Shown: positions 1-64,000 of the stretch, in pieces
Position numbering within the stretch: the stretch's first letter is position 1
Layout of the letters: each line of letters begins with the position of its first letter
Source of the DNA: Escherichia phage EcWhh-1
Length of the DNA stretch: 64,000 nucleotides
Reading direction: 5' to 3' (one strand)
Sequence record: MH791409.1
Translations under genes and position numbers: made by a program
The notes under the pieces: generated by a model
Databases searched by the model: none
What the model was told of the DNA's origin: nothing
What the model saw: the letters and a program-made list of their open reading frames with translations, nothing else

Positions 1-413
1 GCTTTGAGAATTAATGCAGAGTTAGCCTTGAATTCGCTAACCCAACGTTGCGGAAATAAACTACTAGGGTCCATACCTTTAATTTTGATATAACCTTTTA
101 TGGTATCACCAAACCATTTGTAGCTAACAACGTGGCTAGAACCCGGATATTTCTCTTTACCGAACTCAGAAAGGATGTCCTTATTGACCAGTCGAGAAAG
201 CAGTCGAGAACCTTTAAATGTATCTACGATATCAGGAATAAACAAACGACCCGCTATCTTTTCGATTTCAGCTTTGAAACAGCGCGATAATGCATCATCA
301 ATTTGGTCGACCCATTTATTGATATTAGAAACTATTACCACATATGGGGTTAATGGAGGGGTGTTGGCAGTGATATACGTAGTAAAGGCATTGATGTATT
401 CAGTACGAGTCAT
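1..413 (-). CDS. hypothetical early protein, partial (continues past window start)
   Basis: Minus-strand frame open from window edge to ATG at ~411-413 with GAGGAG SD; early promoter element just upstream; the plus-strand 175..432 ORF is antisense to it. Confidence 0.5.
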   Translation of the reverse strand, partial: MTRTEYINAFTTYITANTPPLTPYVVIVSNINKWVDQIDDALSRCFKAEIEKIAGRLFIPDIVDTFKGSRLLSRLVNKDILSEFGKEKYPGSSHVVSYKWFGDTIKGYIKIKGMDPSSLFPQRWVSEFKANSALILK

Positions 414-439
414 GATATTCTCCTCAAGTTGATAGAAAG

Positions 440-470
440 ATTATACTCCATCCATCCTTGGATGTAAACA
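440..470 (-). promoter_or_regulatory. early sigma70-type promoter (GTTTACA -35, 17 bp, TATAAT -10)
   Basis: Coding-strand TGTTTACA-N17-TATAAT then GGAG SD and ATG; member of the recurrent element family. Confidence 0.5.
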
Positions 471-1346
471 TTATTTTAGAGCTAATACTGCAGCGCGGAG
501 CTTGTCACGCTGGAGTTCCATGTTCTTGATGCGAATCAATACGTCTTGGATACTCTTTTTCTCATCTTCGATCTGGCCGTTTAAACGGTGGATTGATTCC
601 TGGAGATGGTCCTCATGATACTTCTCGATAGGTTTCATCGTAGGGTTAGTAACCACCATAGAATTATCAGGTGTAATTTTCCAATGATACGGTTTGGAAT
701 TGAATGGACTCGGTACAGCCGTGGTTTTGAATTTGTCATAGGCTGCATACTGGCCTACACTGTCACATGATACTGCAGAGGTAGAGATACGTCGTTCCAT
801 TTGTGGGTCCTTTTGTTGGGATTGGTAAGGGGCATAAGACAAAAGATATTCGCGAGTTAGTTTAATTCTGATGTATACTGCATCAGCCAGCCCGGAACAT
901 TCTGCGTACTCGTCAGTAGTAACCTTATATGATTCTACAGCCTTAATACGAGCCATTGCTTCTCTGAATAAGGTTTCAAATGCTTCACGAAGGGCCTTAT
1001 TACCTTTTGAGGTAGGACGGAAACGAACTTGAACACCATCATCCAAAATATTAATGACCAGGTTACGAGCTGTAAAATTAATATTTTTGATATTGACAGG
1101 AACCGTAGAAATACGCCCTGCAGTAGCCAATAGGTCTTTGATATTAGCTCGTAATGTTGCACCAAACAGATGGGCCGGGCTACGGCAATAATCATTCAAA
1201 GAGCTGATGTAAGTTCCTTTACGGCCTACACCATAAGTATAATTACCATTACAAATATGACCAAAGTCAGCTAGGCGGTCAATAGCGATACGACGAGTCG
1301 TGTCATGGTCATAGATGGAATATTCTTTACGTGTTTTAATGTTCAT
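471..1346 (-). CDS. hypothetical protein with C-terminal coiled coil
   Basis: Table ORF 471..1382 begins with TTG; first ATG in frame at ~1346 sits 1 nt after stop of upstream small ORF. Confidence 0.55.
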   Translation of the reverse strand: MNIKTRKEYSIYDHDTTRRIAIDRLADFGHICNGNYTYGVGRKGTYISSLNDYCRSPAHLFGATLRANIKDLLATAGRISTVPVNIKNINFTARNLVINILDDGVQVRFRPTSKGNKALREAFETLFREAMARIKAVESYKVTTDEYAECSGLADAVYIRIKLTREYLLSYAPYQSQQKDPQMERRISTSAVSCDSVGQYAAYDKFKTTAVPSPFNSKPYHWKITPDNSMVVTNPTMKPIEKYHEDHLQESIHRLNGQIEDEKKSIQDVLIRIKNMELQRDKLRAAVLALK

Positions 1347-1347
1347 A

Positions 1348-1563
1348 TTAAAGTCCAAATAATTTTTCATAGAGTTTAGCAATAGGCCATAGAACTAGCA
1401 TACATAGCCAGGCAAAGCAAAATACCGGCCATACGAATGTAATGAATACTGCATCATAGCTTGATTCAATTTCAACCGGGTTCCATGCACCGGACTTATG
1501 AACAAATAATGCAGTAATAAATCCTATCACAAGATATCCAATAATAAAACTGATAATTTCCAT
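1348..1563 (-). CDS. small hydrophobic (membrane) protein, 71 aa
   Basis: Two hydrophobic stretches; AAGGA SD upstream; tightly packed with flanking genes (TAATTATG junction). Confidence 0.5.
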   Translation of the reverse strand: MEIISFIIGYLVIGFITALFVHKSGAWNPVEIESSYDAVFITFVWPVFCFAWLCMLVLWPIAKLYEKLFGL

Positions 1564-1565
1564 AA

Positions 1566-2414
1566 TTAATCCTTAAGAAGATTTAGGATATCGATATATT
1601 TTTGACGTTCAGCCTTAGCTTTAGCATTCAGACCAGAGAGTCGGAAAATCTCATCATCTTGTTGTTGGATTGTAACATTCAAGCAAGTAAGCAAATTGCT
1701 AAAATACTCAATCTGGGCTTGATGCTTCTCATTGCTGCGCACTGGCACAGGTTCCGGTTTAGGAGCTTGTTCTGAAGGCTCTTCAGTCAGGTCTTTAATT
1801 TGGTACAGTTTAATACGCTGACCCGCTCCAGTTTCGGCATCACCAAAACTAAGAACACCATGCCGTTCTAATTCAGACAGGGCTAAGCGCAGGTGGAACT
1901 TCCAGTTGTCATATTGACAACCACTATAAGTGGAAACAATATACCCACCATGTTCAGGTATTTGACTTTTAATAATATTAAAGACAATCCAATCGCCTGA
2001 ACCATTGGTCTTAAAGGTCATTTGTTTATCAAGACCTTTTGCAAGGCGAGCGCCAAGAGCCAGTAGACGCCGTTGGTTGGCATGAAGGTCTTGAACAACT
2101 TCGTCAAATGACATCGCCGGGATTAAACGACCATAAAGGTCGTAGCCTTTGTTATAATTTTTAAGAATAATTTTGGCATTAGCACGAGACAACATACCTG
2201 TTTTACGAAGAGTTTTCATGACTCGGTCTTCTAACGTAAACGAACCTTTAGTCTTGTCAAAGATTTTAGTGAAGTCATCTTTAACAGTACAAACATTGAA
2301 CTTGTCCCACATCATATATAGAACCCTTTCAACCACTTCATTAGAACTCGGAATAAAACCAAAATTAATAACTTTTTTAACTTCAGAACGAATTTGATTA
2401 ATTGCCTGTGACAT
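1566..2414 (-). CDS. hypothetical protein, 282 aa
   Basis: Long minus-strand ORF in co-oriented operon. Confidence 0.6.
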   Translation of the reverse strand: MSQAINQIRSEVKKVINFGFIPSSNEVVERVLYMMWDKFNVCTVKDDFTKIFDKTKGSFTLEDRVMKTLRKTGMLSRANAKIILKNYNKGYDLYGRLIPAMSFDEVVQDLHANQRRLLALGARLAKGLDKQMTFKTNGSGDWIVFNIIKSQIPEHGGYIVSTYSGCQYDNWKFHLRLALSELERHGVLSFGDAETGAGQRIKLYQIKDLTEEPSEQAPKPEPVPVRSNEKHQAQIEYFSNLLTCLNVTIQQQDDEIFRLSGLNAKAKAERQKYIDILNLLKD

Positions 2415-2477
2415 AATAATTTCCTCAGTAAGTAATTAAGAACCTAGAACCATTATACCATCCTTGGTATAAAGCGT

Positions 2478-3002
2478 TTATGCGAGAACCGTCTTTAAAC
2501 GCTCTTCAAATTTCTGAAGCAGAGCTTGGCGTTCAGCTCGTTGTGATTTGTACTGCTCGATACGACCTGAAGTGAGGGCGTACTGTTCGTTTACTGATTC
2601 CCGCATGAATTCAGGAATCTCTTTACACGCTTTGATTTCGTCAAACTTATCAATAACCGCTTGTTCCTCGGCAATCAGATTATCGAAATAAGCGATATCA
2701 GATTTAACATTTGCCAGGTCGGATTCAGTAGGCATTAAACGTTTGTTACGTTCAGCTTGATAAGCTTGATTGTTTTCACGGCTCCAGTAAAGAATACGTT
2801 TTTTGTTAGTGTTTTTATAGAGCTCTACAATACCAACTGAATCGATGATAGCAATCCAGTTCCAACGGCTTTTGTAAATCTCTCCTCCAGATACGGTAAT
2901 CTCATTACCACAAGCAACGTCGTTAAAGAACTTGCTTTGTTTTTCAGATTTGAAATTACCATTATTAAAATTAATCAGTGAAAAAATATCTTTAGCGTTC
3001 AT
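2478..3002 (-). CDS. hypothetical protein, 174 aa
   Basis: ORF with ATG at 3002, GGAGG SD, early promoter element immediately upstream. Confidence 0.6.
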   Translation of the reverse strand: MNAKDIFSLINFNNGNFKSEKQSKFFNDVACGNEITVSGGEIYKSRWNWIAIIDSVGIVELYKNTNKKRILYWSRENNQAYQAERNKRLMPTESDLANVKSDIAYFDNLIAEEQAVIDKFDEIKACKEIPEFMRESVNEQYALTSGRIEQYKSQRAERQALLQKFEERLKTVLA

Positions 3003-3017
3003 GATAACCTCCAGTAG

Positions 3018-3058
3018 TTGATAGGTCTATAGTATCATTTCTACTGGAGATGTAAACA
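3018..3058 (-). promoter_or_regulatory. early promoter element (TTGATAGGTCTATAGTATCAT family)
   Basis: Conserved motif plus TGTAAACA on plus strand; flanked by inverted repeat CTCCAGTAG/CTACTGGAG. Confidence 0.55.
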
Positions 3059-3059
3059 A

Positions 3060-3401
3060 CTAATAGAAACTTTTTTCACCGGATTGACCACTAAACCAAG
3101 CGGATTGGGTGTTCTCTTTCCGTTGGTGTTTAATACGAATAAGGTATTCATTCCTGATGGCGCAGAGTTCACCTCGGAAGTCGCCTGCCAACTTTACCTG
3201 CTTACGGTCTAGATTTATTAAGGCCTGAGTCTTAGCGGCCAAGGCCAGTCTCTTGTAGTCTCCTTCTTCACAATCGGTTTTATAAACCTTTTCGGCGAAT
3301 TTGTATTTAAATTCATTATCATAGTCCTCGACGGACTGTTTCATGGCATTAGAGTACTTCAACTCTGCTTTTATAAGGTCGTAACTAAATTGTTCGAACA
3401 T
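3060..3401 (-). CDS. hypothetical protein, 113 aa
   Basis: ORF in operon context. Confidence 0.5.
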   Translation of the reverse strand: MFEQFSYDLIKAELKYSNAMKQSVEDYDNEFKYKFAEKVYKTDCEEGDYKRLALAAKTQALINLDRKQVKLAGDFRGELCAIRNEYLIRIKHQRKENTQSAWFSGQSGEKSFY

Positions 3402-3411
3402 AATTTCACCT

Positions 3412-4392
3412 TTATTTCAGAAGTGTAACTTCAGCGATTTCGTTCCAGTCATTTTTATCAGTGGCAATGAAGTCCGCCAGATAAAGAGCTGTACGTAATG
3501 ATACGTTACGAAGACGAGATACATTAGCCTTCATCCATGCTAAAGCTTGATAAGTCTCAGCATCAGTCAGACCTCGATTTTGCATCATATCAGTGGACAG
3601 GATAACGTCTTCAACACGAACCATAATCTCTTCGTTCGAGTGAACTCCGAGGTCTAAGTAAACTGAACGAGATACTAAAGCCTGGAGGTGTGGAGCAAGT
3701 TTAGTTCCACGCTCTAATTCACGGTCAATATCAACGTTGGTGATGAACACGATGGTGCCTTCGTATTCGAATTCTTTATCGATATTTTTATCATCGAGGT
3801 AAGAACTTGAAGTGCTCCAGCACACTTTACGTTTTTCACCAGTATCCAATGCTGCTTTTAACAGGTTCAGGATATCCATATCAGAGAATACATCAACATC
3901 ATCGATAAGAAGAACACTATTAGGGCCGCGGTTATTCCAAAGCTGCTCGTAAAGACCGATTCCACTAATCTTTCCGTTGATTGATTTATATTCGATAGTT
4001 TCATTTTCGTGGGCATTTTGTAATGCTTTATCCAAAGAATACGTTTTACCAATACCTGCGGCACCAGAGATGATAAGGGAACGAATTTTACCATCGATGA
4101 TTCCGTTGGTCATCATGTTCATTACTTTAAAACGTTTGTTGATGCGATGTTTCATTTCTTCAGCGGATTCAGTAATCACTACAGGAGCTTCAGTACCTTC
4201 CATTTCAACGTCACATTTGAACACCCATACACCACGTTCAACACCATCAATCTGTACGAATACCTTGCCATCACCGAGGTGAGCTTCGGATTCATGAATT
4301 TTATTTGGGAACCAGGTTTTACCTGAACTCATGAACGTACCAGAGATTTCATTACCGCGATAGATACCTTTGTTGATTTTGATAGTTAACAT
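3412..4392 (-). CDS. P-loop NTPase (Walker A GAAGIGKT, Walker B LLIDDVD)
   Basis: Walker motifs in translation; table start 4407 is GTG, ATG at 4392 has AAGGAG SD. Confidence 0.65.
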   Translation of the reverse strand: MLTIKINKGIYRGNEISGTFMSSGKTWFPNKIHESEAHLGDGKVFVQIDGVERGVWVFKCDVEMEGTEAPVVITESAEEMKHRINKRFKVMNMMTNGIIDGKIRSLIISGAAGIGKTYSLDKALQNAHENETIEYKSINGKISGIGLYEQLWNNRGPNSVLLIDDVDVFSDMDILNLLKAALDTGEKRKVCWSTSSSYLDDKNIDKEFEYEGTIVFITNVDIDRELERGTKLAPHLQALVSRSVYLDLGVHSNEEIMVRVEDVILSTDMMQNRGLTDAETYQALAWMKANVSRLRNVSLRTALYLADFIATDKNDWNEIAEVTLLK

Positions 4393-4417
4393 TTTATTCT
4401 CCTTCACTCAGTAGATT

Positions 4418-4457
4418 TGATAGGTCTATAATAACATGTTTGAAATGGATGTACACA
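4418..4457 (-). promoter_or_regulatory. early promoter element
   Basis: TAGGTCTATAATAACAT plus GTGTACA -35 variant. Confidence 0.5.
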
Positions 4458-4458
4458 C

Positions 4459-4689
4459 TTATTTTGCAATAATTTCACAGAAGCCATCTTTATAGCGGGC
4501 CCATGTTTCACCATTTACTGTATAAAGAGCAGCTTTACGACCATTAGGCATAACAACTTGTTTACCTTTGTTTTTAGTTACAGCTTCAATAATTTCGTAT
4601 TCTTCGGCACGATCAGCTTTAAATGTATCTTCCAGAGCGATCAAGTTAGTAGTGTAAGAACCGTATTTGTAATTTTTGATAGCGTACAT
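4459..4689 (-). CDS. hypothetical protein, 76 aa
   Basis: ORF between two promoter elements. Confidence 0.5.
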   Translation of the reverse strand: MYAIKNYKYGSYTTNLIALEDTFKADRAEEYEIIEAVTKNKGKQVVMPNGRKAALYTVNGETWARYKDGFCEIIAK

Positions 4690-4727
4690 TTTTATATCTC
4701 CGTTTGGTTTAAGTTTTCAGCTCTTTA

Positions 4728-4768
4728 GCTGATAGGTCTATAATAACATGTTTAAAGCAGATGTACAC
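4728..4768 (-). promoter_or_regulatory. early promoter element
   Basis: GATAGGTCTATAATAACAT plus TGTACAC. Confidence 0.5.
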
Positions 4769-4789
4769 TACTTTTTTGCACTAAACCCA

Positions 4790-4810
4790 AAAAAGGCCCG
4801 AAGGCCTTTT
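4790..4810 (-). terminator. rho-independent terminator hairpin
   Basis: aaaaaGGCCCgaaGGCCtttt stem-loop with flanking A/T runs directly after stop of 4812..5822. Confidence 0.6.
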
Positions 4811-4811
4811 A

Positions 4812-5822
4812 TCATTTATAATACGAGTTATGGTTTTCTAGGTAAACCTGCTCAACGAACTTGTCCCAGAACTTCATATCTACCTTATCAGGCATACCGT
4901 TCTTAGCTGCCCAGATGGCATTGGTTTCGACTTCATCAACTATAGCTTCGAGCTCAGCCTGTACATCTTTAAAAGCATGTAGCCCCTGTTTGATTTCAAG
5001 GATAAATGGTGCTGTTCGTAAAGGATATTGAAGGTCACCGGTCATATAGATTTCCTTCAACTGATATCCAGCACGATAAGCATGGCTCAGAGCTTTCCAG
5101 TCAATACCTTCATTAGCTTCAGCCTTACGAGCACGTTCGCCATATTCTGCATCAAGTTTATTCAGAGATTGCTTAAGCTCGACCAATGACAGAGTAGTTT
5201 GGTACTTACGTCCGAGGACAGTATAGAACGTTTGAGGACCTGTTTTCTCGTGGTTATGAAATACCCATTCACAGAACTCGTTTTCAGGGAGCCGGTGCTT
5301 AATATCTTCTACCTTAGTACGTCGTTGCTTAGTAGAACCATCTTCTTGATAATCAACCCACTGTTCAGGAATCTGGTTAACGATAGCCAGTACACCACGC
5401 AGAGCAGCCAGACGAGAACCCTTAACACCATATTTAGAAGCTTGCTTACGAACGTACCCTAAATAGGCTTTCATGTTGGTTGTATAGAACCGAGAACGAT
5501 TGTCTTGGATAAATTTCCATACATCAGGTAAATCAGATTTAACCACCAGTTCAGGTGGAGTATGAATCATGTCCAGAGCAACTGTTTCGCCATCAGCCGC
5601 TAGTTTAAAGAAATATTTCAGGCTGTAAAGCTCGTGGTCGACATCATCTTTAGTGTTTTTGGAAGCAGTGTTATTCGTGTTCAGGTTGGTATGGTTCATA
5701 GCCGTACCTAACAGAATATCACGCGGATGCGGAACAAAGATTTCTTTAAAATCGACATCAGATTCCGGAGTACTTGTTCCATAAAGGTGGCTACCGAAGT
5801 AGCCTTTCATAACTGTTCTCAT
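4812..5822 (-). CDS. Pol-beta-superfamily nucleotidyltransferase-fold protein
   Basis: N-terminal GSHLYGTSTPESDVDF matches the GS-x(9-13)-DxD minimal NTase signature. Confidence 0.55.
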   Translation of the reverse strand: MRTVMKGYFGSHLYGTSTPESDVDFKEIFVPHPRDILLGTAMNHTNLNTNNTASKNTKDDVDHELYSLKYFFKLAADGETVALDMIHTPPELVVKSDLPDVWKFIQDNRSRFYTTNMKAYLGYVRKQASKYGVKGSRLAALRGVLAIVNQIPEQWVDYQEDGSTKQRRTKVEDIKHRLPENEFCEWVFHNHEKTGPQTFYTVLGRKYQTTLSLVELKQSLNKLDAEYGERARKAEANEGIDWKALSHAYRAGYQLKEIYMTGDLQYPLRTAPFILEIKQGLHAFKDVQAELEAIVDEVETNAIWAAKNGMPDKVDMKFWDKFVEQVYLENHNSYYK

Positions 5823-6271
5823 TCTTTATTCTCGAAGTGGATTACAGGGCAGACCTTAGATTTACGAGCTTTGATATATTGGATGACAACGTTTTCTTTA
5901 GTTTCTCGGCCTTCACGCTCAGCTTGAATACGTTGCCATTCCTTTTCTTCTCTACGGGCATCATACCATGAGTGTAAATTCATCGCACCGAATGCCAAAC
6001 CAATGGATAGCGCAATAATAAGAGATATTGCAACCAACCCTAAAACAAACCCGAGACTCAACAGAACAGGGGTACTTAATACAAAGAAATGCTCTAATAC
6101 ACCAGCACCTGCAACAGTTAATCCAAAAAGCGTACTACCTGCAACAACAGCACAAGCAAAACAAGCCCAAACCATTTTCCAGAAGTAAGCACACAAAGAG
6201 TGTGGTCGAGAATGGCGGTCATAAAAACGGTCGTGTAATTTAACGTGCCAAGAGTTTGTATTGATAATCAT
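5819..6271 (-). CDS. integral membrane protein, 150 aa
   Basis: Several hydrophobic helices; stop overlaps downstream start (ATGA). Confidence 0.55.
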   Translation of the reverse strand: MIINTNSWHVKLHDRFYDRHSRPHSLCAYFWKMVWACFACAVVAGSTLFGLTVAGAGVLEHFFVLSTPVLLSLGFVLGLVAISLIIALSIGLAFGAMNLHSWYDARREEKEWQRIQAEREGRETKENVVIQYIKARKSKVCPVIHFENKE

Positions 6272-6280
6272 AATATTTCC

Positions 6281-6841
6281 TTAAGAGTTCATAGTTGGGA
6301 TAACAGAGTTCAGATAAGAGACTAAAGCTTTGAGCTCGTCCTTAGTAAATACCACTTCATTTTCACCGTCGTGTCTTTGGGTCAAGGATAGCAAATCACG
6401 ACCCTGATGTTGATACACAGACAATTCGGTGTCATAATCCATTTCTTCTTCATCACCTTCAAAGGTTTCACTAGAACGAATTACCGCATCTTGGCCAGGG
6501 ACTTTCCATTCAACTTCTGGATGGCATTCTTCCTGGAACAGTTTAAAAATATATTTAAAGAAATTAGCAGAATCACTAATGCTTAGACATTCCCCATCCG
6601 TTTCCAAATTAAACCCGTTGTCATGGTTATAAATCTGGGCCCACATATCATCGTTAATATTAAATACACCTCTAAAACTACCATTAAGATATTGGTGTTT
6701 GTCCAAAACCTTTAAATCGTAAAGTGGTTTGATATCTTGGATAGTCAGTACGATTTTATCGTCTTCTTGTGAAAGCACAATTGCATTATCAACTACTTCA
6801 GCGGTCAGGTCACCAAACAACCCAGATGTTTCAATAATCAT
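6281..6841 (-). CDS. hypothetical acidic protein, 186 aa
   Basis: ORF in operon. Confidence 0.55.
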   Translation of the reverse strand: MIIETSGLFGDLTAEVVDNAIVLSQEDDKIVLTIQDIKPLYDLKVLDKHQYLNGSFRGVFNINDDMWAQIYNHDNGFNLETDGECLSISDSANFFKYIFKLFQEECHPEVEWKVPGQDAVIRSSETFEGDEEEMDYDTELSVYQHQGRDLLSLTQRHDGENEVVFTKDELKALVSYLNSVIPTMNS

Positions 6842-6851
6842 TTTCCGTTCC

Positions 6852-7034
6852 TCATTTCACATTTTGTTTAATAAAATTTAACAACTCTTTAAGAGCTTCA
6901 TCTTCTTCTTTAGAAAGCCTGCTACATTCACTAGCTGGGTAATCATTGCAAAACGCAGTTTCAAATCTGGCCACTGCTCCAGCATATGACTCGATAAGCT
7001 CTTCAAGTTTTAAATGCTTTTCTTCGGTTTTCAT
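6852..7034 (-). CDS. hypothetical small protein, 60 aa
   Basis: ORF in operon. Confidence 0.4.
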   Translation of the reverse strand: MKTEEKHLKLEELIESYAGAVARFETAFCNDYPASECSRLSKEEDEALKELLNFIKQNVK

Positions 7035-7037
7035 AAA

Positions 7038-7310
7038 TCACCGGTTGTGTTTTAAAATACTATAAAGCTCTTCGACCTGGCTTGCGTTCAGACAAATCAT
7101 ATCATTTTCTTGTTGGAGCGTAATTCCACCTTTTTCTTCCCAATCTTTAACAAAGATGTCATCGTCAGACTCTTCAACATCGGCCAAAAGGACGATAATA
7201 CCGTCTTCAGAATTACCACTCGGATCGTATAACATTACAGTTTCCTCGCTAACCATGAAAAGAATAAACCAATTAAAACAGGCCCTACAGCCATTGTTAG
7301 CCAAGCCCAA
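7038..7310 (-). CDS. hypothetical small protein (start uncertain)
   Basis: ORF in operon. Confidence 0.4.
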   Translation of the reverse strand: MGLANNGCRACFNWFILFMVSEETVMLYDPSGNSEDGIIVLLADVEESDDDIFVKDWEEKGGITLQQENDMICLNASQVEELYSILKHNR

Positions 7311-7354
7311 GGTTCAAGATAGTAAATCATCTCATGCTCCTGTGCCATCAGCCA

Positions 7355-7537
7355 TTATGCTTTCAATTCTTCTAAATAATCAACCAAAGCCTGTTTTGAT
7401 TTAGCCAAATCTCGTTTACACCGTTCTATTCCAGAATATGAATAACCTTCACACATCTCAACCGCAAGGTCGTTAGAATCTCTTTCAATTTCAATAGCCA
7501 ATTTAAGAATTTTTGCACACTGTTCAGTAGTTAACAT
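7355..7537 (-). CDS. hypothetical small protein, 60 aa
   Basis: ORF in operon. Confidence 0.4.
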   Translation of the reverse strand: MLTTEQCAKILKLAIEIERDSNDLAVEMCEGYSYSGIERCKRDLAKSKQALVDYLEELKA

Positions 7538-7541
7538 AATA

Positions 7542-7778
7542 TCACCAGTATTTGTTGATAGTAGAAATTAATTCTTGGGCTTGGGCTGTATTCAGTTTAC
7601 ACCCACAACCCTTTAATGTGTCTTTAAGGAGCCACGGTTCCTTGAGCTCGTCCTTTTCCAGACGAATTCTGTATCCTCGATAATCGGCAAAGATACTTCG
7701 GTCGTCGAATATCTTAATCTCAAGGATACGACCATTGATTTCATATTCTAATGAAACCGTAGTACTTGTAAGTTTCAT
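7542..7778 (-). CDS. hypothetical small protein, 78 aa
   Basis: ORF in operon. Confidence 0.45.
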   Translation of the reverse strand: MKLTSTTVSLEYEINGRILEIKIFDDRSIFADYRGYRIRLEKDELKEPWLLKDTLKGCGCKLNTAQAQELISTINKYW

Positions 7779-7791
7779 ACTGTTTTCCTCA

Positions 7792-8022
7792 TTAAATTTT
7801 TTCGAATAATGCTAAAGCTTTTTCGATAGCTACAGATTTAGTACCAATAACCATTTTAGGCTGGTATTGGAACTTAGTAGCTTCGTAAACTTCTAAACCG
7901 GTTACTTTACCATTTTGTTCGATAATAGCAAAGGTGGCGTTTTCAAAATCTTCAGCTTTAACTTTAAGTGCTTTAGAAGCTTTAGCGATATCGATAACTT
8001 TCAGGTTGGTGATGGTTTTCAT
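7792..8022 (-). CDS. hypothetical small protein, 76 aa
   Basis: ORF directly downstream of early promoter element. Confidence 0.5.
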   Translation of the reverse strand: MKTITNLKVIDIAKASKALKVKAEDFENATFAIIEQNGKVTGLEVYEATKFQYQPKMVIGTKSVAIEKALALFEKI

Positions 8023-8037
8023 TTTGTTCTCCTCATT

Positions 8038-8080
8038 AGTTGGTAGGTCTATAGTATCATGTTCCTAGAGGATGTAAACA
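8038..8080 (-). promoter_or_regulatory. early promoter element
   Basis: GGTAGGTCTATAGTATCAT plus TGTAAACA. Confidence 0.55.
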
Positions 8081-8089
8081 CCTAAACGA

Positions 8090-8117
8090 AAAAAGGTCCC
8101 ACCGAAGTGAGACCTTT
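8090..8117 (-). terminator. rho-independent terminator hairpin
   Basis: GGTCCCaccgaagtGAGACC stem plus T-run on minus strand after stop of 8120..8503. Confidence 0.55.
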
Positions 8118-8119
8118 GA

Positions 8120-8503
8120 TTATTCTAACGTCAGCAAATACTTAGTCTGGTAAAAGACGCCAGTGATATCGTCCAAAGTCGACTGGATGGCCTTGGGAAG
8201 GGTGTCATAGATTTTATCAGTTGCTTTAAGAAGCTCATCAAGGAAATCTACAGGGTCCTTAGGCAAGTCTGAAGCAGACGGTAATGATGCTTTATATTCT
8301 TTGCCACTGAATCCAAGATATTGCTCACTAAATTGGTCCAGAGGTCCTTGAACTTCTACATAATAGAAGTCATACGCTTTGTGTCTTGCATAGCTTTTGG
8401 TTTCTAAATGGGCTGACTTAAAATAGGCTAAAGAAACCAGTAGCCAACCAATATAAGAATCCACTTCAGACCCTCGACCGGGTACGAAATCATTGAATTT
8501 CAT
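8120..8503 (-). CDS. hypothetical protein, 127 aa
   Basis: ORF overlapping start of rI, as T4 rI.-1 does. Confidence 0.5.
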   Translation of the reverse strand: MKFNDFVPGRGSEVDSYIGWLLVSLAYFKSAHLETKSYARHKAYDFYYVEVQGPLDQFSEQYLGFSGKEYKASLPSASDLPKDPVDFLDELLKATDKIYDTLPKAIQSTLDDITGVFYQTKYLLTLE

Positions 8504-8783
8504 CTTCTACCTTCATTAGTTTTGCATAACGCTCTCCGATGGCACGACCTTCAATTGAGCATGCTTCTATAGTCCGACAACTTGAATTCTTCCAGGAAGC
8601 CGTAACATAGGCCCAATAGTCTTCGGAGGCCTTTACGCTTGGTCTACTCATTTGCGCATAAACAGGCATCGCACTACTAGCAAACGCGTCCATCAATTTA
8701 TCATTGGTATCATTTGCTAGTGAAACTGAAGGGCCTAAACATCCCGCCATAAGGATACAAGCCGCTGTACGGAAAATATCCAT
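8490..8783 (-). CDS. rI: lysis-inhibition regulator rI-like
   Basis: 97 aa, same length as T4 rI, signal-like N-terminus, conserved Cys/IE...Y(A)K..M pattern, located just before tk. Confidence 0.7.
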   Translation of the reverse strand: MDIFRTAACILMAGCLGPSVSLANDTNDKLMDAFASSAMPVYAQMSRPSVKASEDYWAYVTASWKNSSCRTIEACSIEGRAIGERYAKLMKVEDEIQ

Positions 8784-8875
8784 ACAAATGTCCTTTGTTG
8801 TTTTATACTATTTGCCTTTCGGCCTTAACCGATAGCGATTACCAAAAGCTAAAGCTCTACGGTTAGTATTATTAT

Positions 8876-9154
8876 TTATAGCTTTTTAAGCTTACGACAA
8901 TAAGAATAGAACACGTCGTTAAAATTATATTCAACCCAATTCCTCTGTATAGGCGAGGTAATGGAAAGCATATAATGCGCTTTAATTAAATCCATCCCAT
9001 TTTTATTAGGACACTCTTTATTATTAGCATTATACGTCGCTGCTACAACCTCTATCTCTCTTTTGTAAGCCACATCATCCATGATAGGCGAAAGAACAAT
9101 ATAAGAAATAGCCACAGCGAACGCTAGAATTAAAATCTTTGAATTTAGGTCCAT
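8876..9154 (-). CDS. hypothetical protein with N-terminal hydrophobic segment
   Basis: ORF between rI and tk. Confidence 0.5.
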   Translation of the reverse strand: MDLNSKILILAFAVAISYIVLSPIMDDVAYKREIEVVAATYNANNKECPNKNGMDLIKAHYMLSITSPIQRNWVEYNFNDVFYSYCRKLKKL

Positions 9155-9161
9155 AGTACCC

Positions 9162-9734
9162 TCAACTCGTTATTTCTATCCAGTGCTTCCTGCACAATGA
9201 CACGTAAGAATCGTTGCCACCTATAGAAACTTGGGCTCCGTCCTTAATTGCGATACCATCTTGGATACGAGCCGTCATAGTAGCTTTACGGCCGCAATGG
9301 CACACACCTTTGTACTCAACGAGTTTATCTGCCGTAGCGAGTAATTCAGCAGAGCCAGGAAACAGTTTACCCTGAAAATCAGTTCTTAGTCCATAGCACA
9401 TAACTGGAACATTATAATTGTCTACTATCTTTGCCAGTTGTTTTATCTGTACAGGTTCTAAGAATTGTGCTTCATCCACAAACACACAGTGGATATCTTT
9501 TTGAGATTCAGCCCAACGATAGAACTCGTATAGGTCCATATCCGGAGTCACTGCATTAGCCTCTTGGCTAATCCCTATACGAGATGAAATGCTATGGCTT
9601 GATTCTCTATTGTCTATCGCAGGCTTTAAAAGGAGTACGCCCATACCACGTTCTTTGTAGTTATGAGCGGCTGTTAGCAATGAAGCGGTCTTCCCGGAAT
9701 TCATTGCTGCGTAGTGAAAATAAAGTTGGGCCAT
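9162..9734 (-). CDS. tk: thymidine kinase
   Basis: P-loop AMNSGKT, C-terminal Cys cluster typical of TK; position matches T4 tk. Confidence 0.9.
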   Translation of the reverse strand: MAQLYFHYAAMNSGKTASLLTAAHNYKERGMGVLLLKPAIDNRESSHSISSRIGISQEANAVTPDMDLYEFYRWAESQKDIHCVFVDEAQFLEPVQIKQLAKIVDNYNVPVMCYGLRTDFQGKLFPGSAELLATADKLVEYKGVCHCGRKATMTARIQDGIAIKDGAQVSIGGNDSYVSLCRKHWIEITS

Positions 9735-9743
9735 ATTACCTTC

Positions 9744-9950
9744 TTAAAGACTATTTACATAAGCTATTAATTCATTTTCTTTCTCATCAAATCGATTGGC
9801 AAATTCTTCCTGGTGTTCGGCATCTATAGGGCCATATTCATCATAAAAAGAATTTGCTTCTGCATGCTCATCCAAAAGCTCATGGATAAGCTCAAATAAT
9901 TTATCTTTCTGTTCTTTACTCAGACTCATAACCATTGCACCTTTAAGCAA
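9744..9950 (-). CDS. hypothetical small acidic protein
   Basis: ORF in operon. Confidence 0.45.
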   Translation of the reverse strand: MLKGAMVMSLSKEQKDKLFELIHELLDEHAEANSFYDEYGPIDAEHQEEFANRFDEKENELIAYVNSL

Positions 9951-10138
9951 TATTCTTCTACATGATGTTTACGTTTATTTTTATCTATAAAAGTATATTC
10001 AACGTATTCACCGATATACCATTTATCGGTGTTGTGTTGACTTTTTATAGGGCATTTAGTTACTCGGGTTTCAGTCCAACGTCGAATAATTTCCGCTTTG
10101 TTTTTAGGGTCAAACGGATGTGGGTAATGGGCTTTCAT
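9926..10138 (-). CDS. hypothetical small protein
   Basis: ORF in operon. Confidence 0.45.
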   Translation of the reverse strand: MKAHYPHPFDPKNKAEIIRRWTETRVTKCPIKSQHNTDKWYIGEYVEYTFIDKNKRKHHVEEYCLKVQWL

Positions 10139-10577
10139 AATCTACCACCACTAAATTAATATCAGGAGTAAACAAATTAATCAATTGATAAACCTTGTCC
10201 CAATCACCACCAGCAATACCACAACCGATACGAGGGATATAAATTCTTGGTTTAAACAAAAGACCCTTTGCGGTACGGTTTAATTCTATCATACAGTTTA
10301 CTAAAGCACCGTAATCAAGATTAGGACCTGGTTCGTATTGGGTGTATAAATTATAGCAAATTTGGCCCTTATTACCTGTGGCTTGAGTAAACGTGCCAAG
10401 TTTTTCCAAATGGCCTAAATAAGTGGTTTTATCGATAGCGAGAATAGGCGGATAAGCCTTAGCCAATTGTCCGGCTACACCTGAACCCATTGTGTGGAAA
10501 CAGTTGCACCCGTGCGCAACATTATTGCCTTGAAGAAACAGGGCGACGATATCGCCCTTAATATAATCAATAATCAT
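10110..10577 (-). CDS. macro-domain (ADP-ribose binding/hydrolase-like) protein
   Basis: NNVAHGCNCFHTMGSGVAGQL and RIGCGIAGG resemble macro-domain Gly-rich loops. Confidence 0.55.
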   Translation of the reverse strand: MIIDYIKGDIVALFLQGNNVAHGCNCFHTMGSGVAGQLAKAYPPILAIDKTTYLGHLEKLGTFTQATGNKGQICYNLYTQYEPGPNLDYGALVNCMIELNRTAKGLLFKPRIYIPRIGCGIAGGDWDKVYQLINLFTPDINLVVVDYESPLPTSV

Positions 10578-10930
10578 TTAGAGTTTAATCCTCGATTGTA
10601 AGAATCGACGAGTCTGTCTACCATAGACGCGCACATTTCTTTGTACTTTTTATCAGATGGAATACATTCAGTAACGTTTAGACGTTGCTCGTATCTTTTA
10701 GAAAGAGTTTTCTCTTTCATTCGGCGATGCTCTACGTCGTTCTGGCCATCTTTAAAAGCAGCTGTGATTTTTGAACTGAATTCGATAACGCATTCAGTAT
10801 TACTTGGATGACAATAATCTTTTGCTGTACGGGTAGCATACTCGACAATTGAATTATTGCTATCATCAACTTGTGACGCTAATACTCCCGGAGCTATCAA
10901 CATAAGCGCTATAGTCATCTGCTTAATCAT
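10574..10930 (-). CDS. secreted/periplasmic protein with signal peptide
   Basis: N-terminal hydrophobic signal-like segment, several Cys. Confidence 0.5.
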   Translation of the reverse strand: MIKQMTIALMLIAPGVLASQVDDSNNSIVEYATRTAKDYCHPSNTECVIEFSSKITAAFKDGQNDVEHRRMKEKTLSKRYEQRLNVTECIPSDKKYKEMCASMVDRLVDSYNRGLNSK

Positions 10931-11470
10931 TTAATATACCGCCTCAAACATCTTTTTAGATTTTAGGTAATTGGCCTTTTCTAGAACTTCAGAAGCATAT
11001 TTACTGCCTGCTTTGACGTTCCAGCCCGCATTATAAGAAGCAATCGCTTTTCTCAGGTCACCTTTGTGAACATCAATCCAATAAGACAGTTCAATGTAGG
11101 CCCAAGAGGCACTGTTCTGTCGTTTTTGGACCATACGAATTATTTCTTTGTCTGACATCTTCCAACCTACCTGTTGAACACGACTTCTTAACGTAGGCAA
11201 GTAATTTTGGAACATGCCATAAGCATGGTGCTTATCTTTATTTAAACCTTGATTAATTCCGGCTGATGATTCCTGCCATAGTAATCCGGCCATGATATAT
11301 CCTAATCCTTTTTGATTAGGGTTTTCTTTGAACTTTCCCGACTTTTGGTATTGTTCACCGAAAGCATACGCATAATGTAAATTATCGAGTTGTTCATTAC
11401 TGAAAGTAGGCTCTACGCTATAGGCAGACATACTAACTGTCAATAGTAAAGTGGCTAATACTTTTTTCAT
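10931..11470 (-). CDS. lytic transglycosylase-like (SLT domain) secreted protein
   Basis: Signal peptide; WQESS...GMFQ...YNAG motifs typical of SLT domains. Confidence 0.6.
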   Translation of the reverse strand: MKKVLATLLLTVSMSAYSVEPTFSNEQLDNLHYAYAFGEQYQKSGKFKENPNQKGLGYIMAGLLWQESSAGINQGLNKDKHHAYGMFQNYLPTLRSRVQQVGWKMSDKEIIRMVQKRQNSASWAYIELSYWIDVHKGDLRKAIASYNAGWNVKAGSKYASEVLEKANYLKSKKMFEAVY

Positions 11471-11482
11471 GAGACCTCATTA

Positions 11483-11941
11483 TTAAAGATAGATTACTTT
11501 CGTGCTGGTTTTACCTTCTAAACGTTTAGAGTTAACAAATGCCATACGACATTTTAATGAATATCCTTTATCAGGATGTTTACGATCTACGGTCATACCC
11601 AACCATAAGGTTTTATCGGTAATCTCGAGACGCAGCGGACGATACACCTTACCTGGGACAATTTCGGATTCTACATCAGGCAGAGGTTCCTGGATTAAGA
11701 ATTCATGGATTTCTTTAACATGGTTATGGAGTTGCTTGAATAAAGCAAAAACGTATTTTTCGTCGATTTCACGTTGGATAGCACGGTCCAACAAATGATT
11801 GGAGTACTTAATAAAGAAGGCTGGGACTCCGCTCTTAATGGCGGCTTTTTTGATGGACGCATTCAGTTCACGGAATTCGGTTTCAAACTGACGACGTAAT
11901 TTGTTGCGGCGGATGAATACTTCTGAATTAATTTCTGACAT
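11483..11941 (-). CDS. regB: RegB site-specific endoribonuclease
   Basis: High similarity to recalled T4 RegB (EVFIRRNKLRR...HLLDRAIQREIDE...LWLG). Confidence 0.85.
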   Translation of the reverse strand: MSEINSEVFIRRNKLRRQFETEFRELNASIKKAAIKSGVPAFFIKYSNHLLDRAIQREIDEKYVFALFKQLHNHVKEIHEFLIQEPLPDVESEIVPGKVYRPLRLEITDKTLWLGMTVDRKHPDKGYSLKCRMAFVNSKRLEGKTSTKVIYL

Positions 11942-11957
11942 TTTGTAATCTCCTGTA

Positions 11958-11999
11958 GTTGATAGGTTTATAGTATCATGTCTACAGGAGATGTAAACT
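11958..11999 (-). promoter_or_regulatory. early promoter element
   Basis: GATAGGTTTATAGTATCAT plus TGTAAAC; inverted repeat CTCCTGTAG/CTACAGGAG. Confidence 0.55.
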
Positions 12000-12002
12000 G
12001 CT

Positions 12003-12254
12003 TTATTCTTGGAATGGGGTAAGTTTTCCAGCAGCTGAACAAATTTCTACCAGTACAGGGTAAAACTCTTTCACTTGTTCAAGGCGTTGGGCTGCATACT
12101 GTACTTCGCCTTCTTCGAGACAAGCCATTTGGTCGTCAAGCAAGTATTTGTGGTAACCAGTACAGGCTTCACCGATGATACGTTGGAAATCTTGCAAACT
12201 TTCAATTTTCATCAGTATTTTTCCTCGGGTTGGAAAACGGAACGACATGCCCAC
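12003..12254 (-). CDS. hypothetical small protein (start uncertain)
   Basis: ORF in operon. Confidence 0.4.
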   Translation of the reverse strand: MGMSFRFPTRGKILMKIESLQDFQRIIGEACTGYHKYLLDDQMACLEEGEVQYAAQRLEQVKEFYPVLVEICSAAGKLTPFQE

Positions 12255-12490
12255 ATGCTTGCTTCTTTCAAGCGTTCGATTGCTGTACGAATCTGGGCTA
12301 GGCGTTCATGGGTGAGGTTGAATTCTTCATCACTCATTTTATCAACACCCGAGCATGTAAAGGCTTCAACATATTCTTCTTCCAAGGCTTTAAAGATTAA
12401 CCCTAATCGAACTTCAGCATCTTTAATCGCGTTCACTTTACCGATTTTATCGTCGGTATGCGGCTTATAACCCTTAATATCTTCAATCAT
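12212..12490 (-). CDS. hypothetical small protein
   Basis: ORF in operon. Confidence 0.45.
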   Translation of the reverse strand: MIEDIKGYKPHTDDKIGKVNAIKDAEVRLGLIFKALEEEYVEAFTCSGVDKMSDEEFNLTHERLAQIRTAIERLKEASMWACRSVFQPEEKY

Positions 12491-12705
12491 TTCGCTTCCT
12501 CATCAGATGCAATATCGTATTCAACTAAATGAATCCCATCATATCCACCACGAACAGAGATATATGTGCTAGGATAAACGGTTTCTTTACCGTTCCATTG
12601 TCCACCATTCCAACATTCCAAAAAGCCTTGTTCGCCCTGTTCGTGGAACCAGTCAACAAACATCTTCAGAGCTTCATCAGAGCCTTCAATTGTCAATTTA
12701 GACAT
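12487..12705 (-). CDS. hypothetical small acidic protein
   Basis: ORF in operon. Confidence 0.45.
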   Translation of the reverse strand: MSKLTIEGSDEALKMFVDWFHEQGEQGFLECWNGGQWNGKETVYPSTYISVRGGYDGIHLVEYDIASDEEAK

Positions 12706-13042
12706 ATTTCTTCCAGTCAGAAATCATATAAATCTCTTGGTCATATGTCAAGAGACTACGAGTTATAATACCCTTACAAGGCCCTGAGATGAACTCGAGG
12801 GTGAAGTAAGGAACCTGTTTCATTAATCGGATGCTCGGGGCATGACATCTAAAACGAGAGCCCTTAAAGGGCCCTGTCATGAATACATATTCTAATGGAT
12901 AGAAATAAGCATACTCGAAATTTTTAGTAAGGTCCTCTCTTCGAACCTTACGTGAGAAATAACAGAACTCAAAAAGTTCTTCATCAGTCATCATTGCATT
13001 CCTATCACAAAGAACAGAGGCAAAGGCTTGTCGCCTTGACAC
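12698..13042 (-). CDS. hypothetical protein (start uncertain)
   Basis: ORF in operon. Confidence 0.45.
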   Translation of the reverse strand: MSRRQAFASVLCDRNAMMTDEELFEFCYFSRKVRREDLTKNFEYAYFYPLEYVFMTGPFKGSRFRCHAPSIRLMKQVPYFTLEFISGPCKGIITRSLLTYDQEIYMISDWKKYV

Positions 13043-13518
13043 ATAAATTTATTAATCATTACCTGGTAAGCTTCATAGAACTTATCCATCGCCGGAAGGC
13101 GCATCGGCTCTTCGATAATAATCAATAATCGAGTAACAGATAGTCCACGATACTTATGGAAATTGTCTTCATCAAGGAAACTGCGCACAGTATCATAGAC
13201 AACAAAACCAGGACCTTCGACTTGGAGATGTGGTTGTGCCTTAGAAACCTGTTTTATTACATTACAAATTTCCCGCGAGCGATGCGAAGAACTTGACATA
13301 ACAATCACATCATTACCTTTGGAAACCCAATCAGCTGCGAACTGAGCAAGGGCACTTGTTTTACCTGTTTGGCGTCCGCCGTCAAGTCGAAGAGTACCAA
13401 ACTCTTGCATTCTTGAAGCTGGTTCATACCAGGTGTATTGGTCTGAGTCTAAACGTTCAATGGCGCGTTCAGCGAAGGCGTGCATTAAGGTTAGATAAAT
13501 GGGAGTTAAAAATTTCAT
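12991..13518 (-). CDS. hypothetical P-loop protein (GGRQTGKTS)
   Basis: Walker A-like motif. Confidence 0.5.
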   Translation of the reverse strand: MKFLTPIYLTLMHAFAERAIERLDSDQYTWYEPASRMQEFGTLRLDGGRQTGKTSALAQFAADWVSKGNDVIVMSSSSHRSREICNVIKQVSKAQPHLQVEGPGFVVYDTVRSFLDEDNFHKYRGLSVTRLLIIIEEPMRLPAMDKFYEAYQVMINKFMCQGDKPLPLFFVIGMQ

Positions 13519-13679
13519 AGTAGTCTCTTAGCGGTGGGGCCGTTCCTTGGCACATTAAGTCGTCCATGTATCCGTATGTAAACCCTTTACCGCACTTGGG
13601 CTCGACCTTATTACAGGTAGGGAAAGGCCCATCACTCAGAGGACGCAACGTTCATGAGGAGAGGGTCGGCTTGCCTTTA

Positions 13680-13979
13680 TTAGAAAGAACCAGAACCTTT
13701 AATTGTGTTCTGACGACCTTTATTTTCTAATTCAGAGTGGTCGATTTCATATGCTTGTGCTACGCCAAAGGCCTTTTTAACTTTAGCTAAAGAACCTTTA
13801 GATGTAACAATATTAAAAGTATTACCTTTGGTAAAATCAACCAAATCGACTTGTACACCCTGTTTACCAAGGCTTGCTACAATAGCGTCAACATATTCTT
13901 GGTCTAAAGTGCCTTGGACTCCAATTTGAAATGCTTTAGGGGCTTTGGCTTCTGTAATAAATTCTTGATAAGTTTTCAT
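13680..13979 (-). CDS. internal protein with capsid targeting sequence (MKTYQEFITEA)
   Basis: N-terminal 10-aa CTS as in T4 IPI/IPII/IPIII, cleaved after Glu by prohead protease gp21. Confidence 0.75.
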   Translation of the reverse strand: MKTYQEFITEAKAPKAFQIGVQGTLDQEYVDAIVASLGKQGVQVDLVDFTKGNTFNIVTSKGSLAKVKKAFGVAQAYEIDHSELENKGRQNTIKGSGSF

Positions 13980-14021
13980 ATTATTCCTTAAGTTGATAGA
14001 AGTATTCTATCACGGATTTAA

Positions 14022-14438
14022 TTAAGCGTAAATAGCCTTACCATAATGTTTGTACCAGGTAGGGCGCTGTGCAATTTTTTCGTCTAAACGGGCTTGTGAA
14101 ATAGCGATAGAAGCTTCGTGAGGAACATAATCACCACGGAATTCCTGAGGAATATCACTAATGTCCTGGACCGTAGTATCCTTGATATTAAAACCACGTT
14201 TTAAACATTCGGCTATAAGCTCAATTTGTCGCTTACGTAAAAATTCAAGCTTATCGTAAAAGAATGTAACATGGCCTGTGCCAAGGATAAAAGTAGGACT
14301 GATTTTAAAATCACGAACACGTTTACCGTTAGCAACATGCTTACGAACTGCACCGAAAACACGTGGTAATTCACGATATTCAGCCATTAAGTGTTGGTCA
14401 GCCAATTCAGATACTAAGGTAAGGTTGATACGAGTCAT
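14022..14438 (-). CDS. denV: endonuclease V, pyrimidine-dimer DNA glycosylase
   Basis: Near-identical to recalled T4 DenV ([29 protein letters not shown]...). Confidence 0.95.
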
Positions 14439-14452
14439 TTTTTAATCTCCTG

Positions 14453-14495
14453 TAGTTGATAGGTCTATAGTATCATGCCTACAGGAGAAGTAAAC
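14453..14495 (-). promoter_or_regulatory. early promoter element
   Basis: GATAGGTCTATAGTATCAT plus AGTAAAC; inverted repeat CCTGTAG/CTACAGG. Confidence 0.55.
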
Positions 14496-14894
14496 TTATT
14501 TGTAAGTTTTCATCCAATTCTTAAACAAAGCTGCGACGTCTTTCTCTTTAACGTTCAATTTAACGTCCAGCATTTTGCCACCAGCGGCACGTGTCTGACG
14601 AATCTTAGCCGTACCGGTTTCGCCATTCCACTCAACATAATACTGTCCGGTGTTCATAGCGATACCATCGCCATAGTCTTCGTTCTTAGAAGTAGTGAAT
14701 GCTAACTTCATGGTCTTAGAGACACGGGCCTGCATGCCTGTCTGCAGAGCGTTACGAACGCGAATAACCTGAGGAGTGGCCTGGGTAAGGTTCTCATTCA
14801 GTTCTTCAGTGAACTCTTCGGATTCAAACATCGCCAAAAGTTCTTTAGATGCAGGAATTACATTCTCTGCGATAAATTCATTATAAGTTTTCAT
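14496..14894 (-). CDS. internal protein with capsid targeting sequence ([10 protein letters not shown])
   Basis: CTS at N-terminus; between denV and e, as T4 ipII/ipIII are. Confidence 0.75.
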
Positions 14895-15375
14895 ATGCTT
14901 TCCAAGTACCTGTTTTAAATGTAGAAATCACGCGCTTAGCACGATTAGGAGTTTGTCTATACCAACGAGATTGAGCCAGGTTAACTGCCGCATCGTCCCA
15001 ACGTTTCTGTTGGAGCATACGTAAAGAGTTAGTGAACCCTGCTACGCCTGCTTCACCCATTTGGAAGACCATGTTAATTAAAGCACAACGACGAACTTCG
15101 TCCAGTACATCATAAACAGGTTTCAATTTAGGATTACGCAGAATAGCTCTACGAGCATTTTCAACCGATCGGTTAAAGAGTTGCTCAGCTTCAGCCATAG
15201 TAATACGACCGTTGCAAACTCGACCCATAAGCTTATCAAGTTCAGCGCGAGCAACATCTTTAGATGGGTTCTTGGTAATCAACTGGCCAATGCCAATAGT
15301 CCAATAACCTTCGGTGTCTTTATAAAGATTTAAATCAAGACCTTCGTCTTGACGTAACATATCAAAAATATCCAT
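14881..15375 (-). CDS. e: endolysin (T4 lysozyme)
   Basis: 164 aa, strong similarity to recalled T4 lysozyme ([13 protein letters not shown]...[13 protein letters not shown]...). Confidence 0.95.
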
Positions 15376-15405
15376 AATACCTCCTGAGTATAGGAGGTAT
15401 TTATA

Positions 15406-15855
15406 TCAAAAGAGCGAATCTAAAACCTTAAACATCGACGGACCCATGACATATTCCCATTGAGGACGTTTAATCAAGGCGAACGCATCGAATTCAGGAA
15501 CCGTGCGACCATCAGGGAACGTATGGTAAGCGGTACATTTGCAATCCTTGAACTGCTCGTGTTCCACAGGCACAGTATATAAGAACAGATGTAGATTCTT
15601 ATTGCTTGAATATTTGAACTCACCTAGGTCTTTCAGGAACGCAGGATCGTATGCTGTGAATCCGATCTCTTCTTCGGTTTCACGCATTGCCGCTTGAATA
15701 GGCTCTTCGCCCGGTTCGACATGGCCTTTAGGAATGTCCCATTTATGACGCATGTTCTCTGGATTACGAGAGCCTGTTACACGACCCATAACTAGTTCTT
15801 TATCAACGGTCATGAATAAAATACCGGCAGATAATTCTTTCGCTTTCTTACTCAT
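15406..15855 (-). CDS. nudE: Nudix hydrolase
   Basis: Nudix box GHVEPGEEPIQAAMRETEEEIGF; table ORF extends to 15930, ATG at ~15855 fits T4 NudE length. Confidence 0.8.
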   Translation of the reverse strand: MSKKAKELSAGILFMTVDKELVMGRVTGSRNPENMRHKWDIPKGHVEPGEEPIQAAMRETEEEIGFTAYDPAFLKDLGEFKYSSNKNLHLFLYTVPVEHEQFKDCKCTAYHTFPDGRTVPEFDAFALIKRPQWEYVMGPSMFKVLDSLF

Positions 15856-16084
15856 CGTCTCGTTCCCATGATTGTTTAAAGATATCTCGTATAATAATTT
15901 CAACACATGTTTCTGTTGACGGACTTTCACTATCAGATATTTGGACCATATAATCAGAAATAGGTCGGAACATATCCAAGTCGCTTTCTAAATCTTCTTT
16001 GATTTTCTCTTCTGATGTTCCGGTGTCATAGGAATACAGATAAGAATCACATGACTCGGATTTAATATAAATTGCAATACTCAT
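15848..16084 (-). CDS. hypothetical small acidic protein
   Basis: ORF in operon. Confidence 0.4.
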   Translation of the reverse strand: MSIAIYIKSESCDSYLYSYDTGTSEEKIKEDLESDLDMFRPISDYMVQISDSESPSTETCVEIIIRDIFKQSWERDDE

Positions 16085-16668
16085 TTACGGCATTCCTCAA
16101 TAAAGGAGTTCAATGTATTTTTCTTGGTGTTATCATCATATACCTTTTTAACTTTAGAAATACGAAAAGGTACTTCGATAACCGAGGTCCATAAAAATGA
16201 CGCAATAAGACCTGAGATAGCCGCAGACATCGCTGAAGCAAATACACAAATAGGCAGGTCATTATCTGTTTTCAGGAAAAACCAAAGGAGTGGAAAAAAT
16301 AATATTCCCATCCAAACATAGAACCTAGAACTCACTAATTTGTCATATTCGTCACTCCATGCACGAAAGCCGTATTTTTTGCTATAACAAATCAATGGGT
16401 CGGGTGTCTGTTCTTTGAGTGGTTCTGGTTGCCAACCGTTTACGATATAGCCCATTTTATATTCCTCAATTAAAAGCCGTTTCATTTCAGCAGTACAACC
16501 GGACCAATCTATCGTACTAGCTGGAATTCCTTCATCGCCATCATCAATATTTCGCCAAGACTTTTTAATAACCATATTCTCACCACTTGGGATAATAATT
16601 CCAGCATTTTCCGACCGACGGATGAAGTTTGCATCAATACCCATACACCCAGGTTCATAAAGGGCCAT
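16081..16668 (-). CDS. membrane protein with C-terminal LNSFIEECRK tail
   Basis: Two hydrophobic helices; C-terminal motif shared with 20925..21314 and 21265..21807. Confidence 0.5.
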   Translation of the reverse strand: MALYEPGCMGIDANFIRRSENAGIIIPSGENMVIKKSWRNIDDGDEGIPASTIDWSGCTAEMKRLLIEEYKMGYIVNGWQPEPLKEQTPDPLICYSKKYGFRAWSDEYDKLVSSRFYVWMGILFFPLLWFFLKTDNDLPICVFASAMSAAISGLIASFLWTSVIEVPFRISKVKKVYDDNTKKNTLNSFIEECRK

Positions 16669-17354
16669 TACCAGCCCTCCATAGGAAATTCCAGATAAAC
16701 TTGAGCATTAACACGGATTTCATTAGTAATCTTTTTAACACGGTCGGTATTACGAGAGACACGACCAAACCAGCGCCAACCGTTACTTACTGCACGAGAA
16801 CCTGTATGCCATGTCTGCCAATCAAACTGGAGTAACGTGCGGTCAGGGGCATCCCACTTGGTTAATTCATTAGACTCAATTTTTTCCAGAACTTCTTTAT
16901 GCCACTGGCGATAGATAAGTTCGCCTTCAGGAATCTGGCTAAATTGTGCAGTTCCGGTTGCAAAATAAGTAGGACACACATCAGCGTTAACAAGACCGAG
17001 AATATGTTCAGAATGGTAACGAGGATTATCATAATCAGGTTGCCCTGCGGTAATAAAGTGCTGGCCAACCGGAATATCCGGACGCGGTACATCATCATGA
17101 TGATAACCTGGGATAGCAGGGTACCAACCAGGCATCAGCATATGAACACGAGAATCAAATACAACCTGGTCGGTGTTCCAATCATCTGGTAGGTTCATGA
17201 TGAAGCTGCGGGTAATAGGTCCGCCATTATCAAAAGCGAAGGCTAACGAGCTGTTGAAGAACATAGGTTCGTTTTTGATTTTATCATTAGAAATTTTACC
17301 AGCGAAACCGCCTACTGCACGAGCTTTAGAATTAAAAGTTTTTGGACCGTTCAT
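16668..17354 (-). CDS. hypothetical protein, 228 aa
   Basis: ORF in operon; His/Asp-rich region, function not assignable. Confidence 0.5.
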   Translation of the reverse strand: MNGPKTFNSKARAVGGFAGKISNDKIKNEPMFFNSSLAFAFDNGGPITRSFIMNLPDDWNTDQVVFDSRVHMLMPGWYPAIPGYHHDDVPRPDIPVGQHFITAGQPDYDNPRYHSEHILGLVNADVCPTYFATGTAQFSQIPEGELIYRQWHKEVLEKIESNELTKWDAPDRTLLQFDWQTWHTGSRAVSNGWRWFGRVSRNTDRVKKITNEIRVNAQVYLEFPMEGW

Positions 17355-17368
17355 AATATTTTCCTCAC

Positions 17369-17581
17369 TTACTTTTTGTTGAAAAAGTACATTTTACCTT
17401 TAGGGGACAAGGATACACGAAGTGCATTACCAATACCAACTGAACATTTAACCAGGTCAGCAGATTTCAATTCACCAAATGCTTGACGAAGGTCTCCATC
17501 ACGAGTGTTAACCATCAGGCATTTAGCACCAGCTGCACGAACTTCGTTTAACATGTTGATTGCTTGATTAGAAAGTTTCAT
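17369..17581 (-). CDS. hypothetical small protein (start at internal ATG with GGAG SD)
   Basis: Table ORF 17369..17659 would overlap the promoter element; ATGs at ~17593/17581 lie downstream of it. Confidence 0.45.
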   Translation of the reverse strand: MKLSNQAINMLNEVRAAGAKCLMVNTRDGDLRQAFGELKSADLVKCSVGIGNALRVSLSPKGKMYFFNKK

Positions 17582-17606
17582 TTTATTCTCCATTTCACTC
17601 TGTTGT

Positions 17607-17648
17607 TTTGATAGGTCTATAGTATCACACCTATAGACCTTGTAAACA
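17607..17648 (-). promoter_or_regulatory. early promoter element
   Basis: GATAGGTCTATAGTATCAC plus TGTAAACA. Confidence 0.55.
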
Positions 17649-17659
17649 ATTTTATGCAA

Positions 17660-18619
17660 TTATTTTTCGAAAGGACGAATTAAATGATGGTTATCTTGGA
17701 ATCGTTTGATGTAGTCACTTTCACCTAAAGTCTTGTACATATTAACCACAGCTTGGTAGTTTTCCCATGCATAAGTGCGGAACCAACCTGAAGTGATTGA
17801 GGTACACACTTTCTCAAGAGCCATATAGAAACTTAATGATGGTGAAATATTGAAGTCATTAGGAACCTGTGAACGTTCTAGTGCCAGGACACAAGTTTCT
17901 TCATATACACCAGCCAGTTTAATAGCTTCAGGCAAAGCCTCGAACTTCTCACGAGAGGTCATGACTTCAGAACCTTCCTTCATATAAAAGGTATATGCAG
18001 GGCGCCCTGCCAATGCCACTGCTTCATGGATAGAGTCGTGGTCTAGCGTATAAATGGTATCGTTAAAGAACGATGATTTGTTTACATCCAATTTAGGGTG
18101 CTTGTAGCTCAACGTTTCTTTTTGACGTTGCAGCATAATTTCCTGGAGTTCTTCGTTCAGGGTGATACCTTTATTACGAAGGTATTTGATGTGGGACATA
18201 GTTTTCAGGAAGAAAGGATTATTCTTCAGGAAACGATGAGAGGTTTTGATAGCCAGACAGATATCAGGCGTGGCCCAATAAAAGCCTGTCATACGGTCCT
18301 TTTTAATATGATTTTCAGCATATTTTAGGAGACGATAACTTGAGGTGAAATCTTCGTCTTGAAGCTCACCGGTGATTTCTCGTACGTTAGTCAGAGCACG
18401 AACGATATATGCTTCAAAATAGGTTTCTTTACCGTTGTACATGCATTTAAAAGCCTGGACATCAGGGTTATCCACAGGAACATGGGCGCCGAACATCCGA
18501 GCTTTAAAGTGGTTCCATGAGCCTTGGTCGGCAATGAAATCCCAATCAGAATTTTCGATATACTTACTTTCAATCAGACCAGCGTGGTGCAGTGCACGAG
18601 AACCAATAACTAACATCAT
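17660..18619 (-). CDS. hypothetical protein with possible nucleotidyltransferase-fold N-terminus
   Basis: VIGSRA...SDWDF resembles GS...DxD but spacing (17) is atypical. Confidence 0.45.
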   Translation of the reverse strand: MMLVIGSRALHHAGLIESKYIENSDWDFIADQGSWNHFKARMFGAHVPVDNPDVQAFKCMYNGKETYFEAYIVRALTNVREITGELQDEDFTSSYRLLKYAENHIKKDRMTGFYWATPDICLAIKTSHRFLKNNPFFLKTMSHIKYLRNKGITLNEELQEIMLQRQKETLSYKHPKLDVNKSSFFNDTIYTLDHDSIHEAVALAGRPAYTFYMKEGSEVMTSREKFEALPEAIKLAGVYEETCVLALERSQVPNDFNISPSLSFYMALEKVCTSITSGWFRTYAWENYQAVVNMYKTLGESDYIKRFQDNHHLIRPFEK

Positions 18620-18632
18620 AATATTTTCCTCA

Positions 18633-18800
18633 TTAGTAGAGACGAGTTACTTCATATTTACCTAGTTCAGATTTTTTTGCTTCAACACGCGTGGCAGCGA
18701 GATTAGCGGCCTCTAGTGAAGAAAATTGAAGCACTTGTGAAGTATTCTGCCTTACGCCACCTTGTGGGTGAGTAACAAAAACAATAAGAACATTATACAT
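18633..18800 (-). CDS. possible small ORF, 55 aa (below 60-aa table cutoff)
   Basis: ATG with GAGGAAA SD fills an otherwise unannotated 200-bp gap on the coding strand. Confidence 0.3.
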   Translation of the reverse strand: MYNVLIVFVTHPQGGVRQNTSQVLQFSSLEAANLAATRVEAKKSELGKYEVTRLY

Positions 18801-18821
18801 AATATTTTCCTCAGAGTAAAC

Positions 18822-19061
18822 TTAAATTTCGGCAACGTAAGTATTATGCAATTCCCACATATCATCGGAATTACTCTCAACGATAGGAATTATCTCATTA
18901 GAAATTTCTTCTGCATAAGGGTCATTGATACAGTGGGCATCTTCAAAACGAACACCGTAATCAGACTTCTTATAGGCAAAGCCATAAATCTTTTTAAACT
19001 TGGCACGAGTAATGCGTACCGGTTCATTAGACTTATCGGACATCGGAGCGTAATACCACAT
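18822..19061 (-). CDS. hypothetical small protein, 79 aa
   Basis: ATG with GAGGAGAA SD. Confidence 0.5.
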   Translation of the reverse strand: MWYYAPMSDKSNEPVRITRAKFKKIYGFAYKKSDYGVRFEDAHCINDPYAEEISNEIIPIVESNSDDMWELHNTYVAEI

Positions 19062-19077
19062 ATGTTCTCCTCATGTT

Positions 19078-19118
19078 TGTGTAGGGTAATAGTAACACGT
19101 ATTTTTAGAGTTGTACAT
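19078..19118 (-). promoter_or_regulatory. degenerate early promoter element
   Basis: GTAGGGTAATAGTAACAC plus TTGTACA resembles the recurrent element. Confidence 0.35.
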
Positions 19119-19455
19119 CACTTCTGCAATATTCTAAAAATAATTTATCGTTGTCTACCGTATCCCAACGACGCCAAGATGGATTCCAGACCAGAGCGTT
19201 GTCACCACAATCATTGAGCTTAAAATGGTCGTAGTACATAGCTATACGTCTAGTTTCGTCACCAGAGAACCCCAGTATAGGCTCACCATGGGTGTGATAC
19301 ATATGATGGTGCATTGAGAGGTCGCATTTGTAAAACATCTCACGTTTACCACGAACGAACAAGAAGGCTTGCCCATTCATATAGAATTCTTTGTCTGTTT
19401 TCAAAAGATATTTGAATACCGAATCTTTATGCATAAATCCTCCTACCACATCCAT
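19105..19455 (-). CDS. hypothetical protein with His-rich patch (HHHMYHTH)
   Basis: ORF in operon. Confidence 0.5.
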   Translation of the reverse strand: MDVVGGFMHKDSVFKYLLKTDKEFYMNGQAFLFVRGKREMFYKCDLSMHHHMYHTHGEPILGFSGDETRRIAMYYDHFKLNDCGDNALVWNPSWRRWDTVDNDKLFLEYCRSDVQL

Positions 19456-19464
19456 GTGGTTAAA

Positions 19465-19692
19465 TTATTTTCCTAACGAAACACGAGTAGGTTTTTTACC
19501 AAAATAGTCTTCGTAAGAACCATCTAAACGACCTGCTTTAGACCGACAATACGAATCATACTTTTTGTAATAAGTCATCTCAGTATTATAACGTGGGTGT
19601 CTATCGGCCATAATAATACTTAGTGGCCAACCTTTGGCATAATCGCGAAGACCGTTTATTTTACGAATGTATCGTTTTTTCAATTTTAGCAT
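19465..19692 (-). CDS. hypothetical small basic protein
   Basis: ORF in operon. Confidence 0.45.
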   Translation of the reverse strand: MLKLKKRYIRKINGLRDYAKGWPLSIIMADRHPRYNTEMTYYKKYDSYCRSKAGRLDGSYEDYFGKKPTRVSLGK

Positions 19693-19910
19693 GAGCTTGG
19701 GTACCAGATTTCACCATCGGCACGAGCAACGAAGGTGCGACCAGCTTCTTCACCATAACAAGAGCTATTCAGCCAATCTTCGAGACGAACTTCACCGTCA
19801 TAATCGTCGAGCTCAACACCAAAATCCTGAGCAGAAGCCATATCTTTTACTTTCTTATACAGTGCAGCCAGTTCAAGTGCCGCTTTTTCTAATTCATTAA
19901 TAGTAGTCAT
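19686..19910 (-). CDS. small protein, C-terminal W-x-P-S-S-C family member 5
   Basis: Ends EIWYPSSC-stop; ATG at 19910 with AAGGTGA SD (table ORF extends to 20039). Confidence 0.6.
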   Translation of the reverse strand: MTTINELEKAALELAALYKKVKDMASAQDFGVELDDYDGEVRLEDWLNSSCYGEEAGRTFVARADGEIWYPSSC

Positions 19911-19920
19911 TTTTATCACC

Positions 19921-20130
19921 TTAGCAAGACATAGAGGAGCTAAACCAGAAACCTTCACCTTCAGGAATACCGTAATCATCACGGACCCATTCGTAATCAT
20001 CATATTCCGGACTAGAAGCTGGAATATATTCTTCGCCACCAGCGTGGAAGTGCTGACCTGTTTCGTCAGCCACGGACTGGCCTTTACGTACTAATTCACG
20101 GATTTGTTTTTCAATTTCATCAATAGTCAT
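19921..20130 (-). CDS. small protein, C-terminal W-x-S-S-S-x-x-C family member 4
   Basis: Ends GFWFSSSMSC-stop. Confidence 0.6.
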   Translation of the reverse strand: MTIDEIEKQIRELVRKGQSVADETGQHFHAGGEEYIPASSPEYDDYEWVRDDYGIPEGEGFWFSSSMSC

Positions 20131-20139
20131 TTTATTTCC

Positions 20140-20337
20140 TTAGCATTCGTAAGAGGAGGACACCCAGGAGCCACCTGTAATTGTAATACAGCCATTGTAA
20201 ATCGTGATATGACGGTCCAGATGGTTTTCACCATCGATATAGATATCAGCTTCTTCGCGTTCTTCTTTACAAATCTGGATAACGTTTTCAATAGCTGCGG
20301 CTGCAGTACGGATTGCACAATCTAGTTCACGAGACAT
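20140..20337 (-). CDS. small protein, C-terminal W-x-S-S-S-x-x-C family member 3
   Basis: Ends GGSWVSSSYEC-stop. Confidence 0.6.
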   Translation of the reverse strand: MSRELDCAIRTAAAAIENVIQICKEEREEADIYIDGENHLDRHITIYNGCITITGGSWVSSSYEC

Positions 20338-20346
20338 AATAATTCC

Positions 20347-20628
20347 TTAACATTCAGAAGAAGAGGACACCCAACCACCATTTTCTAGGCTGGTAGTGTA
20401 ATCATGTTGGTTTACAATAGCGTACTGAGCTTCACCGTATTCTTCCCAGTGGGCAAGGTCGGCTTTCAGGGCGCCAGGAGAATAATAGTCACCGCCCATA
20501 CCGCGAGCAGGGTATATATTAAAATGAGTCTCATATTTGTTAGCAATTTCCTCAGCACGTCGAATAGCTTTATGGATATCATTTACTGCTTTGGCCAGCT
20601 CTTTATTTTTACGGTAATCATTCATCAT
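20347..20628 (-). CDS. small protein, C-terminal W-x-S-S-S-x-x-C family member 2
   Basis: Ends NGGWVSSSSEC-stop. Confidence 0.6.
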   Translation of the reverse strand: MMNDYRKNKELAKAVNDIHKAIRRAEEIANKYETHFNIYPARGMGGDYYSPGALKADLAHWEEYGEAQYAIVNQHDYTTSLENGGWVSSSSEC

Positions 20629-20637
20629 AGTGTTTCC

Positions 20638-20928
20638 TTAGCACATTGCTGAAGAGGAGACCCAAGCACCAACTGTAACGACACCATTTTCAACTTCACC
20701 GCCGTTGTTTTCAATTTCATCTTTAAACCACTGGGAGCATTCATAACCGACAGGATAATATGTACGGCCTGAACCATAATCACCGGTGCCGAATTGGATA
20801 CCATACTTATCGGCAATAGCTTCGCATTCATGTTCGATGGCATCTACTTTATTCAGAAGAGCATAGATAGCCTTTTCTGCAGATTTCTCGTCATTGTGTT
20901 CTGGGATTTCAATTTCAATTTTATTCAT
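20638..20928 (-). CDS. small protein, C-terminal W-x-S-S-S-x-x-C family member 1
   Basis: Ends VGAWVSSSAMC-stop; start ATG overlaps upstream stop (ATGA). Confidence 0.6.
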   Translation of the reverse strand: MNKIEIEIPEHNDEKSAEKAIYALLNKVDAIEHECEAIADKYGIQFGTGDYGSGRTYYPVGYECSQWFKDEIENNGGEVENGVVTVGAWVSSSAMC

Positions 20929-21314
20929 GATTTACATTCCTTAATAAAGGTTTCAAGGTCATTACGTTTAGTTTGTTTTACATACTCATTATAATTAGCC
21001 ATCTCTAAAGCATATCTCTTACGGATGGGAGCATTCAAAGCATTTGTATGGCAAATATCATACACGAGAGGGATAAAATAGGCCACAACTGCTGGAGCGA
21101 TTATCATATAGAAACCCATCTCAATAGGTGTGACTCCTTCGATTACAGCCATAACCACGGTCATTACCAGGCCAATTAGGCCACCAAGCATGGCTGTAAC
21201 AATCCCTAATAATAAATTGGCACCAATATCATATTCAGCCAATTGATAAACATGCGATGAAAGACTAGGCCGTTCCATTTTGAACCTCTTTAGCGTATTC
21301 ACGGCATTCAGCAA
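20925..21314 (-). CDS. membrane protein with C-terminal LETFIKECKS tail
   Basis: Hydrophobic helices; shared C-terminal motif. Confidence 0.5.
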   Translation of the reverse strand: MLNAVNTLKRFKMERPSLSSHVYQLAEYDIGANLLLGIVTAMLGGLIGLVMTVVMAVIEGVTPIEMGFYMIIAPAVVAYFIPLVYDICHTNALNAPIRKRYALEMANYNEYVKQTKRNDLETFIKECKS

Positions 21315-21807
21315 TAAAGCGATTAAGCTTCCGTTGTTGTTTACGACTTTCTAATGTGTACTCAGCAGTTAAGATACCAAGCTCGGCTTTATCATAATTT
21401 TTAATATCAGTGTAAGATGGTCGACGGTCGACCATTCCAAATACATCACCATTTTCTAAAGCCACATAGCATACTAAATGGTAATCATCGTCTGCCATAT
21501 TAAGAAGCACACAATCATCGCTCTCATTTAAAGAATATACTGAATAACGTAGTCCAGCGAATTCCACTCGTTGAATAGTCAGATTTACGTCAATAATTTC
21601 CAAAGCATCTTCAAAAGAAAGGTCTTCAGCTAAAGCAAAAATAAAAGGTAATTTGGTAGTATCGCCACGGCTAGATGTTCTGCTTAAGAAATCGTTTGAA
21701 TAGCCTAGGTCTTGGCGAATTCTATAAAGAACTGAATTGGTTTCATGGGAAAGACCACTATTTTTAAACCAATCAATATTTGATATAAGGTTATCATATA
21801 AACTCAT
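21265..21807 (-). CDS. hypothetical protein with C-terminal LNRFIAECRE tail
   Basis: ORF in operon; shared C-terminal motif. Confidence 0.5.
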   Translation of the reverse strand: MSLYDNLISNIDWFKNSGLSHETNSVLYRIRQDLGYSNDFLSRTSSRGDTTKLPFIFALAEDLSFEDALEIIDVNLTIQRVEFAGLRYSVYSLNESDDCVLLNMADDDYHLVCYVALENGDVFGMVDRRPSYTDIKNYDKAELGILTAEYTLESRKQQRKLNRFIAECREYAKEVQNGTA

Positions 21808-21825
21808 AATATTCTCCTCTCCTCC

Positions 21826-21847
21826 AAATAGGGAGACCGAAGTCTCC
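21826..21847 (-). terminator. hairpin (GGGAGACcgaaGTCTCCC)
   Basis: Perfect stem with tetraloop. Confidence 0.45.
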
Positions 21848-21855
21848 CGGTAATA

Positions 21856-22449
21856 TTACTTAAGTGAATTAATGTAGTCTTCGATATCGGCTGAAGTCGT
21901 ATCCATTCCAACTTGTGGGCCTTTAAACGTTTCTACACGCAGCAGGGTATCTTCAATATCAATCTTAGTCAGTGCAGCGATTTCAACCACATCATCGGCA
22001 GTAGCAATACCAAGGGCAGCCATATTACGAGTTTCACGGATGTACTCGAGCTTAACAGCCAGTTCTTGACGAGAGTCATCAAGTTCCTTGACCTTCAGTT
22101 TAATTTCATTACGCATTTCGATATAATCGTCTGCTTTCTTACGAAGTTGATTAGCGGTACGACGATAAAGGAGGCCTAGTTTAGCATGCACCTGAACATC
22201 GGCGCCTTCTTTAATCAGTTTACGAATTTCACGTTCTTTAGAAGCAGCGAGCTGGTCTTTTTCATTTGCCAATGCACGAATGCGTTTTTCTTCATTCACC
22301 GACTTAACATGAGCAGTCTGAAGTTCGGTAATTTTATCAATCAGGGTAGAAGCAGCTTTAGTATACTGGTCTTCAATTGACAGGTTCTGAGTCATTGCGG
22401 TACCCAGTTTAGAACGGATGAACTCAACAATTTTCTTTAAAGTATTCAT
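21856..22449 (-). CDS. coiled-coil protein (speculatively PspA/IM30-like)
   Basis: Long amphipathic heptad-rich helices; ATG at 22449 with AAGGAA SD (table ORF extends to 22524). Confidence 0.5.
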
Positions 22450-22493
22450 AGTATTTCCTTCAGTTGGTTGGTATTTTGTAATCCATGAGGACA

Positions 22494-22523
22494 TTATACC
22501 CTGTCCTCTGAGGGTTGTAAACA
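22494..22523 (-). promoter_or_regulatory. early sigma70-type promoter (GTTTACA-N17-TATAAT)
   Basis: Near-consensus hexamers with palindromic spacer CCCTCAGAGGACAGGG. Confidence 0.55.
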
Positions 22524-22524
22524 A

Positions 22525-22788
22525 TTATTTCATATTATTGAAATAATCTTCCGCATCAAAATCATTATCGTGATAAACTTTGGTCGACAATTTAACGTAC
22601 CCTTCAGCAGCAAACATATTAACCACAACCTTTACGGTATACCACTGCCCATCGTCATTACCCATTACTGCGTAAGTTTCAAATATAGGATGGTCATCAC
22701 CTATAACTTTAATATCGTTTACTGTAGCACCAAATTCTTCAGGAACGCATTTCATAAAGAAATTAAACAATTCACCATAATTATCCAT
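22525..22788 (-). CDS. hypothetical small protein
   Basis: Table start 22803 is GTG; ATG at 22788 has AAGGAGAG SD. Confidence 0.5.
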   Translation of the reverse strand: MDNYGELFNFFMKCVPEEFGATVNDIKVIGDDHPIFETYAVMGNDDGQWYTVKVVVNMFAAEGYVKLSTKVYHDNDFDAEDYFNNMK

Positions 22789-22811
22789 TTTACTCTCCTT
22801 CACTCTGTTGT

Positions 22812-22853
22812 TTTGATAGGTCTATAGTATCACGTTTAAAGGAGGTGTAAACA
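22812..22853 (-). promoter_or_regulatory. early promoter element
   Basis: GATAGGTCTATAGTATCAC plus TGTAAACA. Confidence 0.55.
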
Positions 22854-22882
22854 ACTTTGTGAAATTATTTTTAGATTAAACC

Positions 22883-22908
22883 CCCTAAAAGGAGACCGAA
22901 GTCTCCTT
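22883..22908 (-). terminator. hairpin (GGAGACcgaaGTCTCC)
   Basis: Stem-loop after stop of 22912..23529. Confidence 0.45.
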
Positions 22909-22911
22909 TCA

Positions 22912-23529
22912 TTATTTACGGGTCTTTTCGAACTGAGCGGCGTCACCTGCAAGGCGGCGGGCTTGACGAAGTTTGTTATCAATTTCTTCGTGCATAGGCT
23001 GGGTATACTTAAGGCCTTCAACCGTCAGGTAAAGACGATAGAGGTCCGGGGTATCTAGGTTGTTAATGTGTTGACCATTACGAAGAACATTGAATTCTCG
23101 AACAAGTTGTTTAGTTTCGGATTCGATTTCCGACACTAAAGAAGCCAGCTGGTTATATTTTTTAACAATAGTGCTGGTGTCGAACTTGATTTTAGGTTTA
23201 GGAGCTTCTTTTACAGGCTCTGCTTTAGGTGTAGGTTTCGGTGCTGCAACTTTGGTCTGAGCCGCGGGTTTAGAAACAGGAGCTTTAGCTGGTTTAGCAG
23301 GCTTAGTAGAGCCACCGGCTACGATATCTTTAAAAGCTTTGGAAGCTTTGTAATATTCTTTCTGGCTACTAGTATCAAAACCATACATATCATAAACGTT
23401 TTTAAAGAACTCGGTAGTGGTTTTAGTCCCTGAAATTTTATCATAAGCAGCTTGCCACATATCTTTAGTCATGCGCACGCTGGCTTCATTCAGAACGCTT
23501 TCGTTCAAAAATTCATTGTAAGTTTTCAT
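22912..23529 (-). CDS. internal protein-like with capsid targeting sequence (MKTYNEFLNE) and Pro/Ala/Lys-rich linker
   Basis: CTS at N-terminus; KPAKPAKAPVSKPAAQTKVAAPKP low-complexity linker; late promoter upstream. Confidence 0.7.
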   Translation of the reverse strand: MKTYNEFLNESVLNEASVRMTKDMWQAAYDKISGTKTTTEFFKNVYDMYGFDTSSQKEYYKASKAFKDIVAGGSTKPAKPAKAPVSKPAAQTKVAAPKPTPKAEPVKEAPKPKIKFDTSTIVKKYNQLASLVSEIESETKQLVREFNVLRNGQHINNLDTPDLYRLYLTVEGLKYTQPMHEEIDNKLRQARRLAGDAAQFEKTRK

Positions 23530-23557
23530 TATTGTTTCCTGTGTTAATTAACTTATC

Positions 23558-23565
23558 TATTTATA
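23558..23565 (-). promoter_or_regulatory. late promoter TATAAATA box
   Basis: Exact TATAAATA on minus strand ~30 nt upstream of 22912..23529 start. Confidence 0.5.
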
Positions 23566-23567
23566 CA

Positions 23568-23595
23568 AAAAGGCCCAACCTTTCGGAAGGGCCGT
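23568..23595 (-). terminator. hairpin terminator (copy 1 of repeated cassette)
   Basis: aaaaaGGCCCaacctttcggaaGGGCC; near-identical copy at 24190-24217. Confidence 0.5.
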
Positions 23596-23598
23596 AAA

Positions 23599-24153
23599 TC
23601 AGTTCTTGTAGAACCGGAACGGGTTCACGTGGAAGGCCAACATAGCTTTAGGGATTTTACGAGACAAAAGACTCTTAAGCTTCCAGCCACAGTACACGCG
23701 AAGGTAAAATGTGATTCCGCCGACCTTAAGATAAGGAACTGAAGCAAATACACCCCAGGCGTCATCATTCCACATCCACAACCAACCATGGTGAGCTTTA
23801 TCAGGAGAACCTGATTCTACGTCAGGATTACCACGATAATGGAATTCCGAGCTACAATCACGGCCTAGTTTATGATAAGCAAAGTTATAAGCTTTATTTC
23901 GCCATAGCCAAGCTACTCTCTGGAGATAAACACCACCAGGCATTTTCCTGATTTTAGCCCAACGTTTAATATGACCTTTATCGCCGTCAATTGGATTATC
24001 GTATGTCATCATCCAATCAAAACCGTATGGCAATTTACCAGTCTTTTTATTATGAAAAGGAACCACAAAAGGCGCAAGGATAACGGCTAGAACCATAGAG
24101 ATAAAATCTAGTGGGACCAACAGAATCCAACTCAAATATTTTAAAAGTTTCAT
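23599..24153 (-). CDS. membrane-anchored protein, 184 aa
   Basis: N-terminal transmembrane segment; Trp-rich. Confidence 0.55.
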   Translation of the reverse strand: MKLLKYLSWILLVPLDFISMVLAVILAPFVVPFHNKKTGKLPYGFDWMMTYDNPIDGDKGHIKRWAKIRKMPGGVYLQRVAWLWRNKAYNFAYHKLGRDCSSEFHYRGNPDVESGSPDKAHHGWLWMWNDDAWGVFASVPYLKVGGITFYLRVYCGWKLKSLLSRKIPKAMLAFHVNPFRFYKN

Positions 24154-24179
24154 ATTATTTCCTAAGTTAGTTTACTGTA

Positions 24180-24187
24180 TATTTATA
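24180..24187 (-). promoter_or_regulatory. late promoter TATAAATA box
   Basis: Exact TATAAATA on minus strand upstream of 23599..24153. Confidence 0.5.
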
Positions 24188-24189
24188 CA

Positions 24190-24217
24190 AAAAAGGCCCA
24201 ACCTTTCGGAAGGGCCT
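24190..24217 (-). terminator. hairpin terminator (copy 2 of repeated cassette)
   Basis: Same sequence as 23568-23595. Confidence 0.5.
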
Positions 24218-24224
24218 TTCACCT

Positions 24225-24445
24225 AGGGTAACCTTGTCGGGGTTCCACCTGCTAGGCAAGTGTTCGGTGCGCCGTTTCAGCTGTGAGATAAGGGACTTTA
24301 AGAGGAACTCATGTACGCCTTAAAGTCGGGTCTTATTCAGGGAACTTCAGTCCGACGACTTACCGGTAGCGACCCGGTTTCTTGTTTGTTGCGCCGGTGA
24401 ATGCTGGTAATCAGTCTTCATACGACGGCTTGACTATATAATAGT
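24225..24445 (-). ncRNA. candidate stable small RNA downstream of tRNA-Arg (analogous in position to T4 species 1/2 RNAs)
   Basis: ~220 bp GC-rich ORF-free tract in an AT-rich genome, co-oriented between tRNA and terminator. Confidence 0.3.
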
Positions 24446-24452
24446 CTTCATT

Positions 24453-24527
24453 TGGTATCCCGCCCTGGGATCGAACCAGGACCGCAAACTTAGAAGGATC
24501 GTATGCTATCCATTACACCAGCGGGAC
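24453..24527 (-). tRNA. tRNA-Arg (anticodon UCU)
   Basis: Hand-folded cloverleaf: acceptor GTCCCGC/GCGGGAT, T-arm CCTGG-TTCGATC-CCAGG, anticodon loop CTTCTAA, 3' CCA encoded. Confidence 0.75.
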
Positions 24528-25161
24528 GTAATTTATTTAAAAGACAAGACAAATCGGAAATCTCATCTTTTTCTAAAACTATCAAATTTTCTAAAGCTTT
24601 CCATTTACAAAGGTCTCTATCTCTTTTATATCCTTTGACTTCTATATAAAAATCATAAGTGGGTAAATAAAAATCAGGAAAATAGAGATGTTCTGAACCT
24701 TCCCATTCGTAAGGAATTGGCTTTATTTCATTAGTATATTTGATATTGTGTTCTTTTAAAAACTTAGCAACTTTTAATTCCCAGGTCCCTTTAAATTTAA
24801 ATCCGTCAAACTCGTATGTTTTTACTCGACCAGAAACATTAGAAGCAGAATATGAATCAGGATTATCAAGAACAGCTTGCCGCATTCTTTTAGAATGTGC
24901 TTCTTTGCGTTCATTAGACCATACATATCCTGTATTGGCTTTTCTAAGTTTTTCTCTGGTTTTATCAGAAACATTTATTTCTTTACCTAGTTCTTTGGCT
25001 TTTGTAAATTGATTGACGCCTTTAAGACCAAAACGAGGGTTATTAGGGCCGCTCATATCCAATCCATTTGGGTTAGATTTGCACCGTTTTTCATGTTGCT
25101 TTAGTGAATTTAAGTTTTTACATTCTTTAGAACAATATTGGCAAAGCATAATTTTCTCCAT
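24490..25161 (-). CDS. homing-endonuclease-like protein (N-terminal Cys-rich finger, NUMOD-like repeats, C-terminal PD-(D/E)xK-like motif)
   Basis: CQYCSKEC...HEKRC finger-like segment; PDFYLPTYDFYIEVK resembles PD...ExK; sits in tRNA cluster like T4 segB; 3' end overlaps tRNA-Arg. Confidence 0.5.
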   Translation of the reverse strand: MEKIMLCQYCSKECKNLNSLKQHEKRCKSNPNGLDMSGPNNPRFGLKGVNQFTKAKELGKEINVSDKTREKLRKANTGYVWSNERKEAHSKRMRQAVLDNPDSYSASNVSGRVKTYEFDGFKFKGTWELKVAKFLKEHNIKYTNEIKPIPYEWEGSEHLYFPDFYLPTYDFYIEVKGYKRDRDLCKWKALENLIVLEKDEISDLSCLLNKLRPAGVMDSIRSF

Positions 25162-25217
25162 GAATTTTATATAGATATTTATTCATGGAGAAGTTGACTG
25201 CTCTACCTAATCAAAGT

Positions 25218-25294
25218 TGGTGACCCAGACCAGATTTGAACTGGTAACCTTTCCCTTATGAGGGGACTGCTGCTAACCATTGAGCTACAGGGCC
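25218..25294 (-). tRNA. tRNA with CAU anticodon (Met or Ile2)
   Basis: Hand-folded: acceptor GGCCCTG, T-arm ACCAG-TTCAAAT-CTGGT, anticodon loop CTCATAA, CCA encoded; one acceptor mismatch. Confidence 0.65.
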
Positions 25295-25301
25295 TTAATT
25301 C

Positions 25302-25721
25302 TTAACTAGACCAATTCCAACCTTCGGAAGGGCCATCATAGTGTACACAAATATCAGGCGAAATATTAAAATTGGTACCATCCGAAGAAAAAACACCTAA
25401 CTTTTTACCAAACTCGCTGAAACAGAACTGTTCACCGCCTGGTGACCAAACATCTTCAAATAAAACAGTGAATAGCCATCCGGCAATTAAATCGGCATCA
25501 AATTCTGTTACGCCGGAACACATTTCATATAACTCGTCATCACAGACTGTAGCCACAATATGAGCTGAGTGTTCTTTAGATTTTAACCAAATACGGATTA
25601 AATTCCCGTCAAAACAATTATAGTTAATTTCAGATGGTTGGCAGTTATAAAATACTTCTGTAGCGATTTCTGGATTTTCCCAGGTTTCGCTGTTAAAATC
25701 GATAAGAATTGGAGTAATCAT
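25302..25721 (-). CDS. hypothetical protein, 139 aa
   Basis: ORF in operon. Confidence 0.5.
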   Translation of the reverse strand: MITPILIDFNSETWENPEIATEVFYNCQPSEINYNCFDGNLIRIWLKSKEHSAHIVATVCDDELYEMCSGVTEFDADLIAGWLFTVLFEDVWSPGGEQFCFSEFGKKLGVFSSDGTNFNISPDICVHYDGPSEGWNWSS

Positions 25722-25824
25722 ATTTTCCTCATTAGTTGATTAATTCTATTATGAAAGGCTCTTTGAGGGAAGAACCTTTGGTAATAGAGGGTATTAATGA
25801 TAGAGTAATAATATCACATAATTC

Positions 25825-26310
25825 TTAAAGCATATCAAGTGCTTTCACATCAGGGATTTTAATTTCTTCTTCAATAATATACAGCTTAACGTAAGAAATT
25901 ACACGGATGAAATCACCATCATATTCACAAGCCATACCAAGGAGCTCAGTAAGGGCTTCATTCAAGTAGTATTCTTCCTCGTCGTCATTCAGCAAGGCTT
26001 CTAAGTCTTGGATACCGAGGGCCTTATCTAAAAATTCAGGGGTCAACTGGCCTGATTTTACACCCGATTCAATGTGGGCAATAACCAGATGCTTAACTAC
26101 GTCCCATTCCGAATTACCACATTTATCCGGGTTGTTGCAATGAGAACCATGGAAAAGTTCTAGGATATATTTGTACTGTCGGATTTCATGTTCTTCTACG
26201 CCAAATACAGTCTGGGTTTTATAGTTATCGCCATCATTTTCCCAGGTTTCAATTTCAATTGCATAACCTTTAGGGATAATTTGTCCGAATTTAATATTCA
26301 TTGTGGCCAC
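25825..26310 (-). CDS. hypothetical protein, 161 aa
   Basis: ORF in operon. Confidence 0.5.
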   Translation of the reverse strand: MATMNIKFGQIIPKGYAIEIETWENDGDNYKTQTVFGVEEHEIRQYKYILELFHGSHCNNPDKCGNSEWDVVKHLVIAHIESGVKSGQLTPEFLDKALGIQDLEALLNDDEEEYYLNEALTELLGMACEYDGDFIRVISYVKLYIIEEEIKIPDVKALDML

Positions 26311-26588
26311 ATATTAATGTAATCAAGTTTAATAGAAGCAATTTTCAAAGGATTTTTAAAGATGTCATATTCGACCAACCCATTTTCATTTGCCGTATAA
26401 AAAGTAAAGTTAACAGAATTATAGCGTTGGCTGTTAACTTTGAGTTTAACATCGCTTGAACTACGGCCAATATTAACCTGTTGAACATCAAGCACAGCAT
26501 CTTTGCCGTAATTTCGAATCAACAACTCAGCTGCAACCTGATCGGATTTATAGCCATTCTCTGGATTAGTAACCTTAACGTATAACAT
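26298..26588 (-). CDS. hypothetical protein, 96 aa
   Basis: ORF in operon. Confidence 0.45.
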   Translation of the reverse strand: MLYVKVTNPENGYKSDQVAAELLIRNYGKDAVLDVQQVNIGRSSSDVKLKVNSQRYNSVNFTFYTANENGLVEYDIFKNPLKIASIKLDYINMWPQ

Positions 26589-26990
26589 TTAACCCTCGTC
26601 TACAATAGTGTGGGTATTGGCATTAACAATCTGCCACCAGCCAAAACGATTAGAACCGTAAAGAGGCTTATTCTCGTTTTCTTTAATGATATCGCGCAGT
26701 TCATCTTCAGAGAAGGCTTTAGCGATTAAATCAGTATACCCGCCGCGTGGATAATAATTATCACCCGCAAACAAAAGGAAATTTACCTTTCCGGAAGGAA
26801 CATATGCTTCCTTAGGATACTTGTTTCCTGCGTGGTCGACAACTTCAATATAACGGTAAGGAATATCAGTTCTTTCAACCCATTGCCATGCCGCTGCAGG
26901 GGATTCAAAAGCATCTACACCTAAACGGTTATCTTCATCTTTAGACGGATTATTTTCGTAATCCGCATATACATAATATTCAACGTTCAT
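26589..26990 (-). CDS. hypothetical protein, 133 aa
   Basis: ORF in operon. Confidence 0.5.
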   Translation of the reverse strand: MNVEYYVYADYENNPSKDEDNRLGVDAFESPAAAWQWVERTDIPYRYIEVVDHAGNKYPKEAYVPSGKVNFLLFAGDNYYPRGGYTDLIAKAFSEDELRDIIKENENKPLYGSNRFGWWQIVNANTHTIVDEG

Positions 26991-27187
26991 TATTCACCTT
27001 TAGAGATTTTATCCATAACGAAAGAGATTGAACCAATTAAGAATGCCACTACTAAAGAGATTGTATTCTCGGAAGTTGTAAGCAAATCCAACATGAATCC
27101 TGCAAACATACTAAAGCCAAAAGCAGTAACGGCGGTCAGTGCAGTAACATTTCTAATTAATTCACAACGTTTCATTTTATTCTCCAA
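26990..27187 (-). CDS. small membrane protein, 65 aa
   Basis: Hydrophobic; early promoter element upstream. Confidence 0.45.
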   Translation of the reverse strand: MENKMKRCELIRNVTALTAVTAFGFSMFAGFMLDLLTTSENTISLVVAFLIGSISFVMDKISKGE

Positions 27188-27199
27188 TCACTCATTTGT

Positions 27200-27242
27200 T
27201 TTGATAGGGCTATAGTATCATCACTAAAGCCCATTGTAAACA
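27200..27242 (-). promoter_or_regulatory. early promoter element
   Basis: GATAGGGCTATAGTATCAT plus TGTAAACA. Confidence 0.55.
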
Positions 27243-27243
27243 A

Positions 27244-27516
27244 TTATTTTAAATAAATTGCATACTTTTTATAACCAGCCGTCTCGTGGCGCAACCCTTT
27301 TTCATTAGCAAAACGTTCAATATTGTTAATTTGATTCTGGTCAAGTTCTGAAGTATCAAATACAAAAAAGTTTCGCTTATTGCCTAAAGTTACATGATTA
27401 GTCAAATCAATGTTATAGAGATGATTTATATCATCAATCATAGTCTTAACAGATTTGTTAATTTTTACTTCCTCATTAAGAATAGATTCAGCGATAAATT
27501 CTTGATAAGTTTTCAT
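27244..27516 (-). CDS. internal protein with capsid targeting sequence (MKTYQEFIAE)
   Basis: CTS at N-terminus. Confidence 0.7.
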   Translation of the reverse strand: MKTYQEFIAESILNEEVKINKSVKTMIDDINHLYNIDLTNHVTLGNKRNFFVFDTSELDQNQINNIERFANEKGLRHETAGYKKYAIYLK

Positions 27517-27517
27517 T

Positions 27518-27742
27518 TTATTCTGCGCCAGCGGCTTTCAAAAGTTTTTTAAGATTGGCTGTACCTTGAGCAGAAAACGTGACCTTGCCATCTTTTTCAC
27601 CGATACTCCCGGTCAATTTAGCGAGCTTATCACTAGGGACTTTTTTAAAATCAGCCAATGTACCGTCAAAGGTTTTTGTAACAACCGGCAGTTGGTCTTC
27701 GTGTTTTTTAGCTTCTGTAATAAATTCTTGATAAGTTTTCAT
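27518..27742 (-). CDS. internal protein with capsid targeting sequence (MKTYQEFITEA)
   Basis: CTS begins at internal ATG (table ORF starts 4 codons earlier at 27754). Confidence 0.7.
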   Translation of the reverse strand: MKTYQEFITEAKKHEDQLPVVTKTFDGTLADFKKVPSDKLAKLTGSIGEKDGKVTFSAQGTANLKKLLKAAGAE

Positions 27743-27767
27743 TTTGATTTCCATGTGGTTGGTTTGT

Positions 27768-27809
27768 TTTGATAGGCCTATAGTATCATGTCTATAGACC
27801 TTGTAAACA
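27768..27809 (-). promoter_or_regulatory. early promoter element
   Basis: GATAGGCCTATAGTATCAT plus TGTAAACA. Confidence 0.55.
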
Positions 27810-27820
27810 CCTTTTTTAAA

Positions 27821-28704
<884 letters not shown>

Positions 28705-28712
<8 letters not shown>

Positions 28713-29466
28713 TTTTATTTCCTAATAATTTATCAATAGTAGTGTATAGTTCAGAAAGAGTGCCGTTATTTTCAACAACAACGTCACCAGGTAAAATTGG
28801 TAGACCCGCTTCAGTGATGTGCGAGTCTTGTACTTGACCGGTTTCAGCGCGAACTACATGAATAATCGTAGCACCCATCGCTCTGAGCGAATCAATTTCA
28901 TGTGTTTGACGAACATCAGGTACGACATAGTATTTCGCATCAGAGTATATTTTATCAAAATAGTCTAAAGCGAACAACTTAACCCAATACATCTTATCAA
29001 ATTGGTTAACAATAATATCAGTCCCAAGGGTCTGCATGAGACGACGTACTGACCAATTGTTATTTTTATTTATTACTTCAAATAGCTGGTCTTTTGTTTC
29101 TTCAGACAGATACTGGACCGGTGTAAGACCATAATGATATGCGGTACGAACATCAATTCCGGGAATAGGAAGGATATTATTCAGCTTAACAATAGCATTT
29201 TCAAAAATATCAACCACATCATATGGTTTTAAAGGAATGATTTCTTCACGGTCGTAACCAATACCTTCAAAACAGTTAAAATCAAGTTTAGGCATATAGC
29301 TACGGTCGAATACAGGGTCATCAGATATGTATTCATAAGCTTCAGCCAGATACTTTTTAATAGGACCAGCGAGTTGGAATTTTACGGAATCCATATTTTC
29401 AATTACATAGTTAGCAACGGTATCCTTACCGCTACGTTTGATTCCTACAATTGATATTAGTTTCAT
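28705..29466 (-). CDS. 1: deoxynucleoside monophosphate kinase
   Basis: GVKRSGKDT P-loop and strong similarity to recalled T4 gp1. Confidence 0.9.
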
Positions 29467-30056
29467 TATTTTCTCATAGATGGATGCATAGACATACGAG
29501 CCACACGTTGTTCGGCATACGAATCAATTTGTGGACGACCTGTAACTATTGTACCATCTATTTCTACAGCAAACGATTTGAAGTTGAATGTTGCTGTAGC
29601 GATTATCGCTGGGTCGGAATCTTCTTTATAAGAGTACTGAATCTCGGAAAGGTCGGACGGCCATCCGCCGTAGTAATGAATGCTCATTACGATTTTCTGT
29701 TTGTTGTTATCAAGAATGTGGAGGGTGATAGCCTCAGGCTGACCTTTAGGGTGCCAGGCTTCAGATTCATGTGTTACATAGTTGTTTAATGATAGCATCC
29801 ATTTATAAACGTCCAGCCATGATTTCAATTCGCGGTCTACAAGAAAGTTCACAATCAAAGGGTCGAATTCTACAGTAGAACCTGGCAGTTTAGCACGATG
29901 TATGCCCTGGGTCGATCCTGGGACGTCTGAGACCGGAATATGGATACCCGGTAGTGTTACATCTTGCACGTTCAATTTGAATGACTGCGTCATTCCTGAG
30001 TCACTAACCTCTAAGATAAAGTTGGTAGTGTTAGTTTGGTTAAATAAACCGTTCAT
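29466..30056 (-). CDS. 3: tail tube terminator/completion protein gp3
   Basis: Synteny 1-3-2-4 and size. Confidence 0.7.
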   Translation of the reverse strand: MNGLFNQTNTTNFILEVSDSGMTQSFKLNVQDVTLPGIHIPVSDVPGSTQGIHRAKLPGSTVEFDPLIVNFLVDRELKSWLDVYKWMLSLNNYVTHESEAWHPKGQPEAITLHILDNNKQKIVMSIHYYGGWPSDLSEIQYSYKEDSDPAIIATATFNFKSFAVEIDGTIVTGRPQIDSYAEQRVARMSMHPSMRK

Positions 30057-30141
30057 AGGATTCCTATATTGCTTAAGTCCTAGCCAGTGTATAATGGTCC
30101 TAGGTCTGTTCCATTCAATAACTGGCTGGGATAATAGATTA

Positions 30142-30978
30142 TTATGCGTTCTTCCATACTGTCTGAGCTGAGTAACGCTTACCTTTAGACATGAACTGCT
30201 GGAGAGGCATCATTACGACATTAGCCCAATCAGAAGGTTTTATCTCTACTAAAGGACCCTTGATATTTCCAGGGATATAAGCCTTAATCATCACGTCAGC
30301 GCCAGCGAATCCTTTTACCTTACTCCAATCGATTTTTAATTTAGTCGAGTTCGTAATGGTAGGCGTACTCGCGTATTGCTTCAGCAATTCTTCTAGAAAT
30401 TGTTGACGTGCTTTAGGTGGAATATAGTGTAAGTTTAGTCCGTACATTAAATTATGCTTACCCAACCCAAGATAAATGATTAATGGATATTTGTCCCAGT
30501 ATGGTAGGGTATCCTTATGTTTGGCGTCATAGATATAAGCATAAAGCTTACCAGGAGATGGTTTAGATACCTGGTGTCCACGAATTCCTTTCTTTAATGT
30601 TTCTGTAAACCATTTAGCTGATTTATTGTTTACAGCAGCGCCTTCGTTAGCAATCTTATCACGAATACTCTTTCTAAAACTATTCACCAAAATCAATTGG
30701 CGCTCGGCTTTGGTCAATTTATTGCCAGGTTTCTTCTGGAGTTTTTCGACCTGTACAGCAGTTTTAATTCGACTCGAGTATCGAGACATCGCAGATGTAA
30801 AGCTAGAATACTTAATGCCCTTATCTTCAGCGAATTTCTTAGCCGAGACACCTTTGGCCTTAGCTTTGGCATATTCAACACCTAAAGCTATCCATTGTTG
30901 CTCTGAACGAGTGGGCTTAGAACCTTTTGTGGTTTCAGTGGCCTCATTGATGTAGGAAAATATACTCATCCTTTCCAT
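30142..30978 (-). CDS. 2: DNA end protector protein gp2
   Basis: Synteny and size (278 aa vs ~274 in T4). Confidence 0.75.
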
Positions 30979-31415
30979 CCTAATTTTTTCAGTGAGTTTT
31001 CAGTTATCAATCTAAAATTGATTCCCATTTTATCTGCTGTAGCTTTAGCAGCTTTCCATTTATCTTTATTTACACTCCATGTATAATGTTCGTTGATATA
31101 TCTCTTTTTAGCGGCTGTAGTCATTTTAGCAGGAGCCGCTGGAGGATGGGTTTCTTTAAAAGGTTTGACTTCAAAAAAGAATTGTTGGCCATTATCAAAC
31201 TTAACCCAGAAGTCCATAAAATATCGACGTTTCTTTCCATCAGCATTACTAAAATACGGAATAACTACCTCTTCAGAGTTCCATTGGACTACGTTAGGAT
31301 GATTGTCAAGCCAACGCATGAGCCATGCTTCCCATGAGGAACGATATTGGATTTTCTTCCAGTCACCTTTATATTTTTGTAAGTTGGTAGGTTTAAATTT
31401 CCCTGAGTAAGCCAT
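30966..31415 (-). CDS. 4: head completion protein gp4
   Basis: Synteny and size (149 aa). Confidence 0.75.
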
Positions 31416-31426
31416 AGTTGCCTCCT

Positions 31427-31434
31427 TATAAATA
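31427..31434 (+). promoter_or_regulatory. late promoter TATAAATA box (gene 53)
   Basis: Exact TATAAATA ~28 nt upstream of gene 53 ATG. Confidence 0.6.
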
Positions 31435-31441
31435 TTAATAT

Positions 31442-31449
31442 TATTTATA
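31442..31449 (-). promoter_or_regulatory. late promoter TATAAATA box (gene 4), divergent
   Basis: Exact TATAAATA on minus strand ~27 nt upstream of gene 4 ATG. Confidence 0.55.
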
Positions 31450-31461
31450 CTCGGAGGCCCT

Positions 31462-32064
31462 ATGCTCTTCTCATTTTTCGACCCTATCGATTACGAATCA
31501 AAAACAGTCAAGCCAGATTCCGGCTCATTAACAAATGCCGATATATTGAGCGTGCCGATGACTGATATATTTAGAAATTATAAAGAATATTTTGATAGAG
31601 TGGCTAAAAATTATACACTAAAAACTTATTATATCAATGGAGCCCCACGCCCGGAAGAATTGGCCCATATTCTTTATGGCAATGTCCAATTATATTGGGT
31701 TTTACTGATGTGTAATAATATATACGACCCGTATTATGGATGGATTACCGGTCAAGAAGCCGCCTACCAAGCAGCCATCCAAAGATATTCTACAGCTGGC
31801 GGAAACCAGGTCCTTTACCATGTAAACGAAAAAGGTGAGAAATTCTGGAATCTTGTCAACACGCCAGAAAATCCGTATACTTGGTATGATAAAGGCGATA
31901 CAGAAAAACGTTATCCTCAATATGAAGGCCCATTGGCTGCAGTAGATATTTACGAGGATGCTATTCGCAAAAATGAATATAAGCGCGAAATAAAAATTAT
32001 AGACCCTAATGATATTGAGTCTTTTATTTCTGCTCTTATTCGTGAAATGGAGAAAGCCCTCTAA
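31462..32064 (+). CDS. 53: baseplate wedge protein gp53
   Basis: Synteny and size (200 aa). Confidence 0.8.
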   Translation: MLFSFFDPIDYESKTVKPDSGSLTNADILSVPMTDIFRNYKEYFDRVAKNYTLKTYYINGAPRPEELAHILYGNVQLYWVLLMCNNIYDPYYGWITGQEAAYQAAIQRYSTAGGNQVLYHVNEKGEKFWNLVNTPENPYTWYDKGDTEKRYPQYEGPLAAVDIYEDAIRKNEYKREIKIIDPNDIESFISALIREMEKAL

Positions 32065-33806
32065 TGATTAACATGTCTGATAACTTAAGTTGGTTCGTCG
32101 GTGTAGTTGAAGACCGAATGGACCCACTCAAACAAGGCCGAGTACGCGTACGCGTATGGGGTATGCATCCGTATGAAAAAGTACAGGGTCCTGTAAAAGG
32201 CCTTCGTACAGAAGATTTACCATGGATGTCGGTATTAATGCCCACATCTTCTGCCTCTGTTTCCGGTATCCAAACCGCCATGACAGGTATGGTCCCGGGT
32301 ACACAAGTTTACGGGCACTTTCTTGATAAGTGGAAATTAAACGGTCTTGTCCTTGGTACATACGGTTCGGCTTCAAAACAAAAGGCCAATCCAAACGAAG
32401 GTTTTAGTGACCCTACAGGACAATACCCACTTTATTTAGGTAATGACGCTGCTGCACTAAACCGAGGTGGTGAAGTTGGATATGACGCCACTTCTAACGT
32501 AATACAAGATGCAAACACTGACGTAGGTATTAATCCTGATGGATTAGATTTAAGCCAGGTTAAGCCTGATGATAATCCTAATTTCACAATAGAAAACATG
32601 CTTCATCGTGATGAGGGTCTTCGTCTTAAGGTATATTGGGACACTGAAGGATATCCTACCATAGGTATAGGTCACCTTATTACTCCACAACCTATTAGAG
32701 ATATGAATCAAATAAACAAAATATTATCTAATCAAATAGGTCGTGAAGTTAAAGGAAACCCGGGTGCAATATCAATGGACGAGGCTTCTAAATTATTCCA
32801 AGAAGACCTTAAAAAAGTCCAGAGTGATATAGGCCGGCACAGTGTTGTGGGTCCAGTTTACAATAAAGAAAACCGTTCAAGACAAATGGCTCTTGAAAAC
32901 ATGGCTTTCCAAATGGGTTTAGGTGGGCTTGCTAAATTTAAAACGATGCTCTCTGCAATGTTAGCTGGAGATTATAAGAAAGCATTTGATGCCGCTCGTG
33001 ATTCTGTATGGTTTAACCAAACTAAAGGTCGCGCCTCAAGGGTGTCAATGATTATCCTTACAGGTAATATGGAATCATATGGTATTATGGCACCTAAAGA
33101 AAGGAAATTTAAAGGTCGTTCTTATAGAATGATTCAAACCTTTGCGGCCCCTAAAAATTCCGACCCAGCCGACCCATGGACTCCGGAAGATACAAGGATT
33201 CTTTTTAAAGAGCCTGATTCTAGTTATAAAGGCGAATACCCATATGTCCAAACCATGCAAACTGAAGGTGGGCATATCCAAGAATTCGATAACACCCCAG
33301 GGCAAGAACGTTACCGATTAATCCACCCTACAGGTAGTTATGAAGAAGTCGCTCCTGACGGACGTAAAACTTCTAAGACCGTAGCCGACGGGTATTATAT
33401 GACCCAAGGCGATTCTAATACTTATGTTGGCGGTAATAATAAAGTCAATATAGGTGGTGATGAAACCTATTATAATATGGCAAACGTTCGACGTCAAACT
33501 GACGGTTCTGAAAGCATTCATATTCGTGGTAATGAAACCAAAACGGTAGAAGGTGACGGAACCCTTATTGTTAAAGGAAATGTTACGGTTATTGTTGAAG
33601 GCAATGCTGATATAACTGTTAAAGGTGATGCAAAAACCTTAGTCGAAGGCAACCACGATTATACAGTAAATGGAAATGTTAAGTGGTCGGTAAACGGAAA
33701 CGTCGATATGACTGTTGCCGGTAATTGGTCTGAAACTATGTCGACTATGAGTTCTATTGCGTCCGGTCAATATACTATTGATGGTTCGAGGATTGACATT
33801 GGCTAA
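32064..33806 (+). CDS. 5: baseplate hub and tail lysozyme gp5
   Basis: Central lysozyme domain (HRDEGLRLKVYWDTEGYPTIGIGH) and C-terminal VxGxxxxxV beta-helix repeats. Confidence 0.95.
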   Translation: MINMSDNLSWFVGVVEDRMDPLKQGRVRVRVWGMHPYEKVQGPVKGLRTEDLPWMSVLMPTSSASVSGIQTAMTGMVPGTQVYGHFLDKWKLNGLVLGTYGSASKQKANPNEGFSDPTGQYPLYLGNDAAALNRGGEVGYDATSNVIQDANTDVGINPDGLDLSQVKPDDNPNFTIENMLHRDEGLRLKVYWDTEGYPTIGIGHLITPQPIRDMNQINKILSNQIGREVKGNPGAISMDEASKLFQEDLKKVQSDIGRHSVVGPVYNKENRSRQMALENMAFQMGLGGLAKFKTMLSAMLAGDYKKAFDAARDSVWFNQTKGRASRVSMIILTGNMESYGIMAPKERKFKGRSYRMIQTFAAPKNSDPADPWTPEDTRILFKEPDSSYKGEYPYVQTMQTEGGHIQEFDNTPGQERYRLIHPTGSYEEVAPDGRKTSKTVADGYYMTQGDSNTYVGGNNKVNIGGDETYYNMANVRRQTDGSESIHIRGNETKTVEGDGTLIVKGNVTVIVEGNADITVKGDAKTLVEGNHDYTVNGNVKWSVNGNVDMTVAGNWSETMSTMSSIASGQYTIDGSRIDIG

Positions 33807-33840
33807 TATTTTACCTATGAGCACAGATTTAGGAGACTCC

Positions 33841-34338
33841 ATGGAAGGAGCCTCAATCGATGTTACGTTTACCGCTCAATTAGAAACAAACGAAACATTA
33901 GTTGAAATAAATATAACAGAATATGAGCCAACAGAAGGCATTATTGTCGATGGGGCTCGTTTATACGGAACCTATGAATCGGTATTCGGATTTTCTGAAG
34001 ATGCGTTAAAATATCGATTAGGTGATGAATTTAAAACAGCAGGTTCGTGGAAAGATTTACCAGAGGACAAGAGCACTCAATTATACCTCTGGAAAGCCCC
34101 TGGTAATCTTAAGAAGACTTTTTCCTATACCGTCACATTAATCTATGACTTTCAGGAAGAGTCATCAGGAGGTGATACAGGGAGCTCAGGAGGAAGTAAT
34201 TCTAGAGCCGGTAACGAAACAGACCCTCCTCCAGCACCGGTAAGAAAAACTCTTACTAAGGTTTATACCAAGGTTATAGTGGGTAATTGGAGCAAATGGG
34301 CTAATCAACTTAGAGAATATGTATATGCGAGGCCATAA
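33841..34338 (+). CDS. gp5.1-like protein
   Basis: ATG at 33841 with AGGAGA SD after gp5 stop (table ORF starts earlier and overlaps gp5). Confidence 0.55.
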
Positions 34339-34631
34339 TGTCGGGCTTAAGTTATAACCAATGCGTAACAGCAGGTCATGAAGCATGGCCTCCTACAGTA
34401 ATAAATGCCACCCAGGGTAAAGTATTTACAGGCGGCATTCCTGTATTAGTCGATGGGGACCCAATAACTCCTCATACAGAAATTAAAAAACCATATGAAA
34501 CCCACGGTGGGGTAACCCAACCTAGAACATCAAAGGTATATGTTACAGGCAAAAAGGCTGTCCAAATGGCAGACCCTATTTCGTGCGGAGATACAGTCGC
34601 ACAAGCCTCATCTAAAGTATTCATAAAATAG
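34338..34631 (+). CDS. 5.4: PAAR-type spike tip protein gp5.4
   Basis: 97 aa, identical in length to T4 gp5.4, located before gene 6. Confidence 0.7.
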
Positions 34632-34639
34632 GAATTAAA

Positions 34640-36598
34640 ATGGCTACTCCTACGAATTACCAATTAACAAGAACCGTTAACGCTATCCCAAAAGTATTTG
34701 TGGGAGCTACGTTTGAAGAAATTAAAAAGAATATTATCGATTGGCTTTCCAGCCAGGAAGAATTTAAGGATTATGATTTCGTTGGTTCTCGAATGAACAT
34801 CCTTATTGATATGCTTGCTTATAATACTCTTTATATACAGCAATTTGCTAACACAGCTTTATACGAGTCTTTTATAGGAACGGCCAACCTCCGTTCTTCG
34901 GTTGTCCAGGCTGCACAAGATAACGGATATCTTCCTAGTTCTAAATCAGCGGCAAAAACAAGTATTATGTTGACCTGTACTCAAGCCCTTAATGAAAAGA
35001 ATATTCGTATTCCACGTGGTACTAAATTCTTGGCCTATGCTCGTGATACTTCGGCAGACCCGTATGCTTTTGTTACAACGGAAAACGTTATTGCCGTACG
35101 TGATGTTAATAACCAATATCTCCCTATTGTATCTTTAGCACAAGGTCGTATTATTCGTACCGAACTTAAGTATGACCCTAAAACCCCTATTCTTATTCGT
35201 GACCCGGATATTGATAGACAAGAAGTTAAACTTTATGTCGATGGTGCAGAATGGACTAACTGGACTAATAAATCCATGGTTCATGCTGGTAGTACATCAA
35301 CCATTTACTATATGCGTGAAACCGTAGATGGTAATACTGAATTCTTCTTTGGTGAAGGCGTTGCCGAAAAATCAGTTGCGGGCGGTGTATTAGAAGCTAA
35401 CTATATTGGTGGTTTAAAACCTGTTAAAGATGCTACCATTGTTATAGAATATCTTCGTACCGATGGTGAAGTTGCTAACGGAGCCGTGGACTTTAGTTAT
35501 GCGGATTCTTTGGCATATATTACGGTTGAAAAAATTACAGAAAACTATGATGGGAATCCGGATTATGTAGGTGCTGATGGTGGCGGTGACCCTGAAGATA
35601 TCGAACGTATTCGTGAACTGGCTGTAGTTAAACGCGAAGCCCAGATGCGTGCCGTAACTGGTACAGATTATGATACATTCGTTTCAGAACGATTTGGTTC
35701 TATTGTACAAGCAGTACAAACATTTACAGACCCAAATAAACCAGGTTACGCCTTTGTTACTATTAAACCTAAATCAGGATTGTATTTGACAGCGGTTCAA
35801 CGTGAAGATATCCAAAATTATCTTTCAGAATTTAACTTGGCGCCTATTACTCCTTCGGTTATTTCTCCGGACTACTTGTTCTTAAAGCATAAAATTAAGG
35901 TTTCATATGCACTGAACAAATTACAGGAATCCGAACAATGGCTAACGGCTCAAATCCTTTCCCAAATAGACCGTTATTATATTAACGAAGTTGAAATATT
36001 CAACCATGGATTTGCCAAGTCTAAAATGCTGACTTATATTGATAACGCAGACCACAGTATCCTTGGCTCTTCGGCCACGGTAACAATGGTTCGCGAGGTA
36101 TTAAACTTCTTCAAAACACCTGAAGCGGGTATTAAATACTATAATCAATACACCAACCGTTCTGTAACTTCTAGTGAATTTGAGTTCGTCCCAACAAACG
36201 TATCAGATGATATTAAATCTTATAACGTACGTATTGTTGCTACAGATAAAGACGAACGAGGCGATGGTAAAATGGTTATAGGTCCTTTCCGTCCAGGTGA
36301 TGTAATTGAAAACCAATACATCCAACCTTATACCGGAGATGACTTCGATAAAATGGCAGCTCCTGCAGACCAATCGGTCTACTATGTTATTGGCGAAATT
36401 GATTATTACTCAGACTTTATTTTCTGGGATATCGCCGCAATAGGCCTTACTTCCGACCGTTTTGAAGTCCAGTCTATTGAACTTTATGCAGGACCAGACC
36501 AAGACAACATCTTTACCAAAGACGGCTCTTTAATCGTATTTGAAGATGACCTTCGTCCTCAGTACACAACTATAGAGTTGGAACCAATTACAATATAA
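34640..36598 (+). CDS. 6: baseplate wedge protein gp6
   Basis: Synteny and size (652 aa). Confidence 0.85.
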   Translation: MATPTNYQLTRTVNAIPKVFVGATFEEIKKNIIDWLSSQEEFKDYDFVGSRMNILIDMLAYNTLYIQQFANTALYESFIGTANLRSSVVQAAQDNGYLPSSKSAAKTSIMLTCTQALNEKNIRIPRGTKFLAYARDTSADPYAFVTTENVIAVRDVNNQYLPIVSLAQGRIIRTELKYDPKTPILIRDPDIDRQEVKLYVDGAEWTNWTNKSMVHAGSTSTIYYMRETVDGNTEFFFGEGVAEKSVAGGVLEANYIGGLKPVKDATIVIEYLRTDGEVANGAVDFSYADSLAYITVEKITENYDGNPDYVGADGGGDPEDIERIRELAVVKREAQMRAVTGTDYDTFVSERFGSIVQAVQTFTDPNKPGYAFVTIKPKSGLYLTAVQREDIQNYLSEFNLAPITPSVISPDYLFLKHKIKVSYALNKLQESEQWLTAQILSQIDRYYINEVEIFNHGFAKSKMLTYIDNADHSILGSSATVTMVREVLNFFKTPEAGIKYYNQYTNRSVTSSEFEFVPTNVSDDIKSYNVRIVATDKDERGDGKMVIGPFRPGDVIENQYIQPYTGDDFDKMAAPADQSVYYVIGEIDYYSDFIFWDIAAIGLTSDRFEVQSIELYAGPDQDNIFTKDGSLIVFEDDLRPQYTTIELEPITI

Positions 36599-36625
36599 GC
36601 CTCTTCGGAGGTTTAAGGAGATTTA

Positions 36626-39600
36626 ATGTCTGTACAAGCGCCTTATGTTACTAGTCTGAGAATTGATAAGCTCTCGGCTAACCATGTGAGCATTCTTTGG
36701 GATGACGTAGGCGCCAACTTCTATTATTTCGTAGAACTGGCCCAAACGAAGGATGCGGGTGTAGAAATTCCCGACGATAGATTATTTTGGAGAAATTTAG
36801 GTTACACCCCTAATAACGAATGGTTTGAAGAGGCATTCATTTCTCCTAATTCATTTTATAAAATGCGAGTTGCGGTCGCTGCTCAGGGGTTTGAGCAGTC
36901 TGAGTGGGTTTACACTGAAGAATTTGAAACTTTCTCTACCAACGCATATACATTTGAGCATATGCGTGAATTCACATTGTCTAATAAATTTATTGAAGAA
37001 AAATTCACAAAAAATAATCAGAATTATGTGAACTTTAATACTGATGCCATTATGGCTTCCTTAATGACGGAAGATTTTAACTTTACGCCGGCGTATTCAC
37101 ATTTGTCATCTATATCAAATTATGTTTTAAAAGCCGACCGATTCCATGAAATCCAAGGAAGCATTCAAGCAGTTTGTAAAGACCCTAGACGTTCTATTTT
37201 AATGGAACTTGGTGGAGTTCTGTATCTTTTAGAAAGATTCCAAAGCACAGCTAAAGTTTCTAATGATAAAGGACAAAACTGGCACTATATTAGATTGTTT
37301 AACGATAGAGTGGGTAATCCGGTATCTAGAACGGCTCATTACCAAACAGAAACTACTACATATGTACTAGGTTATGACCAAATATTTTACGGGCGTAAAT
37401 CAAGTGATATTAGATGGTCTGCTGATGACGTTCGCTTTAGTTCTCAGGATGTAACATTTGCTAAAATCGGTAGTGATATCGACCTTCCGTTTGAAATAGA
37501 AATATTTGGGTCATACGCAAAACTCCCATTGCCTATTTCCACTATTGCCGAAGCTATGTGTGCTTCTGACGATTTCATTTATGTTGCGGGTAGAGACAGA
37601 GTTTATAAAGCAAAAACATCCGAGGCCCCTATAGACACTGACCCTAGCTCACCAACTTACGGCGAGAAGATATTTGAAAGCGGATATTCAACTATCACAG
37701 GGAACCCTAAAGCTGTTTGCTATAAATTAGATTCTATCCAAGGGCATACGTTTGCTTTAATTACAGGCGAAGTTAAAGAAGAAAAAATGGACCCTACAGT
37801 AGAGGCTAACGTAATTGATTCTGAATCTAAAGGTGTCTATTGGTTGGATGTAGAAACAGATACTTGGACTCGTGTATTCGGAAATACTGAAGAAGAACGT
37901 CGTCGTATAGAGCATGGATATACTAGCATGTCTACAGATGGTGAAGAATTATTTTTCAGTTCAAGCAACTTTAGATACGAAGTAGAGGTTGATTCTGAAC
38001 TTCCTTGGAAATATCCTGAAATTGTTACTTCGGCCGTTAAATACGTTAAAGACGAACAGTGGATTCATAATAAGCATTATTTGATGATGAGCTTTAGGTC
38101 CAACTCTAAATCAGATTTTAAAGAATTTAAACCAGGCCGTATGGCTTATTATGCTGAACCATTCTTCAGTTGGTCACGTCGTGATGGAACCCGTTCTTGG
38201 ATTACTACAGGTGACCATGCGATGGTTGTTTATAACGATGCTTTGTATCAGAAAGTAATCGACCTTAATAGTGGTTCATCACCAGAACGTATTGTTCATG
38301 AGATTTGGAATAAAGGATTTTGCAAAGTTACGTCCCCTAATATCGAATTTAATGGCTTTAAAAAATATTCCTCCGGTATGATGATTCACAAATCTACGGG
38401 TGAATTAGTTGGTTATTTTGAATTCGACTATCGTGTGCGTGATGAAGTTCGTGTTATTTGGAAGCCTAAAGAAATTATGTTTACGGCAGAGCTCCAAAAC
38501 CAAGAGCATGAAATTCCATGGGCCCCTAAAGAAGAGACTGGCGAACAAGACCCTGATTTGAAACCGTTATTGGTCAAAATGGTTCCGGATAGTTATTTAC
38601 TCCAAGATTCCAATTTTGAAAAATTCTGCGAATATTATCTACAGTTTATTAGTGATGGTTCTGGTACTCATTATAATAATTTGTTAAACCTTATTCGTAA
38701 TCAGTATCCTCGTGAAGAAGACTCATGGGAATACCTATGGTCTGAAATTTATAAACGTAATATCTATTTGTCAAAAGAAAAACGCGACGAAGTTGTTAGA
38801 TTTTTCCAAGCTCGTCAGTCTGATTTTTGGTCAACTAAAGGTACTGAAGCTTCATATAAATTCCTGTTTAAATTGCTTTATAATGAAGATGTCGAAATTG
38901 ATATCGAGTCCAAGAACTCTATCGAATATGATATCATCGTAGAATCCGACAATATCAGTGAAGATATCGTAGGCCAAACGATTTATACTCCTACAGGAAG
39001 AAGTAATGTTACTTATATAGAACGAAATTACAAAGATGGTAAATTGCAATGGCGTTTAACCATTCATAATCTTTTAGGTCGTTTTATAGTAGGTCAGGAA
39101 ATCAAATCTGAACGTACTTCATTTAAGGGTATGATTGTTCAAGGTGTTCGCGGCAAAGAGCTTTTGAGTAACAATATCGATTATATCAACCGTAACCGTT
39201 CTTACTATGTGATGACTATTAAGTCTAATCTCCCAACCTCTCGTTATCGCAACGACGTTTTGAGATTTGTTCACCCGGTGGGTTTCGGCTTTATAGGTAT
39301 AACTTTGCTTTCTATGTTTGTTAACGTTGGTTTAACACTAAAACATACAGAAACCATTATTAATATCCTTAAGAACTATAAATGGGACTCAGGTTTGCCA
39401 TCTGAATGGTATGATAGAGTTGCTGTAATAGGTTTTGATGGTAATATAGAACGAGACCCTCGTACAGGTGCTCCGATGTACAACGTTGGACCTAAAGCAG
39501 GTGAACCGTTTGATATTCCTGCCGATTATGATGCAGAAAATGATTTCTCTGTATTCCAAGGTCAATTACCACACGAACGTATTAAAAAGCATAGTCCATT

Positions 39601-39721
39601 GTTTGACCAAAGTGCTGTGACTTTTGCCAATTGGCGTGCACTGGTTGATAAGCGTCTTAAAGACGATATTGGAAATCCTAGAGACCCTAAAGTTCCAACT
39701 CAGGTAAAAATTAATGATTAA
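36626..39721 (+). CDS. 7: baseplate wedge initiator gp7
   Basis: Synteny and size (1031 aa). Confidence 0.85.
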   Translation: MSVQAPYVTSLRIDKLSANHVSILWDDVGANFYYFVELAQTKDAGVEIPDDRLFWRNLGYTPNNEWFEEAFISPNSFYKMRVAVAAQGFEQSEWVYTEEFETFSTNAYTFEHMREFTLSNKFIEEKFTKNNQNYVNFNTDAIMASLMTEDFNFTPAYSHLSSISNYVLKADRFHEIQGSIQAVCKDPRRSILMELGGVLYLLERFQSTAKVSNDKGQNWHYIRLFNDRVGNPVSRTAHYQTETTTYVLGYDQIFYGRKSSDIRWSADDVRFSSQDVTFAKIGSDIDLPFEIEIFGSYAKLPLPISTIAEAMCASDDFIYVAGRDRVYKAKTSEAPIDTDPSSPTYGEKIFESGYSTITGNPKAVCYKLDSIQGHTFALITGEVKEEKMDPTVEANVIDSESKGVYWLDVETDTWTRVFGNTEEERRRIEHGYTSMSTDGEELFFSSSNFRYEVEVDSELPWKYPEIVTSAVKYVKDEQWIHNKHYLMMSFRSNSKSDFKEFKPGRMAYYAEPFFSWSRRDGTRSWITTGDHAMVVYNDALYQKVIDLNSGSSPERIVHEIWNKGFCKVTSPNIEFNGFKKYSSGMMIHKSTGELVGYFEFDYRVRDEVRVIWKPKEIMFTAELQNQEHEIPWAPKEETGEQDPDLKPLLVKMVPDSYLLQDSNFEKFCEYYLQFISDGSGTHYNNLLNLIRNQYPREEDSWEYLWSEIYKRNIYLSKEKRDEVVRFFQARQSDFWSTKGTEASYKFLFKLLYNEDVEIDIESKNSIEYDIIVESDNISEDIVGQTIYTPTGRSNVTYIERNYKDGKLQWRLTIHNLLGRFIVGQEIKSERTSFKGMIVQGVRGKELLSNNIDYINRNRSYYVMTIKSNLPTSRYRNDVLRFVHPVGFGFIGITLLSMFVNVGLTLKHTETIINILKNYKWDSGLPSEWYDRVAVIGFDGNIERDPRTGAPMYNVGPKAGEPFDIPADYDAENDFSVFQGQLPHERIKKHSPLFDQSAVTFANWRALVDKRLKDDIGNPRDPKVPTQVKIND

Positions 39722-40718
39722 TTCTACAGTAGTTTATCGTTCTATTGTTACTTCAAAATTTAGAACGGAAAAAATGTACAACTTTTACAGAACAATAGGT
39801 GATGGCGAAGACCAGAACACTATGTATGTATCTTTCGGAAGGGCCCGACCATGGGCCGATAACGAAAATGACCCTGGTTTTGCACCACCCTATCCTGTAG
39901 ATGATTCTGAAGGCGTAGAAGACGTCTGGACCAACATGATGGGTTGTGTTAAGGTTTATAAGAGTATGCTGGATTGTGTTGTCCCACGCAAAGACTGGGG
40001 TGACACAACTTATCCTAACCCATTTACTTTCCAGATAGGTGAAATTGTGGTAGCGAATAGCCAGCCACAAAACCGTACTGATGTAGGTGCTGGATGGATG
40101 GTTTATCGTTGTGTAGATATTCCTGAATCAGGTACATGTTCTATTTTGTCCCTTGATAATAAAACCGAGTGTATTAAACTTGGTGGCAAATGGACTTCAA
40201 ACGTGCAATCAGTTAAAGCCCCGGCAGGACAAGGTGATACGGAAGGTATGGTGGATACTGGTGACGGATATCTCTGGGAATATTTGTATGAGATTCCACC
40301 TGATGTAAGTATTAACCGATGCACTAATGAATATATTGTAGTTCCATGGCCAGAAGAAATTGCTGAGGACCCGGAACGTTGGGGATACGAGAATAACCTC
40401 ACTTGGCAACAAGACGATTATGGATTAATTTACCGTATTAAAGCCAATACTATTCGCTTTAAAGCATTCTTAGATTCGGTTTATTTCCCTGAATTTAGTT
40501 TGCCAGGCAACAAAGGTTTTAGACAGCTTTCTATAATTTCCAATCCATTGGAAGCTAAAGCTCACCCATCCGATCCGATCATTAAAGCCGAAAAAGAGTA
40601 CTATGATGTTATAGACCTCTCCCGCCACTCCGGTGAAATGATTTATATGGAAAACCGTCCTCCGGTTATTCGTTCCATGGACCAAACAGAAGAAATTAAC
40701 ATTGTCTTCGAATTCTAA
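39714..40718 (+). CDS. 8: baseplate wedge protein gp8
   Basis: Synteny and size (334 aa). Confidence 0.85.
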   Translation: MINSTVVYRSIVTSKFRTEKMYNFYRTIGDGEDQNTMYVSFGRARPWADNENDPGFAPPYPVDDSEGVEDVWTNMMGCVKVYKSMLDCVVPRKDWGDTTYPNPFTFQIGEIVVANSQPQNRTDVGAGWMVYRCVDIPESGTCSILSLDNKTECIKLGGKWTSNVQSVKAPAGQGDTEGMVDTGDGYLWEYLYEIPPDVSINRCTNEYIVVPWPEEIAEDPERWGYENNLTWQQDDYGLIYRIKANTIRFKAFLDSVYFPEFSLPGNKGFRQLSIISNPLEAKAHPSDPIIKAEKEYYDVIDLSRHSGEMIYMENRPPVIRSMDQTEEINIVFEF

Positions 40719-40720
40719 TA

Positions 40721-40748
40721 AGGGCCGCAAGGCCCTTTCGGGTTTAAT
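40721..40748 (+). terminator. rho-independent terminator
   Basis: GGGCCgcaaGGCCC hairpin plus T-rich tail after gene 8. Confidence 0.6.
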
Positions 40749-40779
40749 AAATACAGTATATCAATAATGAGGCATACCT

Positions 40780-41640
40780 ATGATTAAGCAAACTGGTAAA
40801 GAACTAATTGACGTCGGTGAAATTGGTAATGCCAGCACCGGCGACATTCTTTATGACGGCGGTGTTAAACTGAACACTGACTTAAACAACATCTATAATA
40901 CTTTCGGCGACCAACGTAAAACTGCTTTAACCGGCGAATTGACCGGCCAGAAATTACACGCTACAGGTTATTATCAAAAATTTGGTGATATGGACCAAGC
41001 AAGCTCGGTTGATTTAGGCTCTTTGGTGGATATTGATGCTTCTAGCGGTTCTATCGTATTAACCACTGTAAAGGGTGCAGTTGGTGAAGGAATTGAGATT
41101 ATCAACTCTAACGGAAGTATTTCACCTACCAACTATCTTGAAATCCGTATATTAGATACTTTTGCAAGCCATTCAACTTCGACTTTGCGTATTGTAACAC
41201 CTTATACACGAGTTCTTTTATGGTGTGTATCAGATACAAATGGTGTTGCGGTATGGGATTATTCAATTGAAAGTATGTTTGGTGATAAACGTGTTCCATT
41301 AAATAAGACATATAATATATCTTCTGTTGCTCGTGATATCCCGGTGGTTTATTCAGGTCAGTATTCATTGGTCAAACTTTTAGTTACGGCGGTGAATGCC
41401 AACGAAACCATTTACAAAGCTTCAGAATATCTTGTGTTTATCGATAACCAAGCTAAAAAGATTTATTCCACTGAATACGCAGTTATTAAACGTGGACAAA
41501 CTTCAGATGATGACGAAATTTATTCTCTAGATTTTAAATTCGATACATCAAACTATATTATCGCGACCGCTTCTTCTGTCAATCCTATGAGGCTTGCAAT
41601 TAAGGTCGTAGAAACCCAAACTATTGGAGTTCCAGTATAA
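40780..41640 (+). CDS. 9: baseplate wedge / long tail fiber socket gp9
   Basis: Synteny and size (286 aa). Confidence 0.8.
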   Translation: MIKQTGKELIDVGEIGNASTGDILYDGGVKLNTDLNNIYNTFGDQRKTALTGELTGQKLHATGYYQKFGDMDQASSVDLGSLVDIDASSGSIVLTTVKGAVGEGIEIINSNGSISPTNYLEIRILDTFASHSTSTLRIVTPYTRVLLWCVSDTNGVAVWDYSIESMFGDKRVPLNKTYNISSVARDIPVVYSGQYSLVKLLVTAVNANETIYKASEYLVFIDNQAKKIYSTEYAVIKRGQTSDDDEIYSLDFKFDTSNYIIATASSVNPMRLAIKVVETQTIGVPV

Positions 41641-43451
41641 TGAAACAAGACTTAAAAGTAGGTTCCGCTGTTGATGACGGGTCCGGTGATTACCTGCGCG
41701 CAGGTGGTCTTAAAATTAATAACAACTTCAATGAGCTTTATTACCAATTAGGCGACGGCAGTAACCCACATGCCGCAGGCGCTTGGAAACAACATTCTAC
41801 TGAAGACGGTGCTTTGTTGAATGCCGTAATGGGCCATAGCTATACCCTTAATACCCAGGGTGGGCGTATTAACGTCCAGCTTCCTAAAGGCTCTCCTGAA
41901 GAATATAACTTTGTTATCCGTGTACGTGACGTGTATTCTTCATGGCAAGCTAACCCAGTAACCTTAATCCCTGCCACAGGTGATACCATTAAGGGTTCAG
42001 CTACTCAAGTTGAAATTGCTCGCAACTTCTCTGACCTTGAATTGGTTTATTGTGCGCCTGGTCGTTGGGAATATGTTGAAAATAAGCAAGTAAACCGTAT
42101 TCCAAATAACGACCTTGCTACCGTAGCAACTAAGCAGTTTATTGCTACTGAAGGTCAAACAGATTTTCTAGATGTTTTCCCTGGCCTTTCTTACAACGTA
42201 GCAAGTTTAAGCGTTTCGCAACGTGGTAACAATTTGTTCTACGGTGTTGATGATATTTTTGATGCTGCTACCGCAGAGTTTGGTTCTCCGGGTGCTCAAC
42301 CAGGTGAATTGGTTGCCTTGAATGGTAAGGACATCCGTTTAAAATATCCATGCGAAGCAGGTGATACCGTTATTATCAAATCGTATAATGACGGACTTGC
42401 ACAATGGCGCAGTTCTTATAACCGCCGTGATATAACAATCAAAAGTTCAGAATTGACTAAAGACGTTTCTGTTCCTGGTTCTTCTTTCGTAGGTGATTTG
42501 AGTACTTCACATGTTATATCAGCGGCTGATTTGAATATTTCCGTTAACAGTCCTATCAACCCAAATGCTTGCCAAGTCATGCTTAATAGCACATTACTTC
42601 ATCAAGCTGGTACTGCTGGCCTTCCTTCGTTTTATTGTGAAGGTGCCGACGGACGTACTGCTACCGAGTGTTTTAATGCAGGCGGGCAATGGACTCAATC
42701 TAAATCAGACTATATTTTTAATTTGACCCCTGAAGATAAGATTGAATCCATCGAATTTGGACGTGACTTTGAACATGGTGATATTCTTACGGTAATTTGG
42801 TACAATAACGATATCGGCACTACCATGGAAATTGATGAGATTTTGGATTATACCAATAACATCTATATTTCTAAAGGCCCTTCTATTGATATATCAGGCC
42901 AGGTTCGTATCACTGATGTAGATAATCCTTTTGCACCTAACGTTGAACCTGTCGCCCCATCTAATATTACAATAGATACGGCATCGACATTTTTTGATTT
43001 AATTTACCCTATAGGAACCATCTATGAGAACACGGTGAATCCTAATAACCCTAAAACTTATATGGGCTTTGGTTCATGGAAGCGTTTATCTGATGTGTTC
43101 TTGGTAGGTTGGTCTCCTGACGCTAGTTCTTTGTTTAATGCAAATAATAACGACCTGGATTCAGCGGGTGTTCCACAATCAACTGCAGGCGGGACTGGTG
43201 GTGCTCATGTGGCTAATTTGAAATATGAGAATATCCCAGAACTTAATACAGATGATAAAGTCCTTATTGCAGATAATGATGGCCCTATTTTTGTAGGTGG
43301 ATGTTTAGTTGACCCTGATTCACAAGGACCGGCTTATACAAAATATCGTGAAGATAAAGCCAGTATTAATAAGGCTCAAGGGACCACTCCTATCCCGGTT
43401 AATACTCTACCACCATACTTAACTGTTCATCGCTGGATGAGGATTGCATAA
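41640..43451 (+). CDS. 10: baseplate wedge and short tail fiber attachment gp10
   Basis: Synteny and size (603 aa). Confidence 0.8.
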   Translation: MKQDLKVGSAVDDGSGDYLRAGGLKINNNFNELYYQLGDGSNPHAAGAWKQHSTEDGALLNAVMGHSYTLNTQGGRINVQLPKGSPEEYNFVIRVRDVYSSWQANPVTLIPATGDTIKGSATQVEIARNFSDLELVYCAPGRWEYVENKQVNRIPNNDLATVATKQFIATEGQTDFLDVFPGLSYNVASLSVSQRGNNLFYGVDDIFDAATAEFGSPGAQPGELVALNGKDIRLKYPCEAGDTVIIKSYNDGLAQWRSSYNRRDITIKSSELTKDVSVPGSSFVGDLSTSHVISAADLNISVNSPINPNACQVMLNSTLLHQAGTAGLPSFYCEGADGRTATECFNAGGQWTQSKSDYIFNLTPEDKIESIEFGRDFEHGDILTVIWYNNDIGTTMEIDEILDYTNNIYISKGPSIDISGQVRITDVDNPFAPNVEPVAPSNITIDTASTFFDLIYPIGTIYENTVNPNNPKTYMGFGSWKRLSDVFLVGWSPDASSLFNANNNDLDSAGVPQSTAGGTGGAHVANLKYENIPELNTDDKVLIADNDGPIFVGGCLVDPDSQGPAYTKYREDKASINKAQGTTPIPVNTLPPYLTVHRWMRIA

Positions 43452-44116
43452 TGACTTTAACTGAAATGAAAAGCGGGTTAAAATCCCGCTTAGCTGACTA
43501 TTTGGAATTATCTTACACCAGTGACAAGCCTACTGCTGTTGCTGACCAACGACCTATCGGTGGCCCTTCTGCAAACCAAACCCAGAAGGGTGTTTATTTT
43601 CCTACAGTCCAAAGTGCAATAGATGATATTGCATTTAGAACAGAGCTTCCTGTGAACTCTGTTATTATTACCACAGAAAACAGAGCACCTGGATTTATCC
43701 AACAATCTGATAAAATTACATTTACCGGTTCTATTTCTTCAGGCGGCGAACTTGGCGACCCGGTTATTATTAAAGTGTTTGGACTTCCTGTAGAGGTCTT
43801 AGTTGGTGATTCATCTGTATTGGTTGCATCTAAAGTAAATGATGTATTTTTAGACGCCATTGCTAATAGCTATATTTTAGCCGAAACGGCTATTGACGCC
43901 TTAGACCAATCTACCTTGAATATTAAATACAATGACTATCAGAATCATATTTTTTCACCATATAAACAATCGGGTTGTACAATTTCCCATACTATAGTCC
44001 AGCAGCCAAGGGCCGGATATGGTAAGTGGGAATACTTAGGTAACTCTACCCAATCGTTAGCAGGTGGTACAGTTAACGGCACGATTCCTTTATATTACTA
44101 TAAGAGATTATATTAA
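43451..44116 (+). CDS. 11: baseplate wedge / tail pin gp11
   Basis: Synteny and size (221 aa); sequence diverged from T4. Confidence 0.75.
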   Translation: MTLTEMKSGLKSRLADYLELSYTSDKPTAVADQRPIGGPSANQTQKGVYFPTVQSAIDDIAFRTELPVNSVIITTENRAPGFIQQSDKITFTGSISSGGELGDPVIIKVFGLPVEVLVGDSSVLVASKVNDVFLDAIANSYILAETAIDALDQSTLNIKYNDYQNHIFSPYKQSGCTISHTIVQQPRAGYGKWEYLGNSTQSLAGGTVNGTIPLYYYKRLY

Positions 44117-45642
44117 TGTCAACAAACACACTAAAACACATTAGTGATAAATCGGAATTCAAATCATTCGACCCTACTGGGTCGAATTTCCCGCCTGATA
44201 TTACTAATGTTCAAGAAGCATTGGCGGCTATTTCATTAATCGGTGTCACTGGTAATGTTCCTTCAGCCACAGAAACATCCCAAGGTATTATTCGTCTTGC
44301 CACAACACAAGAAGTAATGGATGGGTTGGATGCTTATAGTGCAGTGACCCCTGCAACTTTAAAAGCACGTTTAGATATTCCTACTCAGGCAACAGAAACT
44401 TATATAGGTATTACCCGTTATGCTACTAACGCTGAAGCTATAGCAGGTACAGAGCCCCAGGCTGCAATCGTAGCAACCTCTTTGAAAGCGGTAATGGATT
44501 ATACATTTGAGAACCGTTTATCAACAGAGAACACTACAGGCGTTATCAAGATTTCAACTACACCTGCCGCATTAGCTGGTACCGATGATACCACAGCAAT
44601 GACCCCACTTAAAGTATCGCAAGCAATTGGCGCGGCCACAGCAGCGTTACCGGTTTATTCTACGGCAACGACTACAAATGAAGGTTTAGTTCGTTTAGCG
44701 ACTAATGCTGAAGTTGGCAATGGAAGTCTTTCGGTAGGTATTGCTATTTCTCCAGCCGGATTAGCCACATTAACTTCCACCGAAGCCAGAAGTGGTATTA
44801 TTAAACTCGCAGGTTGGGATATGGTATCTAATGGTACTGACCATACTGCCGCTGTTACTCCGGCATCTTTGCTAGCTCGTACAGGTAATACAGGGCGAAT
44901 TGGCTTGGTGCGTTTAACTACTACAGTTGGACAAGGCGATGGTAATACGGCCCTGGCTTATAATGCTAACGTTATTTCTACTTCAGGTGGTGAAATATGG
45001 GGTACTTTAAACGTTAATGGCGCATTACGTCGTAATGGTGTTGATGTTGTTACCCACGACCAATTATCAGATAGCGTTCCGGTAGGTACTATTTGTATGT
45101 GGGGTGGACATGAAGGTAATATCCCAGGCAAATGGCGAGCTTGTGTAGGTGGGACTTATACTGGTGGTGCATATTTAAATGCTGTTGGCGGACGTTGGGG
45201 ATGGTGGGGTGCTATTCCAGATTTCCGTGGATTATATCCTCGCGGTGCTAACATGGTTGGTGGATATTCTGAAGGTGAAGTTAACCCACATATTGCCGGT
45301 AACCGAGGAGAAGACGGTAAAGGTAAAGCCCGTTTAGGTAACGGTGTAGGTTCGTTCCCACAATCTTCTGTTCAAGCCCAAGCATTACGTTATCATAAAC
45401 ACGCCGGTGGTTTTGGTGAACATGATAACTATGGTGCTTTTGGTAACACTGCTAACTCTGGGTATGTTGGTACTCGTAAAGGACTTGACTGGGATAACCG
45501 TAGTTATTATACTAACGAAGGGTTTGAGACCACTGAACCTTGGAACCGTGATGGCCATACCACACTGAATAGTGAAGGACTTATTGCAAATGAAACACGT
45601 CCTTGGACAATGTCCGTTCTTTTTATTATTAAAGTAGAATAA
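44116..45642 (+). CDS. 12: short tail fiber gp12
   Basis: Synteny, size, Ala/Thr/Gly-rich repetitive fibre region. Confidence 0.8.
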   Translation: MSTNTLKHISDKSEFKSFDPTGSNFPPDITNVQEALAAISLIGVTGNVPSATETSQGIIRLATTQEVMDGLDAYSAVTPATLKARLDIPTQATETYIGITRYATNAEAIAGTEPQAAIVATSLKAVMDYTFENRLSTENTTGVIKISTTPAALAGTDDTTAMTPLKVSQAIGAATAALPVYSTATTTNEGLVRLATNAEVGNGSLSVGIAISPAGLATLTSTEARSGIIKLAGWDMVSNGTDHTAAVTPASLLARTGNTGRIGLVRLTTTVGQGDGNTALAYNANVISTSGGEIWGTLNVNGALRRNGVDVVTHDQLSDSVPVGTICMWGGHEGNIPGKWRACVGGTYTGGAYLNAVGGRWGWWGAIPDFRGLYPRGANMVGGYSEGEVNPHIAGNRGEDGKGKARLGNGVGSFPQSSVQAQALRYHKHAGGFGEHDNYGAFGNTANSGYVGTRKGLDWDNRSYYTNEGFETTEPWNRDGHTTLNSEGLIANETRPWTMSVLFIIKVE

Positions 45643-45651
45643 GGGTAAAAA

Positions 45652-47958
45652 ATGATTAACAAATTGGAACTTAGTGAGTTACCATTTGTTGACGGCGTAC
45701 CTGATGCTCCTCAAAAGCGTATCCAATGGATACGCGAGGGTGATTGTATGTCTGCAGCAAAAACAAAATACGGCAATGAAGGTAATTTGAACGCTGCTGC
45801 TTTAGGAGTTCAGAAAAACGTAGAAGCTCTTGATGCCAACGATTTAAAAACTGCTGATAAAGTTAATGAGCTTATAGAAAACGTTAATAATATCAATGAC
45901 GCTTTAGAAATGTCAACAGATATTTCTATCATTCAACAAATAGAGAAAAACCGTGTTGATATTGTAGACCTTAAAAAAGTCACCGAAGATACAACAGAAA
46001 AATTGGACACCTTAACAACCAATTTTGATTTCTTGCGTGAAGATGTTGGATACCATGACCCTTTACAAGACGGGCCATATTTAACTGTACGTGAAAATAT
46101 TGTTCTTCTTAAAAATGAAATTGGTCACTATGAGGACCAGGATATAAACGGTAATCCTTTACCTCCAGGTGAAACTAGTGAAGCCACTGGTATAAAACGC
46201 CGCATCATGGATAATACCACTGAATTGGTGGACCATCGTCTTCGTATTGATACCCTTGAAAGAAACTATGAAGATTCTGATGTTGGGCAATTAGGTATTA
46301 AACTAAATGAAATTCGTGCCGAATTAGGACCACATTCTGATACGGTAGGTAAACAACCCGCTTACACCCGAATTTCAGTATTAGAAACGGCTGCAGTTAA
46401 TTTTAATACGGCTATTGACGAAATTAAGGATAATATTGATTTCTCTGGTATGCCTATAAAGGACCGAGTAACTACTTTAGAAAGCAAAACCTTTACCTTA
46501 GAAAATTCAGTTAACGTTGATTTAAAACCTAGAGTAACTTCTATAGAAACTCAAATCGGTTCCGAGTCTGCACCAGCATCTATTAATGGACGTTTAAGTG
46601 GGCTTCGTACCGATGTAAATGATTTAAAAACCGTTGTTGGTAATAGTTCTAGTGAAGGGCTTCGTTTCCAGGTTTCCGATATTAATCGACGCCTTGGTAG
46701 TGAAGTGTCTCCTGCTGCTGGCACAATTAATAAGCGTTTGAATGATGTTATTATTCAAGCAAACCAATCTACCTCGTCCATCCAGGATATTCAGGTAGAA
46801 ATTGGTAACAACCAATCTGGTATTAAGGGTACTTTACTTAAACTCACCGATAAGGTTGACGGGACGAACCCTAACGGAGCTACCGTAGAAGAACGTGGTC
46901 TTATTAATGCGGTTACTTCTTTAGAAACCCAGATTCAAGGTAAATTAGGTGATGCACCTTCTGATGGTAAACTCTATGCACGTCGAAATGCGGCATGGGC
47001 TGAAGTTGTTAATAATTCCACAGAAATAGAAACCGTTAAAGCCGATTTAGTTGTTACCGACGGTAAAGTGACCGCTTTAACTTCCAGAGTAGATGGTAAT
47101 GATACCTCAATTTCTTCTCTTGATACTCGTACCGGTGCATTAAACACTTCGGTTGGCGAGATTAAAGCTGATATAGTTTCTATAAAGGCTAAAGATGATG
47201 AACAGGATGGTCGTTTAACAGCACTTGAATCTAGTGATGTGACCATTAACGGTAAAATTGCTGCTCTTGAAACTAAGACAGATACCACTGATGATGATGT
47301 CACAGCACTAGCTTTAGACGTTTCTTCTTTAGAGAACCAATTGACTCCTATAAAAGCCGATATTACCAAAAACAAAGGTGATATTGTTGCCTTAACTGGT
47401 CGAGTGGCTTCTACTGAAGGCGAAATTAATGCAATTAAAGTTGATACAGCCAAAATTGCTCCTTTAACAACTAGAGTTACTACGGCAGAAGGTAAAATCA
47501 CTACTTTAGAAACAGGGCTTGCCTCTGTTAAAGTCGAATCCGATAAGGTAGCAGGTATTAATACCCGCCTTAGCACTGCAGAAGGTGACATCGGAACACT
47601 TAAAACAGGGTTGGCTGAAGTTAAGGGTGAATCCGATAAAGTAGCAGCTATAGATACCCGTTTGGGTGTTGTTGAAGTTGAATCAGGTAAAGTAGCAGGA
47701 ATCGATGCTCGTTTGGGTGATGTTGAAGGCGAAGTTAGTACTCTTGAAACAGGTTTGGCTGCAGTTAAAGTTGAATCTGATAAAGTTGCTGACTTAGGAA
47801 CCCGTTTAACCGCTGCCGAAGGTAAAATTACAGCCTTAGAAACAGAATTATCTAAACGTCCACCGGTGGCTCCTGCCGCAGACGGACTTCCGTATGTTCT
47901 GGTTGATAACGCATGGGTATTATTGTCTGATTTTGTGACTTTAAACTCAGCACCATAA
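45652..47958 (+). CDS. wac: fibritin (whisker antigen control), extended 768-aa form
   Basis: N-terminus like T4 Wac (LPFVDG...IQWI), coiled coil, C-terminal foldon-like motif (YVLVDNAWVLLSDF). Confidence 0.85.
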   Translation: MINKLELSELPFVDGVPDAPQKRIQWIREGDCMSAAKTKYGNEGNLNAAALGVQKNVEALDANDLKTADKVNELIENVNNINDALEMSTDISIIQQIEKNRVDIVDLKKVTEDTTEKLDTLTTNFDFLREDVGYHDPLQDGPYLTVRENIVLLKNEIGHYEDQDINGNPLPPGETSEATGIKRRIMDNTTELVDHRLRIDTLERNYEDSDVGQLGIKLNEIRAELGPHSDTVGKQPAYTRISVLETAAVNFNTAIDEIKDNIDFSGMPIKDRVTTLESKTFTLENSVNVDLKPRVTSIETQIGSESAPASINGRLSGLRTDVNDLKTVVGNSSSEGLRFQVSDINRRLGSEVSPAAGTINKRLNDVIIQANQSTSSIQDIQVEIGNNQSGIKGTLLKLTDKVDGTNPNGATVEERGLINAVTSLETQIQGKLGDAPSDGKLYARRNAAWAEVVNNSTEIETVKADLVVTDGKVTALTSRVDGNDTSISSLDTRTGALNTSVGEIKADIVSIKAKDDEQDGRLTALESSDVTINGKIAALETKTDTTDDDVTALALDVSSLENQLTPIKADITKNKGDIVALTGRVASTEGEINAIKVDTAKIAPLTTRVTTAEGKITTLETGLASVKVESDKVAGINTRLSTAEGDIGTLKTGLAEVKGESDKVAAIDTRLGVVEVESGKVAGIDARLGDVEGEVSTLETGLAAVKVESDKVADLGTRLTAAEGKITALETELSKRPPVAPAADGLPYVLVDNAWVLLSDFVTLNSAP
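47440..47880 (+). repeat. imperfect tandem repeats inside wac (ESDKVAG...RL...AEG...TLETGLA units)
   Basis: Four to five ~22-codon units visible in DNA and protein. Confidence 0.6.
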
Positions 47959-47961
47959 TAA

Positions 47962-47981
47962 AAGGGCTTCGGCCCTTTTTT
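47962..47981 (+). terminator. rho-independent terminator
   Basis: GGGCttcgGCCC hairpin followed by TTTTTT after wac. Confidence 0.65.
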
Positions 47982-47983
47982 GC

Positions 47984-47991
47984 TATAAATA
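47984..47991 (+). promoter_or_regulatory. late promoter TATAAATA box (gene 13)
   Basis: Exact TATAAATA ~22 nt upstream of gene 13. Confidence 0.6.
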
Positions 47992-48012
47992 CGGTTATTA
48001 GAGGAATAAAAC

Positions 48013-48948
48013 ATGGCAAGTGAATCATATAACCCTAAGCAACTCAAGGACGCTATTCTGCGTCGCCTGGGTGCGCCGATTACAAATATTGAAGTAACTA
48101 CTGACCAAGTATATGATTGCATCCAGCGGGCTCTAGAGCTCTACGGCGAATACCATTATAACGGGTATAACAAAGGTTATCAGGCTTTTTATATTGGCCA
48201 TGACGATGAAGAAAAATTCCGTAATGGCGTATTCGACCTTAAAGGACGTAATATATTTGCAGTAACACAAATTTTGAGAACTAACGTTGGCTCTTTAACA
48301 TCTATGGACGGGCAAGCAACTTATCCATGGTTTACAGATTTTGTACTAGGTTTGGCAGGTATTAATGGTGGTCTTGGGTCTTCATGTAATAGTTTTGGAC
48401 CTAATGCCTTCGGCGCCGACCTTGGCTATTTTACACAATTAATGCAATATCGTTCTATGATGCAGGACCTTTTGGTTCCGCTGCCTGATTATTGGTATAA
48501 TGATGCCACTGAACAATTGAAGGTAATGGGCAACTTTGTTAAAGGCGACTTTATTGTAATTGAAGTTTATACCCGTTCATTTAATGGCGTTGATTCCATG
48601 GTCGGGAATACAGCAGGATATGGATATGCTTCTGGTGGCTGTGACGAAAATGAATGGAGTCCTGGGGCTATTTGGGACAATCCTGCACGCCGAATTTCAG
48701 GAATGAGAGCTGGTGAGGACCTTGGACTACAAGATGGTGCGTATAATAACCGTTGGGTCAAAGATTACGCTACGGCATTAGTTAAAGAGGTCAATGGTAA
48801 TATTTTAGCCAAACACCAAGGTATGCAATTAGCAGGCGGAACCACTGTAGATGGCATTCGATTGATTGAAGAAGCTCGTTTAGAAAAAGAACGTCTTCGC
48901 GAAGAATTAGATTTGCTCGACCCACCAACACCTATTTTAATTGGATAA
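48013..48948 (+). CDS. 13: neck protein gp13
   Basis: Synteny and size (311 aa). Confidence 0.8.
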
Positions 48949-48950
48949 TT

Positions 48951-49724
48951 ATGGCTACTTTCGATTCGAGTTTATTTGCTAAGCTGGAAAATAACACCGG
49001 TTATGCTAACACGAACGAAACTGAAATAATGAACCCTTTCGTCAACTTTTATCGCCATGAGAACACTCAAACATTGGCCGATGCTTTAGTTGCTGAGTCT
49101 ATTCAAATGCGTGGTATCGAGCTTTATTATATACCACGCGAATACGTTAATCCTGACCAGCTATTTGGCGAAGACCTTCAGAACAAATTTACTAAAGCCT
49201 GGAAGTTTGCAGGTTATTTGGATTCCTTTGAAGGTTATTCCGGTGACAATACTTATTTCAGTAAGTTCGGTATGATGGTTAATGATGAGGTAACAATCAC
49301 AATTAACCCTAACCTTTTTAAACATCAATGCAACGGCACTGAACCTGTTTCAGGTGATTTGATTTATTTCCCAATGGACAACAGCCTATTTGAAATTAAC
49401 TGGGTTCAACCTTACGACCCATTCTATCAAGTCGGTACAAACGTCCAGCGTCGCATTACTGCTACCAAGTTCATTTATAATGGTGAAGAACTTCGTCCTG
49501 AATTACAGAGAAATGAAGGCATTAATATTCCTGAATTCAGTGAGCTTGATTTAATGCCTGTTAAGAATATTGATGGGTTGGCTGATATCTCTGATATCCA
49601 ATATGAAGAGGTTAATGAGATTAATGCTGAAGCGGCGGAATTCGTACACCCTTATGTAGTGATTAACGGTAGAGGAGAAGATGCTCCTCCTACAGCATTT
49701 GATGATGCTTTTTTAGATGATTAA
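48951..49724 (+). CDS. 14: neck protein gp14
   Basis: Synteny and size (257 aa). Confidence 0.8.
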
Positions 49725-49727
49725 ATA

Positions 49728-49752
49728 ATACATGGCGCATCCCGCGCCATTT
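49728..49752 (+). terminator. hairpin (ATGGCGCatccGCGCCAT)
   Basis: Stem-loop with T-run after gene 14. Confidence 0.5.
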
Positions 49753-49760
49753 TAGGAGGT

Positions 49761-50626
49761 TTGATGTTTGGACATTGGTATAATAGTTCGCTACGTCGCT
49801 ATATTGTTTTGATGGGTGATTTATTTTCCCATGTTCAAGTAGCACGTCAAAGAGAAGATACAGGGCTTAAATTTATTAAGGTTCCTATTACGTATGCTTC
49901 TAAAGAAAGATTTATGGCTAATTTAGGTAAATGGACGGCAGTACAGAATATCCCAAATCCTAATATGACGCCAAAAGAAAGGGCTGAACAAAAAGCTAAG
50001 GTGGAAACTGTTCTTCCACGTATGAACCTCCAAATGGTTGACATGCTTTATAACTCACAATACAAAACAGCTCTTCAAAATAGAACACAAATTCAATTTG
50101 AGAATGGGGACCCTCGGAAACGAGTCAGCCAATATTCTCCTACTCCAGTAAAAATGATTTTTGAACTGGGTATTTACACTAGAACTCAAGATGATATGTT
50201 CCAGATTGTGGAACAAATTATGCCGTATTTCCAACCTCACTTTAATACAACAATTACCGAACTCTATACAAACGAAATTAAATTTGACCGTGATATTCGT
50301 ATTGTGTTCCAATCTATAGCAATGGACGAACAATTAGAAGGCGATACCACTTCACGTCGTCGCTTGGAATGGTCTATGATGTTTGAGGTTAACGGATGGC
50401 TATATCCTCCTGTTAAAGAAATGGAAGGCGAAATCAAAACCATTTATCTTGATTTCTTTGCCAACTCTAAAGAACTCGCTCCTGAGGGTAATTTTGAATC
50501 GGTTGATAGCGAAGTAGTTCCTAGAGGTGTAGAAGAAAAAGAATGGGACGGTAAATCCATTCAAACATATTCACAAGATATTCCGGTGCCTGTTGAACCA
50601 GAACCTCCAGCACCAAGGAGAAACCC

Positions 50627-50630
<4 letters not shown>
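49761..50630 (+). CDS. 15: tail sheath stabiliser/terminator gp15
   Basis: Strong similarity to recalled T4 gp15 ([12 protein letters not shown]...LMGDLFS). Confidence 0.9.
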
Positions 50631-52940
<2,310 letters not shown>

Positions 52941-52969
52941 ACAATAAAGCATAACCAAGAGGATTCAAA

Positions 52970-54952
52970 ATGGCTTTATTATCACCGGGCATTGAGCTCA
53001 AAGAAACGTCCGTACAGAGTACTGTCGTTCGTAACGCAACGGGTCGTGCAGCGCTGGTTGGTAAATTCCAGTGGGGCCCTGCTTTCCAGGTAACTCAGAT
53101 TACCAATGAAGTTGAACTGGTTGATTTGTTTGGAGGTCCTAATAACGAAGTAGCAGATTACTTTATGTCTGGTATGAACTTCCTCCAGTATGGTAATGAC
53201 CTTCGTACAGTTCGTGTCGTTAGTCGCGAATTTGCTAAAAACGCATCTCCTATCGCTGGTAATATTGAAACCACTATTACTACGGCTGGTTCCAACTATG
53301 CTGTAGGCGATAAAATTAATATTAAATATAACCAAACTGTAGTCGAATCTGAAGGTCGTGTGACTTCTGTAGATACAGACGGTAAAATTCTTTCTGTGTT
53401 TATTCCGTCAGCAAAAATTATTGCTTACGCCCGTTCTTTAAACCAGTATCCTACCCTAGGCCCGGCTTGGACTGCTGAAGTTACTTCTGCCTCTTCAGGT
53501 GTTTCCGGTACTATTACCGTTGGCCGAATTGTTACCGATTCCGGTATTCTTTTGACCGAAGCCGAGAATAGTGAAGAAGCTATTACTTCTCTTGAATTCC
53601 AAGCGGCCCTTAAGAAATTTGCTATGCCAGGCGTAGTGGCCCTTTATCCTGGTGAAATTGGTTCTACTCTGGAAGTAGAAATCGTTTCTAAAGCAGCTTA
53701 TGAAGCCGGTTCTTCTAAAATGTTGGATGTTTATCCTGGTGGCGGTACCCGTGCTTCTATTGCCAAGGCAGTATTTAATTACGGCCCACAAACAGATGAC
53801 CAATACGCAATTATCGTTCGTCGTGATGGCGCTATCGTAGAATCCGTCGTACTTTCTACCAAAGAAGGTGAAAAAGACGTTTACGGTAATAACATTTATC
53901 TTGACGATTATTTCGCTAAAGGTACTTCTAATTACATCTATGCGACTTCTCTGAACTGGCCGAAAGGATTTAGCGGTATCATTAATCTGTCTGGTGGTAT
54001 TTCCGCCAACGATAAAGTTACTGCAGGCGATTTGATGCAGGGTTGGGATTTGTTTGCCGACCGTGAAGCACTCCATATTAACCTGCTTATTGCTGGTGCT
54101 GTTGCTGGTGAAGGCGATGAAGTGGCTTCTACTGTTCAGAAACACGTTGTGAGTATTGCTGATGAACGTCAGGATTGCTTAGCATTTATTTCTCCTCCTA
54201 AAGGTCTGTTGGTTAACGTTCCACTAACTCGTGCAGTAGATAACCTTATCGACTGGCGTACCGGTGCCGGTAATTTCGATGCCAACAACATGAACATCAG
54301 TACTACTTATGCCGCTATTGATGGTAACTATAAATATCAATACGACAAATATAACGACGTAAACCGTTGGGTACCACTGGCTGCCGATTTGGCTGGTTTG
54401 TGTGCACGTACTGATGATGTGTCTCAGCCTTGGATGTCTCCTGCCGGTTATAACCGTGGTCAGATTCTTAACGTTCTGAAATTGGCAATTGAACCACGTC
54501 AAGCACAACGTGACCGCATGTACCAGGAAGCTATTAATCCGGTTGTTGGTTTTGCTGGTGGTGATGGTTTCGTATTGTTTGGTGATAAGACTGCAACTAA
54601 AGTTCCATCTCCGATGGACCACATTAACGTTCGCCGTCTGTTCAACATGCTTAAGAAAAATATCGGTGATGCCTCTAAATATAAACTGTTTGAATTGAAC
54701 GATAACTTCACTCGTTCAAGCTTCCGTATGGAAGTTTCTCAGTACTTAGATGGTATTAAGGCACTTGGTGGGATTTATGAAGGACGTGTGGTTTGTGATA
54801 CTACAGTGAACACCCCTGCGGTTATCGACCGTAATGAGTTTATTGCTAATATCTATGTTAAACCTGCTCGTTCTATTAACTACATCACGTTGAACTTCGT
54901 TGCAACGAGCACTGGTGCTGATTTTGATGAATTGATTGGACCTTTAGTATAA
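52970..54952 (+). CDS. 18: tail sheath protein gp18
   Basis: Synteny and size (660 aa). Confidence 0.9.
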   Translation: MALLSPGIELKETSVQSTVVRNATGRAALVGKFQWGPAFQVTQITNEVELVDLFGGPNNEVADYFMSGMNFLQYGNDLRTVRVVSREFAKNASPIAGNIETTITTAGSNYAVGDKINIKYNQTVVESEGRVTSVDTDGKILSVFIPSAKIIAYARSLNQYPTLGPAWTAEVTSASSGVSGTITVGRIVTDSGILLTEAENSEEAITSLEFQAALKKFAMPGVVALYPGEIGSTLEVEIVSKAAYEAGSSKMLDVYPGGGTRASIAKAVFNYGPQTDDQYAIIVRRDGAIVESVVLSTKEGEKDVYGNNIYLDDYFAKGTSNYIYATSLNWPKGFSGIINLSGGISANDKVTAGDLMQGWDLFADREALHINLLIAGAVAGEGDEVASTVQKHVVSIADERQDCLAFISPPKGLLVNVPLTRAVDNLIDWRTGAGNFDANNMNISTTYAAIDGNYKYQYDKYNDVNRWVPLAADLAGLCARTDDVSQPWMSPAGYNRGQILNVLKLAIEPRQAQRDRMYQEAINPVVGFAGGDGFVLFGDKTATKVPSPMDHINVRRLFNMLKKNIGDASKYKLFELNDNFTRSSFRMEVSQYLDGIKALGGIYEGRVVCDTTVNTPAVIDRNEFIANIYVKPARSINYITLNFVATSTGADFDELIGPLV

Positions 54953-55076
54953 TCTATTATCCCAGGCTGTAATATAAAGAACCTAAAACCATTATACCAT
55001 GTGTTTGGTTACAGCGTACATCACGTAGAATTGCGCCTGGGATTGATTAACTATCAGGAATATGATTTATCAACTG

Positions 55077-55084
55077 TTATAAAT
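55077..55084 (+). promoter_or_regulatory. late promoter TATAAATA box (gene 19)
   Basis: Exact TATAAATA upstream of gene 19. Confidence 0.55.
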
Positions 55085-55137
55085 AAATTAATCAGAACGT
55101 TCCTGGTGTGGCCAGGAACTGACTTATGAGGCATCCC

Positions 55138-55629
55138 ATGGAGTTGACAGATATCACTCGTGCGTTTGAGTCAGGTGACTTTGCACGCCCTAACCTTTTC
55201 GAAGTGGAAATTCCATTTCTTGGTAAAAACTTTAGCTTTAAATGTAAAGCAGCACCTATGCCGGCAGGCATTGTAGAAAAAGTACCGGTTGGCTACATGA
55301 ACCGTAAAATTAACGTAGCTGGCGACCGTACGTTTGATGATTGGACCATTACCATTTACAACGATGATGCCCATGACACCCGTCAGGCAATTGTTGATTG
55401 GCAAAACCTCTGCCATGGTATGACCAATGAAATTACAGGTGCAGCACCTGCAGAATATAAGAAACAAGCAGTTGTTCGTCAGTTCCATCGTGACGGTAAG
55501 ACTGTGACTAAAGAAGTTACAATTTATGGCTTATGGCCTACTAACGTTGGTGAAGTCCAGATGGATTGGGATTCAAACAACGAGGTAGAAACTTTCGAAT
55601 CTACGTTCGCTATCGATTGGTGGGAATGA
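55138..55629 (+). CDS. 19: tail tube protein gp19
   Basis: Strong similarity to recalled T4 gp19 (TRAFESGDFARPNLF...); second in-frame ATG gives 163 aa as in T4. Confidence 0.9.
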   Translation: MELTDITRAFESGDFARPNLFEVEIPFLGKNFSFKCKAAPMPAGIVEKVPVGYMNRKINVAGDRTFDDWTITIYNDDAHDTRQAIVDWQNLCHGMTNEITGAAPAEYKKQAVVRQFHRDGKTVTKEVTIYGLWPTNVGEVQMDWDSNNEVETFESTFAIDWWE

Positions 55630-55630
55630 G

Positions 55631-55638
55631 TATAAATA
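55631..55638 (+). promoter_or_regulatory. late promoter TATAAATA box (gene 20)
   Basis: Exact TATAAATA ~50 nt upstream of gene 20. Confidence 0.55.
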
Positions 55639-55641
55639 GAA

Positions 55642-55662
55642 TTATAAAGGAGCTTCGGCTCC
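55642..55662 (+). terminator. hairpin (GGAGCttcgGCTCC)
   Basis: Stem-loop after gene 19. Confidence 0.45.
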
Positions 55663-55686
55663 TTATCCCATTCATCGGAGACTCTA

Positions 55687-57261
55687 ATGGCAAACTTTAA
55701 TACAATATTAAGTTTTCTTAAGCCATGGGCTAATGAAGACGAAAAAGAATATAAACAACAAATTAATAACAATTTAGAGTCTGTCACTGCACCTAAGCTT
55801 GATGATGGCGCTCGCGAAATTGAAACCCAAGAGCAAAATATTCCTTATAACGCTCTTATGCAACAAATGTTTGGTAGTAATGAGCCTGAAGTTAAAAACA
55901 CCAGGGAACTCATTGATACCTACCGTAATTTGATGAACAACTATGAAGTCGATAACGCAGTTCAAGAAATTGTGTCTGACGCTATTGTCTACGAGGATGA
56001 TAAAGAAGTAGTTGCATTAAATTTAGACGGGACAGAGTTCAGTCAATCAATTAAAGATAAAATTTTGGCTGAATTTAGTGAAGTTTTGAATCTTTTAAAT
56101 TTCCAACGTAAAGGCACTGACCATTTCCAACGTTGGTATGTAGACTCGAGAATATTCTTTCATAAAATTATAAACCCTAAAAAAATGAAAGATGGCGTAC
56201 AAGAGCTTCGACGCTTAGACCCGCGCCAAGTCCAATACATTCGTGAAATTGTTACACGTATGGAAGATGGTGTTAAAATTGTAGATGGGTACCGCGAGTT
56301 TTTCGTTTACGATACTGGTCATGAAAGTTATTGTGCTGATGGACGCATTTATTCAGCTGGGACTAAAGTTAAAATTCCTCGTGCCGCTGTAGTTTATGCA
56401 CATTCTGGATTATTAGATTGTTGTGGTAAAAACATCATTGGCTATTTGCAACGTGCTATTAAGCCTGCAAACCAGCTTAAATTGATGGAAGACGCAATGG
56501 TCATCTACCGTATTACACGTGCTCCTGACCGTCGTGTGTTTTATATCGATACAGGTAATATGCCTTCACGTAAGGCTGCAGCACAAATGCAACATATCAT
56601 GAACACGATGAAAAACCGTGTGGTATATGATGCTTCGACCGGTAAAATTAAAAACCAGCAACATAATATGTCAATGACCGAAGACTATTGGTTGCAACGT
56701 CGAGACGGTAAAGCGGTAACAGAAGTTGATACCATGCCTGGTGCCACAGGTATGAGTGATATGGATGACGTTCTTTATTTCCGCACAGCACTTTATCGTG
56801 CGCTGCGTATCCCAGAGTCACGTATCCCTAGTGAATCTAATTCCGGTGTTATGTTTGATGCTGGTACGGCTATAACTCGTGATGAGTTGAAATTTGCTAA
56901 ATGGATTCGACAGCTCCAAAATAAATTTGAAGAAATTTTCTTAGACCCATTAAAAACAAACCTCATTCTTAAAAAGATTATTACAGAAGATGAGTGGGAA
57001 AGAGAAATAAATAATATTAAAGTTACGTTCAACCGTGATAGCTATTTCAGTGAAATGAAAGATGCGGAAATCATGGAACGCAGAATCAATATGCTAACGA
57101 TGGCTGAACCATTTATTGGTAAGTATATTTCGCATCAAACGGCTATGAAAGATTTCCTTCAGATGACTGACGAAGAAATTAATCAAGAAGCTAAGCAAAT
57201 TGAAGAAGAGTCTAAAGAGGCTCGTTTCCAAAACCCAGATGAAGAAGAAGAGGATTTCTAA
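55687..57261 (+). CDS. 20: portal vertex protein gp20
   Basis: Synteny and exact T4 length (524 aa). Confidence 0.9.
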
Positions 57262-57527
57262 TGGAAGATTTAATCGAAGCTATTAAATCAAACGACCTCG
57301 TAGCAGTTCGTAAAGCAGCAGGCCCGCTTATCGAATCTCGAGTAGCCGCTTTGATTGAAGCCCGTAAAGCAGAAATTGCTCGCTCCGTTATGATTGAAGG
57401 CGAAGAAGCCGATAAAGATGACGAAGACGAAGATAAAGACGAAAAATCCGATAAAGCAGATAAGAAAGACAAAAAAGAATCTGACGATGCGGATGAAGGT
57501 GATGAAGACGACGAGGACGACGAATAA
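57261..57527 (+). CDS. 67: prohead core protein gp67
   Basis: Small protein with highly acidic C-terminus between 20 and 68. Confidence 0.8.
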
Positions 57528-57955
57528 TGTTCCTTATCCCTGATGATTACGAATTAACTCTAGAAAGCGTAGAGGCCAAAATTCCAGAAGCACAGGGACG
57601 TTTTGCTACTCTTTCTGAAGCCCTCGAGAAAAGCGATATAAATAATCTTGTAGAGAACATGATTGCTGATGGTGATATCGATACAGCTATCGCCATTGCC
57701 TCTTTGAATGAAAATATGGCTCTTAACGAATTTATCGTTAAGCACGTCTCTTCTAAAGGTGAGCTTACTCGTACTAAAGATATTAAAACCCGTCAACGCA
57801 ACGCTTATCAAACGACTGGGTTGTCTAAAGCAAAACGCCGTCAGATTGCTCGCAAAGCGTCTAAAACCAAACGTGCTAACCCGTCTACTCAAGTACGTGC
57901 TGAACGTAAGCGTAAGAAAGCTCGTTCTAAACGTAAAGCCTTTGGACTTAACTAA
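57527..57955 (+). CDS. 68: prohead core protein gp68
   Basis: Synteny and size (142 aa), basic C-terminus. Confidence 0.8.
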
Positions 57956-58590
57956 TGAAACCTGAATTGCTCATCGAACATTGGGGACAACCAGGTGAAA
58001 TTATCGATGGGGTTCCGATGTTGGAATCTCATGATGGAAAAGATTCTGGACTTGCCCCGGGCCTTTATATAGAAGGCATATTCATGCAAGCCGAAGTGGT
58101 TAACCGTAATAAACGCCTTTATCCAAAACCTATTTTGGAAAAAGCTGTTGCTGATTATATGGCAGAACAGGTTGCTACTAAACAAGCTTTAGGAGAATTA
58201 AATCATCCGCCTCGTGCTAACGTCGACCCTATGCAAGCCGCTATTATTATTGAAGATATGTGGTGGAAAGGTAATGACGTTTATGGACGTGCTCGTATTA
58301 TTGAAGGCGACCATGGTCCTGGTGATAAACTAGCTGCTAATATTAGAGCCGGTTGGGTGCCTGGTGTTAGTTCTCGTGGTCTAGGTTCTTTAACCGAAAC
58401 CAATAAAGGATATAAGCGTGTAAACGAAGGTTATAAATTAACCGTCGGTGTTGATGCAGTATGGGGCCCATCTGCTCCTGATGCTTATGTAACTCCTAAA
58501 CAAATTACAGAATCACAAACGGTAGATACCGATACCAGTGCCGATGACGCCTTTATGGCTCTCGCAGAGGCCATGAAAAAAGCGTTATAA
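57955..58590 (+). CDS. 21: prohead core protease gp21
   Basis: Strong similarity to recalled T4 gp21 (LLIEHWGQPGEIIDGVPMLESHDGKD). Confidence 0.95.
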   Translation: MKPELLIEHWGQPGEIIDGVPMLESHDGKDSGLAPGLYIEGIFMQAEVVNRNKRLYPKPILEKAVADYMAEQVATKQALGELNHPPRANVDPMQAAIIIEDMWWKGNDVYGRARIIEGDHGPGDKLAANIRAGWVPGVSSRGLGSLTETNKGYKRVNEGYKLTVGVDAVWGPSAPDAYVTPKQITESQTVDTDTSADDAFMALAEAMKKAL

Positions 58591-58593
58591 ATA
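58586..58593 (+). promoter_or_regulatory. late promoter TATAAATA box (gene 22)
   Basis: Exact TATAAATA ~28 nt upstream of gene 22. Confidence 0.55.
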
Positions 58594-58620
58594 TTATTAT
58601 CTAAACAACAGGACTACAAA

Positions 58621-59436
58621 ATGCTTAAAGAACAACTGATCGCCGAAGCACAGAATATTGATGCTTCCGTTGCTCTTGACAGTATTTTCGAATCAGTTAA
58701 TATTTCTCCGGAAGCAAAAGAAACTTTCGGCACTGTATTCGAAGCTACCGTCAAGCAACACGCCGTTAAACTGGCTGAATCTCACATCGCTAAAATCGCT
58801 GAAAAAGCGGAAGAAGAAGTTGAGAAAAATAAAGAAGAAGCTGAAGAAAAAGCTGATAAGAAAATCCAAGAAGCTGCCGGTCGTTTCCTTGACCACGTCG
58901 CTAAAGAATGGATGGCTGAAAACCAGCTGGCTGTTGATAAAGGTATTAAAGCTGAACTGTTCGAATCCATGTTGATGGGTATGAAAGAACTGTTTGTTGA
59001 ACACAATGTGGTTGTTCCAGAAGAAGCAGTGGATGTTGTTGCTGAAATGGAAGAAGAACTCCAAGAGCAGAAAGATGAAACCGCTCGTCTGTTCGAAGAA
59101 GTTGGTAAGCGTGATGCATATATTAATTACGTACAGCGTGAAGTTGCATTGACTGAAGCAACTAAAGACCTGACTGAATCTCAGAAAGAAAAAGTTAGTT
59201 CTCTGGTAGAAGGCATGGATTATTCCGATGCATTTGGTAAAAAAATTGGCGCTATCGTTGAAATGGTTAAAGGCCAGACTGACGTTGAAAAACCAATCAC
59301 CGAAGCCGCTATAAATAAAACTGAAGACGATGCTGCAGCACTGAATTATATTTCGGAAGCAGTTGAAGAAAAAGGCGCTAAGCCTACCCTGTCCTTCGCG
59401 GACCTGTCTGCAATCGCAGCATCTCGAATTTCTTAA
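58621..59436 (+). CDS. 22: prohead core scaffold protein gp22
   Basis: Glu/Lys-rich helical scaffold, synteny, size 271 aa. Confidence 0.9.
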   Translation: MLKEQLIAEAQNIDASVALDSIFESVNISPEAKETFGTVFEATVKQHAVKLAESHIAKIAEKAEEEVEKNKEEAEEKADKKIQEAAGRFLDHVAKEWMAENQLAVDKGIKAELFESMLMGMKELFVEHNVVVPEEAVDVVAEMEEELQEQKDETARLFEEVGKRDAYINYVQREVALTEATKDLTESQKEKVSSLVEGMDYSDAFGKKIGAIVEMVKGQTDVEKPITEAAINKTEDDAAALNYISEAVEEKGAKPTLSFADLSAIAASRIS

Positions 59437-59457
59437 TTTAATAAGGTTATACAACAC

Positions 59458-61017
59458 ATGAAAAAGAATGCATTAGTTCAAAAATGGTCCGCTCTGCTGG
59501 AAAACGAAGCTCTTCCTGAAATCGTTGGCGCTTCTAAACAAGCTATCATCGCTAAAATTTTCGAAAACCAGGAACAAGACATCCTGACTGCTCCGGAATA
59601 CCGTGACGAAAAAATCTCTGAAGCATTTGGTTCTTTCCTGACCGAAGCTGAAATCGGTGGTGACCACGGTTATGATGCTACCAATATCGCAGCTGGCCAG
59701 ACCTCTGGTGCTGTAACTCAGATTGGGCCGGCAGTAATGGGTATGGTTCGTCGTGCTATTCCTCATCTGATTGCTTTTGATATTTGTGGTGTTCAGCCTC
59801 TGAATAACCCTACCGGTCAGGTATTTGCACTGCGTGCAGTATATGGTAAAGACCCTATCGCTGCAGGCGCTAAAGAAGCTTTCCATCCGATGTATGCTCC
59901 GAACGCTATGTTCTCTGGTCAGGGTGCTGCTGAAACTTTCGAAGCACTGGCTGCAAGCAAAGTTCTGGAAGTTGGTAAAATTTATTCTCACTTCTTCGAA
60001 GCTACCGGTTCTGCACACTTCCAGGCTGTTGAAGCTGTAACCGTTGATGCAGGCGCTACTGATGCCGCTAAACTGGATGCTGCTGTTACCGCTCTGGTTG
60101 AAGCTGGTCAGCTGGCTGAAATCGCTGAAGGTATGGCTACTTCTATCGCAGAACTTCAGGAAGGTTTCAACGGTTCTACCGATAACCCGTGGAACGAAAT
60201 GGGCTTCCGCATCGACAAACAAGTTATCGAAGCTAAATCTCGTCAGCTGAAAGCAAGCTACTCTATCGAACTGGCACAGGATCTTCGTGCAGTACACGGT
60301 ATGGATGCAGATGCTGAACTGTCCGGTATCCTTGCTACCGAAATTATGCTCGAAATCAACCGTGAAGTTATCGATTGGATTAACTACTCTGCACAGGTTG
60401 GTAAATCTGGTATGACCAACACCGTTGGCGCTAAAGCTGGTGTGTTTGACTTCCAGGACCCGATTGATATCCGTGGTGCTCGTTGGGCCGGTGAGAGCTT
60501 TAAAGCCCTTCTGTTCCAGATTGATAAAGAAGCAGCCGAAATCGCTCGTCAGACCGGTCGTGGTGCTGGTAACTTCATCATCGCTTCCCGTAACGTAGTT
60601 AACGTACTGGCTGCAGTTGATACTTCTGTAAGTTATGCAGCTCAAGGTCTGGGTCAGGGTTTCAACGTTGACACAACCAAAGCAGTATTTGCCGGTGTTC
60701 TTGGTGGTAAATATCGTGTTTACATCGACCAGTATGCTCGTTCCGATTACTTCACCATCGGTTATAAAGGTTCCAACGAAATGGACGCAGGTATCTACTA
60801 TGCTCCGTACGTTGCACTGACTCCGCTGCGTGGTTCCGATCCGAAGAACTTCCAACCGGTAATGGGCTTCAAAACTCGTTACGGTATCGGTATTAACCCG
60901 TTCGCTGACCCAGCTGCTCAGGCGCCTACCAAACGTATTCAGAATGGTATGCCTGACATCGTTAACAGCCTCGGTCTGAATGGTTACTTCCGTCGCGTAT
61001 ATGTTAAAGGTATCTAA
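59458..61017 (+). CDS. 23: major capsid protein gp23
   Basis: Very high similarity to recalled T4 gp23 along the whole length. Confidence 0.97.
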   Translation: MKKNALVQKWSALLENEALPEIVGASKQAIIAKIFENQEQDILTAPEYRDEKISEAFGSFLTEAEIGGDHGYDATNIAAGQTSGAVTQIGPAVMGMVRRAIPHLIAFDICGVQPLNNPTGQVFALRAVYGKDPIAAGAKEAFHPMYAPNAMFSGQGAAETFEALAASKVLEVGKIYSHFFEATGSAHFQAVEAVTVDAGATDAAKLDAAVTALVEAGQLAEIAEGMATSIAELQEGFNGSTDNPWNEMGFRIDKQVIEAKSRQLKASYSIELAQDLRAVHGMDADAELSGILATEIMLEINREVIDWINYSAQVGKSGMTNTVGAKAGVFDFQDPIDIRGARWAGESFKALLFQIDKEAAEIARQTGRGAGNFIIASRNVVNVLAAVDTSVSYAAQGLGQGFNVDTTKAVFAGVLGGKYRVYIDQYARSDYFTIGYKGSNEMDAGIYYAPYVALTPLRGSDPKNFQPVMGFKTRYGIGINPFADPAAQAPTKRIQNGMPDIVNSLGLNGYFRRVYVKGI

Positions 61018-61021
61018 TATA

Positions 61022-61048
61022 AACCTTATTATGGGAGACTTCGGTCTC
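61022..61048. terminator. bidirectional hairpin (GGGAGACttcgGTCTCCC) between convergent genes
   Basis: Perfect stem between gp23 stop and stop of minus-strand 61066..61332. Confidence 0.6.
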
Positions 61049-61065
61049 CCATTCTTGTTTCTATA

Positions 61066-61332
61066 CTATGCAATCTTAACACGACGGTTGATGATATCAC
61101 GGAAGTCAATACGATTTTCTTGGATTTTCAGCCAGTTACCAGATTTGTCTTTGGTATGGGTAGAGTATTCACCGTTCCACCAGAAGTCGGTAGCATAAGC
61201 CATGGCTTCGTATTTCTTAACTAGTGCATTCACTGCATTACCGTTAGGATTGGAACCATATTTTTCTACCAGGGCTTTGATGTCTTTATCAAGAGCGGAA
61301 AGAGTAGTACGAATAAAGTTTAACTTGTTCAT
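61066..61332 (-). CDS. hypothetical protein, 88 aa, antisense to the late cluster
   Basis: ATG at 61332 with GAGGAGA SD; early promoter element just upstream; occupies the 23-24 interval. Confidence 0.55.
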   Translation of the reverse strand: MNKLNFIRTTLSALDKDIKALVEKYGSNPNGNAVNALVKKYEAMAYATDFWWNGEYSTHTKDKSGNWLKIQENRIDFRDIINRRVKIA

Positions 61333-61350
61333 TTTTAATCTCCTCATGTT

Positions 61351-61392
61351 TTGATAGGTCTATAGTAACATGTGATAACCTTGCTGTAAACA
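61351..61392 (-). promoter_or_regulatory. early promoter element
   Basis: GATAGGTCTATAGTAACAT plus TGTAAACA. Confidence 0.55.
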
Positions 61393-61397
61393 ACTTT

Positions 61398-61405
61398 TAT
61401 AAATA
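61398..61405 (+). promoter_or_regulatory. late promoter TATAAATA box (gene 24)
   Basis: Exact TATAAATA ~28 nt upstream of gene 24. Confidence 0.6.
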
Positions 61406-61433
61406 AACATATACCCTCAATAAGGAAAGCGCA

Positions 61434-62714
61434 ATGGCAAAGATTAACGAATTACTGCGCGAGTCAACAACTACTTCTAGCAACTCATTGGGTCGCCCTA
61501 ATCTTGTTGCTTTGACCCGTGCTACAACCAAATTGATTTACCGTGATATTATTGCTGAACAACGTACTAGCCAGCCTATTGCTGCATTGTATGGTGTCAA
61601 ATATCTTACTCCTGATAATGAATTTAGCTTCCAAACTGGTGCCGTTTATGGTGGTGAAGTTGGTTCTAAAGACCGTGAAACTATCCCGGAACTCACAGAT
61701 AAGGCCCAGGCTATTGCCAAGGGCGAATATTTCAAGTATCAGAACATAGTTTATAAGGCTCTTCAAGCAAGCCCACTCGCATCCACTAGCGCTACAGAAT
61801 TGGCTGATGCCCTTCAAGAAGGTTTGGTGTCATTAACATGTCGTCTGGTTCCTGATGCGGCTCACACAGAGAAATTCGAAGCAGGTGATGTTGAAATTAG
61901 TAATGCAGTATTCCAGGTTAATAAATGGAACGCACCTGTTAAGTCTCGTAAACTTAAAACCGCTTTGACTGTAGAACTAGCCCAAGACATGGAATCCAAT
62001 GGCTTCGACGCCCCTGCGTTCTTAGAAGACCTTTTAGCCACTGTAATGGCTGATGAAATCAATAAAGACGTACTACAATCCTTGATTACCGTATCTAAAC
62101 GTTACAAAGTAACTGGTGTATCTGATAATGGTATTATTGATTTGTCCTATAATTCTGCCCCAGAAAGTGCACGTAAATTATATGAAATGGTTTGTGAGAT
62201 GAATTCTGAAATTCAGAAAACCACTTCTTATTCAGGTACGTTTGTTGTCGCATCTAGTCGTGCTGCTGCTATGCTCGCTGGTTCAGGTTGGTTGAAACAT
62301 AAACCAGAAGATGAAGCTTGGCTCCCAGAAACTGCTTACGGTTATTTGATTAATGGATTGCCTGTATTCTGTGATGTTAATAGTCCTTTAGATTATGTTA
62401 TCGTAGGCGTTAAAGAAGATTACGGCGGTAATGAAGTAGTTGGTTCTATTTTCTATGCCCCGTATACCGAAGGTCTGGATTTAGACGACCCAGAACATGT
62501 TGGTGCGTATAAAGTTATTGTAGACCCTGATAGTTTACAACCGGCTATTTCTCTGATGGTTCGTTATGCACTTTCAGCAAACCCATATACCGTTGCTAAA
62601 GATGATAAAGAAGCTCGTGTTATAGACGCAACTAATATGGATTTAATGGCAGGTCAGAGTAACATGTCTTATCTGCTTGGTGTTAAACTTCCTCCTATTA
62701 TTTACGAGGCATAA
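61434..62714 (+). CDS. 24: head vertex protein gp24
   Basis: High similarity to recalled T4 gp24 (MAKINELLRESTTT...). Confidence 0.95.
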   Translation: MAKINELLRESTTTSSNSLGRPNLVALTRATTKLIYRDIIAEQRTSQPIAALYGVKYLTPDNEFSFQTGAVYGGEVGSKDRETIPELTDKAQAIAKGEYFKYQNIVYKALQASPLASTSATELADALQEGLVSLTCRLVPDAAHTEKFEAGDVEISNAVFQVNKWNAPVKSRKLKTALTVELAQDMESNGFDAPAFLEDLLATVMADEINKDVLQSLITVSKRYKVTGVSDNGIIDLSYNSAPESARKLYEMVCEMNSEIQKTTSYSGTFVVASSRAAAMLAGSGWLKHKPEDEAWLPETAYGYLINGLPVFCDVNSPLDYVIVGVKEDYGGNEVVGSIFYAPYTEGLDLDDPEHVGAYKVIVDPDSLQPAISLMVRYALSANPYTVAKDDKEARVIDATNMDLMAGQSNMSYLLGVKLPPIIYEA

Positions 62715-63998
62715 ATGAAAAAGATTAATGCATTAATACAAGAATCAACTTTGACGGCGGCCAACCAGGTCGCCCGTCCTAATCTTCTTTCATATACCCA
62801 GGCAACTAATAAAAGAATTTTTAAAGCCCTTGTTGCTGAACAAAAAACTACTCAACCTGTTGCAGCATTATATGGTGTCCGTGTTTTAAACCCAGACGAT
62901 AAAATGACTTATCTCGGCGGAGCCACTTTTGCAGGTGAAATTGGTATGTTCGAACGTAAAAACATTCCTGAGTTCACCGATAAAGACGAAGCATATGCTG
63001 TTGGCGATATGTTCCAATTCGAAAGTGTGGTTTTCAAGGTATTAGAAGCTTCTCCGTTTGCAGGAACAACTGAAACCGATTTGAGTGAAGTTATTTCAGA
63101 AGCTATTGCCGCGGGCCATATTCGTATGATGTCTGATGCAGCCTTTACCAATAAATTTGAAAAAGGCCATCCTGAGATTGCTGAAGCAGGGTTCCGTATT
63201 GATAAGTGGCAGACTGAAGTTAAATCGCGTAAACTTAAAACTTCTTTGACTGTGGAACTGGCCCAGGATTTAGAATCCAACGGGTTTAATGCACCGGACT
63301 TTATAGACAATATTTTGGCTATTCAAATGGCTGAAGAAATTAATAAAGACGTATTACAGTCCTTAATTACAGTAAGTTCTCGTTTTAAAGTCCAAGGAGT
63401 TTCTGAGAAAGGTGTCTTGAACTTAACAGACCCACAATACGATAACGCCCAAGACCGAGCACGTACCTTGTATTACTATATGTGTGAAATGAATTCTGCT
63501 GTTCAACGCCAGACTTCGTTTGCAGGTACTTATGCAGTAGCTTCTTCTCGCTGCGCTGCTATTTTAGCTGCATCCGGTTGGGTTGAGAAAAAAGAAGACC
63601 AAGACGAATTAGCTTATGGCGTATTAAAGAACGGTCTACCACTTTATGCCGATATGAATAGCCCGTGTGATTATGTTATTGTCGGTGTAAATGCTCAGAT
63701 GGGTGAAGGGCAGACGGTCGCATCTTTGTATTATGCGCCTTATACGGAAGGGCTCGAAGAGGTTGATGATGAAGGTGATACTTCAGTAGGTGAATTCAAG
63801 GTTATTGTAGACCCGGATTCATTGCAACCTACCATATCTTTATTGGCTCGGTATGCATTGACTGCGAATCCTTATACCGTCGCTAAAGACGACAAAGAAG
63901 CTCGTATTATTGATGGTGCGGATATGGACAAAATGGCTAATCAAAGTCAATTGAGTTCTTATCTTGGTGTAAAACTTCCTCCATTGGATAAAAACTAA
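62715..63998 (+). CDS. second gp24-like vertex protein paralog
   Basis: 427 aa, roughly half identical to the adjacent gp24 over full length; start abuts gp24 stop. Confidence 0.85.
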   Translation: MKKINALIQESTLTAANQVARPNLLSYTQATNKRIFKALVAEQKTTQPVAALYGVRVLNPDDKMTYLGGATFAGEIGMFERKNIPEFTDKDEAYAVGDMFQFESVVFKVLEASPFAGTTETDLSEVISEAIAAGHIRMMSDAAFTNKFEKGHPEIAEAGFRIDKWQTEVKSRKLKTSLTVELAQDLESNGFNAPDFIDNILAIQMAEEINKDVLQSLITVSSRFKVQGVSEKGVLNLTDPQYDNAQDRARTLYYYMCEMNSAVQRQTSFAGTYAVASSRCAAILAASGWVEKKEDQDELAYGVLKNGLPLYADMNSPCDYVIVGVNAQMGEGQTVASLYYAPYTEGLEEVDDEGDTSVGEFKVIVDPDSLQPTISLLARYALTANPYTVAKDDKEARIIDGADMDKMANQSQLSSYLGVKLPPLDKN

Positions 63999-64000
63999 AA

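Follow-up and report, generated by a model that had tools for sequence, protein, structure and literature searches.

We found that the gene at positions 4812-5822 of the window, a 64,000-nucleotide stretch of DNA from Escherichia phage EcWhh-1 (MH791409.1), is nrdC.11, a known and widely conserved gene for which a nucleotidyltransferase (NTase) annotation and an assignment to the RlaP family already exist, and not a new gene. By analogy with its relatives, NrdC.11 on balance probably adds nucleotides during RNA repair together with PseT and Rnl1. The value of the analysis lies in what it changes in an earlier, sequence-only reading of this DNA: the statement that the gene has no T4 counterpart is corrected, and the hypothesis on its function is moved from nucleotide signalling to RNA-end repair.

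The open reading frame (ORF) proposed by the sequence-only reading is real, with 336 codons and a stop, and lies on the minus strand, which that reading had left unspecified. A megablast search of the region gave a JS98/JS10-like T-even phage (genus Dhakavirus, Tevenvirinae) as the best match, with 94-95% DNA identity. The gene is called nrdC.11 in the records of JS10 and JS98, while RefSeq uses the name 'nucleotidyltransferase'. In tblastn searches, the encoded protein is 99.1% identical to its JS98 orthologue and 83.9% identical to NrdC.11 of T4 over all 336 residues, and 1547 phage records carry a T4-type NrdC.11 protein. Some database orthologues use the alternative start Met5 (5810) and are 332 amino acids (aa) long. 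Matches of nrdC.11 orthologues to the COG3541 nucleotidyltransferases were reported by Nolan et al. 2006 (PMC1524935). As in T4 and JS98/JS10, the gene lies upstream of nrdC.10 within the early region nrdC-tk. The T4 orthologue is flanked by mobD and nrdC.10, and the two loci differ in that the upstream neighbour in T4 is the mobD homing endonuclease, whereas here and in JS10 it is a 150-aa membrane protein, and in that an additional 76-aa ORF here separates nrdC.11 from nrdC.10. The membrane protein is no conserved partner of nrdC.11, since mobD fills its slot in T4. The synteny of nrdC.10 and nrdC.11 is kept from Tevenvirinae to Acinetobacter Twarogvirinae; in the window, the nrdC.10 orthologue (3412-4407, minus strand) encodes a P-loop NTPase with weak, below-threshold matches to AAA/STAND-type Pfam families. 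Many NrdC.11 orthologues in GenBank and UniRef are named 'thioredoxin', and one each is named 'HNH homing endonuclease' and 'ArsR regulator'. These names look like misannotations propagated from the names of the neighbouring nrdC and mobD. The annotation of Acinetobacter phage vB_ApiM_fHyAci03 (L087 3992-5023) splits the orthologue into two ORFs, of which the N-terminal one is named 'nucleotidyltransferase' and the other 'hypothetical protein', with nrdC.10 still syntenic nearby; this split could be due to a frameshift, a pseudogene or a sequencing error. The features of the locus are collected in Table 1.

Table 1. Features of the nrdC.11 locus and of the second NTase gene, in window coordinates
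Feature	Position	Strand	Extent	Details
nrdC.11 orthologue	4812..5822	minus	ORF, 336 aa + stop	RlaP-family, long T4-type, Pol-beta-fold nucleotidyltransferase
hG[GS] motif and first two metal-binding aspartates (D22, D24)	5748..5795	minus	codons, residues 10-25	GSHLYGTSTPESDVDF
Third catalytic carboxylate D62, with D60 alongside	5631..5645	minus	codons, residues 60-64	DVDHE; start of a beta-strand
Variable beta-rich module	5187..5390	minus	codons, residues ~145-212	between NTase domain and helical bundle
C-terminal helical bundle	4815..5186	minus	codons, residues ~213-336	subfamily signature DWKAxSHAxR; K243, H247 and R250 invariant
T4-early-type promoter-like site	8051..8078	minus	sequence	GTTTACA, 16-nt spacer with TG, TACTAT
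Intrinsic-terminator-like hairpin	4791..4810	minus		AAAAGGCCTTCGGGCCTTTT, then T-rich tail; starts one base past the nrdC.11 stop codon
Predicted membrane protein	5819..6271	minus	150 aa	upstream; stop overlaps the nrdC.11 ATG (ATGA)
Second NTase candidate	17660..18619	minus	ORF, 319 aa	

The sequence-only reading had derived a Pol-beta-type NTase fold from an N-terminal GS, about ten residues and a DxD, and this motif is present at residues 10-25. However, the pattern GS-x(8-14)-DxD arises in 1.9% of shuffles of the NrdC.11 protein and has one chance occurrence elsewhere in the window, in an unrelated ORF of 426 aa (start 61434, plus strand). The bare pattern is thus weak evidence, and the case for an NTase rests on homology instead of the motif. 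The protein matched the Pfam family RlaP (PF10127, 'RNA repair pathway DNA polymerase beta family') with 39.8 bits (cut-off 23) and an E-value of 5.5e-10, T4 NrdC.11 scored 44.4 bits against the same family, and PHROG 388 ('nucleotidyltransferase') matched end to end (E 6e-133). An exhaustive HMMER search of representatives at 50% clustering retrieved 3090 relatives with E<=1e-3, of which 780 reached E<=1e-30. Across an alignment of 127 homologues reaching down to 23% identity, G10, S11, G15, S21, D22, D24, Q127, G228, K243, H247, R250, P267 and G280 are invariant. Among 143 diverse representatives (50% clustering), G10, S11, D22 and D24 are conserved at 99-100% (D22 and D24 at 100%), D60 at 95% and D62 at 97%. 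In the confident AlphaFold2 (AF2) model of NrdC.11 (pLDDT 91.4, pTM 0.75), strand 2-9 leads through the GS turn into helix 11-14, strand 23-30 carries D24 and strand 61-67 carries D62, as is canonical for Pol-beta NTases. An hhalign comparison paired the DVDHE segment with D88, the invariant Asp in canonical RlaP. The model is similar in three dimensions to solved NTases, and a Foldseek search of the PDB returned NTases, weakly, with a best E-value of 7e-3. Neither the single protein nor the 127-sequence profile matched a PDB sequence at E<=10. Both structure prediction and motif conservation, which the sequence-only reading had named as tests of its proposal, thus bear it out, and we conclude that NrdC.11 has the NTase fold of the Pol-beta superfamily and that its catalytic residues, GS / DxD / D, are invariant. 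The module at residues ~145-212 is modelled with strands 154-158, 164-168, 184-191, 195-202 and 205-208 and has low identity among relatives; positions 157-168 are 74% gaps in the 143 representatives. These residues (window 5319-5354, minus strand) are a 12-residue insertion peculiar to T-even-like proteins, modelled within a beta-hairpin.

Other NTase families were weighed against the RlaP assignment. The sequence-only reading had named cGAS/DncV-like enzymes among those that share the signature and had suggested that the protein could modify host targets or nucleotide signals; on the signalling idea, NrdC.11 would make or perturb nucleotide second messengers against signalling defences. We consider this very improbable, as neither PADLOC nor Pfam nor structural comparison gives it support beyond the common NTase core. 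NrdC.11 matched no sequence models or structures of CD-NTases (cGAS/DncV-like), and PADLOC reported nothing for either NTase of the window (4812..5822 and 17660..18619). Family or structural similarity to the head domain of CCA-adding enzymes and poly(A) polymerases was likewise not found. A small-molecule nucleotidyltransferase, like the aminoglycoside and lincosamide NTases or Tam41, is the least credible of the readings. Kanamycin nucleotidyltransferase, the minimal NTases of the MNT-HEPN systems and Hailong HalB are only 9-14% identical to NrdC.11 and gave no sequence-family match, and they differ from it in acting on antibiotics, on a HEPN toxin protein or in protein-primed oligo-dA synthesis, respectively.

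Although NrdC.11 scores above the Pfam cut-off for RlaP, it does not resemble canonical RlaP in sequence along its whole length. For the window protein, the match to PF10127 is confined to positions 25-142 of the 249 in the profile, and the matches of T4 NrdC.11 and of the cellular relatives are likewise partial (positions ~25-146 of 249). When the long family was aligned with 15 short RlaPs by hhalign, the match (93.6% probability, E 2e-7) was limited to residues 1-130 of the long protein, indicating a different sequence over the C-terminal ~200 residues. Neither Pfam nor hhalign extended the similarity of the window protein to canonical RlaP over the full length and into the C-terminal helical domain. 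The C-terminal ~200 residues of the T4 type probably bind the substrate. The two types are alike in having the same GS / DxD / D NTase domain, in scoring above the Pfam gathering score, in the domain order, with the NTase domain N-terminal and a helical domain C-terminal, and, at part of the cellular loci, in an association with RNA-repair operons. In contrast, the T4 type is ~60-80 residues longer, and its C-terminal half is distinguished by the signature DWKAxSHAxR and the beta-rich module. A published sequence similarity network (SSN) explicitly puts T4 NrdC.11 in PF10127 but in cluster 5, whereas canonical RlaP, including the assayed Pseudomonas enzymes, is in cluster 1a (PMC12776372). Their distribution in phages differs as well: canonical short RlaP was found in 78 phage records, mostly of Pseudomonas and Caulobacter jumbo phages, as against the 1547 of the T4 type, and none of the 78 is from an Escherichia phage.

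When one genome of each prokaryotic species was scanned for the signature DWKAx[SMA]HAxR, 168 cellular relatives were obtained, the best 80 of which are 33-51% identical over the full length. At about 18 of these best 80 loci, the long gene is followed on the same strand, usually after a gap of 3-60 nt, by a second NTase gene encoding 252-278 aa. The second protein matches PF10127 end to end with 175-228 bits and is therefore a canonical RlaP. Such tandem pairs of long and short RlaP genes (for example, L067 8001-9802 and L043 8001-9743, and also L070, L077, L080 and L082) often lie inside Hen1-Pnkp or Ro60-RtcB operons. The frequent tandem co-occurrence with canonical RlaP in cells indicates that the T4 type is a paralogous subfamily, and the arrangement hints at a module of two NTases, which may form a heterodimer or differ in specificity. 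It also implies that the two proteins are not redundant, so that the activity of the Pseudomonas enzymes may not transfer directly to the T4 type. Judged by sequence comparison, the T4 type is a separate long subfamily sharing only the N-terminal NTase domain with canonical RlaP.

To describe the genomic context of the cellular relatives, we clustered all ORFs located <=5 kb from the best 80 genes and annotated the recurrent clusters with Pfam. Pnkp (PF16542) recurs at 10 loci, usually immediately upstream on the same strand, followed by RtcB (PF01139) at 7 loci, Hen1 (PF12623) at 5, Ro60 (TROVE/vWA; PF05731 / PF25045) at 4 and an Rnl1-family RNA ligase (PF09511) at 3. At least one RNA-repair neighbour lies within 5 kb at 17 of the 80 loci, mostly adjacent and co-directional, and none lies within that distance at the other 63; when only the loci with at least 3 kb of flank on both sides are counted, 12 of 50 have such a neighbour. 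Because repair genes occur about once per genome, we put chance adjacency at well under 1%, as an estimate and not a computed value. Compact co-directional repair clusters were found in Tundrisphaera sp. TA3 (L065 5963-8993, L079 6224-8996) and in a Bathyarchaeota metagenome-assembled genome (MAG; L007 62-3803), each consisting of a T4-Pnk-type kinase with a HAD phosphatase (PF13671 + PF25109), an Rnl1-family ligase and the long NTase. This set is a cellular counterpart of the T4 tRNA-repair set, PseT and Rnl1, plus an NrdC.11 homologue. No counterparts of nrdC.10 (the P-loop ATPase), the 76-aa ORF, the membrane protein or mobD.1 were found beside the cellular NTase relatives.

The PseT/Rnl1 system of T4 was the first RNA repair pathway described. 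The repair of tRNA by T4 PseT and Rnl1 against PrrC resembles the present case in that cellular NrdC.11 relatives are clustered with a T4-Pnk-type enzyme and an Rnl1-family ligase, and in that the phage lineage carries pseT and rnlA; it differs in that the classic pathway requires no nucleotide addition. JS10, the closest annotated phage, encodes both pseT and rnlA, ~87-90 kb away from nrdC.11. RNA-repair genes adjacent to phage nrdC.11 were not found in nt-1, Ochrobactrum phage OC, Acinetobacter fHyAci03 or the jumbo-phage-like contigs L088-L091. In Ochrobactrum phage vB_OspM_OC (L086 1-258, 4995-5897), a distant NrdC.11 homologue with 23% identity is encoded ~5 kb downstream of a gene with a Ro60-related annotation, which is the only hint of a linkage to RNA repair or quality control among the phage genomes examined.

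The name RlaP derives from the gene neighbourhood with RNA ligases and RNA-repair genes. The family was named by Burroughs & Aravind 2016, as cited in PMC12776372 and PMC7824862, and a survey of jumbo phages reported that RlaP mirrors RNA ligases in its distribution (PMC7824862). Two RlaPs from Pseudomonas (fluorescens/aeruginosa), encoded between rtcB and rtcA, were characterised in a December 2025 preprint by Carruthers, Fatma and Huang (PMC12776372). They add 1-2 NMP (or dNMP) to the 3'-OH of RNA with little NTP specificity, favour Mn2+ and the 5' half of a nicked-tRNA mimic, and do not act on DNA or protein (PMC12776372). Treatment with RlaP before ligation raised the aminoacylation of a tRNA-Asp short of one anticodon-loop nucleotide, and the authors proposed that RlaP counteracts ribotoxins which, like RloC and PaOrf2, excise nucleotides once they have cut (PMC12776372). 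The same study bears on a further reading of NrdC.11, protein AMPylation in the manner of the MNT antitoxins (type VII TA), directed, for example, at a HEPN-type RNase of the host or at a different factor in defence or translation. The proteins of E. coli were not labelled by canonical RlaP (PMC12776372), no conserved toxin-like partner gene is adjacent in phages or cells, and the sole support in sequence is a match to the MntA family NF047752 of NCBIfam that is confined to residues 8-25 and, at 13.1 bits, falls below the cut-off of 60. We therefore regard AMPylation as improbable.

The RNA-repair neighbourhoods of the cellular relatives and the activity of canonical RlaP together make an RNA-end nucleotidyltransferase working with PseT and Rnl1 the best reading of NrdC.11. 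D22, D24 and D62 would hold two divalent metal ions, and one or a few NMPs would be transferred from NTP to the 3'-OH of damaged RNA, the likeliest substrate being tRNA halves trimmed by host anticodon nucleases. PseT and Rnl1 would then reseal the tRNA, full-length and functional. A product with a 3'-OH would fit a 5'-P/3'-OH ligase such as T4 Rnl1, and restoring the nucleotide would matter against nucleases that remove one after cutting, such as RloC. For the repair by phages of tRNAs that have lost a nucleotide to RloC-type nucleases, NrdC.11, kept in more than 1500 phage genomes, is the obvious candidate; if this is true, it would be a third enzyme for the classic T4 RNA repair pathway. 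A more specific version, which we put forward tentatively and would not call likely, is that the long RlaP is a distinct paralogue, paired with canonical RlaP in cellular Pnkp/Hen1 and RtcB/Ro60 operons, whose solitary presence in T-even phages makes it the missing third enzyme beside PseT and Rnl1, a dedicated counter-counter-defence restoring RloC-type losses. Because the T4 type is a separate long subfamily, the published biochemistry of the Pseudomonas enzymes should not be carried over to it without a test.

The same chemistry could also serve another purpose, either CCA-like repair of damaged tRNA 3' ends or tailing of host or phage RNAs for stability. The family transfers NMP onto any RNA 3'-OH, and rRNA and full-length tRNAs were also labelled by RlaP in vitro (PMC12776372); in addition, nrdC.11 is unlinked to pseT and rnlA in phage genomes, and tRNA genes are present in the window. 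We consider such a use rather unlikely, though the most plausible of the alternatives to a role with PseT and Rnl1. By ARAGORN, the tRNA genes in the 64-kb window are only two, tRNA-Arg(tct) at 24453-24527 and tRNA-Met(cat) at 25218-25294, both on the minus strand; T4 has more.

The sequence-only reading had called the gene early. The promoter-like site of Table 1 comes directly after a terminator-like hairpin (8117-8092, minus strand) and is the only such site on this strand upstream of nrdC.11 back to that hairpin; nrdC.11 is the last of eight co-directional ORFs downstream of the site. Neither a MotA box (middle) nor a late TATAAATA promoter motif occurs between 8200 and 4700 on this strand. 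With the promoter-like site, the terminator hairpins and the lack of MotA and late motifs, 'early' is a reasonable designation as far as sequence signals go, and nrdC.11 apparently closes an early transcription unit. The two strong terminator-like hairpins (8092-8117 and 4791-4810, minus strand) bracket a unit of ~3.3 kb with eight small early ORFs; the hairpin at 4791-4810 is a palindrome and is scored as a terminator on either strand. T4 variants without nrdC.11-mobD.3 are viable in the laboratory (PMC9825161), implying that any role of nrdC.11 is conditional. Such conditional dispensability is as expected for a counter-defence function.

The sequence-only reading had also listed a second, weaker candidate at 17660..18619, and this too proved to be a real ORF with an NTase fold. 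Pfam gives only DUF7277 and DUF7275 for its product. Across 83 homologues, D25, D27 and E69 never vary and G6 and S7 hardly do, and the AF2 model is confident (pLDDT 92.3, pTM 0.87), which together indicate an NTase fold of the MenT/AbiEii/ANT(2'') kind. Kinship with NrdC.11 was considered and rejected, as nothing beyond the SDxDF turn is shared at the profile level. The protein is present in 733 phage records and is the less-charted of the two NTases in the window.

What the first reader, a model, noticed from the sequence alone, without database searches (positions are those of the whole stretch)
10110..10577. Macro-domain-like protein in the tk-proximal early region
Gly-rich loops NNVAHGCNCFHTMGSGVAGQL and RIGCGIAGG resemble ADP-ribose-binding macro domains. 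Such a protein could bind or remove ADP-ribose marks or signals.
Basis: partly seen in the sequence, partly recalled or inferred. Interest (0 to 1): 0.5.

Follow-up and report, generated by a model that had tools for sequence, protein, structure and literature searches.

The report
T4 tk.4 (AdfM) macrodomain ortholog
This gene is the ordinary, already-annotated copy of phage T4's tk.4 gene in a T4-like coliphage; it encodes a small macrodomain enzyme that most likely strips ADP-ribose off phage DNA to defeat the bacterial DarTG2 defence.

Summary
Window 10110..10577 (minus strand) is an intact 155-aa ORF containing both quoted motifs. It passes Pfam's Macro threshold. Its AlphaFold model (pLDDT 94.7) matches solved macrodomains: TARG1, Poa1p, DarG and BT1257. 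The window comes from a Dhakavirus-type T4-like coliphage, 97-98% identical in DNA to AnYang, IME08 and Bp7. The gene sits in the conserved order regB, vs.1, vs, tk.4, tk.3, tk. It is 53% identical over its full length to T4 Tk.4, and an identical protein is already in GenBank.

A 2025 preprint showed that T4 tk.4 is the one gene T4 needs to resist DarTG2, and named it adfM. Enzymatic removal of ADP-ribose from thymidine was inferred there, not shown.

One nuance is added here. The Tk.4 family has an invariant Gln where DarG and TARG1 have the catalytic Lys. Its active site matches SCO6735/BT1257, and SCO6735 is a proven ADPr-thymidine DNA hydrolase. PhiKZ "AdfM" belongs to a different, DarG-like lineage.

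Interest is low.

The parts
10110..10577 (-). tk.4 / adfM coding sequence: 155-aa stand-alone macrodomain protein
   Evidence: ORF. Pfam Macro above threshold. PHROG 335 E=5e-67. 53% identity to T4 Tk.4 over the full length, E=9e-62. Annotated tk.4 in IME08, Bp7 and JS10 at the syntenic position. AF2 pLDDT 94.7. Foldseek hits are macrodomains.
10464..10526 (-). Loop 1 region (residues 18-38, NNVAHGCNCFHTMGSGVAGQL). It contains His22, Gly23 and Asn25, which align to SCO6735 His24, Val25 and Asn27, and the GxG(V/I)A ADP-ribose-binding loop.
   Evidence: Translation. H22, G23, N25, G33 and A35 are invariant in alignments, though these positions were partly used as search patterns. Alignment to SCO6735, BT1257, TARG1 and Poa1p. 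Roles of the SCO6735 residues from PMC9411070.
10338..10352 (-). N76-L-Y78-T79-Q80 motif. Gln80 occupies the position of the catalytic Lys84 of TARG1 and Lys80 of DarG, and equals Gln85 of SCO6735.
   Evidence: HMMER alignments to TARG1 ('LITK') and SCO6735/BT1257 ('NMIGQ'). Residue equivalence Lys84 = Lys80 = Gln85 stated in PMC9411070. Q80 is found in 75 of 76 viral relatives and in all 81 rows of the bacterial-genome alignment (80 loci plus the window), and this motif was not part of the search patterns.
10206..10232 (-). Loop 2 / phosphate-binding loop (residues 116-124, RIGCGIAGG). Gly120 aligns to SCO6735 Gly128. Ala122 replaces TARG1 Asp125.
   Evidence: Translation. Alignments. G118 and G120 are invariant.
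10431..10433 (-). Asp49 codon: a residue invariant in this subfamily but aligned to Tyr in SCO6735/BT1257. Role unknown.
   Evidence: Invariant, and 73 of 77 (the rest Glu). Aligned to Tyr in BT1257 and SCO6735.
10574..10593 (-). Translation start context: GAGGA (10589..10593) lies 11 nt upstream of the ATG, and ATGA overlaps the stop codon of the upstream gene vs (10574..10577), which suggests translational coupling of vs to tk.4.
   Evidence: Sequence read directly. Same arrangement in T4.
10540..10558 (-). Conserved GC-rich hairpin in codons 7-13 of the mRNA (AGGGCGAUAUCGUCGCCCU) followed by a U-rich tract. Possible regulatory element; function unknown.
   Evidence: Terminator-like hit. MFE -18.9 kcal/mol, z=-2.8. 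Conserved in T4. Synonymous-site and compensatory pattern across phages.

Best explanation
The ORF is the Dhakavirus ortholog of phage T4 gene tk.4, recently renamed adfM (anti-DarT factor Macrodomain). It encodes a single-domain macrodomain of the ALC1/TARG1/DarG class. When the host carries DarTG2, the DarT2 toxin ADP-ribosylates thymidines in single-stranded phage DNA and blocks replication. The macrodomain most likely binds the ADP-ribose through its two glycine-rich loops and hydrolyses the ribose-thymine bond, releasing ADP-ribose and restoring replicable DNA. It would thus act as an 'orphan antitoxin' lacking the DarT-binding domain of DarG. Its active site is of the SCO6735 type: Asn25 and Gln80 position the distal ribose, and no catalytic Lys is present. 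Shown here: the fold, the orthology, the synteny and conservation of the active-site residues. Shown in the literature: T4 tk.4 is required for resistance to DarTG2, and Gln-type SCO6735 hydrolyses ADPr-thymidine DNA. Inferred: that this protein, or T4 Tk.4, has that enzymatic activity, and that the Dhakavirus allele protects against DarTG2.
For: Macro fold. Orthology to T4 tk.4: 53% identity, both 155 aa, E=9e-62. Identical gene order, vs-tk.4-tk.3, with an ATGA overlap with vs. The regB/vs.1/tk4/tk order is conserved in 28 T4-like loci. PHROG 335 E=5e-67. DarG models are the only hits in PADLOC (E=7.9e-6; T4 Tk.4 1.3e-9) and the top hit in NCBIfam. Function of the T4 ortholog: tk.4 was the single significant HIDEN-SEQ hit under DarTG2, and a clean knockout sensitises T4 (bioRxiv 10.1101/2025.11.20.689424). 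Active-site logic: H22, N25, Q80 and G120 align with SCO6735 His24, Asn27, Gln85 and Gly128. In SCO6735, Q85A and N27S abolish or nearly abolish ADPr-thymidine hydrolysis, and the enzyme rescues DarT toxicity (PMC9411070). N-x-Y-T-Q is invariant in 75 of 76 viral relatives and in all 81 rows of the bacterial-genome alignment. PhiKZ AdfM, a phage macrodomain of another lineage, removes DarT2-placed ADPr from DNA in vitro (PMC13309987).
Against: No biochemical data exist for any Tk.4-type protein; the preprint itself says only that enzymatic removal 'seems likely'. The protein is only 53% identical to T4 Tk.4. The central third of the gene is a hypervariable cassette among otherwise near-identical Dhakaviruses, so specificity could differ. 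It lacks the catalytic Lys of DarG and TARG1. By sequence it is nearer to BT1257, SCO6735, TARG1 and Poa1p than to DarG: profile E-values of 1e-19 to 1e-14 against 3e-10. Poa1p is a small-molecule phosphatase. The mobile loop after the Gln is about six residues shorter than in SCO6735/BT1257 and lacks their lysines implicated in DNA binding. Bacterial relatives are stand-alone genes with no recurrent DarT neighbour, so the family is not intrinsically a DarT partner.
Confidence: 0.7

Rival explanations
1. It is an ADP-ribose-1''-phosphate phosphatase, or another small-molecule ADP-ribose derivative hydrolase such as an O-acetyl-ADPr deacetylase. This is the reading behind the database name 'phosphatase / A1pp motif / Poa1p-like'. 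It would clean up NAD-derived metabolites during infection rather than repair DNA.
For: Annotations in RefSeq and PHROG read 'phosphatase', 'contains A1pp phosphatase motif' and 'Poa1p-like family protein'. Yeast Poa1p is a significant PDB hit (1.3e-6 for the single sequence, 1.2e-14 for the profile). It shares the H-x-C-N-C motif, with Poa1p His23 aligned to His22. Poa1p ranks fourth in Foldseek. A metagenomic relative is fused to a Nudix domain, and a phage NudE lies 5 kb away; both are compatible with small-molecule ADPr metabolism. Iyer et al. 2022 argue that many phage Macro domains may prefer soluble ADPr derivatives (PMC9503650).
Against: The T4 genetics gives a specific DarTG2 phenotype. 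No KptA/Tpt1-type source of Appr-1''-p was seen among the genes annotated in the syntenic region of IME08, which covers roughly the first 32 kb of the window. The single-sequence Poa1p match is significant only over the N-terminal 42 residues. Macrodomains are often promiscuous in vitro, so a phosphatase activity would not exclude the DNA role.
Confidence: 0.12
2. It is a protein or RNA de-ADP-ribosylase. It would reverse ADP-ribosylation of phage or host proteins (Glu/Asp-linked) or of RNA. That modification could come from host ART-based defences or from the phage's own Alt/ModA/ModB enzymes, whose action it would then tune.
For: TARG1 is the best structural match, and it cleaves Glu/Asp-ADPr and nucleic-acid phosphate-ADPr. 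SCO6735 also de-modifies proteins. T4-like phages encode ADP-ribosyltransferases, and ADPr-based conflicts are widespread.
Against: The TARG1 catalytic dyad is absent: Lys84 is Gln80 and Asp125 is Ala122. From general knowledge, not tested here: Alt and Mod modify arginine, a linkage that macrodomains generally do not cleave. In the T4 screens reported, tk.4 appeared only under DarTG2.
Confidence: 0.1
3. It acts non-catalytically. It would either bind and inhibit DarT2 directly ('interaction-inhibition'), or sequester ADP-ribose-derived immune signals such as Thoeris gcADPR or His-ADPR as a sponge.
For: Catalytically dead SCO6735, DarG and TARG1 still inhibit DarT in vitro, and SCO6735 does so most strongly. 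The central cassette of tk.4 is swapped between otherwise 97-100% identical phages; such a pattern is commoner for binding interfaces than for a fixed active site. Macro domains serve as ADPr-signal receptors in Thoeris II.
Against: Every residue needed for catalysis in SCO6735 is invariant across about 150 phage and bacterial relatives, which argues for retained enzymatic function. The protein lacks the DarT-binding C-terminal domain of DarG: 155 aa against a 338-position model, 20 bits against a cut-off of 250.
Confidence: 0.05

Closest known systems
Phage T4 Tk.4 = AdfM (NP_049723; bioRxiv 10.1101/2025.11.20.689424)
   Same: Ortholog. It has the same length (155 aa), 53% identity end to end, the same position between vs and tk.3, the same ATGA overlap with vs, the same active-site residues (H, N, NLYTQ, PRIGxG), and the same 5' mRNA hairpin.
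   Different: Loop 2 reads GCGIAGG here and GAGIGKG in T4. The central hairpin (residues about 55-75) differs and is 4 residues shorter. An 8-residue C-terminal tail overlaps tk.3 by 29 nt, against 4 nt in T4. No experiment has been done on the Dhakavirus allele.
Streptomyces coelicolor SCO6735 (PDB 5E3B) and Bacteroides BT1257 (2AFC/2FG1): stand-alone Gln-type ALC1-like macrodomains
   Same: These are the best PDB sequence matches (profile E 1e-19 and 6e-17). They share the His-x-x-Asn, Gln (in place of Lys) and GCG(I/L)AGGxW motifs and are stand-alone genes. SCO6735 hydrolyses ADPr-thymidine on DNA and neutralises DarT.
   Different: Identity is only about 24%. The Tk.4 family has Gly where SCO6735 has the 'catalytic backbone' Val25. 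Its mobile loop after the Gln is about 6 residues shorter and lacks the DNA-binding lysines. It has an extra invariant Asp49 where SCO6735 and BT1257 have Tyr.
DarG antitoxin macrodomain of DarTG2 (PDB 5M3I, 5M31/5M3E; NCBIfam NF048014)
   Same: Same fold and class (Foldseek probability 1.0, TM about 0.74), and the same biological target pathway: reversal of DarT2 thymidine ADP-ribosylation.
   Different: No catalytic Lys80 equivalent (Gln instead). No C-terminal DarT-binding domain. It scores 20 bits against the 250-bit equivalog cut-off. It is not encoded next to a DarT.
PhiKZ gp104 'AdfM' (Cell Rep 2026, PMC13309987)
   Same: A phage-encoded stand-alone macrodomain that counters DarTG2. Its in-vitro removal of ADPr from DarT2-modified DNA has been shown.
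   Different: It belongs to a different lineage: 21% identity to the window protein. It is closely DarG-like (E=9e-25 to M. tuberculosis DarG) and retains the FPTK catalytic-Lys motif. It is imported into the phage nucleus. The name AdfM therefore covers two independently recruited macrodomain lineages.
Human TARG1/OARD1 (PDB 4J5R/4J5S) and yeast Poa1p (6LFR)
   Same: Top structural matches, with TM 0.75-0.77. Poa1p shares the HxCNC motif.
   Different: TARG1's Lys84/Asp125 dyad is replaced by Gln80/Ala122. Poa1p is a small-molecule ADPr-1''-phosphatase.

Membership tests
Macro domain superfamily (Pfam PF01661) | Profile score above the curated gathering threshold over most of the domain | tested here: met
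   32 bits against a cut-off of 22, E=1.3e-7, profile positions 2-117 of 118.
Macro domain superfamily (Pfam PF01661) | Three-layer alpha/beta/alpha macro fold | tested here: met
   AF2 model with pLDDT 94.7 and pTM 0.88, alternating strands and helices. 156 Foldseek PDB hits at E<=0.001; the listed top 50 are macrodomains or designed enzymes built on a macro-like scaffold, with TM 0.67-0.77.
Macro domain superfamily (Pfam PF01661) | Conserved Asn after strand 2, plus the GxG loop and a second Gly-rich phosphate-binding loop | tested here: met
   N25, G31-S-G33 and G118-C-G120-I-A-G-G are aligned to the equivalent motifs of BT1257, SCO6735, TARG1 and Poa1p and are invariant in the family.
Macro domain superfamily (Pfam PF01661) | Binds ADP-ribose | not testable with these tools
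   Needs ITC, a thermal-shift assay or a co-crystal structure.
T4 Tk.4 / AdfM orthologous group (PHROG 335) | Full-length sequence similarity to T4 Tk.4 | tested here: met
   53% identity over 155 of 155 residues, E=9e-62. PHROG 335 E=5e-67.
T4 Tk.4 / AdfM orthologous group (PHROG 335) | Conserved genomic position between vs and tk.3/tk in the regB-tk block | tested here: met
   Window order is regB, vs.1, vs, tk.4, tk.3, DUF7438, tk. T4 and IME08 annotations show the same order, as do 28 T4-like loci.
T4 Tk.4 / AdfM orthologous group (PHROG 335) | Confers resistance to DarTG2 | not testable with these tools
   Shown only for T4. Needs plaque assays with a knockout or with complementation.
DarG antitoxin (NCBIfam NF048014 equivalog) | Score above the equivalog cut-off, with a two-domain architecture (macrodomain plus C-terminal DarT-binding domain) | tested here: not met
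   20.1 bits against a cut-off of 250. The match covers only model positions 12-138 of 338, and the protein is 155 aa.
DarG antitoxin (NCBIfam NF048014 equivalog) | Catalytic lysine (DarG Lys80, equal to TARG1 Lys84) | tested here: not met
   Gln80 aligns with TARG1 Lys84. The Lys84 = Lys80 = SCO6735 Gln85 equivalence comes from PMC9411070. DarG itself was not aligned residue by residue here.
DarG antitoxin (NCBIfam NF048014 equivalog) | Encoded next to a DarT toxin | tested here: not met
   The flanking genes are vs and tk.3. No recurrent neighbour family was found around 80 bacterial relatives; this rests on clustering only, and no DarT HMM was run.
SCO6735/BT1257-type (Gln-type) ALC1-like macrodomains | Gln at the catalytic-Lys position, held by the conserved Asn, plus the Gly128 equivalent | tested here: met
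   Q80, N25 and G120 align to Gln85, Asn27 and Gly128. Q80 is invariant in 75 of 76 viral relatives and in all 81 rows of the bacterial-genome alignment.
SCO6735/BT1257-type (Gln-type) ALC1-like macrodomains | Val/Ile25 'backbone catalyst' and the elongated, Lys-bearing mobile loop | tested here: not met
   The position is an invariant Gly23. The loop after Q80 is about 6 residues shorter than in BT1257 and SCO6735. The Tk.4 group is therefore a sister subfamily rather than a member.
TARG1/OARD1 | Lys84/Asp125 catalytic dyad | tested here: not met
   Gln80 and Ala122 occupy the aligned positions.
Poa1p-type ADPr-1''-phosphate phosphatase | Significant similarity, including the His23 equivalent | tested here: inconclusive
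   His22 aligns with Poa1p His23 and HxCNC is shared. Ser30 aligns with a variable Thr29 and Phe152 with Ala122. The single-sequence match is significant only for residues 3-44. Phosphatase activity cannot be tested here.

The most novel reading that the evidence does not exclude
The Tk.4-type 'AdfM' proteins may not be captured DarG antitoxins at all. They may be a separate, ancient, stand-alone Gln-type macrodomain subfamily with the signature HGCNC ... D49 ... NxYTQ ... PxIGxGxAGGxW, also found as chromosomal singletons in many bacterial phyla. In that case they would use a Lys-independent mechanism and might have a wider substrate range than thymidine-ADPr, including protein or RNA ADP-ribosylation by other defence ARTs. 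The central cassette is exchanged between otherwise 97-100% identical Dhakaviruses. That would then reflect an ongoing arms race with DarT variants, or with a host sensor of the macrodomain.
Probability: 0.25. Interest if true: 0.4.

Novelty: already known. Interest (0 to 1): 0.15.

Why it matters
The finding adds little on its own. It re-identifies a gene that T4-like phage annotations already label tk.4, 'A1pp/macro domain' or 'phosphatase', and whose T4 ortholog has been assigned an anti-DarTG2 role. It is useful as a correct annotation: this Dhakavirus probably carries an enzymatic counter-defence against DNA ADP-ribosylation, which bears on host range in phage-therapy candidates of the JS98/IME08 group. 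The residue-level comparison gives a concrete mutagenesis plan. It shows Gln in place of the DarG/TARG1 Lys and a subfamily-specific invariant Asp49. It also shows that T4 AdfM and PhiKZ AdfM are different lineages, which cautions against assuming a DarG-like mechanism.

Tried and rejected
1. DarG membership was rejected. The protein falls below the NCBIfam cut-off, has no second domain, no catalytic Lys and no DarT neighbour.
2. I checked whether PhiKZ AdfM, which has biochemistry, is the same family. It is not: 21% identity, and it is DarG-like with an FPTK motif. The hhalign register around the catalytic position was off by one and of low confidence, so the Lys/Gln contrast rests on the HMMER alignments to TARG1, SCO6735 and DarG instead.
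3. I looked for a DarT-like or other recurrent neighbour around 80 bacterial homologs by ORF clustering. Only housekeeping genes and spurious GC-rich ORFs recurred, in at most 7 loci. No DarT HMM was run, so this is a weak negative.
5. An Rfam gathering scan of the whole window found only two tRNAs and nothing at the tk.4 hairpin.
6. The sigma-70 promoter scan gave fewer hits than the shuffles (9 against 12.4), so no promoter claim is made.
8. The first T4 record hit (MZ375356) was a mutant clone with a truncated tk.4 annotation. It was replaced by NC_000866.

Full report
**Observation**

Both quoted peptides are present: 10464..10526(-) translates to NNVAHGCNCFHTMGSGVAGQL and 10206..10232(-) to RIGCGIAGG. 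No ORF of 40 aa or more on the opposite strand lies inside the gene. The gene's G+C content (39.7%) equals that of the window (39.8%).

**Is it a macro domain?**

Yes, by every independent test.
- Pfam Macro (PF01661) scores 32 bits against a gathering cut-off of 22, E=1.3e-7, covering 116 of 118 profile positions.
- phmmer against PDB sequences finds only macrodomains at E<=0.04: BT1257 (5.5e-9), SCO6735, Poa1p, M. tuberculosis DarG and TARG1.
- A 33-sequence family profile raises these to 1.3e-19 (BT1257), 6.4e-17 (SCO6735), 1.9e-16 (TARG1), 1.2e-14 (Poa1p) and 2.9e-10 (DarG).
- An AlphaFold2 model from a 40-sequence alignment has mean pLDDT 94.7 and pTM 0.88.
- Foldseek against the PDB returns TARG1, Poa1p, DarG and BT1257 first, with probability 1.00 and TM 0.74-0.77.

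**What the locus is**

The 2.4 kb around the gene is 97-98% identical to Escherichia phages AnYang, C6, IME08 and Bp7 (genus Dhakavirus, Tevenvirinae). In those genomes the gene is annotated tk.4, 'phosphatase' or 'hypothetical protein'. An identical protein is in GenBank as a hypothetical protein of phage EcWhh-1.

The minus-strand gene order, with family assignments from Pfam and PHROGs, is:
- regB, 11483..11941
- vs.1, 10931..11470
- vs, 10574..10930
- tk.4, 10110..10577
- tk.3 (DUF7202), 9926..10138
- DUF7438, 9744..9950
- tk, 9162..9734

This is the T4 order. The protein is 53% identical to T4 Tk.4 over all 155 residues, E=9e-62. In 28 of the 79 viral loci retrieved, the macrodomain gene lies in the same regB/vs.1/tk block.

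The tk.4 ATG overlaps the vs stop codon as ATGA, and GAGGA lies 11 nt upstream, as in T4. tblastn finds relatives in 2,731 of 50,697 phage records. These include T4-like, FelixO1-like, rV5-like, Pakpunavirus, Ackermannviridae and Vibrio phages.

**What is known**

- T4's reference annotation already notes an 'A1pp phosphatase motif'.
- Iyer et al. 2022 report Macro domains in 41% of myoviruses (PMC9503650).
- The HIDEN-SEQ preprint (10.1101/2025.11.20.689424) found tk.4 as the single significant T4 hit under DarTG2. A clean knockout is sensitised. The authors named the gene adfM and inferred, without showing, enzymatic removal of ADP-ribose from DNA.
- DarT2 ADP-ribosylates thymidine in ssDNA, and DarG2 carries the reversing macrodomain (PMC11825919).

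The finding is therefore a correct recognition of an already described gene.

**Mechanistic detail added here**

In the HMMER alignments the family motif N76-L-Y-T-Q80 lines up with TARG1 'Y-L-I-T-K84' and with 'N-M-I-G-Q' of SCO6735 and BT1257. PMC9411070 states that TARG1 Lys84, DarG Lys80 and SCO6735 Gln85 are equivalent. In SCO6735, Q85A abolishes hydrolysis of ADPr-thymidine DNA, and N27S and G128E greatly reduce it. SCO6735 also rescues DarT toxicity.

The window protein has the following residues at the key positions:
- His22, aligned to SCO6735 His24
- Gly23, aligned to Val25
- Asn25, aligned to Asn27
- Gln80, aligned to Gln85
- Gly120, aligned to Gly128
- Ala122, where TARG1 has Asp125

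Gln80 and the NxYT motif were not used as search patterns. They are conserved in 75 of 76 viral relatives and in all 81 rows of the bacterial-genome alignment, which is 80 loci plus the window.

The family also differs from SCO6735. It has an invariant Gly where SCO6735 has Val25. Its loop after the Gln is about 6 residues shorter. It has a subfamily-specific invariant Asp49 where SCO6735 and BT1257 have Tyr.

Against DarG it fails membership. It scores 20 bits against a 250-bit cut-off, has no second domain and no catalytic Lys. Bacterial relatives showed no recurrent neighbour, and no DarT-like gene stood out among the recurrent neighbour clusters; no DarT HMM was run.

PhiKZ gp104 is also called AdfM and has been shown to de-ADP-ribosylate DarT2-modified DNA (PMC13309987). 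It is only 21% identical to the window protein. It is a close DarG relative (E=9e-25) and retains the FPTK motif. The two 'AdfM' proteins are thus separate recruitments of different macrodomain lineages.

**Most likely function**

The protein is most likely a thymidine-ADP-ribose DNA glycohydrolase that neutralises DarTG2 (confidence about 0.7).
- Shown here: fold, orthology, synteny and conservation of the catalytic motifs.
- Shown in the literature: the T4 phenotype, and the activity of Gln-type SCO6735.
- Inferred: the activity of this protein and protection by this allele.

The rivals are not mutually exclusive:
- Poa1p-like ADPr-1''-phosphatase or other small-molecule ADPr hydrolase (0.12)
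- protein or RNA de-ADP-ribosylase (0.10)
- non-catalytic DarT inhibition or signal sponge (0.05)

**Side observations**

1. A GC-rich 8-bp hairpin lies in codons 7-13 of the mRNA (10540..10558, minus strand) and is followed by a U-rich tract. It is retained in T4 and in every examined phage whose protein reads KGD[IL][VI]AL. Loop codon positions vary while synonymous sites in the stem are fixed. There is one compensatory G:C to A:U change, AAG to AAA paired with CTG to TTA or TTG.
2. JS98-like Dhakaviruses have 97-100% identical flanks but only 55-58% nucleotide identity in the centre of tk.4 (window 10279..10378). They carry a 159-aa allele.
3. One metagenomic relative is a Macro-Nudix fusion, and the window encodes a NudE-like Nudix hydrolase at 15406..15930(-).

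**Verdict**

The feature is already known, and interest is low (0.15).

Noticed in passing
window 10540..10558 (- strand), inside the 5' end of tk.4: A GC-rich 8-bp hairpin (AGGGCGAUAUCGUCGCCCU, loop AUC) lies 20 nt after the AUG and is followed by GUUUCUU. It is conserved in T4 and in all examined phages whose protein reads KGD[IL][VI]AL. Synonymous sites in the stem are fixed while the loop codon varies. There are U.G to C:G and U.G to U:A changes and one compensatory G:C to A:U change. It uses GGC, GTC and GCC codons within a 40% G+C genome. It may be an attenuator/terminator or an mRNA stability element; nothing matches in Rfam.
   Followed up: partly
window 10279..10378 (centre of tk.4), compared with L008/L009 (JS98-like phages): This is a mosaic cassette. 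The flanking genes regB, vs.1, vs, tk.3 and tk are 97-100% identical, but the middle of tk.4 drops to 55-58% nucleotide identity (78% aa overall) and the allele is 159 aa. Conversely, L030 has distant flanks but a 76%-identical tk.4. This suggests recombinational allele exchange within the macrodomain gene.
   Followed up: partly
L005:7518-8006 (PhiKZ gp104) compared with window 10110..10577: The name 'AdfM' is used for two unrelated macrodomain lineages. PhiKZ gp104 is DarG-like with the FPTK catalytic-Lys motif (E=9e-25 to M. tuberculosis DarG). T4 and Dhakavirus Tk.4 is a Gln-type protein closest to BT1257 and SCO6735. The two are only 21% identical.
   Followed up: yes
protein P0114 (metagenomic relative, 247 aa); window 15406..15930 (-): One relative, 39% identical, is a Macro-Nudix fusion. 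The window itself encodes a Nudix hydrolase (NudE-like; Pfam NUDIX E=1.1e-14) about 5 kb from tk.4. It could in principle dispose of released ADP-ribose. From memory, T4 NudE is reported to be active on ADP-ribose; this was not checked here.
   Followed up: partly
L085-L164 (bacterial genome loci): Tk.4-type macrodomains with 33-43% identity and the same HGCNC / D / NxYTQ / GxGxAGGxW signature occur as stand-alone chromosomal genes in Rhodobacterales, Desulfobacterota, Planctomycetota, Verrucomicrobiota, Bacteroidota and others. Their neighbours are housekeeping genes, and no recurrent toxin-like partner was found.
   Followed up: partly
window 10431..10433 (- strand), Asp49 of Tk.4: This Asp is invariant in the subfamily: all 81 rows of the bacterial-genome alignment, and 73 of 77 viral relatives with the rest Glu. 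It aligns with Tyr in SCO6735 and BT1257. It is a candidate extra catalytic or structural residue not discussed in the literature read.
   Followed up: no
window 10110..10138: tk.4 overlaps the start of tk.3 (DUF7202) by 29 nt, because of an 8-residue C-terminal tail (ESPLPTSV). In T4 the overlap is 4 nt.
   Followed up: no
window 24453..24527 and 25218..25294 (- strand): Only two tRNA genes, Arg-TCT and Met-CAT, are found, about 700 nt apart. The close relative IME08 has three contiguous tRNAs (Arg, Asn, Met) at the syntenic place. The tRNA cluster is therefore rearranged or interrupted in this phage.
   Followed up: no
window 10574..10930 (- strand), gene vs: The adjacent gene vs (valyl-tRNA synthetase modifier) overlaps the tk.4 start as ATGA and so is probably translationally coupled to it. 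The HIDEN-SEQ preprint reports it as the most strongly depleted T4 gene in minimal medium.
   Followed up: no

Follow-up and report, generated by a model that had tools for sequence, protein, structure and literature searches.

In T4-like phages, a set of small early accessory proteins that evolve fast and whose genes all lie between e.6 and nudE/e is marked by a common C-terminal tail with the core Φ-x-x-[F/W]-[I/V]-x-x-C-[R/K]. The tail is carried by T4 e.5, e.4, e.3 and intact e.2 and, in the stretch analysed here (the window, 64,000 nucleotides from Escherichia phage EcWhh-1, a JS98-like T4-type phage of the genus Dhakavirus), by orf131, orf130, an e.2 fusion and the ORF at 19105-19455.

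Tail-bearing genes of the window

The initial annotation had pointed to three ORFs with a common C-terminal L-x-x-F-I-x-E-C-(R/K). The motif is present at the end of all three, each on the minus strand. A six-frame translation of the whole 64 kb has three instances of L-x-x-F-I-x-E-C, each of them C-terminal, and likewise exactly three of FI.EC[RK], at the same three sites only. Across 94 putative proteins (21,062 aa) the chance expectation for L..FI.EC was 0.0025 in 2000 shuffles, and none of the 2000 placed it within the last 25 residues of these proteins. This excludes chance and confirms that the tail motif of the window is real.

The genes, tails and promoter-like site described in this section all lie on the minus strand. 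The ORF at 16081-16668 is e.2 joined to an e.3-like module with two transmembrane (TM) helices; a soluble N-domain (DDGDEGI...DWSxC) is followed by the two helices and the tail LNSFIEECRK (16084-16113). It matches phrog_2203 (E = 1.3e-68, residues 32-195 against profile positions 1-166), PF26896 is precomputed on all 28 of its 28 homologues, and the JS98 annotation is e.2. Identity with the T4 e.2 N-domain is 33% over 103 aa, placing the protein in the T4 e.2 family. Translation would start at 16575, giving 164 aa, or at 16668, giving 195 aa; in the alignment the 31-residue N-terminal extension of the longer form is kept in homologues, including an in-frame three-codon gap.

The second carrier, orf130 (20925-21278, 117 aa), has two TM helices by hydropathy, groups with the 2-TM proteins T4 e.3 and e.4, and ends in LETFIKECKS (20928-20957). 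It matches phrog_2330 (E = 2e-45) and, weakly, phrog_2203. BLASTP against a 7-sequence database aligned its residues 1-117 with residues 1-116 of T4 e.3 (E = 2e-9), and a profile search among 1.84 billion proteins found the T4-e.3-like cluster P0076 (E = 6e-6). Its start is most likely the ATG at 21278, as in the JS98 annotation, and not the TTG at 21314. With the e.2-type protein it makes up the two membrane proteins originally recognised among the three, and both indeed show a pair of hydrophobic helices with a tail rich in Lys and Arg after them.

The third, orf131 (21265-21807, 180 aa, phrog_8788), runs 14 nt into the start of orf130. Its tail is LNRFIAECREYAKEVQNGTA (21268-21327); five more residues follow the '...AKEV' with which the protein had been ended. 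The motif here is followed by an 'REY.K' extension typical of e.5-type proteins, the 'CREY.K' being common to T4 e.5. Soluble, first after e.6 and bearing the tail plus a short extension, orf131 occupies the e.5 position. A fourth carrier, absent from the initial annotation, lies at 19105-19455; this soluble protein of 116 aa (phrog_9796, E = 2e-77) is a homologue of JS98 orf124 and ends in ...LFLEYCRSDVQL / ...DNDKLFLEYCRSDVQL at the stop codon. Its tail, assigned by motif match (KLFLEYCRSDVQL, 19108-19146), has Leu replacing Ile.

Directly upstream of orf131 is e.6 (21856-22449, phrog_1203), a conserved coiled-coil protein of 197 aa. A site resembling an early-type promoter (TTTACA-17-TATAAT, 11/12, a consensus match only) lies upstream of it at 22493-22521, an arrangement which suggests that e.6, orf131 and orf130 may be co-transcribed from this site.

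Conservation across T4-like phages

The tail was retained in every homologue found (27/27, 17/17 and 28/28), and a search of related phages, as originally proposed, extended it to T4 and to distant Straboviridae. In T4, e.3 ends in ...MKEFVIDCRKIK, e.4 in ...MKFVKESRCKSQS and e.5 in ...LEKFVKECREYVKAITIPSK, and an unannotated e.2 remnant ends in ...LNNFITECRKLK, each immediately before the stop codon. Two to six ORFs downstream of e.6 bear the tail in 41 of 44 sampled loci, covering at least eight Straboviridae lineages; it is found in Jiaodavirus, Winklervirus, Karamvirus and Ishigurovirus (Aeromonas phage 65), in Pseudotevenvirus and Providencia phage PSTCR6, and in 36 IMG/VR loci. On the gene strand 152 motif matches fall within 24 residues of the C-terminus and 1 elsewhere; the opposite strand has 25, scattered. 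The distance from motif to stop ranges from 0 to 25 residues. Glu precedes Cys in just 51 of 126 tails and is therefore not a conserved position.

Codon usage within the tail is varied. The Cys is encoded by TGC in 61 tails and TGT in 65, the Arg by both codon families (CGT 37, AGA 37, AGG 20, CGA 10, CGC 9), and the hydrophobic position three before Phe by 21 different codons. With a relaxed pattern, Cys was found at the fifth position in 113 of 131 matches versus 0 of 22 on the control strand. The e.2 alleles L007 and L011 retain the tail with two or three synonymous changes, beside a TM cassette of 23-63% DNA identity. These comparisons show a tail conserved as amino acids with synonymous sites free, indicating selection at the amino-acid level.

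The carriers form 28 BLAST clusters, in which 2-TM and soluble proteins have approximately equal shares, and no Pfam domain was detected in any of 35 diverse carriers. The C-terminal half of e.2 and orf130 are remote homologues over the 2-TM region and tail, by a PHROG cross-match (E = 1.4e-3) and a BLASTP alignment of 58 aa (E = 2e-4, 7-sequence database), whereas orf131 has nothing but the tail in common with either. The description of the three proteins as otherwise dissimilar is thus accurate for orf131 but not for the other two. By tblastn orf131 had no match outside Dhakavirus, and its body has no BLAST-detectable similarity to T4 e.5. When tails were removed, hhalign compared the orf131 group with a broad e.5-position group at P = 52% (E = 1.5e-4, 94 columns) and with the T4 e.5 group at P = 0.3%, the T4 e.5 and broad groups scoring P = 92% (E = 5e-7). 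A 14-sequence cross-genus alignment of e.5-position proteins has four invariant columns, three of which are the F, C and R of the tail.

Alternative explanations for the shared tail

The underlying DNA had also been described as similar. Two copies are identical over 16 nt (CATTCCTYAATAAAGG, at 16091-16106 and 20935-20950), but the third site (21305-21320) departs from this sequence at 3 positions, a level of agreement that chance alone would give (1.66 expected). In tail 1 GAGGA (16094-16098) is also the Shine-Dalgarno sequence of the next gene, whose ATG (16082-16084) overlaps the stop, and in tail 2 so is AAGGA (20938-20942; ATG at 20926-20928); the orf130 Shine-Dalgarno sequence (AAAGAGG) lies in the extension of tail 3, outside the motif. 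The identity of the two copies is explained by x-x codons that embed the downstream Shine-Dalgarno sequence, an overlap which concerns carriers ending one to three residues past Cys-Arg. Conservation might on this basis reflect translation initiation or coupling, or another RNA or DNA signal of the overlapping gene, and not the protein: the next ATG lies 4-16 nt past the Cys codon in 52 of 56 tails ending within three residues of Cys-Arg, GAGG, AGGA or AAGG occurs in the x-x codons of 27/56 short tails versus 9/70 longer ones, and the exact 16-mers of the window contain GAGGAA and AAGGAA, with the next ATG following after 8-9 nt. The invariant F, I/V, C and R are not in the Shine-Dalgarno sequence, however, and their codons vary freely; in the third window copy, as in every e.5-type tail, the Shine-Dalgarno sequence of the downstream gene falls outside the motif, and the motif itself stands at anything from 0 to 25 residues from the stop. 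A nucleotide-level cause, largely refuted by the codon table, is accordingly very improbable; the Shine-Dalgarno sequence accounts for the x-x bias and the two-copy identity, not for the motif itself. Modular exchange of a 3' segment had been suggested as well, and among Dhakaviruses mosaic junctions do occur at the tails, which supports it in part. The TM cassettes of e.2 and orf130 are very divergent, with the 3' junction at the stop or approximately 90 nt before it, that is, at the tail. When the window is compared with L007/L011, identity is 23-63% in the e.2 cassette (approximately 330 nt) and 93-100% in both flanks; orf130 has a similar pattern, its last 90 nt or so being 96-100% identical including synonymous sites. 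Such junctions, and the resemblance of the L007/L011 e.2 allele to a T4-type allele (...IEMPWRLRRQQ...), would suit a 3' segment kept as a homology patch for cassette swapping in a hyperplastic region. Across genera, though, both CGN and AGR encode the Arg, the Leu codon is not constant and Cys is written with either of its codons, therefore no DNA patch is stable beyond a few bases; even the divergent e.2 alleles differ synonymously within the tail, and junctions are expected beside any strongly conserved segment. As the tail is not conserved as DNA across genera, exchange looks like a by-product of its conservation and not the cause, and a recombination role is unlikely. PeSL cassettes, each an early promoter with a stem-loop, are the agents of modular shuffling in the hyperplastic regions of T4-type phages (PMC2839356, PMC4122927). 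Like the tail they are short, conserved and situated at gene boundaries where mosaic junctions fall; but they are non-coding and conserved as DNA, whereas the tail is part of a coding sequence and keeps its amino acids while synonymous sites vary. No PeSL-like promoter and stem-loop was seen at tail boundaries, and identity with a PeSL shuffling cassette was rejected given that tail genes overlap their neighbours, that tails have no promoter and terminator pair and that codons vary.

At the protein level, the carriers could be diverged paralogues of one ancestor, the tail being a relic with no function of its own. Among the 2-TM carriers (e.2 C-terminal half, e.3, e.4 and orf130) relatedness can be detected from end to end, the e.5-position proteins make up one divergent family, and the genes lie in tandem. 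Between soluble and 2-TM carriers, on the other hand, there is no similarity beyond the tail, and a neutral remnant would hardly stay near-invariant while the bodies diverged past detection across subfamilies, so that we regard common descent by itself as a quite improbable explanation. The tail might instead be some other C-terminal signal, such as a degron or turnover tag by which early proteins are removed at a set time, or a site of Cys chemistry (a metal or cluster bridge, a disulfide or a covalent modification). Its strictly C-terminal location, the 113 of 131 relaxed matches with Cys, the nearly invariant Cys-Arg pair and the predominance of F, C and R among the four invariant columns of the e.5 family are in keeping with this, as is a second family in the block that also ends in a conserved Cys (G-W-x-S-S-S-x-x-C at the stop). 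Yet in a few paralogues Val, Ile or Met replaces the Cys with the rest of the tail kept, so the Cys is dispensable in some contexts, which also fits a packing role; redox or metal chemistry would have little to build on where each chain has a single Cys and the cytoplasm is reducing, and no modifying enzyme is recognisable nearby. To our knowledge the motif resembles no known E. coli C-terminal degron. A signal of this kind therefore seems doubtful, although near-invariance of Cys-Arg exceeds what packing needs and leaves room for a chemical role of the Cys.

A putative docking handle and its candidate partner

The tail is predicted to form a short amphipathic C-terminal helix, with Φ, F and C on one face (i, i+3, i+7). 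In the AF2 model of the e.2-type protein the TM hairpin continues into a helical tail (mean pLDDT 66.8), and in that of orf131 the tail is a terminal helix (pLDDT 39.4); both models are poor, and low confidence is expected for a segment that depends on a partner. Recurrence, amino-acid conservation and predicted helicity support the original proposal of a shared C-terminal functional helix well, as far as sequence can. The stretch from TM2 to the tail is rich in Lys and Arg, which by the positive-inside rule would place the tail in the cytoplasm, and signal peptides are absent from the soluble carriers. We infer that the helix is exposed and cytoplasmic and binds something, perhaps e.6.

In each of the T4-like phages sampled, two to six small early proteins that are otherwise unrelated have the tail as their sole common feature, so that it probably serves them as a shared docking handle. 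Through it, variable proteins of the soluble (e.5) and 2-TM (e.2/e.3/e.4) types would be tied to one conserved partner, for which the coiled-coil e.6, encoded directly upstream, is the leading candidate from synteny and a loose C-terminal similarity. A docking or assembly handle at the cytoplasmic side of the inner membrane, with e.6 as best candidate partner, has in our estimate about an even chance of being correct. The e.6 protein is recorded in 1110 phage records, and wherever a sampled locus reaches past e.6 on its downstream side, the first gene there bears the tail. In Pseudotevenvirus, where e.6 is 29-32% identical and lies in an nrdD/nrdG neighbourhood, the e.5-position gene is the sole carrier within 3-6 kb; at one nudE-anchored locus of a 177-kb Klebsiella phage neither e.6 nor tail was found within 8 kb. 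Window e.6 itself ends in a relaxed form of the motif, IEDYINSLK (21859-21885), and Φ-x-x-Y-Φ-x-x-Φ-K closes e.6 in all lineages (YINSLK, YIEALKA, YMAKFK), although this relaxed 9-residue motif is also C-terminal in 1 of approximately 90 unrelated putative window genes. Alternatives to e.6 would be tail-to-tail bundling or a conserved host protein. That e.6 and all tail proteins co-assemble through their C-terminal helices into a membrane-anchored complex, with the Cys possibly at a shared site, is a speculative extension that we think rather unlikely; if true, it would describe a plug-and-play platform swapping TM cassettes and soluble effectors on one constant connector, for example for superinfection exclusion or counter-defence.

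Known systems offer partial parallels. Hub-docking peptides such as the sliding-clamp-binding tails of T4 gp43, gp55 and gp33, the bacterial beta-clamp motif QL[SD]LF and the SSB C-terminal tip are likewise short and conserved, and unrelated proteins encoded by one genome end in them, as is proposed for the tail; but their sequence pattern differs, half of the tail carriers are integral membrane proteins, and the partner here is a candidate only. T4 internal proteins begin with a capsid targeting sequence (MKTYQEFIAE, cleaved after Glu by the gp21 protease), of which the window has an example at 22912-23529 (MKTYNEFLNE...). This too is a short peptide on diverse proteins from one variable region, and its Φ-x-x-F-I-x-E pattern looks alike on the surface. 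It depends on the Glu, however, and has no Cys-Arg, the pair by which the tail is defined, and membrane proteins would not enter capsids; with the tail C-terminal in 152 of 153 gene-strand matches and Glu in just 51 of 126, identity with the targeting sequence was rejected.

The closest known genes are T4 e.2-e.5 (NP_049738-NP_049741; PHROG 2203, 2330 and 8788; PF26896 for e.2), hypothetical early proteins that are homologues or positional counterparts in the same block (e.6 to nudE to e), with the same order, strand and tail. They differ in that the window fuses the e.2 N-domain to a 2-TM and tail module, where reference T4 has a separate e.3 and an e.2 disrupted by a -1/+1 indel pair, and in that the window has approximately 4.3 kb of genes with no T4 counterpart between orf130 and e.2. 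A limited literature search, in which dotted gene names may index poorly, turned up neither a function for the shared tail nor any account of it in print, and no functional study of the T4 e.2-e.8 block, which has stood unexplained since genome annotation. The view of T4 e.2 as a short protein is corrected here, and the tail provides a simple sequence signature by which such genes can be annotated. Hypervariable TM cassettes beside a constant tail suggest an arms-race interface, and orphan proteins of Straboviridae lineages including two subfamilies, joined by one C-terminal handle, become a single testable system.

The C-terminal tail and its carriers in EcWhh-1

Over positions 15800-21900 the window shares 93% identity with Escherichia phage JS98 (Dhakavirus, Straboviridae) and 90-94% with many relatives. 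The minus-strand gene order in JS98 is e.8, orf133, e.6, orf131, orf130, eleven small ORFs, e.2, orf118, nudE and e. The initial annotation reported a shared C-terminal tail on three minus-strand ORFs of this block, e.2 (16081-16668; phrog_2203, E=1e-68), orf130 (20925-21278; phrog_2330) and orf131 (21265-21807; phrog_8788), and all three tails were confirmed. In a six-frame translation of the 64 kb, the patterns L..FI.EC and FI.EC[RK] each gave three matches, at the three tails only. From shuffles of the 94 putative proteins L..FI.EC is expected 0.0025 times, and no shuffle gave one near a C-terminus. A looser core, [FWY][IVL]..C[RK], located a fourth carrier within the block (19105-19455, minus strand), ending in KLFLEYCRSDVQL.

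In the window, e.2 joins a full N-domain and a pair of transmembrane (TM) helices to the tail. Orf130 belongs to the e.3/e.4 type, and BLASTP aligns it with T4 e.3 over its full length; orf131, which overlaps orf130 by 14 nt, occupies the e.5 position. A promoter-like site of the early type lies immediately upstream of e.6 (21856-22449, minus strand), which encodes a 197-aa coiled-coil protein. The three carriers had been described as otherwise dissimilar; since the C-terminal half of e.2 and orf130 are remote homologues, this is true only of orf131 relative to the two membrane proteins.

Several other features of the window were noted. The 31 codons 5' of the annotated e.2 start (16576-16668, MALYEPGCMG...) are conserved at the protein level in most homologues, one of which has an in-frame 3-codon deletion within this extension, and the stop codon of the gene upstream overlaps with the ATG at 16668; the real e.2 product may be a 195-aa form rather than the 164-aa form annotated in JS98. 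Outside the e block, a 97-aa ORF (8876-9169, minus strand, phrog_6298) adjoining tk (9162-9743) ends in NFNDVFYSYCRKLKKL, a tail-like F-Φ-x-x-C-R-K with Tyr in place of Ile/Val, and is possibly a distant fifth carrier. The 319-aa protein at 17660-18619 (minus strand) matches Pfam DUF7277 (E=1e-26) and DUF7275 (E=6e-77), is kept in the same block of Winklervirus and Karamvirus loci and is missing from T4. The first residues of a 205-aa protein (22912-23529, minus strand), MKTYNEFLNE, follow the capsid-targeting-sequence pattern known from T4 internal proteins; a low-complexity stretch rich in Pro, Ala and Lys comes next.

The block also holds a second family defined by a C-terminal Cys. Five tandem small phrog_899 paralogues on the minus strand (19686-20039, 19921-20130, 20140-20337, 20347-20628 and 20638-20928) terminate in G-W-x-S-S-S-x-x-C or W-Y-P-S-S-C; the final residue is always Cys. 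Of the 44 loci scanned, 32 have this type of ending, on 1-5 ORFs per genome, as does a Providencia locus; it was never found on the opposite strand of the loci scanned, and is absent from T4.

Recurrence of the tail across the Straboviridae

The tail recurs in every close homologue. In the orf131 family it reads RK(L/I)(N/D)RFIxECREYAK in 27/27 members (x = A, T or K; one FIADC variant). All 17 orf130 homologues end in FIKECKS, including a divergent subgroup with an N-terminal/TM part just ~54% identical, and LN(S/E/D)FI(E/K)ECRK closes 28/28 e.2 homologues, one of them 38% identical overall. T4 e.3 and e.4, each with two TM helices, end in SMKEFVIDCRKIK and in IMKFVKESRCKSQS (with a one-residue insertion before Cys), and the soluble T4 e.5 ends in LLEKFVKECREYVKAITIPSK.

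The annotated T4 e.2 (102 aa) consists of the N-domain and one TM helix only, with a shifted-frame end; its remaining part, ending in IEMPWRLRRQQKIFDEKKYAQNLNNFITECRKLK, is encoded immediately 3' in a different frame. An intact 162-aa e.2 is present in T4 relatives, and the reference T4 differs from a close relative by a -1/+1 indel pair. The disruption may be genuine, making e.2 a pseudogene, or an artefact of sequencing. The missing second TM helix and tail, ending in NLNNFITECRKLK, survive unannotated in the original frame between e.2 and nudE of T4 (NC_000866, 67490-67960).

For a wider survey, loci were anchored on e.6, which is present in 1110 phage records, and were read in Jiaodavirus, Winklervirus, Karamvirus, Ishigurovirus (Aeromonas phage 65, subfamily Emmerichvirinae) and 36 IMG/VR contigs. 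All loci with downstream sequence in this main 44-locus set hold 2-6 carriers; three more distant loci read later, from Pseudotevenvirus (Miller, EC-W1) and Providencia phage PSTCR6, hold one each. Of the core matches on the gene strand (181,661 residues), 152 fall no more than 24 residues from a C-terminus and one elsewhere; 25 matches are scattered over the opposite strand. The tails give the consensus Φ(L/I/F/V)-x-x-F(W)-I(V)-x-x-C-R(K), in which the Glu of the motif as initially proposed is not conserved: just 51 of 126 unique tails have it.

Carrier bodies fall into 28 BLAST-level clusters, about half with two TM helices and about half soluble. No Pfam domain was found in 35 diverse carriers, and Pfam, NCBIfam and PADLOC gave no meaningful match for the three ORFs or the genes around them. 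Against 1.84 billion representative proteins the orf130 profile retrieved no more than 7 clusters, each of T4-like-phage type and none linking it to a cellular family, which confines the family to the T4-like phage group. The tail-carrying families are already catalogued as hypothetical proteins (PHROGs, PF26896), and a limited literature search with the e.3-e.6 gene names and T4 protein accessions found no description of a shared tail or of an e.3-e.6 function.

Wherever a locus extends beyond e.6, the next gene downstream bears the tail. This extends to Pseudotevenvirus, where e.6 is only 29-32% identical and adjoins nrdD/nrdG, and where no further carrier was found within 3-6 kb of e.6. A single nudE-anchored locus, in a 177-kb Klebsiella phage, has no e.6 and no tail within 8 kb. 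With tails removed, hhalign scored a broad cross-genus e.5-position group at P=92%, E=5e-7 against the T4-e.5 group and at P=52%, E=1.5e-4 against the orf131 group. A 14-sequence alignment of the e.5 family has four invariant columns only, three of which are the tail F, C and R.

Peptide and nucleotide constraints on the tail

Codons at the invariant tail positions vary freely: Cys is encoded by TGC (61) or TGT (65), Arg by CGT (37), AGA (37), AGG (20), CGA (10) or CGC (9), and Phe by TTT (88) or TTC (33); 21 different codons occupy the Φ position, and the Leu codons of the window's three tails are TTG, CTT and CTT. Selection thus acts on the peptide, which refutes a translation signal as the primary cause of the tail. 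Such a signal does explain the DNA identity of two window copies. Similarity of the underlying DNA had been claimed for all three, but it holds only for e.2 and orf130, whose tails both match CATTCCTYAATAAAGG exactly (16091-16106 and 20935-20950) and are identical to each other at 15 of 16 nt; the third site, with 3 mismatches, is at chance level. In carriers ending no more than 3 residues past Cys-Arg, a nucleotide constraint overlies the peptide: the ATG of the next gene lies 4-16 nt after the Cys codon in 52/56, and Shine-Dalgarno-like GAGG/AGGA/AAGG occupies the two x codons in 27/56 short tails versus 9/70 longer ones. This dual coding, with AT-rich codon bias, accounts for the e.2/orf130 identity. 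A promoter was rejected: just one weak site (9/12) overlaps the orf130 tail, and the promoter scan as a whole was near its shuffled controls (30 sites against a mean of 23.2, sd 4.8). Nascent-peptide or termination stalling was also rejected, as the motif lies 0 to 25 residues from the stop, and so was a capsid-targeting sequence or gp21 cleavage site, because the Glu varies and the motif sits at the C-terminus.

The modular exchange proposed in the initial annotation is partly borne out in Dhakaviruses. Between the window and two of these phages (L007, L011) the e.2 N-domain and downstream flank are 93-100% identical and the ~330-nt TM cassette (16240-16570) 23-63% identical in DNA, with tail amino acids kept through 2-3 synonymous changes. 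The orf130 TM cassette (about 21020-21250) is 36-73% identical in L007 and a further locus, L009, and its last ~90 nt 96-100%. Such divergent cassettes in genomes otherwise 93-100% identical indicate exchange, and the junctions fall on or close to the tails. T4-type sequence is what the alternative e.2 allele resembles, a hint at exchange of cassettes between genera. However, no conserved DNA patch spans the genera, and no element of the PeSL type (PMC2839356, PMC4122927) was found at the tail boundaries, both of which count against the tail as a recombination linker. A degron or Cys chemistry would fit the preference at the Cys position: among unique matches to Φ..[FW][IV]..X[RK] in the last 30 residues, X is Cys in 113/131 on the gene strand versus 0/22 on the control strand. 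Against this, Val, Ile or Met takes the Cys position in a few paralogues (SLEFVKEVRRK, LDFIRGIRS, LSWIKEMK and LQFIREVRNAKTR), which fits Cys being a small hydrophobic residue packed on a helix face Φ/F/C (i, i+3, i+7); the Cys may nevertheless have a chemical role. The distribution of the tail, together with the e.5-family and e.6 evidence, argues against a neutral relic.

Topology, e.6 and a possible docking role

The AlphaFold2 model of e.2, of mediocre quality (mean pLDDT 66.8; tail about 46-51), is a TM hairpin whose second helix runs on through the tail. The orf131 model is unusable (mean pLDDT 39.4), with the last 26 residues helical. Lys and Arg are abundant between TM2 and the tail, the inter-TM loop is short and acidic, and soluble carriers have no signal peptides; the positive-inside rule would place the tails on the cytoplasmic side.

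In all lineages e.6 itself ends in Φ-x-x-Y-Φ-x-x-Φ-K, and the C-termini of e.6, e.7 and e.8 read YINSLK, AFIDELDEE and YFNNMK. An extension of the motif to these proteins is a lead only, because one unrelated C-terminus in the window also fits the relaxed pattern and several others come close to it. Similar endings were noted at 21859-21885 (e.6), 22528-22554 (e.8), and 7355-7567 and 9744-9968 (two phrog_653 paralogues); those of neighbouring small proteins include LIAYVNSL, and T4 e.7 ends in AINAFIDELDEE. They could be a broader C-terminal helix class, or simply common amphipathic ends. No solved structure matched the profiles built for e.6, the e.5 family or e.2 below E=0.05, and a PspA/IM30-like assignment of e.6 was dropped as lacking sequence support.

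The tail is a short C-terminal motif shared by unrelated proteins, a known sort of feature, whose mechanism we infer. Of the readings considered, a cytoplasmic C-terminal helix for docking or assembly has the most support; it would be common to variable proteins of the e.6-nudE block, soluble and membrane ones alike. Its leading candidate partner would be e.6; alternatively, the tails may bundle with one another or bind a host protein.

Follow-up and report, generated by a model that had tools for sequence, protein, structure and literature searches.

The window examined here, the whole 64,000-nucleotide stretch of Escherichia phage EcWhh-1 DNA (record MH791409.1), carries five consecutive small ORFs on its minus strand (19686–20928), designated paralogues A through E. 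Each ends in W-x-x-S-S-(0–2 amino acids)-Cys directly followed by TAA, and all five that an earlier note on this DNA had described in these terms were recovered. Paralogue A (20638–20928; 96 amino acids, pI 4.35) contains the sequence YGSGRTYYP and terminates in GAWVSSSAMC, while paralogue B (20347–20628; 93 amino acids, pI 5.47), the closest of the five to the family consensus, contains RGMGGDYYSP and terminates in GGWVSSSSEC. Paralogue C (20140–20337; 65 amino acids, pI 4.48) ends in GSWVSSSYEC; it lacks the YGMGG hairpin motif and is recognized by the family HMM with an E-value of 9e-8. Paralogue D (19921–20130; 69 amino acids, pI 4.20) has GGEEYIP and a GFWFSSSMSC terminus, and paralogue E (19686–19910; 74 amino acids, pI 4.18) ends in EIWYPSSC. 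Paralogues A, B, D, and E match phrog_899 (E-values of 9e-24, 3e-20, 2e-13, and 8e-10, respectively), and paralogue C matches phrog_4882 (2e-36). The start codon of paralogue E is the ATG at 19910, a 117-amino acid ORF with a GTG start being its upstream extension. This paralogue belongs to a divergent subfamily with two W-x-x-S-S-C motifs, one internal (DWLNSSC) and one terminal (IWYPSSC), both of which are kept in ORF063c of Aeromonas phage 44RR2 (41% sequence identity).

The five genes are separated by gaps of 9, 9, 9, and 10 nucleotides, with a TAAGGA Shine-Dalgarno site overlapping every stop codon in the array. The shared terminus is not a chance pattern, since only 10 of the 267 window ORFs with 50 or more amino acids have a terminal Cys, five of these ten being the array itself, and since the terminal motif occurs outside the array in a single window ORF of at least 30 amino acids (39 amino acids, 45132–45251). 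In paralogues B and D the terminal Cys is the sole Cys, and its thiol is therefore free. The codons used for the Ser residues vary among the copies, as had been noted before (TCC TCT TCA; TCC TCT TCT TCT; TCC TCC TCT; AGC TCC TCT; and AGC TCA).

All five ORFs are coding and under purifying selection. In comparison with phage JS98, pN/pS is 0.07 for A, 0.30 for B, 0.19 for C, 0 for D, and 0.20 for E; the protein encoded by paralogue D is identical in the two phages, with five synonymous differences between the genes. The paralogues share 19–29% protein sequence identity with one another, and the strongest DNA repeat in the array is a 47-nucleotide gene-junction segment with 68–79% identity, which together rule out recent DNA duplication as the source of the array. 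A-, B-, C-, and D-type genes are found again in other genera. The paralogues are old, and each has been maintained individually, as would be expected of several different acceptors or adaptors more than of a single redundant inhibitor.

The array genes belong to a family of small, acidic α/β proteins that is confined to phages (PHROG 899/4882). The family extends to 379 phage records (tblastn; orthologues of paralogue A) and to 63 clusters at 50% identity among 1.84 billion proteins, and this breadth bears out the proposal of the earlier note that the motif is conserved as protein and not as copied DNA. The hallmark of the family is G-x-W-x-x-S-S-(0–3 amino acids)-Cys, with Cys as the last or second to last residue. 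Scored as W-x-x-S-[ST]-(0–3 amino acids)-C with no more than one further residue, the motif has canonical spacing in 74 of the 91 unique family ORFs from the fetched loci, the remainder being mostly spacing variants. Among 77 diverse members, the W, S, and C are invariant, and the invariant polar residues of the family are precisely two Ser and the terminal Cys. The Ser-Ser pair stands at a fixed distance from the Trp, and the spacer to the Cys is 0–3 residues long. Additional upstream copies of W-x(1,2)-S-S occur 14 times in the family against an expectation of 0.83. The W-x-x-S-S...Cys motif behaves as a unit, as seen from this excess of extra copies, from the retention of two full motifs across genera in the E subfamily, and from the fixed position of Ser-Ser relative to Trp.

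The AF2 model of paralogue B has a mean pLDDT of 91 and consists of a helix (residues 9–32), a hairpin (35–49), a second helix (51–64), and a strand (84–88) formed by GWVSS. The predicted fold of the family is an N-terminal helix packed against a three-stranded sheet, with the motif borne by the final strand and the tail. The N-terminal halves had been thought helical and much diverged; AF2 agrees with the former, and the latter does not hold, as family-wide motifs (AExIADE..F.F and YGMGGTYYP) are present there. Likewise, the supposed Ser-rich tail is predicted to be looser only over its final ~3 residues, whereas W-x-x-S-S forms the predicted last β-strand with pLDDT >90, so that the role of the Ser residues may be structural and not chemical. 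When the paralogue B model was run against the PDB with Foldseek, nothing was returned with E<2, and the MenAT1 complex (8an5), which was in the searched library, was absent from the hits. No significant match to the small proteins was found in Pfam, NCBIfam, PADLOC, or PDB sequences, nor was any found among anti-defence families. The impression that this is not a recognized T4 family was correct, and the syntenic e.2–e.3 locus of T4 lacks the motif.

The array, a membrane-protein gene, and a nucleotidyltransferase gene form a single densely packed, co-directional block, in line with the tightly coupled operon that had been suggested. The membrane-protein gene (20925–21278, minus strand; 117 amino acids, phrog_2330, orf130 in JS98) precedes the array, its stop codon overlapping the ATG of paralogue A by 4 nucleotides. 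The nucleotidyltransferase gene (17660–18619, minus strand) lies ~1 kb downstream of the array and encodes a 319-amino acid Pol-β-type enzyme composed of DUF7277 and DUF7275. Between the array and this gene are four minus-strand ORFs (18633–19692) of 75 (19465–19692), 109 (19105–19434), 79 (18822–19061), and 55 amino acids (18633–18800). These belong to differing PHROGs, have no Pfam assignment, and are not members of the small-protein family, as none is matched by the family HMM. A sigma-70-type promoter-like site (TTTACA-17-TATAAT, minus strand, 22493–22521), an 11/12 match to consensus and identified on that basis only, is located upstream of the e.6 homologue and is a possible start of a transcript through the array; a search of the minus strand from there to position 17660 revealed no terminator-like site. 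A second promoter-like site (TTTACT-17-TATAAT, minus strand, 18792–18820), likewise only a consensus match (10/12), is just upstream of the 55-amino acid ORF and the enzyme gene. That the window has four unrelated genes, along with a promoter-like site, between the array and the enzyme speaks against a partnership of the two.

The catalytic motifs of the enzyme were evaluated as hG[GS], [DE]x[DE], and a third carboxylate. All are intact (G6, S7, D25, D27, and E69) and invariant in 55 homologues. The nearest solved folds are those of MenT1, ANT(2''), and TglT, and the enzyme has a MenT-like fold. All fold relatives transfer NMP to a hydroxyl, which is an RNA 3'-OH for MenT1 and TglT and a sugar OH for ANT(2'') and LnuA. 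Neither the window protein nor its 55 relatives matched AbiEii/DUF1814 (PF08843) or RlaP (PF10127) at E≤1, and membership in either family was not supported; gp209 of TunaTartare, a short-type relative, gave a sub-threshold match to PF08843 (15.4 bits, with a cut-off of 22.5 bits). CCA-adding families also gave no match, and a profile search of PDB sequences with the enzyme was empty. The large DUF7275 domain shows extreme conservation and abundant His, Asp, Glu, and Arg residues. Enzymes that have small partners possess invariant R129, T140, R148, R165, R281, and C272 (38/41), along with the motif KVCTSITSGWFR, and all of these are missing from three short-type relatives that have no partner. 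We considered a pairing of C272 with the terminal Cys of the small proteins through a disulfide or shared metal and found no support for it, as the two do not covary: the L041 enzyme is without C272 and its partners keep the Cys, and Henu6 keeps C272 and has a partner ending in Ser.

The association between the small genes and the enzyme gene is strict. One to six small-family genes are found beside a full-length enzyme homologue in 49 of 49 loci, which span T4-like, jumbo, Phapecoctavirus, Otagovirus, and other phages, and no full-length enzyme gene without a small gene was found among these loci. The association holds regardless of which partner is used for retrieval. Among IMG/VR loci retrieved through the small protein alone, the enzyme gene is downstream on the same strand in 37 of 39, the other two contigs ending before the position of the enzyme. 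Conversely, small genes adjoin the enzyme gene in all four loci (phiPsa300, IME-SM1, Henu6, and PHA46) and all three metagenome-assembled genome (MAG) contigs retrieved through the enzyme alone. Wherever a contig was long enough to tell, no small gene was an orphan. Inspection of the N-termini of six unusually long or atypical enzyme homologues revealed no fusion of the two proteins, nor was one present among 63 small-family representatives. The last small gene and the enzyme gene are often only 9–100 nucleotides apart in other loci.

We grouped the enzymes into 27 lineages at <60% identity. By BLAST clustering the small family is present in 23 of the 27 lineages, and by family HMM at every full-length locus, compared with 6 of 27 for the runner-up neighbor gene. 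The membrane-protein gene is not among the recurrent neighbor families of the 27 lineages and is context rather than a conserved part of the module. Of the four intervening ORFs, only that of 79 amino acids is recurrent (3/27), and the four are lineage-specific inserts. The conserved association is with the nucleotidyltransferase only, and because the small family always travels with this enzyme, the two are probably one undescribed two-part system. The enzyme family is present in 733 of 50,697 phage genome records (~1.4%). A non-phage bacterial home for the module was not supported, as 100,044 species genomes gave only three matches, all on MAG contigs of 73–87 kb with small genes.

Our favored interpretation, to which we give a probability of roughly 0.45, is that the small proteins are partners of the enzyme and present the Ser-Ser...Cys tail to its active site, whether as acceptors or as pseudo-acceptor regulators. 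We infer that each small protein would bind the enzyme and offer its C-terminal tail to the active-site region. A Ser hydroxyl of the tail may then act as the acceptor of nucleotidyl transfer, which is the option we hold most likely; alternatively, the tail may be a nonreactive pseudo-acceptor that gates the enzyme. In either case, the divergent bodies of the one to six paralogues could give the products or the enzyme differing downstream targets early in infection. Nucleotidyl chemistry is plausible because the catalytic residues are intact, the fold relatives use hydroxyls, and the small family has Ser, Ser, and Cys as its invariant polar residues.

The acceptor mechanism draws on a functional analogy. 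In the type VII HEPN-MNT (HepT-MntA) system and in GlnD and GlnE, a Pol-β-fold enzyme modifies one particular protein, encoded or acting alongside it, at a side-chain hydroxyl. The acceptor proteins HepT, PII, and glutamine synthetase are nucleotidylylated on Tyr, whereas the candidate acceptors in the phage module are Ser, and we know of no direct precedent for Ser-O-nucleotidylylation of a protein by a Pol-β-fold enzyme. The phage proteins also differ in that the small proteins have no HEPN or PII match and the enzyme is not a minimal MNT; neither matched a HEPN or MNT Pfam family. A more specific and rather less likely version is a phage-encoded system for protein modification of a new type, in which the MenT-fold nucleotidyltransferase would covalently nucleotidylylate the Ser-Ser tails of dedicated small carriers, perhaps with later elimination and trapping by the terminal Cys, to yield nucleotide-bearing or cross-linked effectors directed at the host early in infection.

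A second interpretation, which we regard as rather unlikely, is that the enzyme is a MenT/AbiEii-like toxin extending tRNA 3' ends and that the small acidic proteins block its basic cleft, with the Ser and Cys residues providing contacts only. The precedent is MenA1-MenT1 (Rv0078B/Rv0078A) of the MenAT/AbiE systems, in which a small protein is similarly encoded just upstream of a Pol-β-fold nucleotidyltransferase: MenT1 adds nucleotides to tRNA 3' ends, and MenA1, a protein of 68 amino acids, blocks its active site (PMC10435456). The phage small proteins are acidic (median pI 4.4), their genes are usually upstream of the enzyme gene and often only 9–60 nucleotides from it, and every full-length enzyme gene found was accompanied by a small gene. 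However, a simple antidote would not be expected to occur in up to six divergent copies for one enzyme, all kept by purifying selection, or to tolerate unrelated genes between itself and the toxin, and the invariant Ser-Ser and terminal Cys, together with the duplication of the motif, would be left unexplained. MenA1 consists of two helices, whereas the phage small proteins are predicted to have a helix and a three-stranded sheet; the model resembles neither the MenA1 chain nor any other PDB entry in fold, and Foldseek, Pfam, and NCBIfam revealed no homology to a MenA or AbiEi antitoxin. Besides falling below the AbiEii/DUF1814 threshold across its 55 members, the enzyme family has ~170 additional, very conserved C-terminal residues (DUF7275). 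The module further differs from MenAT/AbiE in having one to six paralogues per enzyme and in residing in lytic phages rather than bacterial chromosomes.

It is doubtful that the small proteins are instead specificity or adaptor subunits that dock by their tails and steer an enzyme acting on RNA, as in tRNA 3'-end repair or modification. Such a role would account for one enzyme having one to six diversified partners with a constant tail and differing bodies, and bacterial toxins are found among the fold relatives (MenT1 and TglT), the first of which acts on tRNA. RNA ligase and polynucleotide kinase genes are near the enzyme gene in PHA46, and a kinase-like ORF is near it in three lineages. This placement is reminiscent of RlaP (PF10127), an RNA ligase-associated Pol-β enzyme of phages and bacteria thought to heal RNA 3' ends, for which no dedicated small-protein partner is mentioned (PMC7824862, PMC12776372). 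Of 40 loci, 11 have tRNA genes within 8 kb, but these are mostly loci that share T4-like synteny. The lack of a match to RlaP or CCA-adding families argues against this role, and RNA binding by such strongly acidic small proteins is unlikely.

Improbable as well is that the small proteins are independent early effectors, directed at host defence or other host functions, with the Cys serving as a metal ligand, redox thiol, or host-protein tag and the linkage reflecting only co-regulation in a variable region of early genes. Small acidic proteins in a hyperplastic early region, in the form of tandem diversified paralogues, do have the look of arms-race genes, and the free terminal thiol of B and D would suit such a role. 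Synteny, however, cannot explain strict two-way co-occurrence in 24 full-length lineages from unrelated phages and at unrelated genome positions; the absence of orphan small genes and of PADLOC or anti-defence matches also stands against it.

Very improbable is a RiPP-like maturation, in which a nucleotidylylated tail Ser would be eliminated to dehydroalanine and attacked by the Cys, giving a lanthionine- or AviCys-like ring and a cross-linked or reactive C-terminus: the tail resembles the AviCys spacing of epidermin, Ser(-3)-x-x-Cys-COOH, lanthionine rings join Ser/Cys pairs 3–4 residues apart, and a conserved motif in a helical N-terminal region, several precursor-like genes per enzyme, and a His/Asp/Glu/Arg-rich DUF7275 recall lanthipeptide and AviCys clusters, but the Ser-to-Cys spacing is variable, the Ser is in a predicted structured strand of a folded domain of 65–100 amino acids rather than a disordered core peptide, a Pfam scan of the ten ORFs of the block detected no lanthipeptide dehydratase, cyclase, or decarboxylase (LanB/C/M/KC/L/D), and the neighbors include no LanB, LanC, LanM, LanD, or radical-SAM family.

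PHROG 899, PHROG 4882, and the Pfam domains DUF7277 and DUF7275 already contain the window proteins, and all are annotated as of unknown function. Literature searches found no relevant paper on phrog_899/2141/4882, DUF7275/7277, or the RB69 ORF names, no account of the link between the two families, of the C-terminal motif, or of the fold relationship of the enzyme, and nothing relevant on phage nucleotidyltransferases and anti-defence. With neither half of the module having a described function, their pairing turns two sets of hypothetical proteins into one defined and testable system. This system could correspond, in phages, to the nucleotidyltransferase toxin-antitoxin pairs, could nucleotidylylate proteins by a new pathway, or could modify RNA ends with the help of interchangeable adaptor subunits. 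The multiple, diversified small genes suggest a role in phage-host conflict, and T4-like, jumbo, and Phapecoctavirus phages, among the carriers of the enzyme, are groups with candidates for therapy. For mutagenesis and mass spectrometry, the invariant terminal Ser-Ser...Cys is an obvious place to start. The RB69 reference genome carries its A-type gene in split, mutated form, and at least one paralogue is therefore dispensable in the laboratory.

The array consists of five minus-strand genes: A (20638–20928; 96 amino acids, C-terminus AWVSSSAMC), B (20347–20628; 93 amino acids, GWVSSSSEC), C (20140–20337; 65 amino acids, SWVSSSYEC), D (19921–20130; 69 amino acids, FWFSSSMSC), and E (19686–19910; 74 amino acids, EIWYPSSC). 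These ORFs and their tails match the earlier note exactly, as do the TAA stop codon of each and the differing serine codons among the paralogs. The genes are spaced 9–10 nt apart, with TAAGGA at the junctions combining stop codon and ribosome-binding site, and the tight block described from the upstream membrane-protein gene to the gene for a 319-amino acid protein (17660–18619, minus strand) has gaps of just −7 to 43 nt. A terminal cysteine occurs in 10 of the 267 window ORFs of at least 50 amino acids, five of which are in the array. A very recent DNA duplication, raised earlier as a possible source of the shared tails, is ruled out, since the best DNA repeat in the array is a 47-nt junction segment (68–79% identity) and the proteins are 19–29% identical pairwise. 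The low pN/pS values relative to phage JS98 (A, 0.07; B, 0.30; C, 0.19; D, 0; and E, 0.20) mark all five, as judged from sequence comparison, as coding sequences under purifying selection. Four unrelated small ORFs (18633–19692, minus strand) separate the array from the 319-amino acid gene; of these, one is strongly basic (pI 10), another is a homolog of RB69 ORF135c that recurs in three lineages, and the last is preceded by a promoter-like site (18792–18820).

This region is 90–96% identical to Dhakavirus genomes (JS98-like, T4-like coliphages). The JS98 counterparts, orf125–129, are each annotated as hypothetical and lie between the e.2 and e.6 homologs. In T4, e.2 abuts e.3, with neither small genes nor the 319-amino acid gene at that locus. 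At the equivalent place, RB69 carries genes of the A, B, and C types. Its A-type gene is split in the reference genome (ORF139c and ORF138c; RB69 locus L002, 6989–7295) into a 71-amino acid ORF lacking the tail and a 33-amino acid ORF ending in AWVSSPALC, in which proline replaces the nearly invariant second serine of the Ser-Ser pair; close relatives have an intact 101-amino acid gene (L015, 7653–7958). The laboratory strain therefore seems able to do without the A-type paralog.

Conservation at the family level was borne out by a profile built from the five paralogs, which retrieved 63 clusters at 50% identity among 1.84 billion proteins. The members are mostly 70–110 amino acids in length (range 69–175), and, with the exception of two clusters, the match extends to the final or penultimate residue. 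The consensus has an N-terminal helix ending in AExIADE.G..F.F, followed by YGMGGTYYP, a variable acidic linker, and G-x-W-x-[SAP]-S-S-x-x-C; the median pI is 4.4. Trp, one Ser, and Cys show no variation across 77 diverse members, and the adjoining Ser is nearly invariant. The canonical motif spacing is found in 74 of 91 unique family ORFs from the fetched loci, with the others mostly having Ser-Ser and Cys separated by 0, 1, or 3 residues, and about eight cases having one residue after Cys. This pattern indicates, at the sequence level, that Ser-Ser is fixed relative to Trp and Cys relative to the C-terminus. Additional upstream W-x(1,2)-S-S copies number 14, as compared with 0.83 expected from shuffles. 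E and its 41% identical homolog in Aeromonas phage 44RR2 (L003, 7254–7472) each have an internal and a terminal W-x-x-S-S-C motif, both being retained from Dhakavirus to 44RR2. The cluster representative P0062 has three W-[EV]-S-S-S units in tandem. The sole small-family ORF of Acinetobacter phage Henu6 (L049, 2189–2377) ends in EWSASSENS, with Ser instead of the terminal Cys; its counterpart in a related IMG/VR contig (L040) ends in EWSASSENC, and the enzymes of the two are identical around the KVCTSITSGWF motif.

An AF2 model of paralog B, built with a 77-sequence alignment (mean pLDDT 91), agreed with the helical N-terminus proposed earlier and placed what had been called a Ser-rich tail within a folded strand. 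The model has a helix (9–32), a β-hairpin (35–49) with the GMGG motif at its turn, a B-specific helix (51–64), and a final strand (84–88, GWVSS); confidence drops only at the final three residues. The motif is thus predicted to comprise the closing strand of a small α/β domain and the short, exposed end that bears the Cys. A Foldseek search with the model yielded no significant PDB relative.

The 319-amino acid protein contains DUF7277 and DUF7275 and has homologs in 733 of 50,697 phage records and matches in 1,921 clusters at 90% identity. The Pol-β nucleotidyltransferase signature (G6, S7, D25, D27, and E69) is invariant in the family, the C-terminal half is extremely conserved, and the AF2 model has a mean pLDDT of 92.6. 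In Pfam, no member reached the AbiEii threshold or matched RlaP. Small-family proteins likewise had no match in Pfam, NCBIfam, PADLOC, or PDB sequences; PHROG 899 was matched by A, B, D, and E, and PHROG 4882 by C, both annotated as function unknown. Both halves of this module are already catalogued, only as unknown-function entries, and a literature search found no paper on either.

The two families are linked in both directions. Small genes lie just upstream of the enzyme homolog in RB69, 44RR2, and a Phapecoctavirus of a different subfamily. Among 39 IMG/VR loci retrieved by the small-protein pattern alone, including contigs of about 370 kb (jumbo phages), 170 kb, 120 kb, and 90 kb, 37 have one to six small-family ORFs followed by the enzyme homolog on the same strand; the remaining two contigs stop short of where it would lie. 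The final small gene and the enzyme gene may overlap or be separated by as much as 1.2 kb. Conversely, small-family genes adjoin the enzyme at every locus fetched by the enzyme alone (Pseudomonas phiPsa300, Stenotrophomonas IME-SM1, Acinetobacter Henu6, and Salmonella jumbo phage PHA46) and at its only three matches in 100,044 species genomes, which are all 73–87 kb contigs of metagenome-assembled genomes (MAGs). In total, 49 of 49 full-length enzyme loci have a small-family ORF. When neighboring ORFs were clustered by BLAST over 27 enzyme lineages (below 60% identity), the small family appeared in 23, and a family HMM found it at every full-length locus; the next commonest neighbor family occurs in only six, and the window's membrane-protein gene and four intervening ORFs are not conserved parts of the module. 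This linkage argues strongly for a joint function, which we consider quite probable.

Every structural relative of the enzyme uses a hydroxyl group as the acceptor for NMP transfer, and the invariant polar residues of the small family, two Ser and the terminal Cys, are predicted to lie either on an exposed C-terminal strand or immediately beyond it. Together with the linkage, the motif repeats, and the several diverged paralogs maintained per enzyme, this favors a model in which the small proteins would offer their C-terminal tail to the active site, most likely as nucleotidyl acceptors or alternatively as pseudo-substrates gating the enzyme (combined probability roughly 0.45, with binding, docking, and chemistry all inferred). 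The small proteins could instead be purely steric antitoxins like MenA1, given the predicted MenT1 fold of the enzyme and the known case in which a toxin gene is preceded by a small one; the number of paralogs, their unrelated predicted fold, and the invariant residues left unexplained make this unlikely. Adaptor subunits for an RNA-end-modifying enzyme are less likely again, and independent effectors, which sit poorly with the two-way linkage, slightly less so still. Lanthionine- or AviCys-like maturation is very improbable. By analogy, the module would functionally most resemble nucleotidyltransferase-partner pairs such as MenAT/AbiE and HEPN-MNT, but it falls outside them by sequence-membership tests, its partner has a different predicted fold, one enzyme can have as many as six partners, and the module is restricted to phages.

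In three shorter DUF7275 proteins (Vibrio nt-1 ORF301, Streptomyces TunaTartare gp209, and Gordonia Smoothie gp16), the N-domain is truncated and a W..SS..C partner is absent. Compared with these, partnered enzymes have invariant R129, T140, R148, R165, and R281, as well as H174, P175, S277, C272 (38 of 41), and a near-invariant KVCTSITSGWFR motif. Covariation gives no support to a simple pairing of C272 with the terminal Cys. The short-type genes are flanked by other small acidic ORFs (L046, 3705–4001; L045, 4633–4968 and 5009–5311; and L044, 4890–5360) with no Pfam match and a common C-terminal motif of roughly [WY]DGE..EVxPxxKTITV[YW], which by sequence may constitute a second partner family. 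In a 308-amino acid metagenomic homolog (P0155), a lipoprotein-like signal and PF06693 region replace the N-terminal nucleotidyltransferase domain; either a chimeric assembly or a genuine domain swap could account for this.

Genes for NAD salvage (nicotinamide phosphoribosyltransferase) and RNA repair (RNA ligase and polynucleotide kinase) are located no more than a few kb away from the module in a number of unrelated phages (L003, 1739–3193; L048, 1–782; L050, 1–1804; and L045, 3162–3821), each in at most three to four of the 27 lineages. Upstream of the module in a 121-kb phage contig, a tRNA cluster includes an ARAGORN call with anticodon TTA, reported as ‘tRNA-Stop’ (L015, 3158–3251).
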